From: Magallana gigas
Taxonomy: Eukaryota
Assembly (NCBI RefSeq): GCF_963853765.1
Contig: NC_088857.1
Span: 36,704,001 to 36,768,000, forward strand
DNA: 64,000 bases
Direction of reading: 5' to 3'
The translations under genes and the position numbers were made by a program. Below the pieces are notes generated by a model. The model saw nothing but the letters and a program-made list of their open reading frames with translations. It ran no database searches and was not told the origin of the DNA. Shown here piece by piece: positions 1-64,000 of the stretch; within the stretch, counting starts at the first letter, position 1; every line of letters starts with the position of its first letter.

Positions 1-314
1 GTGTTTATTGCGCACAAAAATCTGCACTAGTTTTGGACGGGTCAACCTTATTTACACGCAAATTCCGTGGAAAAAATTAGCAATGTTAAATTCTTTATGC
101 AAATTTACTACTGATATCATCTCTATACTTGCCTGATTAGACTTTCTCTGGAACACGCTACCTACCTCGGAAAATTAAGTTTGTTAAATTTACATTGAGA
201 TCGAGAGTCACCATTTGTACATGTAAACAAACTACATCACTTCAATTTACAGGGCTGGTGATGATGTTTAAAAGACTATCATGCAGAGGCAAGTAAAGTG
301 ACAATATCAATACT

Positions 315-454
315 GCGGGTGACCAGTTCTCGCCGAGTACCATTTCTCGCCAGTACATTGTGACGTCATTTTATCAACACATAAAATTATAGACAAAAAA
401 TGACAATCAAAATGTACTGGCGAAATTGGTACTCGGCGAGAACTGGTCGCACGC
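315..454. mobile_element. Short palindromic (foldback/MITE-like) element, ~140 bp
   Basis: GACCAGTTCTCGCCGAGTACCATTTCTCGCCAGTACATT (321-359) is nearly the reverse complement of AATGTACTGGCGAAATTGGTACTCGGCGAGAACTGGTC (411-448). No clear TSD. Confidence 0.55.
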
Positions 455-1559
455 TATTAGTAAATTGCATGAAGAATTTAATGGTACTAATTTTTTCCAC
501 AGAATTTGTCAATGATAACAAACAAGGTTTCAGATCAGGAGATACAGACCTGCAGCTTAAGATCCATAAATATTATTTATCAATTTTTTGTGACTTAATT
601 TGTTGGGTTAGTATTTATTTATCTAGAATGTTAGTTTGTGTCTGATACAAGAATGGTCACAGTTCACTGTTTAAATGTTAAATAAATGAGATATATGTAC
701 TATAGACATTAATAGCTATATTATACATGTAGATATATTTATTTATATCTACTTTACAATTATATAAATTTGACCCAATTTTGTAAACCAAAAAAAACCC
801 AACTAATTAAAGTAAATTTGAGTATATATCGGATGTCCTGGATATAAGTTTACAAATACATTCTATGTAGACTATGTAACCCTAGCTTAATTGAACAGAA
901 CTCGTGGTGCTGTGTGACAACCGGTTCTGGCAAATCTCGTAATCACCATGACCAAGATCCAAGGTGTAACGTTACCGTAAAACTTAATATTGGGAAATAT
1001 TGCTGATGAATAACACGTTACAAATCACTGATGAAAATTGTTAACGGAGAATACTCTGCTTGAATATTTCTAAATATATCCTAGCATCCAACTATTTCAA
1101 GAGCTGTCAAAACAAAAACGATATCATTTTTCGTGTCATACTGTTGTTTATAATGAATAAAGAGAATAAATAAGCTACTTAATTTCAAAATATTATATAT
1201 ACCTTTCAAAAGAATCTGCTTGGAAAATACACAGGTATCACGATCTATATCTACTGACCACTTGGGCGTGTTTTGCTTTCTCCCAATGCGACAGCACCAT
1301 CTAGCGGACACACTATTCATAGAATCTCGATACCGAGCCCGATTTCACAATCGATTCTGAAACTCGTGACTAAACAAGTTGAATGTGGGTGGGTTTGCAA
1401 TTCATCCATATCATTATTCAATAAAATACGCCAAAAATTGCATCATTCATATTTTACTAATATTTTTCACTTTAACTTGTACATTTTTTTAAATTGTTTA
1501 AGAGGTTTTTTTTTCTATTAAAGGCTGAGCCAACCCTTAAGAAACATTTATGAGTTTAT

Positions 1560-2400
1560 AATACATGTATTGTTTTCTACTCTAAGGAATGCTATGATAA
1601 ATTATTCAGATTGTTAAAACGGAAAATTTTCAACCACTTCTTTAAATATTGTAAATAAAAAAAGAAAATAAGAGAGAACAACCTAAAATCACTTCATGTG
1701 AATAACTGGTTCAGACGAATAAAAGCAAGAGTGTTTAATTTATAGTGATGCTAAATATCTAAAATAAAATTAAAATCATTGCATTGGATAGGAAGTATCA
1801 GGGTATAGCTACCGTATAATAATGACCAGAATATTCGCAAATATATGTTATTGGATGTTTTTCTCCCTTAAGTGGAATGCAACTTTTCTATTGCAAAGTA
1901 CAATACATGTATATTGTTTCACAATCATTTCAGCCATCGGCTAAATTAAATATCATAAATAGATGTATAAAAAAAAACCAAAAAACATTTCTTTGTAATA
2001 TATGTATTGGTTTTTTCTAGGTAATTCTGAAAAAAAAATACTCATATTATCAAAACGGGAAATTTTCATCCAATTCTTTAAATATTGTACAAAAAAACTT
2101 AAATCTCTCCATGTGATTAACTGGCTCAGACGAATAAAAGCGAGAGAGTTTAATTTATATTTATAGTAATGCTAAATATTGAAAATAAAATCATTGCATT
2201 GGATAGGAAGTATAAGGTTGATATAGCTACGGTATAATTAGGGCAAAAAAAGCCCATATAGATGTAATTGAATGGTTTTTCTCGCATCACATGCATGCAA
2301 TTTTACTATTGCAAAGTACAAAATATTGTCTCACAATTATGTTCAGCTATCAGCTACATTGAATTATAAATCAGCCATCAGCTACATTGTATTATAAATA
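1560..2400. repeat. Diverged direct tandem duplication, period ~415 bp
   Basis: CAGACGAATAAAAGC occurs at 1712 and 2127. AAAATCATTGCATTGGATAGGAAGTAT and CTATTGCAAAGTACAA also recur at about the same spacing. Confidence 0.7.
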
Positions 2401-2464
2401 TGAAAAAATTGATTAAAGATTTTAATTGTGTTGTTTCAAGAATATCCCTTTTAATGACTTGTTG

Positions 2465-3790
2465 AATTTACAAAAATGAGCTAAACATAGTTTTATAGTT
2501 AATATTAAACTTGGTTCAGTGGCGGATTCAAGAGGGGGGCGCACCATACTCCTATTAATCATACTGCTTCTCGCAAAGAAAATGTACAACTTGCGAGCCT
2601 TTATCTTTTAATTATCAACCTTTTTGGAAACTCTTCGGATTTCTCTATAATAGACTGATTTCAACGGTGTAGTATGAAGAAAACTTGTGGGTTCAATGTG
2701 TAACGTATATAGAAAACCCATTTTAGTTTATACGCTCTCCGTGGGTTCAAACGAGACCAGTTACCCACCTTCAAGTAATTAGTCACACTATCTATTGTTT
2801 TAACGACTCTTCCATGTTGTAATACAAAATACCCTAAAAGTGTCATGATGTAAATTTTGAATTTACCAGGTGGCAGTAAATACAAAATTTAAATGACAAA
2901 AGTATGAATTTGAAGCCTTCATTTTTACCCTACAAAATCTCTATAATTCATGAGCTTCCGGGGGTTTCGACGGCCCCAGACCGCCTGCCTAAAACTCAGT
3001 GGGCGCCCCGGGCCTCTTACCTCAAATCCTGGAACCGCCCCTGAGGTTTATCGTATGCACGTAAACTACATTTTACTCACTCACTCACTCAATCCTCTCT
3101 GCGCCATCAGGTGCTTGAGGCGTCTACAAGGCTTTCCACCTGGCTCGGTCTGCAGCAACTCTAGGTGCTGTCTCCATGGACAGGCCTCTGCTTTTAAGAT
3201 CTTTAAGGGCAGTTCTTCTCCAGGTCTCCTTTGGCCGGCCTAAGTGCCGAATCGTTATAAACTTAATTAATTATAGTTATCATCTGTAAAACTATATTGA
3301 ACGGATGTAAACTACAGTTTACGAATGCTAGTGTAAATTAATCTTTCTGAAAAAGCAGTAGATTTTGCGTCTGTTATAACTGTTAATCACAGTTTCACAA
3401 TTCGCAAAGCTATATTTATTAGATAACTCTAATTATAATCAAGAGTTGTTAACCGTAGTTTAAAATCGTAAAATCAAATTGATCCTGCGGATAAACTATG
3501 TTTTGCAATCGGAAATAAGTGGTTGTTTTCAGTGTTAATTAATATAGTTATATTCTCCTTCACTTCGTTCGTCCGAATGTAAAATAATTATACTCTATTA
3601 TAGTATGAATATCAGGTGCTGAACCATTAAAAATTACAAACTCATAAAATTAATATGAATCGCTGAAACATAGATTATTACGTTAACGATCATGGTTTAC
3701 ATAGTAACATGAAATATAGATTAACGTCGTTTACTTTACAGACCACAGTTCGTAAATAATAGTTTACAGTTGCACGATTACTTTACAATT
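2465..3790. mobile_element. Degenerate copy of the AAACTATAGTTTAC palindromic element family (same as 9150-10342), interrupted by a MITE
   Basis: CAAAAATGAGCTAAACATAGTTT near 2470 and AAACTA(T/C)AGTTTAC-type subrepeats at 3250-3790 match the element at 9150-10342. Confidence 0.5.
2517..3043. mobile_element. Non-autonomous DNA element (MITE) with CAG(T/G)GGCGG termini and G/C-rich subtermini
   Basis: Left end CAGTGGCGGATTCAAG, right end CCTGGAACCGCCCCTG. Flanks TGGTT/AGGTT form an imperfect 5-bp TSD. Confidence 0.6.
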
Positions 3791-3832
3791 AAATTAATTA
3801 GTGTCTAAAAATGAACTCAACATACCACATGC

Positions 3833-3960
3833 ACATGTAGATTACAAGCTACTTGGCATCTCTCTCTCACATGAACATGTATATTACAAGCTACATGGCA
3901 TCTCTCTCTCCTCTCTCTCTCTCTCACAAGTAGATTACAAGCTACATGGTATATCTCTCC
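3833..3960. repeat. Short tandem repeat (~3 units of ATTACAAGCTAC(A/T)TGG plus CT tract)
   Basis: ATTACAAGCTAC occurs at about 3841, 3883 and 3935, each followed by a (CT)n run. Confidence 0.6.
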
Positions 3961-5233
3961 TATCGCTTAGTTAATTAATTAATTTATTTATTATCTTTGT
4001 AGGAGAAGACCCATACAAGTTTGGTATATTTATTACAGCTAAGAAACAGTGAATCTGTGATCATAATGTCAACTCTCTCTCTCTATAAGTTTGTAAAATA
4101 TAAAGAAAAGGAGCATGTTCATGTTTATTATTTGTTTGTTACAAAAAGAGTACAAAGACTTCTAGGTACAAATGTACATTGATATATTATATACAGACAA
4201 ATATTGGAAGAATAATTAATTTGTTGCACTTGAAGATATCGTCGAAAAATGGCACATTCTATAGCAACATCATAAAAGTTATTCCCCTTGATTTTTAATC
4301 ACATTCTTTTAAAAGAAAATTCCTTCTCAGTGAAGCTTGTTTTAATTTTGTGTAGGGTGAAGGGGGTGAGAAAATTGATATACCTGTATATAAAAATTAG
4401 CATTTTAATAAATGATTATTACATAAATCTAATTTAGCAAATGATAAAAAAGTTGAAAGGTTTATGAAGCATTTCATATTATTCACATTGCAACATACTG
4501 ATTGATTTTTTGTCCAATTACATAAAAAATGGAACATTTAAAGGAGCTTGTAAAGAAGAAAGCAATAAAACTTTTTAAAAATGTTTTTAAGAGGTCAATA
4601 CAATATATAATTCTTTTTCCATTCCATTCATAACAATTTGGTTTGCGGCATCCATGCAATGGAAAATCATATCCAACAATGATAAAATAATCACATGCTT
4701 TGATATGTCAATATAAAAATCATGATATTGATTAATGGGTACATTTACAAATGACAGCTAAAATTCATTGTTATATACAAAATATATATGCTAAAAATTT
4801 GTCAGACCAGTATAGTGTATTTATCTCAGAATGACATTAAAATATATGGCAGAATTCCCTTATGAAAACCCAGTTTTAGAAATTGCAAAAAAGCATACCA
4901 ATAGAGTACCAGTATTTCCCTGACACTTTAAAAAAGAACAAATTCTAGCAGCATCAATAAATTACATACCGGTAATACTTATAAGGAAAAAAATATTTAA
5001 AATCAGAAATTTGATTCTTTGTAAATCTGAGCACTTTTCATATCTAAAGTACCTTAACCACAATATATATATATGTTGCATATATATCACTTTCATATAT
5101 ATTTTCACAGTCCTCCAAATACACATATTTCAACTGTCTGGACTATGTGTTCAAGTTCTAAGAATAATTATAAATATGAACCACATGCAAGAACTAAGGA
5201 ATGTATCTTGTACAATGATTAGCCCAATGCCCT

Positions 5234-6430
5234 CTAGTAGTAGAACTTCATGTGGTAGTGGATGAGTTGTGCTGCTATCAGGAGCAGGACTATAATCATT
5301 GATATGATCCCACCCATCGCTGTGCCTTTGGCGTACGCCCCGTACTTGGACGCCTTGATGTATTTACACCTGTTGAAGTAGTCCTTGGACATTTCTGAAA
5401 TTATTGAAAAATACATTCTTATGCCATCCTGATGTCGAGCAAATATGTGTGTAACTGAAAATTCTCAATTATCTCAAGAGTTCATGGATAGATCATATCA
5501 ATGGCAAGACAAGGATTATTGATAGGGTTAATTGGATTTTCACTTCTGATATATGCTTTATGTACATTCACAGAGTCATTCATAGTAAGGTTGATAAATT
5601 GAAATATTCAGTTTTTCAGAATCTTGAATATAAGATGTACAGTATTTTTTTTTAAAGAAATGTTTCATTGGGTATGAACTTTGTATGTGATCAAATATGA
5701 TTTAATTGGGAAACCCGAGTACCTTCCAGCTTTAAATGATTTGAAATCATCAAAAATCCTCTGATAATTATAAGCTTTATTCCTCTCTTCATCATGAGAG
5801 TGTGATAGACAGAAGAACAAAGCATAATTTGATATTATCAAATAAAGGACTAAGTGCGGTTTTATGCAATTTTTGCCCCCCAAAATCAAAGTATTAGAAA
5901 GAGCTTTAAAATAAGGTGAAAGATAGTTTAAATCATATTGGAAATAAAGGTGTAAAAGGTTATCACCACAGTGACGTCATAATGTAGAAATGACGTCATG
6001 AATATTGCATTATTTTGATAAATTGATGTTTTGTAGCAAAATATGGGTGTTTTCCGATGGTTTTTCGACTGGGAAACACCGAGCGCAGGATTGCTCAAGT
6101 ACCATTTTTTAGCATAATATGTATAACTATCTGAAGAAAAACATATGTTAAAATCGCACTTGAGCAGACCTGCGCTCTATTCTTCCGAATGCAAAATATA
6201 GAGCAAAAATGAGAATATCTTCATTTGTTTGCAAATTTGCGGGAATTAGGTCATTTAAGTGACGTCATAGATAAACAGCGAGTGAGCAATGATGACTAAA
6301 ATCATGATTAAAGTTATAGGCATCCTCTTTACAATGATTTGTGAAGATTTCATTTTCATACGATACTACTTAAAAATTGGTTGAAATCGGGGGCAGATAT
6401 TTGACCATACCGCACATATTCCTTTGTGCA

Positions 6431-6478
<48 letters not shown>

Positions 6479-6897
6479 GTCATTATCAATGATATGTGAC
6501 AGGAATAATAAAAAAAGATTTTTTTATGGTTATGTAATTCTCATTCAGTCTCTATGAGCAAGATAAATTGTCTATAAAAGAGTTTTTTCTTTGAATACCA
6601 ATACTCACGTGAAAGAAAAATTGCAATGACTCCAAAAATAGGATTTATGAATACAGAAAACATGGCAATTCCAAAATTATCAGCTGGTCTCTTTTCAGGG
6701 TTTGGTGCGTTTTGAACAATTGGGAGGAATGTTGAGGCCTGGGAGGGGGTGTACATGGACAGTAAACTCTTGTGACTGCCATAGGGGGTGATGGACGCCT
6801 GAGAGGAGTAGTAGGAGGGGTACTGTCGCAGTTCATACATGCTCCCCGTTTCCGACTCGGAGGCATAGCCCCGAGGCTGTGACAAATACTGTGACAT
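5234..6897 (-). CDS. CD225/dispanin (IFITM/PRRT/SynDIG-like) family membrane protein, 2 coding exons, ~149 aa
   Basis: Exons 6897-6609 and 5394-5234 are joined by a phase-1 GT-AG intron (TCAC|GTGAGT ... TTTCAG|AAATG). The product has RPADNFGIAMFSVFINPIFGVIAIFLSQMSKDYFNRCKYIKASKYGAYAKGTAMGGIISMIIVLLLIAAQ, which fits the P-x-D/N..hydrophobic..P.G..AI..S..A..hydrophobic layout of CD225. Confidence 0.82.
5947..6424. mobile_element. Putative non-autonomous DNA element (Kolobok-like AAAGG...CCTTT ends) in the CD225 intron
   Basis: TAAAGG at the left and TATTCCTTT at the right. The TTAA TSD is not intact. Classification is inferred from the termini only. Confidence 0.3.
6436..6475. repeat. (TC)20 microsatellite
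   Basis: Directly visible. Confidence 0.95.
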
Positions 6898-8299
6898 GAT
6901 GACAGTTGTTTACTGTGATAGTCTGAAATAGAAAAAAAAAATTGTTTTTGGTGAGTTATAAAGAACTGCAATTGCAAGCAAGTCAAAATTGTAAATATTT
7001 AATGCAATATCTATTCATTCTACTCCTTTTTTTCTTGCAACTTCAGGAAAAAGACATACTTAGTTATTTTAATCAGTATGTGCAAGGTCAGATTAAATTT
7101 TAGAACAGACACTGTAATAGTGTGATCACATTAATAACATGTTTATGGGAAAATTAAAATTTGCAAAGCAAAAGTACCCAGTAAGGTATTTTTTAGCTGT
7201 GTGTTTGAGAAGACACAGAGATATACTGAGGAGTCAGGACAGGAAATTTGTGTTGAAATATGTCTTATATTGGTGGATACATTGGGGGATCCCTAGAAAC
7301 ATACAACATTGCTGAAGCAAAGAAATTTCCAGTCAGTAACCAGAGATATAAATAACATTTATGAGATTGGCAACTGATTGAAATCTTGCTGTCCCTGTTG
7401 TTTAAATCAGGGTATCTTTCTAATAAAAAAATATATCAAAATATAAACAGCTAAATCCTACTACCAAAACATTCAAAATATTATATTTTCATGAGTTTAT
7501 GTCTTATGAACAATATCAAAAGAGGAGTTTTAGGAGGCAGTCGTGGCTACCCATCATCCTAGATTTTGCTGGTGTTTTATAGCTGGCCTATATATTTTCT
7601 ATATATCAGTCTTATTTTTCAATTTTTTGTCACAAAGATTTCTAAATTCTATGCACATTTTTCATAAAACAATAAACTTTTGGTTTAAGATCAATTTACT
7701 AATATGTAGTTCTCAAAGTAACGTCCATTTTTCAACAACAAAACACACTAATGGCGGAGTTGCCAATCTCTGTTATTTATGTCTCTGCAGAAACTGATTG
7801 TGTCTTTCCCAGCACACAGATTTAAAAAATTGCCATATTTATCTTCTTATAAAGTTTAGTAATGATATATCAAAATTTCAGATTTTCAATATTAAAAATA
7901 GAATAATTTTTACATCTGTATATTAAATATCTCATTTAGAATATTGTATCCTAAACATTGTTTTGAATTAAGTTTGGCTATTTGGTCCCAGCCTGGTAAA
8001 AGTTGCAAAGTAGTAAAAACAAAAAAGAAAGGAAAGTGGTTATTAATATAATGACCAAAAATACTTCATTGACAATTAAATATTTAGCTATTAGTATGAA
8101 ACAACAAAATACTTTACATTTTAATTCAGTAAAAAACACCGAGATACCTGTGTGAACATAATATATAAACATTTATGCTGCGTGATTACCAAACGCGGAA
8201 TTGAAACGCATTGCATTACCTGTGTTCAGGTATTGGTCACACAAGGGAACCTAAAACTCATTTATTAACTTTTATCATAATTGAAAATATTATTCTTAC

Positions 8300-8442
8300 T
8301 CTTCTTGACGCTGAAGCTCTTGTCACATCTGCTTCAATTCAAACGTGAAACTTTTTTTCTACATTATTTTCAAACCATCCAGCCATTGCAGGTAAAACGG
8401 AAGTGAAGCGGAAGTTTATGAGTATATAAGTGGGCATGCGCA
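8300..8442 (-). promoter_or_regulatory. Candidate promoter and first non-coding exon of the CD225 gene
   Basis: Two ETS motifs CGGAAGT (8398, 8409) and an NRF1-like GCATGCGCA (8434-8442). A minus-strand donor AGA|GTAAGA lies at 8300/8299, and a strong minus-strand acceptor lies at 6923 just upstream of the CD225 ATG. Confidence 0.4.
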
Positions 8443-8568
8443 CAGGTGAGAAATACATGACACATGAATCACACCTTTATTTTACGTTTGTATACTATTC
8501 AGTACCCCCACCCCCTTAAGAAACACAAAGGCAAATAACTTTGCATACACTAAACAGGAGCTATATGT

Positions 8569-8706
8569 NNNNNNNNNNNNNNNNNNNNNNNNNNNNNNNN
8601 NNNNNNNNNNNNNNNNNNNNNNNNNNNNNNNNNNNNNNNNNNNNNNNNNNNNNNNNNNNNNNNNNNNNNNNNNNNNNNNNNNNNNNNNNNNNNNNNNNNN
8701 NNNNNN
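8569..8706. other. Assembly gap (N run)
   Basis: Directly visible. Confidence 1.
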
Positions 8707-9149
8707 CTATTCATTGTCTGCTGAAAAGTTAATACATTAAAATCGATTTTTATAAGTAAATAAATAAATGTAGAAAAATTATACTTCATACGACATAACA
8801 TTGTATTGATTATGCATATGGAAAAACACTGAAATTCAATATATATGTTTTGGCCTGTGTGGTATACCAAATCTACGCATGCATCAATGGTATTTTAACT
8901 CTTATTTAAAACAAAAGATATAAATCTTATATCGATATTATCTAAAATTCTTTTTTTTTATCTCTCAATAGAATGTTGAATAATTGAGATACAAAATAAT
9001 TTTTATTTACCTTAATCTTTAAAAAAAATTCTCGAGTAGTAGACAGCAACACATATGACCCCCCCCCCCCACCCAAAGACTGTCCATCTTTCTTATTTAT
9101 ACATTTAACCTCAAGCAATTTTTTTTGGTTGGGGTGGATGATAGATAAA

Positions 9150-10342
9150 TATGGCACGCCAAATTCACAAAAATGAGCTAAACATAGTTTCACAGTCGAT
9201 AAACTAGGTTTATCAGCTGTTAACTATAGTTTACGGATCCTAAACTATAGTTAACGATTGGTTAACTATAGTTTACATCTGTGAAACTATATTTCACGAA
9301 TGTAAACTATAGTTTACGAATGATAATCATAGTTTATCTATCTGTAAAAAACGTTAACAATAGATTTTGCTGATAAATATATATTCACATTTGTTAATTA
9401 TAATTTACAATCGTAAACTATAGTTAAGAGTTGTTAATTATAGTTTCACAAATCGTGAAACTATATTTATCAGACAAATTCACAAAAATGAGCTAAACAT
9501 AGTTTCACAGTCGATAAACTAGGTTTATCGACTGTTAACTATAGTTTACGGATCGAAAACTATAGTTAACGACGTTAATCTATATTTCACGTTTGTAAAC
9601 TATAGTTAACGCGATAATCTATGTTTCATATCTGTAAACTGTAGTTAACACTGAAAACAATCATTTGCGATTGTTAAACATAGTTTATCTGATAAATATA
9701 GTTTCACCATTGTGAAACTATGATTAACAACTCTAAACTATAGTTCACGAATGCAAGTTGTGCATAGTTTATCTGATAAATATAGTTTCACAATCGTGAA
9801 ACTATATTTATCAACTCTAAGCTATAGTTTACGAATGTAAACTATAGTTTACAGATGTGAATCTATATCTACCAGCAAAATCTATTGTTAACGTGTATTT
9901 CCAGACAGAAAAACATAGATTTGCATTCGTAAACTATAGTTTACAGACGTGAAATATAGATTAACGTCGGTAACTATAGTTTATGGTCCGTAAACTATAG
10001 TTAACAGCCGATAAACCTAGTTTATCACTGTGAAACTATGTTTTGCTTATTTATGTGAATTTGGCGTGCTTTAGATTTGTAAACCGTAGTTTACTGATCA
10101 TAAAACCCTATTTATCAGATAAACTATGTTTAACAACCGCAAATGATTGTTTTCAGTGTTAACTATAGTTTACAGATGTGAAACATAGATTATCGCGTTA
10201 ACTATAGTTTACAGATGTGAAAAATAGATTAACGTCGGTAACTATAGTTTACGATCCGTTAACTATAGTTAACAGTCGATAAACCTAGTTTATCGACTGT
10301 GAAACTATGTTTAGCTCATTTTTGTGAATTTGGCGTGCCATA
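9150..10342. mobile_element. Palindromic non-autonomous DNA transposon, TATGG...CCATA termini, probable IS3EU-type
   Basis: Long TIR TATGGCACGCCAAATTCACAAAAATGAGCTAAACATAGTTTCACAGTCGATAAACTAGG is matched at both ends. Flanks are GATAAA/GATATA (6-bp TSD, 1 mismatch). There are internal repeats of the terminal blocks near 9475 and 10030-10070. Confidence 0.7.
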
Positions 10343-11368
10343 GATATACATTACAAATACAAATATTTTCGTTTCTTTACAAAAGAGTGATACATATTTT
10401 CCTTATTTATTAATTTACTTATTTTTTGCGCCAGCTCTGTTCCTGTTGCGATTTGTCTAAAACGCTTTAATATCAATATTACCTTTCACATATATCATAA
10501 ATTTCAAACAGAAAAAGTGGGCAAGCTCACAACCCCATGCTTCTCCATTATTTGACAATTCTATTTGTACATAATAAATGGCAGGATAAGCATTAAGTAC
10601 ACAACATAAATTGAAATTAAAAGAGGCAAAAATCATTGCATGAATATGCTTATGTATACTTTTGTTTTTATAAAATAACAAAATACAATGGCCAGAATTT
10701 CCGAAATTATTCCCAGAAATATAATAAAAAGGAATTGGGAATTTCTTACCTTGCAATAATGTAGCCCTCTCCGATTTTTATATCTGATGTTAACTCCAAA
10801 AAGAAAATCAAAAAAATCGGGAGGGCTACATTATTGCAGCTAGGAATTTCTGGTAAAATGCACATACATATACACATATTATTTCCGAAATATCTATGAA
10901 GTTTCCCGAATTCCAATGCAGTACATCTTCCCAAGTCAACGGAGTTTCTTATAAACTGTTTCACACTATATTAATATTCAATATAGGCCAAAAATTCCCA
11001 ATTCCCACAATTTTGACTAATGTTGAGTGGGGAGAATGTACAAAATATGACGTACGAAATTGATCTGACAGAAAATCTCTTCTATGCACGAACGGGAGCA
11101 ATGAAATTGGTACCAATTCCAAAAATATTAAAAGTCCAATTTCATTGATATATTCAGTGACGTATATAATATCGGAAGGTTTACAGCAATGTGTTTACAA
11201 TAAATCTTTCGTGTTAAAATATTATTTGATACTAAGATATCGACTCTAAGACACTCTTCGCAATGAACTACATTATACATGGACTTAATCTTTTGCAAGA
11301 GTTGTCTTTCTTTTCTTGAAAACAAAACAGTTTCAAATCCCTTTCTCATTTTGTCAAATAAGGATCTT

Positions 11369-11563
11369 CATGCGCGGATCCAGAAAATGTTTCGGGGGGG
11401 GGGGGGGGGGGGGGGTCTGACGATTTTCTGCGTTTGCCGGGGCGGTGGGGGTTCCGAGGCATATTTTTGGTGATTTTACAATGCAAATTTAAAGAAATGG
11501 GAATTTAGCAGGAAGCGAGGGGGATCTGCTGGACCCCCCCTCCCCCTTCTAGATCCGCTCATG
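11369..11563. mobile_element. MITE with CATGCGCGGATC TIR, poly-G core, 5-bp TSD
   Basis: CATGCGCGGATCCAG ... CTAGATCCGCTCATG, with ATCTT on both flanks (11364-68, 11564-68). Confidence 0.75.
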
Positions 11564-12089
11564 ATCTTGTTTAGTTATATAGTACACTTTATATCGAGTG
11601 AAGGGATAAGAGGAACAAAGCTCAGAAATATTTCCTTTAAAAAAACTCCCATAAATAATAACTTTGATATTATATCAGTTGGAAATAACAAAAGTTTCAA
11701 TGATATATATTATTTGATACATGTTCACTGAATATACTCCTATACTCCAGTACCATTCTCCTTTCGACTTTCCCTAAATTAAGAATAAACTTATACTGTA
11801 TATATTTAAACAAAAGAACTTGTCCAACAACTTTGCATCTGTTATCCAATGTATTTCCAATAATTTCAGATTTAAATTGAGTAAGACGATAAAATATGTT
11901 TTATCAAAGTTTTATACAATAATCCAGCTTAAAATTCAGTTTAAAATGCACACATTTATAAAAAATAGGCACAACATTTTGTATAACAACTTCTCTTTCT
12001 GAAACAGATTTGATAGAAATCAACAAACATGTAAATGATATACAGATAAGTAACAATGGTGTATTGATGTGTAAAAGTCTGGGCTTTTA

Positions 12090-37796: not shown

Positions 37797-37950
37797 NNNN
37801 NNNNNNNNNNNNNNNNNNNNNNNNNNNNNNNNNNNNNNNNNNNNNNNNNNNNNNNNNNNNNNNNNNNNNNNNNNNNNNNNNNNNNNNNNNNNNNNNNNNN
37901 NNNNNNNNNNNNNNNNNNNNNNNNNNNNNNNNNNNNNNNNNNNNNNNNNN
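37797..37950. other. Assembly gap (N run)
   Basis: Directly visible. The equivalent interval in copy B is 54341-54396. Confidence 1.
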
Positions 37951-38183
37951 TGTGAAAAAATTCCAAATCCGTCGTTAGCGTTATATCGGAATTTGAAAGT
38001 GTACATTTATCGTTTTGACCCTTTACTTACAATTTTAGAGTTTCCGATGGTAAGAAAACTAGCAGACTACCCCAAAAAAAAAAAAATGATTTCGATATCG
38101 AAAACTAAAGTCATCGGTGTGATATGTAAGAAAATTTTGTCTGAACTGTAAAAAATATTTTACAACAAACATTTCTCATAATC

Positions 38184-40980
38184 ATGTATACACATGGTAA
38201 ACGTCTGAATTTGTTAACAGGTATCTTATGTATGGTACTGGTTGTAATGATTGCTATATCAGAAAGCGAATCTATGTCTCTTAATGAGCATAGCTCGGAT
38301 GATGAAATTGAGGACGAGGTAAGTTTTTTTGTTATATACATTGTGTACATTTACAAATTGCCGAACCATCCACTATAAATATTTATGACGTTTTACTTAA
38401 ACACAACTTTGTCCTTGTAGAATGTAGATTCTGTATTTTATAAATTGAATATGATGTACTGCATTTGAAATATGAAAATGATCATCATTATTACAAACAA
38501 TACCTACAGTACCTATCAGACCCAACCTAACAGAAAGTAAACCCCAACTAAACCCTGGGTTTACTTTCTGGGTTTACTTCGGGTTTACTAGAGTGGACCC
38601 AGAGTAAACCCAAAGTAAACCCAGAGTGGACACAGAGAGTAAACCCAGTCAGAAGTATACCCCTGAAAGCAGACGTTAACTGTGTATTCGGAATATATAA
38701 AGGGTAGGAATTACAGGCAGTAGAATGGTAAGATAAAATACTATAGTCTGCTTCACACTTCAGTGCATACAGTTGACCTCAAAAGCAATTTCAAAGTAAA
38801 CCCAAAGTAAACCCCGAGTAAACCCAAAGTAAACCCCGAGTGGACCCAAATTTTCAAAAAGTAAACCCAAAGTAAACCCAAAAAGTAAACCCGGGGTTTA
38901 GTTGGGGTTTACTCTGGTGTTAGGTTGGGTCTGATCGGTACTGTACAGAGGTCTTTTAGTTTATTTACAGATTGTCGAGAGATTTGAAAGAGGTAAGGTG
39001 TTTGTAAACGTCTATCCGAAAAAATGAGTTGTCTNNNNNNNNNNNNNNNNNNNNNNNNNNNNNNNNNNNNNNNNNNNNNNNNNNNNNNNNNNNNNNNNNN
39101 NNNNNNNNNNNNNNNNNNNNNNNNNNNNNNNNNNNNNNNNNNNNNNNNNNNNNNNNNNNNNNNNNNNNNNNNNGGTAAGGACCACGAACATCACAAAAAA
39201 CATCACCATAAGCATGACAAGAATAAGAAAAATCACCACAAACCAAAGAATGGCACTGTGTCTGACAATTCAAATAAGGTAAAACAAAAATATCAATCAA
39301 TTAAATTGAATTGTAAAAATGCAAGCTACAGTTTTCTCATTTACGTTTTCACTATTGCAAAATGAATGCAAGAAATGGCCATGTGAAAAGACGATATAAT
39401 GAAGTCTTTGTTGGGAGGCCACTATACTCTGTCCAGAGTTTTTGCTTCCACCACTTTTTGCTTGATATTTCAATAATAGTAAATACCTTTGTGCTCAAAC
39501 TACGTTCATCCACTAATATGAAAAATGTCCAGATTATCTGTTTTCAAACGTCCCCTCTACCGCCTCAGATTTCAATACACATTCCAAAATTGAAAGTCTA
39601 CGGAGATTTTGCATTGCAACAGCCATTAATAAGCCCGGATGATAACGTTAAAAAATTGCGCGATGTATTCCGAGTGTATTCCGAATGGAAAAAAGATGTA
39701 AACATTTCCCATTATAAATCTCTGTAAGAAAATTGTTTTTGTTCCTGTGAAATTTCATGAGTGAAAATATATAGTAAAAAAATAACAATTATATTTCACA
39801 TGATGTTATTGGCAGTAAATAATATATTCGGATGCCAAAGAATAAAATGCAAACTGTCCTCTTCTAAAAGATTTTCTTTCCAACACTACGTGTATAGACA
39901 GAATCCATGTACGCAAACAAGAAGACTGACGTAAATGAGAAGGCTAAAGTGACCGGAATGAAGTCGCAAAAGCCAGGCAAGCACGCCCATGTGAAGGCCG
40001 TAGAGGTGGCGGACGAGGGGTCCAAGACGGGGGTGATCGTCGCTGTCGTTCTCGTCCTCATCACAGTTCTCGGGGTCGGCGCGGCGGTGTTTATTGTAGT
40101 AAGAGTTTTCTTCCCTTCCCGAACTCTCGCTTATAATATTTTTTTTTCATGTGCATCAGTCAAATATCAAATGTGCTTTTTTAGAACTTATAGGCTAAAG
40201 TAATTGTAGCAATGCATTTGAAAAAAACCATGAATTTCAAAGTTCGTTATGAATGTACATCAACATTTTTTATCATGGGGACACTTTACGAACTTCGAAA
40301 AATATGTATGAATAAAAAATTCTGGGTTTTAATTGGTTGATAAAATAATTTCTAAACACTGATAAGTATGATTTATGGGGAGGAGGGCAGCTAATGGTAC
40401 AGTAAAAAGATCAAAATATAGTGGGATAGTTGACGGCTAAGCGATGCGGTTCATATCCTGTTTGCCGATGATATAAATCTGGAGAGATGGTCTTGTAAAT
40501 TGTTGAACTACGCGTGAGCTTATAGGAGGAAAGTTCTTAATCGAGAAACTGTTTTTAAAGTAAACTAAAAATCCCTTTGGTTATCTGTTTAATTTATCCC
40601 ATCTAGCTAAACAAGGTTTATTGTATTTAAAGTCCATTATTTCTACCAAACTCTGCACATTTTTGTAAAGTGCGTTAATATCAACGATATCTCAATGGAC
40701 AGCTACAAGGTAGACGGGGTGCAAGACAATATGAGATTTACTGGACTCGTAATATAATGATATTATAATTTACGATACAAGCCATTACCTCACAAAAATG
40801 TATCAATTTACAATATACGTCCAGCCTAATGTTAATACGACACATAATTACTTTTTTTGTAGTGATCAGAATTATCTAATATGTACATTAAAGTTTCATC
40901 CAGCTTGCATGTTGCATGTACTCATATGGACTTTTGTTTTATTTCTACAGAAAAAGAAAAGAGCTCAAGGAAAATCCTAA
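38184..40980 (+). CDS. Orphan His/Lys-rich type I membrane protein, 5 exons, ~165 aa
   Basis: Exons 38184-38318, 38971-38992 (22 nt), ~39169-39278 (acceptor hidden in the gap, visible in copy B), 39898-40098 and 40951-40980, with matching phases. Layout: signal-like [28 protein letters not shown], acidic SSDDEIEDE, His/Lys run, NGT sequon, [25 protein letters not shown], tail KKKRAQGKS*. Confidence 0.8.
38507..38943. mobile_element. Tc1/mariner-type MITE (CAGTACC TIR, TA TSD, GTAAACCC subrepeats) in intron 1 of the His-rich gene
   Basis: TIR CAGTACCTATCAGACCCAACCTAACA / TGTTAGGTTGGGTCTGATCGGTACTG, TA on both sides. The empty site CCTACAGAG is seen in copy B at ~54944. Confidence 0.9.
39035..39173. 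other. Assembly gap (N run) hiding the exon-3 acceptor
   Basis: Directly visible. The equivalent interval in copy B is 55037-55093. Confidence 1.
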
Positions 40981-42274
40981 CTCAGCATCCAGTGGTCTGT
41001 TCTGATGTTTTTTTTTTGTTTTTTTTTACAGTTGTGTTAACTCTATGGAATAAACATTTTACGAAATAGATATTAAAGTCTTTTGGATTTCTTTTGTTGT
41101 TTCTAAAATTAAAACAAGGTACGTACACATTGCTAAGAAAAAATATCTATTTGTAAGCTGTTCATATTCACGAGTCGAAGTATTCTCTTAATCATTTTTG
41201 TACATAAAATTTAAAAGAAAAGAAATATATAATAACTATATTTTTAACAAAACAAGAAAAAAAAATAAAACAGTATTTGCATCTGTATTCGAAATTAGGT
41301 TGTTCATGTTTACCTGAGGTGAATAAAACAATTTTGATTAATCTTAAATTAATATATTAGATACTATAGTTTAAATCTATTACCAGAACGACAACTAAAC
41401 TCACGGTAATCACTTACATGTAACTGAACTTTTTGCACTTGAAACTTTGTTGCCCAGTGTAAAAAAATTTCAAAATGTGTACGTTTACTTAAAAAATATG
41501 AATTTTATATTATAGTGTTTTAAAAGCAGTATACCTTCCCTAAATTTAAATGTTAACTTAAGGGATCGATTTATTTGGAATCTTTTTTTTTATCATTATG
41601 AAGAGTATTCGGTTTAAAATCATGTTATAAAAAATTTACAGATTAAACTTTTAATTACCAGTTATAGATGAATTTTATTTAAATTGATAATTCAAGAAGG
41701 TAGTTTTTATGGGTTTGTACACTGTTTTAGTACTGAAGCACACAGAATATTGGTAGGAGTTGGCTTTTGGCTTTATAGAAAAACCTGCCGGCTTCTGAAA
41801 ATTTGTAATTGGGTTCTGTATTTGGTTTCCTCATTGTATTTCCGATGTTGCTTTTGTGGAAAAACCGGCATTTTGAAAATGTTACATTATTAAATCATTC
41901 CGATTTAACCTGGCATTAGGTCGACACTAGAAAAAAAAATGTAACTGGCCTCTAAACTAGTGCAAGTAAGTGATTTGTTAATCAACCTGTCATTTCTATC
42001 TTTTAATAGTTTTTACCACATCTTTTTATTCAGCCCTTTTAAAAAGTCATTGCTATAGTAAGTAAACATATCATAATACATGTGTAAACATATCTGACTG
42101 CTCATTGAAAAAGACAAAAAGATGAAAGACAAAGAGGAGATGAAGGTCGTGCACAGCGAAGAAACGTTACGTCAGAGGAAACAGGATAAACTACAGCGTC
42201 AAGTGGACCAACACGAGGGAAAGCTACTGTCGAATAACCACCAGAGACTCCACACGTCCAAGCATGTCAACGAG

Positions 42275-43426
42275 TAGCTGCAGATCTGTAGCTCTCTGGT
42301 TGAAAAAATTTGGATAGACAAACCAGAGAGCTACAGTTCCAAGCGTTGTAAAAACCTCCGATTTACGCCGCCGTTTTTGTGTCGCTCGCTTCGGGAATTA
42401 TATCCGACTTTAAAAGCATTCAACCGCCTAAAAAATTGGATTTATTAATTAAACATATAGTTTACCCTAACTCTGCTAACTTTGTTTTCCTTTCAATGGT
42501 TCACAACGGCCATCCTTCGCCTTGGAATGTCATCGTTTTAAAAAACTCGCCTTATGACAACCATGTTTACCTAGTAGCGAGATCTCGGGTGCGTCAACTT
42601 ACCCAAATGGACCCAAATGAACCCAAATGCACCCAAATGGCGATTAAAGTGGAAAACAATTATAATAAAGTCCTTATTACTAATATCATCACTTGTTTTA
42701 GTCATTTCATGGGGTTGTTAGCCGTTATTAAGAAAAATAAAGACCCAAATGGCGATTCAAGCGGAAAACAATTATAATAAAATCCTCATAATTTAGGGAA
42801 ATTTGGAAAAATAAAAGCCGAAGGTCCAGAACAATAATTAAAATTTTTTCAGTATATCTTTAAAAATTGTTTTTGAAAAATAAAGATGAGCATTTTATCT
42901 CGATTTTTAAAATTATATAATGTATGTAATTATATTCAAATAATATAAATATATATATTATATAAAAATAAAACAACTTTTTAAAATAATTTTAATTATT
43001 GTTATGGACCTTCGGCTTTTATTTTTTTCCAAATTTCCCTAAATTATGAGGATTTTATTATAATTGATTTCCGCTTGGGTTCATTTGGGTCCATTTGGGT
43101 AAGTTGACGCACCCGAGATCTCGCTACTAGGTAAACATGGTTGTCATAAGGCGAGTGTTTTAAAACGATGACATTCCAAGGCGAAGGATGGCCGTTGTGA
43201 ACCATTGAAAGGAAAACAAAGTTAGCAGAGTTAGGGTAAACTATATGTTTAATTAATAAATCCAATTTTTTAGGCGGTTGAATGCTTTTAAAGTCGGATA
43301 TAATTCCCGAAGCGAGCGACACAAAAACGGCGGCGTAAATCGGAGGTTTTTACAACGCTTGGAACTGTAGCTCTCTGGTTTGTCTATCCGAATTTTTTCA
43401 ACCAGAGAGCTACAGATCTGCAGCTA
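42275..43426. mobile_element. Mutator(MULE)-like foldback element, 1152 bp, 9-bp TSD
   Basis: Ends TAGCTGCAGATCTGTAGCTCTCTGGTTGAAAAAAT... are inverted over several hundred bp around an AT-rich centre. The right arm lacks ~135 bp. Perfect TSD GTCAACGAG at 42266-74 and 43427-35. Confidence 0.9.
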
Positions 43427-44090
43427 GTCAACGAGGTAACAAAACATGTCAAACAAGGTAACAAAGAATGTCATCATTAAGATGACAAAAATTGGCAACC
43501 AGGTAACAAAGCATGTCAACAAAGGTAACAGAGCATATCAACAACGTAACAAAGAATGTCAACCAGGTAACAAAACATGTCATCAAGGAAACAGAACATG
43601 TCAACAACGTTACAAAGAATGTCAGCCTGTGACTCAACCAGATAGCAAAGAATCTCAAGCAACAAACATGCCGACAAGGTACATGTAACAAAGCATGTCA
43701 ACAAGGTTACAAAGCATGGCAACCAGGCAACAAAGCATGTCAACAAGGTAACAAAAAATGTCAATTTTGCAACAAAGAAAGTCAACTAGGTAACAAAGCA
43801 TGTCAACAAGGTAACAAAGAATGCCAACAAGGTTACAAAGAATGCCAACAAGGTTACAAAGTATGGCAACCGGGCAACAAAGCATGTCAACAAGATAACA
43901 AATAAAATTCAATAAGGTAACAAAGATTTAACAACTTCTATCAACAAATTAACAATGGTAACAAAAATTGTCAACATGAACAAGAAAAAAATGCATGTCA
44001 ACTAGATAACAACATGTAAATTAATATGTAACATAGAATGTCAACAAGGTAACATGCTTCATCATAGTAACAAAGTATCAACAAGGTTGG
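43427..44090. repeat. 21-bp minisatellite (GTAACAAAGCATGTCAACAAG), ~30 diverged units
   Basis: Directly visible periodicity. It translates as a VTKHVNK heptad in one frame. Confidence 0.9.
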
Positions 44091-45154
44091 ACGGTTTTAA
44101 AATAATCACACATTCTATATATCAGCGTCAGCAGTTGAAGTTGATGTAAGCGAGATATCGTCATTGACGTGCTCTCTCTTTTTATTCAGAGATATTTACA
44201 TGCAAAGAATATATTTCTTTATGGGGAATTAACTGTTAAGGTAAACTCTATCATTTTAACACATTCATACCTTTTTAAAACACTGCTCAGCCTTACAACA
44301 TTACAATATTCAAGATTTTCGTGTCGTAATTTTTAATACACATTTCATTTTGCATTTGCCTTTCTCACAATGTTCTTTTGTACCAAGCTTGAAAGCAATC
44401 CTTAATTAAAGCTGTCTATTCATGTTGTGAAAGACATACATACGTCAATGTTAAATACGTTTTCCTTTCCAATAAAAAGATGAACGCCATTTTACCAATA
44501 AAAGTTATGTACAGCTCAGTATGTCGCTACAATATCTGTTTACAGAACAAAAATCGTACATATTTTGCTATTTTTGTTGTTATTATTTTGTGAAGTGTTT
44601 TAAAATTTATAGCATTCCAAAATCTTTAACACAGACAGTTTAATAAATGAATTTTGAATTCTATATTTTATTTTGGCGTCACATACCCTTATGTTGAACA
44701 TCAGCCTAAATGAAAACTCGCGCTCACATTGAAGATCTAACGGTTGTGACTGTTGAAATGCATCTTCCATTACCTAGACCTTATCGTTAAAAATACAAGA
44801 ACTTTGAATTTAAATATCATATGCAGACAAGATAGAAAATTCAAATAAAGAATTGGGGGGGGGGGGAGATAGCACAAATGCCCATTCGGTTTGGTAGTGA
44901 AATAGAATTTTTAATTTATTTTTTTTAATTAAATCTATTCGAATATATTATAATACGAGTTTGCAAATGCACAATTTCTAACTTTATTCAGTTTTTAATA
45001 TACATATATTAAAAAAATATTGCCTTATATTTTGGTGGTTTCGAACCCACAACGTAAAAACCCAAGTTATCTAAAGTTAGCTTATGTCTGGTACTCTTTT
45101 TTTTTTAGTCTGGTGCTCTCACCACGGAGCAATTTTAGACACAACAAATTGTGC

Positions 45155-45236
45155 TTTTTAGCTCACCTGAGCCAAAGGCTCAGTGAGCTTTTCTGATCAC
45201 AATTTGTCCGTTGTCTGTCGTTGTCGTCGTCGTTGT

Positions 45237-45267
<31 letters not shown>

Positions 45268-45315
45268 AAGAACCACTGGGCAGATTTCAACCAAATTTGG
45301 CACAAAGCACCACTA

Positions 45316-45348
<33 letters not shown>

Positions 45349-46140
45349 GTCACGCTTTCTTTAAAGGGTAGATAATTGAGAATTATTGAAAATTTGTTGG
45401 TATTTTTCAAAAATCTTCTTCTTAAAAACTATTAGGCCTGAAAAGCTTAAACTTGTGTGGAGGCATCCTCAGGTAGTGTAGATTCAAATTTGTTCAAATC
45501 ATGGTCCCCGGGAGTCGGGGCTACGAGAGGGGGATCAAGTTATACATAGGAATATATAGGGAAAATCTTTAAAAATCTTCTTCTCAAAAACTATCAGGCC
45601 AGAAAAGCTCAAATTAAAATGGGAGCATCCTCAGATATAGTGTAGATTCAAGTTGGTTCAAATCATGGTTCCCGGGGGTAGGGTGGGGCCACAATTGGGG
45701 GATCAATTTTTACATAGGAATATATAGAGAAGATCTTTAAAAATCTTCTTCTCAAAAACTATTAGGCCAGAAAAGCTCAAATTAAAGTGGAAGCATCCTC
45801 AGGTAGTGTAGATTCAAATTTGTTCAAATCATAGTACCTGGTGATATGGTGGGGCCACAATGGGGGAATGGATTTTTACATAGAAATATATAGAGAAAAT
45901 CTTTAAAAATCTTCTTCTCAAAAACTATTAGGCCAGGAAAGCTCAAATTAAAATGGAAGCATCCTCAGGTAGTGTAGATTCAAGTTGGTTCAAATCATGG
46001 TCCCTGTGGGTAGGGTGTAGGGTACCCTCATTGTACGGATAACTCCTCCTACAGTTTTCAAGATAAGAAGTTGTTCTTTTGCAAATCAATTGTACTTGTA
46101 TTAGAGGTGTGCATATTGCTAGGATTTTGATTTCCGATAA
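45155..46140 (+). mobile_element. Helentron-associated non-autonomous element carrying a ~166-bp satellite array
   Basis: Start TTTTAGCTCACCTGAGCCAAAGGCTCAGTGAGCTTTTCTGATCAC plus (GTC/GTT)n. AAATCTTCTT recurs at 45411, 45573, 45741 and 45907 (periods 162/168/166). This is the architecture described for oyster HINE-borne satellites. Confidence 0.8.
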
Positions 46141-46893
46141 TTTATGAAAAAAAACCAGCTTTTGAACTTAGTCATTTTTTGGCAAAATATTGCATATAGG
46201 GTACTCCATTTCACTGGATGTCACACTGACAGCTTTTCACTTGTTTTTCAAAAGGTTCAATTGTTGGGATACAAAATGATATTTTTAATGTATAAAGGGT
46301 CATCTCTCCACTTTTTGTTAATTGAAATTGGCTTGTTTTCCATTAGACCTAATTTAGAAAAAGAGAAAAATATGGAGCACAGACTCACTCTTGAAGGTTC
46401 TAAATTTGACAATATTTAGAGGTTTTGATACGTACCCGCCTGTTTGAGTCAACAAATTCCAAGTATTGAACATATTTAAAGGTTAAAAATCGATTCAGTA
46501 TCTTATCCGTGTGTGTTTAGGCATTTTACACGCCTTATCCACCCATCTTCTTAAAATGAAAATATAACCACTGAATAAAACTCACTACTGCAACAATGGA
46601 TGCAAACTTTTCACAACCGCTAACGTGCATTATACTCAATTAGTTTGAACATTTTGTTGAAGTTATGTGACTACCTCTTTCAAAAAATAATGATTGCTTG
46701 CGTGAACTTTTGGTTCTTTTACCTGCTTTTGGTACCACAAGTCATTTAGACGATGAATTAGCTTCGTCTACCGTGTTTCGAAAATGTAATTAATAATTCT
46801 TTCCTATTTCACAAAAAAAAAACCGCGATAAACCGTTGTGATTCTATAAACGACACTAACTTTTGTCAGATGTGAGTATTGTTTCTTTGACAG

Positions 46894-48569
46894 TTAATCC
46901 CCTCCAAGACCCTAACAGCGGATATTAATATTCGACTACAAGATGACTCGGCGAAGGACAGTTCCGTAATGGCATTCGTAGCGGTCGGGATTCTCATTGG
47001 ACATTTGTTGGCTATCCTGGCCATTATGTAAGTAACCGTACATTATAAACCTTTTCCGGAAAATAAATTTCATTTTGAGTTCCCTTTCCCCCCCGGAATT
47101 TACATTTTATTTTTCTGTACCGCAGAATTTGTCGGTGTTATAAAGCAAGAGTAAGTATTCGTTTGATTGCTTTGATCGTTAAGTGCATGTAGTTGTTATG
47201 TTATTGTATTTTATTTGAGCATGCGTTTATTGAAATACACTTTATTTGTTTTGCTTGAAAATTAGGATAAAAAGAAAACTTGTTTAACAATTACAATCGT
47301 TTCGTTTATTGAATTTGATTAACACTGCAAACCACCCTAATACATTAACAACATGACAGGAGAAAAACCATAATCATGTTTTAATTGAATTTGAATTTTA
47401 AGTCGGACATTGATAGAGATGGACAGAAATCTGTAGACGCTGACAGAAAGGGGCATAAACAAGAAAAGACAAATGAAGGAGTTGACAGATCCCTTTCCAA
47501 CCACTCCCGGAAGTGACGACCTTTGTCAACAGTCAGGGTCAACGGAGCGACAAGCACCAGCCAAAGAAACCTCCTGACCCCCCAGAAATCTCTGATATCT
47601 ACACCACTGACCAGTGAGAAACAAAACCAGACGTCGCGCCTCTCCTTAGAGCCCCCACTTCCAGTGTTTAAATCTACAACAGGACAGATATCCCATCTCT
47701 CTATGAACTCCGCACCAGCAGTGTTTAGATCCGTCCCTGACAAACGGTTCAAGCTTTCCCGTATGTCTATAAATTCCGCACCACCAACCTTTGGATCAAC
47801 AAAGAACCAAACGTTAGGTCTGTCTTCAAATCCCCCAGTCAAAGTGGATGGATCCAAGCAAGACCAGATTTCCTTCATATCAATGAAATCGGTACCATCA
47901 GACCTTAGATCCGCCCCAGTGAAACAGAAACAAATATCCCATCTCTCCATTAAGTCCGCGCCTCCCGCTTTGGATTCCGCACAGGGTCAGCTTTCTCGGC
48001 TCTCTATGAAATCAGCTTCTACTGCCGTTAGGTCGACCCAAGAGAAACAAATTCAAACTTTCTGTCTTTCATTGATACGCGAAATGTCAAACGCTCAACA
48101 AAATAAAGCTGTGGAATCTAAAGAGTTGGTCAGGTCCAACACTCGTATAGGTTTACTGCAAGAAAAACAACTGCCTTCCCGCCTGTCTTTAAGGTCTGCA
48201 CCACCAGCTGCAAACCACGCGAATAATGTGATATACGATGTAAAGGAGACATCCTCGCATCCTGAAAATATATTTTTATTGAACAACAAGGGTAAGCCTC
48301 GCAGTGTGACGTCACGGCACGTTGAATTAAAACCATCTTTTCGGCTAACGTCGAAATTTACGAACCTTAACGATCCAATGGTTTCAGTTCATGAAGGTGC
48401 AACAACTGGACAGAGATCGGACGGTTCGGTACATACCGGTATCCATTCGATACCATCGGTACCAGAGAATAACAACTCCACTGCTGATGACACGAGGGCC
48501 TTGGGGGTACTCCCTGCACCCCCGTACCTGACGGGCATCCATCAGTTCAGGAGAGACAGTGGGTGGTGA
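46894..48569 (+). pseudogene. Orphan single-pass membrane protein gene (5' end unresolved) with an in-frame TGA before a 350-codon Ser/Pro-rich tail; pseudogene or readthrough gene
   Basis: Exons 46894-47027 (TM VMAFVAVGILIGHLLAILAII), 47126-47150 (ICRCYKAR) and 47403-48569, with matching phases. TGA at 47514-47516 lies in frame with the 348-aa ORF 47523-48569. Confidence 0.6.
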
Positions 48570-49340
48570 GAAGAGGGTGTCGGATGTTCATTGACACCCA
48601 ACCCCCTCTGGTAGTTGCTCATTTTGGTTTGCATTTCAAATTACAAATTGAAATACCCATAAGTTTAAAGTATTTTGTTTATTGCTAATTCATATCCGTT
48701 ATTCATTGATTGATATTACAAGTATCCCTTTTTACTGCGTTTTTTATGAATATTCTCGGAATGTAGTGCGTGAAATTTTTTTTTTACCAAGTAGGTATAA
48801 AATGACTCATTATGAACATTTGTTAAAAGCTCCCTTTTTAATAAGAATTCGAAAAGCAATCGCTCTCTGTCGAGCAGAGAAAATTTGATAAAATCTTGTA
48901 ATCGATCTATATTAATAGTTTCATCTTTTTTAAATTTCTAGCCTTAAGCTTATAGTTTCAGTATTGATTGCCTTTGGTAACGAATATATGTGCATCAGCC
49001 GGATCACTAATTGAAAGGATAGAAAAGGGAATTTTAATGCTCCATAAAATTGACGATCACTCGTAATAAAATATGAGAAGGCGGAAGTGAATTCGAGCTT
49101 AAACATGCAAGCAAACGAGCATACTCCAGTACAAGTTGAAAGTCAGATAATTGACCATGCACATAAACATAAACATCTTCAGACAGTATTATATGTATAA
49201 AACTATTAGTTATGATTTCTTGAATGCAATTTCTAAACACTTAGATCAAACCAACAGGTTTTGGAAGAAAGTGGAGTAAGACCTTAGAGAACATTCATTG
49301 TACACCCTATATCTAGATTTATATATTTTTTTAAACAGTT

Positions 49341-61609: not shown

Positions 61610-62450
61610 AACTAGAGCAAAGCTCGTTGCAAAGCAACGAGTGGGTTTTCCTTTAATGTCGAAAGTAACGCTAGAAGTACCTCTAAGAAGCAGAGTTCTT
61701 AATCTAGTAATAAAAATAACTTAAGTACAAAAGGATAAAAAAATCGAATGATTCTTGGTACGACTTAACAAAACCTGAATGGTATAAAGTATGAATTAAC
61801 AAAAAACCTTAACCATTTCAAGAACGACTTAACAAAAAATCCGAATGTGTTTAAGTACGACTTAACAAATTGATATAAACTACATTTAAGGTACAAGTTA
61901 ACTATTTTCTTAATCCAGAATGCAAAATTAAAATTTCTGTAAAAATCAATTTTTTAATGCTTATATCCCACATTCAATCGTCCAAATTAGAAATGGATTT
62001 CAGTTTTAAATTGAGGTTGATAAGCTCTTTCAGCATTTATGATTAATGACAAAATATTGCTCCGGAAAAAGTTAAGCTTTTGAGCCTTCCTAGCCCCTAA
62101 CTTGAGGGACCAGTCATATTTTTGATATCAAATAAAAGGTCTCGTAAATATAAACATATTTTGTTCAACAAGTGTTCAAGAATTGTTGACCGTTCAAGTT
62201 ATATCTGAAACACTGTGTTTTAGGGGCCGAACCCTTCAACTCCTTAACAGGGCCACCAACCAAAAATTTTGTTTAAAACATAATTCTGAGCAACTTTTCC
62301 TCTTCATTGCTTTTCAAAGGGTTGACCTTTCGTACTGTGTGCTTGTTGCATCATCAATTGTCAGAAACTTATTGATGTGTAGTTTTTCTTTATTATACCT
62401 CTGTGAATATTTTCTATGTAAAATTACAATGAACCAGACAACATTGAAAT
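61610..62450. mobile_element. Helentron-like element 3 (same family as element 2, one partial satellite unit)
   Basis: AACTAGAGCAAAGCTCGTTGCAAAGCAACGAG start. The interior parallels 59334-60050. Confidence 0.7.
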
Positions 62451-62459
62451 GGTGAACAT

Positions 62460-63400
62460 TTCAAAGCGCCCCGCTGATGTTATTTAAGAGAATTTTGCTT
62501 TGACGACCTATAACTTGAAATTTTTCCAGCTGGCATAGAACTTCTAGATCAATTTCATTCCCCCTAACATACAGGCATTTTTGTGCAATCTGACCAAGAT
62601 TAAGCATATCTTGGAAATAATCTACAGTCTAAAACTAATTTTAAAGAGATCTGCTATGACCTTCACATTGACTTGGTTCAAGGTCATTGTACGCCATTAA
62701 CCAATAAGCTCTGTTTAGGTAAAATATTAGCCAAATAGGGGCTTAAAGGAGAGTATATGTATGCTCTTAAAATATATGGATTTTTGTGTGATCTGATATG
62801 ACCTTGACATTTGATTTACAAATATCATTGGAGGTCCTTTGATCAAAGGCATCATGTGGGTGAAGTATGAGCCTGATTGGAGCAAAGGGAGAGAAGATAT
62901 ACTCCGGACAAGGATTTTTTTTTATATAATTCTGCTATGACCTTCACAGTTTACCTTGAAAATAGGTTCAAGGTCACTACACACCCTTTACTCAAAAGCT
63001 CTGCTTATGTGAAGTCTGAGCCAAATAGGGGTTAGTGGAAAGTATATAAGCTCTGAAAAAAGGATTTTTGCATAATCCGATATGATCTTCACCATTTACC
63101 TAGAAATTTCATTCAAGGTCACTGCACATCATTTAACCATAGAGACACTCTGTGAGTATTAGCCAGATTGGACCAAGGGGAGAGAAGATATGCCTCAGAC
63201 AGGATTTTATATATATAATTCTGCTATGACCTTAACCTTATACCTAAGAACATGGTTCAAGGTCACTGCACATCCTTTACCCAAAGGAACCCTGTGGATG
63301 AGGTATGAGCCAGATTGGGCCAAGGGGAGAGAAGCTATGCTCCGGTCAAGCAATCGCGGATGGACAGACGGACAAACTGATAACTAGAAGGTGCCCACAT
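62460..63400. mobile_element. Further HINE-like element with ~141-146-bp tandem subunits
   Basis: TCTG(C/A)TATGACC-like motif at about 62650, 62790, 62931, 63074 and 63220. It ends in the GGACAGACGGAC microsatellite. Confidence 0.65.
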
Positions 63401-64000
63401 AAACATGCTTTTTTATCTAATTTGAAATATTATCCATGCTATATGCCCATGGTGAATAGTCATCAAAACCATTCATCAGCAGAATTCGATTTCCCTCCTT
63501 TTTAAACTAGGAACACCTCTGACCTAATCAGATCGCTGCATTATATACAAAGTTTGATAACTCTAATTTGTTTATCATCAAGAAATTCTGTATCGCTGAC
63601 AAATAAAGTTTTCTTTGGTATAATAAAATACAAATTAACTGACTATTCGGACAATAGCAAGTTTATTGTCCCACTCCACAGCAACTATTTCCCTTGGCTT
63701 TGCCTCATGAAATAGTTGCTGTCTTGGGGGACAATAAACTTGCTATTGTCCTCATACCCAGTAAATAGGTATATACTATTCCATCCACCTACATTTCATG
63801 TTATATAACCTGTGTTTGTAACCTTCAATTTCACTGTGTAAAGTCAACACAACAGTCATAGCCGCAAGTTTCACAATTCATTTATTTACTGCTTCTCATG
63901 TACGGTACTTAAAATTAGGGGCCTTGATATTGCTTACCAATTCCAACAAGAGGGCCTTAATATTGCTTACCAATTCCAACAAGAGACATCCCTCTAAGTA

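What the first reader, a model, noticed from the sequence alone, without database searches (positions are those of the whole stretch)
38184..40980. Orphan surface protein: acidic pro-like segment, His/Lys block, TM anchor
Seen: five phase-compatible exons give ~165 aa. These comprise a signal-like N-terminus, acidic [16 protein letters not shown], a 25-residue stretch with 9 His and 9 Lys ([25 protein letters not shown]), an NGT sequon, one TM helix and a 9-aa basic tail. I recognise no family. Inference: an acidic piece followed by a cationic His-rich piece resembles a charge-neutralised precursor. It could be a membrane-tethered Zn/Cu-binding, pH-switchable antimicrobial, adhesive or biomineralisation protein, possibly released by cleavage after ERFER.
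Basis: partly seen in the sequence, partly recalled or inferred. Interest (0 to 1): 0.7.

Follow-up and report, generated by a model that had tools for sequence, protein, structure and literature searches.

The report
Oyster-only His/Lys-rich membrane protein gene
This is a real, spliced Pacific-oyster gene (LOC105321313) for a small one-pass membrane protein with a histidine/lysine-rich outer part; it occurs only in oysters, has no known function, and is cited in the literature as a testis "non-coding RNA".

Summary
They also bridge the assembly gap in frame: the acceptor of the His/Lys exon and 5 exonic letters (two residues) lie inside the gap.

The gene therefore has 6 exons and encodes 166-179 aa.

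The genome is Magallana gigas and the gene is LOC105321313, annotated "uncharacterized protein". Orthologs with the same 6-exon layout exist only in oysters (Crassostrea, Saccostrea, Ostrea). No Pfam, PDB or Atlas family fits.

- **Conserved across the family:** a hydrophobic N-terminus, a dibasic RX(K/E)R site in a 22-nt micro-exon, a His/Lys-rich block, an N-glycosylation sequon, a [14 protein letters not shown] motif, a TM helix and a basic tail.
- **Not conserved:** the acidic piece. Net charge is -9 only in Magallana, so "charge-neutralised precursor" is lineage-specific at best.

Two papers cite the gene as a gonad-specific "lncRNA" that rises during spermatogenesis. This points to a sperm or testis surface role rather than shell or immunity. 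Function remains inferred.

The parts
37189..37237 (+). Alternative upstream coding 5' exon (MWDKQPKPPKFGTNVAG...) of NCBI isoform X2. It is spliced to the acceptor at 38221. Coordinates are approximate.
   Evidence: P0037 and P0028 sequences; tblastn to the window.
38047..38125 (+). Exon 1a. Start codon is ATG 38086 (P0001, 166 aa) or the in-frame ATG 38047 (NCBI isoform X1, 179 aa). The donor follows 38125. The 5' end of the exon is not determined.
   Evidence: X1 joint re-read as 38125|38221. L004 mapping. P0032. The 5' flank is orthologous to exon 1 of other oysters.
38126..38220 (+). Intron 1 (95 nt, GT..AG).
38221..38318 (+). Exon 2: the rest of the hydrophobic N-terminal segment ([13 protein letters not shown]) and the acidic piece ([19 protein letters not shown]).
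38511..38948 (.). MITE-like insertion with inverted-repeat arms, inside intron 2. It is absent from the paralog copy.
   Evidence: High contig depth from many loci.
38971..38992 (+). Micro-exon 3 (22 nt, ends in phase 1). It encodes IVERFER, the conserved RX(K/E)R candidate convertase site.
   Evidence: Joints. The same 22-25-nt exon is present in three other oyster genera.
39035..39173 (+). Assembly gap. It hides the 3' part of intron 3, the acceptor, and the first 5 letters of exon 4. The letters were not filled in.
   Evidence: tables 5 and 5c. L004 has 5 letters between the two flanks.
39174..39278 (+). Visible part of exon 4: the His/Lys block (9 His, 9 Lys in 25 residues), the NGT sequon and SDNSNK.
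39898..40098 (+). Exon 5: the conserved juxtamembrane motif ([18 protein letters not shown]), [10 protein letters not shown], and the TM helix [22 protein letters not shown].
40951..41054 (+). Exon 6: the tail KKKRAQGKS, stop TAA at 40978-40980, and the 3' UTR up to the AATAAA at 41049-41054.
   Evidence: Joint 40098|40951; sequence; L004.
54528..55201 (+). Exons 1-4 of a tandem paralog (copy B, 93-98% identical DNA). Its exons 5-6 lie outside the window at G000:C5:36774480-36774662 and about 36775975-36776001. Joined, they give an intact 160-aa ORF.

Best explanation
Shown:
- A transcribed, six-exon protein-coding gene of Magallana gigas (LOC105321313).
- It encodes a 166-179-aa protein with an N-terminal hydrophobic segment, a roughly 105-residue charged ectodomain predicted to be disordered, one C-terminal TM helix and a 9-residue basic cytoplasmic tail.
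- The family is restricted to true oysters. It keeps the exon layout and its position just downstream of the PRL phosphatase gene.

Inferred:
- The N-terminal segment is a cleaved signal peptide (AIS|ES fits the -3/-1 rule), giving a type I surface protein.
- A furin-type convertase cuts at the conserved RX(K/E)R in the secretory pathway and removes a short N-terminal piece.
- This exposes a membrane-tethered, glycosylated His/Lys-rich tip. Its net charge rises from about +9 to about +20 when the histidines protonate. It therefore works as a pH- and Zn/Cu-sensitive binder of polyanions (sulfated glycans, acidic surfaces).
- The conserved [14 protein letters not shown] motif and the small-xxx-small TM face mediate partner contacts.
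- Because cited RNA-seq places expression in male gonad, rising during spermatogenesis, the most likely site of action is the surface of male germ cells or sperm.
For: Transcription and splicing.

Identity: P0032 lies on a contig of 57,274,926 bases, the same length as the window's contig.

Orthologs in C. virginica, S. echinata, S. cucullata, O. edulis and M. angulata.

Coding evidence:
- Same six-exon structure, including the 22-25-nt micro-exon.
- PRL-type phosphatase gene upstream in both Saccostrea and the window.
- The ORF is kept although synonymous sites between genera are saturated. dN is 0.40-0.78, and dN/dS is 0.46 between the two M. gigas copies.

Conserved features:
- Invariant P1 Arg, with KR or RXKR in the orthologs.
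- His/Lys block conserved in composition.
- Sequon and motif conserved.

Structure: AF2 gives pLDDT below 50 for residues 30-129 and helices at 4-31 and 131-164. Hydropathy agrees.

Testis association: PMC6529535 and PMC8353863, both citing Yue et al. 2018.
Against: - Cleavage, topology, metal or polyanion binding and protein-level expression are all untested here.
- In Magallana the site is RFER. The Glu at P2 is poor for furin.
- The N-terminal hydrophobic core is long (18 residues), so it might stay as a signal anchor. Isoform X2 and the M. angulata model put 17-31 hydrophilic residues in front of it.
- The testis statement is second-hand. The primary paper is not held, and it treated the locus as a lncRNA.
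- The runs laid here are contigs with coded metadata, so tissue and expression level could not be checked.
- The most conserved ectodomain part is the juxtamembrane motif, not the His/Lys block, so the block may be secondary.
Confidence: 0.5

Rival explanations
1. TM-partner subunit. The functional core is the invariant juxtamembrane motif plus the TM helix, which dock onto another membrane protein as a small accessory subunit. The His/Lys block is only a disordered, fast-evolving spacer.
For: The strongest conservation is in S93-G110 and in the TM helix, which is identical in all Magallana-type copies. The block's positions are not conserved, only its composition. The small-xxx-small face (LGxGA) is conserved.
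Against: The His/Lys bias and the dibasic site persist across genera whose synonymous sites are saturated. That would be unexpected for a neutral spacer. No partner is known.
Confidence: 0.2
2. Metal handling. A membrane-anchored Zn/Cu buffer or chaperone of a Zn-rich tissue, binding metal through its clustered histidines.
For: There are 9 His in 25 residues and 5-9 His in every ortholog. That oysters hyper-accumulate Zn and Cu is general knowledge, not tested here.
Against: No homology to any metal transporter or chaperone. Histidines are interleaved with Lys rather than with Cys, Asp or Glu ligands. No metal-responsive expression is known.
Confidence: 0.15
3. One reading: a host-defence precursor that yields a histatin-like cationic antimicrobial peptide, or an adhesive or biomineralisation protein.
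For: The segment is cationic and His-rich and follows a dibasic site. The acidic upstream piece in Magallana has net charge -9.
Against: The cationic part stays TM-anchored after the only conserved cleavage. It has no hydrophobic or aromatic residues. The acidic piece is not conserved. Reported expression is gonadal and spermatogenic, not haemocyte or mantle.
Confidence: 0.1
4. Non-coding RNA, as in the literature: the transcript acts as a lncRNA and the ORF is incidental.
For: Two papers cite it as "lncRNA LOC105321313". No protein-level evidence was found.
Against: A six-exon ORF with conserved phases, micro-exon, motif and TM helix is kept in four or more oyster genera with saturated dS. 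NCBI now models it as protein-coding.
Confidence: 0.03

Closest known systems
NCBI gene LOC105321313 (M. gigas) and its orthologs: LOC111104809 (C. virginica), LOC133191140 (S. echinata), LOC134270468 (S. cucullata), LOC125646473 (O. edulis), LOC128160964 (M. angulata)
   Same: This is the gene itself (99-100% identity) and its orthologs (34-49% identity). They share the six-exon layout, and in S. echinata, the one ortholog locus where a neighbouring gene was recorded, a PRL-type phosphatase gene lies upstream as in the window.
   Different: All are annotated only as "uncharacterized protein". Older literature treats the M. gigas locus as a lncRNA. UniProt K1PTQ3 and A0A8W8N8T3 are fused mis-models.
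His/Gly/Lys-rich domain 5 of high-molecular-weight kininogen, and histidine-rich glycoprotein (recalled from memory, not tested)
   Same: Disordered His+Lys-rich stretches that bind Zn2+ and polyanionic surfaces in a pH-dependent way. This is the mechanism proposed here.
   Different: No detectable homology. Those are soluble vertebrate plasma proteins, whereas this one is membrane-anchored and oyster-specific.
Histatins and other His-rich cationic peptides
   Same: Cationic, His-rich and metal-binding in composition.
   Different: Histatins are small secreted peptides with aromatic residues and an ATCUN motif. Here there is a TM anchor, no aromatic residues and no X-X-H N-terminus after the predicted cut.
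Small type I surface proteins with disordered ectodomains (podoplanin, glycophorin, syndecan, SNORC, TMEM154)
   Same: Overall architecture. These were the nearest Atlas feature hits, at 0.75-0.83.
   Different: Scores are below the 0.9 lead threshold. There are no Pfam matches, few Ser/Thr residues for mucin-type glycans, and no syndecan tail motif.
Precursors with an anionic pro-piece that neutralises a cationic mature part (alpha-defensins, eosinophil major basic protein; from general knowledge)
   Same: In Magallana, a -9 piece precedes a +7 block, separated by a basic cleavage motif.
   Different: The charge balance is absent in Crassostrea virginica, Saccostrea and Ostrea.

Membership tests
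Protein-coding gene (versus lncRNA, the literature label) | An ORF conserved across species, with conserved exon phases | tested here: met
   Six-exon ORFs in four genera, exon lengths 34/71-98/22-25/110-173/198-207/30-72 nt. dS is saturated while the ORF stays intact; dN/dS is 0.46 between the M. gigas copies.
Protein-coding gene (versus lncRNA, the literature label) | Evidence of translation (peptides or ribosome footprints) | not testable with these tools
   No proteome or Ribo-seq resource was available. K1PTQ3 and the LOC ids were not found in the text of any proteomics paper.
Type I single-pass membrane protein | N-terminal signal peptide, plus one TM helix near the C-terminus with a basic cytoplasmic tail | tested here: met
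   Hydropathy peaks at residues 9-27 and 136-154. AF2 helices at 4-31 and 131-164. The tail is KKKRAQGKS. Signal-peptide cleavage itself is heuristic only (AIS|ES).
Proprotein-convertase-processed precursor | A conserved R-X-(K/R)-R or dibasic motif in an exposed region | tested here: met
   RFER / RFKR / RQKR / LQKR / IQKR at the same alignment column, with P1 Arg invariant. The region is predicted disordered or low-confidence.
Proprotein-convertase-processed precursor | Actual cleavage at the motif | not testable with these tools
   Needs expression with and without a furin inhibitor, or N-terminal sequencing.
Pfam DUF4064 (PF13273; precomputed label on P0001 and P0032) | Score at or above the gathering threshold (32.1 bits) | tested here: not met
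   26.2 bits, over the TM region only, in 3 of 8 family members.
Histatin-like / His-rich antimicrobial peptides | Small soluble secreted peptide; sequence homology | tested here: not met
   A TM anchor is retained after the only conserved cleavage site. No homolog outside oysters was found among 1.84 billion representatives or by profile search.
Testis / spermatogenesis-specific gene | Male-gonad-biased expression | not tested
   Only second-hand statements were found. The runs used here have coded metadata and are contigs.

The most novel reading that the evidence does not exclude
The testis "hub lncRNA" of Pacific-oyster sex-differentiation studies is in fact a conserved, convertase-activated sperm-surface protein. 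Its His/Lys-rich tip would bind sulfated egg-coat glycans or Zn in a pH-switchable way. That would make it an oyster-specific gamete-interaction molecule, evolving fast and recently duplicated.
Probability: 0.12. Interest if true: 0.7.

Novelty: new variant of a known kind. Interest (0 to 1): 0.4.

Why it matters
The locus is cited in oyster sex-determination papers as a gonad-specific lncRNA and as a gene rising through spermatogenesis. My recollection of Yue et al. 2018, which I could not check, is that it calls the locus a hub gene of testis development.

The evidence here shows a conserved membrane protein, so functional work should target the protein rather than the RNA alone: antibodies, sperm-membrane proteomics, knock-down phenotypes.

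It also defines an oyster-restricted protein family with a clear, testable architecture: a dibasic site, a His/Lys tip and a conserved juxtamembrane motif. As it stands, this is an uncharacterised lineage-specific gene, not a new principle.

Tried and rejected
Family searches:
- Pfam on the protein and on all eight family members gave only sub-threshold TM or low-complexity hits: DUF4064, RIFIN, Insulin_TMD, SelP_N.
- PDB sequence search gave nothing below E = 0.1.
- ESM Atlas on the whole protein gave only architectural look-alikes at 0.83 or lower. On the ectodomain alone it gave no usable hit.
- AF2 produced no fold to search, because the ectodomain is disordered, so no fold search was run.
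- The profile search and the exhaustive phmmer search found no relative outside Ostreidae.

Look-ups that led nowhere:
- The look-up of encoding contigs failed for the shorter isoforms P0013 and P0017. The longest isoforms worked.
- The primary paper, Yue et al. 2018, is not held.
- The supplements of PMC8353863 do not contain the LOC id.
- No paper names the ortholog LOC ids, K1PTQ3 or SRR24058833.
- A literature search for a His-rich oyster sperm membrane protein returned nothing relevant.

Readings rejected:
- That the 7-letter identity GGTAAGG on both sides of the gap means the flanks overlap. Transcripts splice from 38992 into the gap instead.
- That the AAT-containing contigs come from paralog B. 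Their exon 2 and exon 5 are A-type, and A-type genomic ORFs with this variant exist.

Full report
**1. What is in the sequence**

- the acidic SSDDEIEDE + IVERFER;
- the block [25 protein letters not shown] (9 His and 9 Lys in 25 residues; chance about 5e-9 and 2e-5);
- NGT;
- a 22-residue hydrophobic helix;
- the tail KKKRAQGKS.

All proposed introns have GT..AG ends.

**2. The gap test (asked for first)**

I searched RNA runs with exon 5. Twenty runs from 13 studies hold all of its sampled words. I then laid the contigs of four runs on 38100-41300.

Joints seen:
- 38318|38971 (X1, X9);
- 39278|39898 (all four runs);
- 40098|40951 (X8, X2);
- across the gap, 38992 joined to 39180 (X1, X9) or 39176 (X2), with 14 or 7 letters in between (table 5c).

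Subtracting the reference letters that those inserts replace, plus a 3-letter allelic insertion in X1 and X9, each contig puts exactly 5 exonic letters inside the gap. An independent mRNA contig (L004, from SRR24058833) also has 5 letters between the two flanks.

Exon 3 is therefore 22 nt (38971-38992, ending in phase 1). The acceptor of exon 4 is hidden in the gap. 22+5+105 = 132 nt keeps the frame.

**3. The 5' end is different from the finding**

- X1 shows a further joint. The tool reports it as 38127>38224 with one letter between. Given a SNP at 38223, it reads as a canonical GT..AG intron 38126-38220.
- L004 shows the same splice.
- NCBI isoform X1 also has it (P0032, 179 aa, MVRKLADYPKKKKMISISKTKVIGVIC|ILC...).
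- Isoform X2 (P0037) and the M. angulata model (P0028) splice another upstream exon (about 37189-37237) to the same acceptor.

The observed starts are ATG 38086 or ATG 38047. The true transcription start is unknown, because L004 runs co-linearly upstream to 35675, into the 3' UTR region of the neighbouring PRL phosphatase gene. That gene's last coding exon (...CCVM*) ends at 34880. L004 is therefore probably a merged contig.

One oddity remains:
It ranks first of 1,213 ATG-opened 13-mers in the window, and exon 1a ranks 24th.
- Yet exon 1a has the orthologous 5' flank.
- The stretch is either a relic of an exon duplication or intron loss, or an unseen alternative first exon. Contigs cannot exclude the latter.

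If the hydrophobic segment is a cleaved signal peptide, the mature protein is the same either way.

**4. Identity and relatives**

- The window is Magallana (Crassostrea) gigas. P0032 sits on an NCBI contig of 57,274,926 bases, the length of the window's contig. The gene is LOC105321313, annotated "uncharacterized protein".
- An exhaustive phmmer search of 1.84 billion representatives gave 15 hits. A profile search gave 13. The named ones are all from oysters; the unnamed ones are Logan contig ORFs that match single exons of this gene or its close relatives.
- Full-length orthologs are in C. virginica (49% identity), Saccostrea echinata and S. cucullata, Ostrea edulis and M. angulata. All are uncharacterised.
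- Exact spliced mapping shows the same six-exon layout, including the 22-25-nt micro-exon. Ostrea has one extra His/Lys exon.
- In Saccostrea a PRL-type phosphatase gene lies upstream, as in the window.
- Synonymous sites between genera are saturated, yet the ORF is intact. dN is 0.40-0.78. dN/dS is 0.46 between the two M. gigas copies.

This is a protein-coding gene.

No known family fits. Pfam hits are below threshold and TM-driven. PDB gives nothing. The Atlas gives only podoplanin-, glycophorin- and syndecan-like architecture at 0.83 or lower.

**5. What is conserved**

Conserved:
- the hydrophobic N-terminus;
- a dibasic site at the end of the micro-exon (RFER in Magallana, RFKR, RQKR, LQKR, IQKR elsewhere; P1 Arg invariant);
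- a His/Lys-rich block (5-9 His, 11-21 Lys+Arg, net +6 to +14), conserved in composition rather than position;
- N-x-T sequon(s);
- the best-conserved motif, (D/E)S(I/M)YANKKTDVN(Q/E)KAxVxG;
- EVAD..KTG;
- a TM helix with a small-xxx-small face (LGxGA);
- a basic tail.

Not conserved: the acidic piece, with net charge -9 in Magallana but +1, -1 and -2 elsewhere.

AF2 with the family alignment predicts two helices (4-31, 131-164) and pLDDT below 50 for residues 30-129. The ectodomain is therefore predicted to be intrinsically disordered.

**6. Mechanism**

Shown: the gene, its splicing, the architecture and the conservation.

Inferred:
- signal-peptide cleavage;
- a type I topology with the His/Lys block outside the cell;
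- convertase cleavage at RX(K/E)R, which removes the short N-terminal piece and leaves the cationic, glycosylated tip tethered to the membrane;
- a net charge after the site of about +9 at neutral pH and about +20 with protonated histidines, which suits pH- and Zn/Cu-dependent binding of polyanions. Kininogen domain 5 and histidine-rich glycoprotein are known to do this (from memory, no homology).

**7. Expression**

Two papers cite Yue et al. 2018 (Mar Biotechnol 20:206). They list "lncRNA LOC105321313" as gonad-specific and as rising throughout spermatogenesis (PMC6529535, PMC8353863). From memory, the primary paper also names it a hub gene of testis development.

I could not read the primary paper, and I could not check tissues in the coded runs. 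If the statement holds, the site of action is male germ cells or sperm. The shell, mucus and immunity ideas then lose ground.

**8. Surroundings**

- The whole gene region (about 35675-42274) is duplicated.
- Copy B has exons 1-4 at 54528-55201 and exons 5-6 about 15 kb further on, beyond the window.
- Copy B's intron 4 holds a reverse-transcriptase ORF.
- Its joined ORF is intact (160 aa), but it lacks part of the conserved motif.
- No annotated product for copy B was seen.

**9. Verdict**

It is a family-less surface protein with a plausible cleavage site and a conserved His/Lys bias. The charge-neutralisation and antimicrobial or biomineral readings are not supported.
- The gene is already annotated but uncharacterised.
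- The useful new point is that a literature "lncRNA" of oyster spermatogenesis encodes a conserved membrane protein.

Noticed in passing
window 38126-38220 (and copy B 54568-54662): The 95-nt intron 1 holds an ATG-opened stretch ([13 protein letters not shown]) in frame with exon 2. It resembles the orthologs' exon 1 more than the used exon 1a does. It may be a relic of exon duplication or intron loss, or an unseen alternative first exon.
   Followed up: partly
window 35675-42274 vs 50701-55221, plus G000:C5:36774357-36777077 (L003 6357-9077): Segmental duplication of the whole gene region at 88-98% identity. Copy B is split by an insertion of about 15 kb in intron 4.
   Followed up: partly
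window 56294-57715 (-): A 473-aa ORF with reverse-transcriptase motifs (non-LTR retrotransposon type by eye), inside the enlarged intron 4 of copy B.
   Followed up: no
window 38511-38948: MITE-like element with 54-nt, 94% complementary arms and internal GTAAACCC repeats, in intron 2 of copy A. It is absent from copy B. Very high RNA-contig depth from many loci.
   Followed up: partly
window 39420-39770: A second dispersed repeat, in intron 4. Contig depth reaches the thousands, with many divergent contigs. There is a weak copy at 18331-18572 (-).
   Followed up: no
window 33733-36200: The last coding exons of a PRL-type phosphatase (ending ...CCVM* at 34880) and a 3' UTR conserved with Saccostrea to about 36200. 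mRNA contig L004 runs unbroken from 35675 into exon 1a of LOC105321313. This suggests read-through or overlapping transcripts.
   Followed up: partly
window 46894-47513: A downstream small membrane-protein gene. UniProt K1PTQ3 and A0A8W8N8T3 wrongly fuse its exons to exon 5 of LOC105321313.
   Followed up: no
window 39175-39188 and 40971: Allelic variation in RNA contigs: a 3-letter insertion after 39179, a G>A change at 39175, an E/K change at the GAA codon 39186-39188, and a 4-letter insertion after 40971 that moves the stop one codon earlier. The last is also the state in copy B.
   Followed up: partly
window 42272-42500 vs 43201-43429: A 229-nt inverted repeat at 99% identity, just downstream of the gene.
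   Followed up: no
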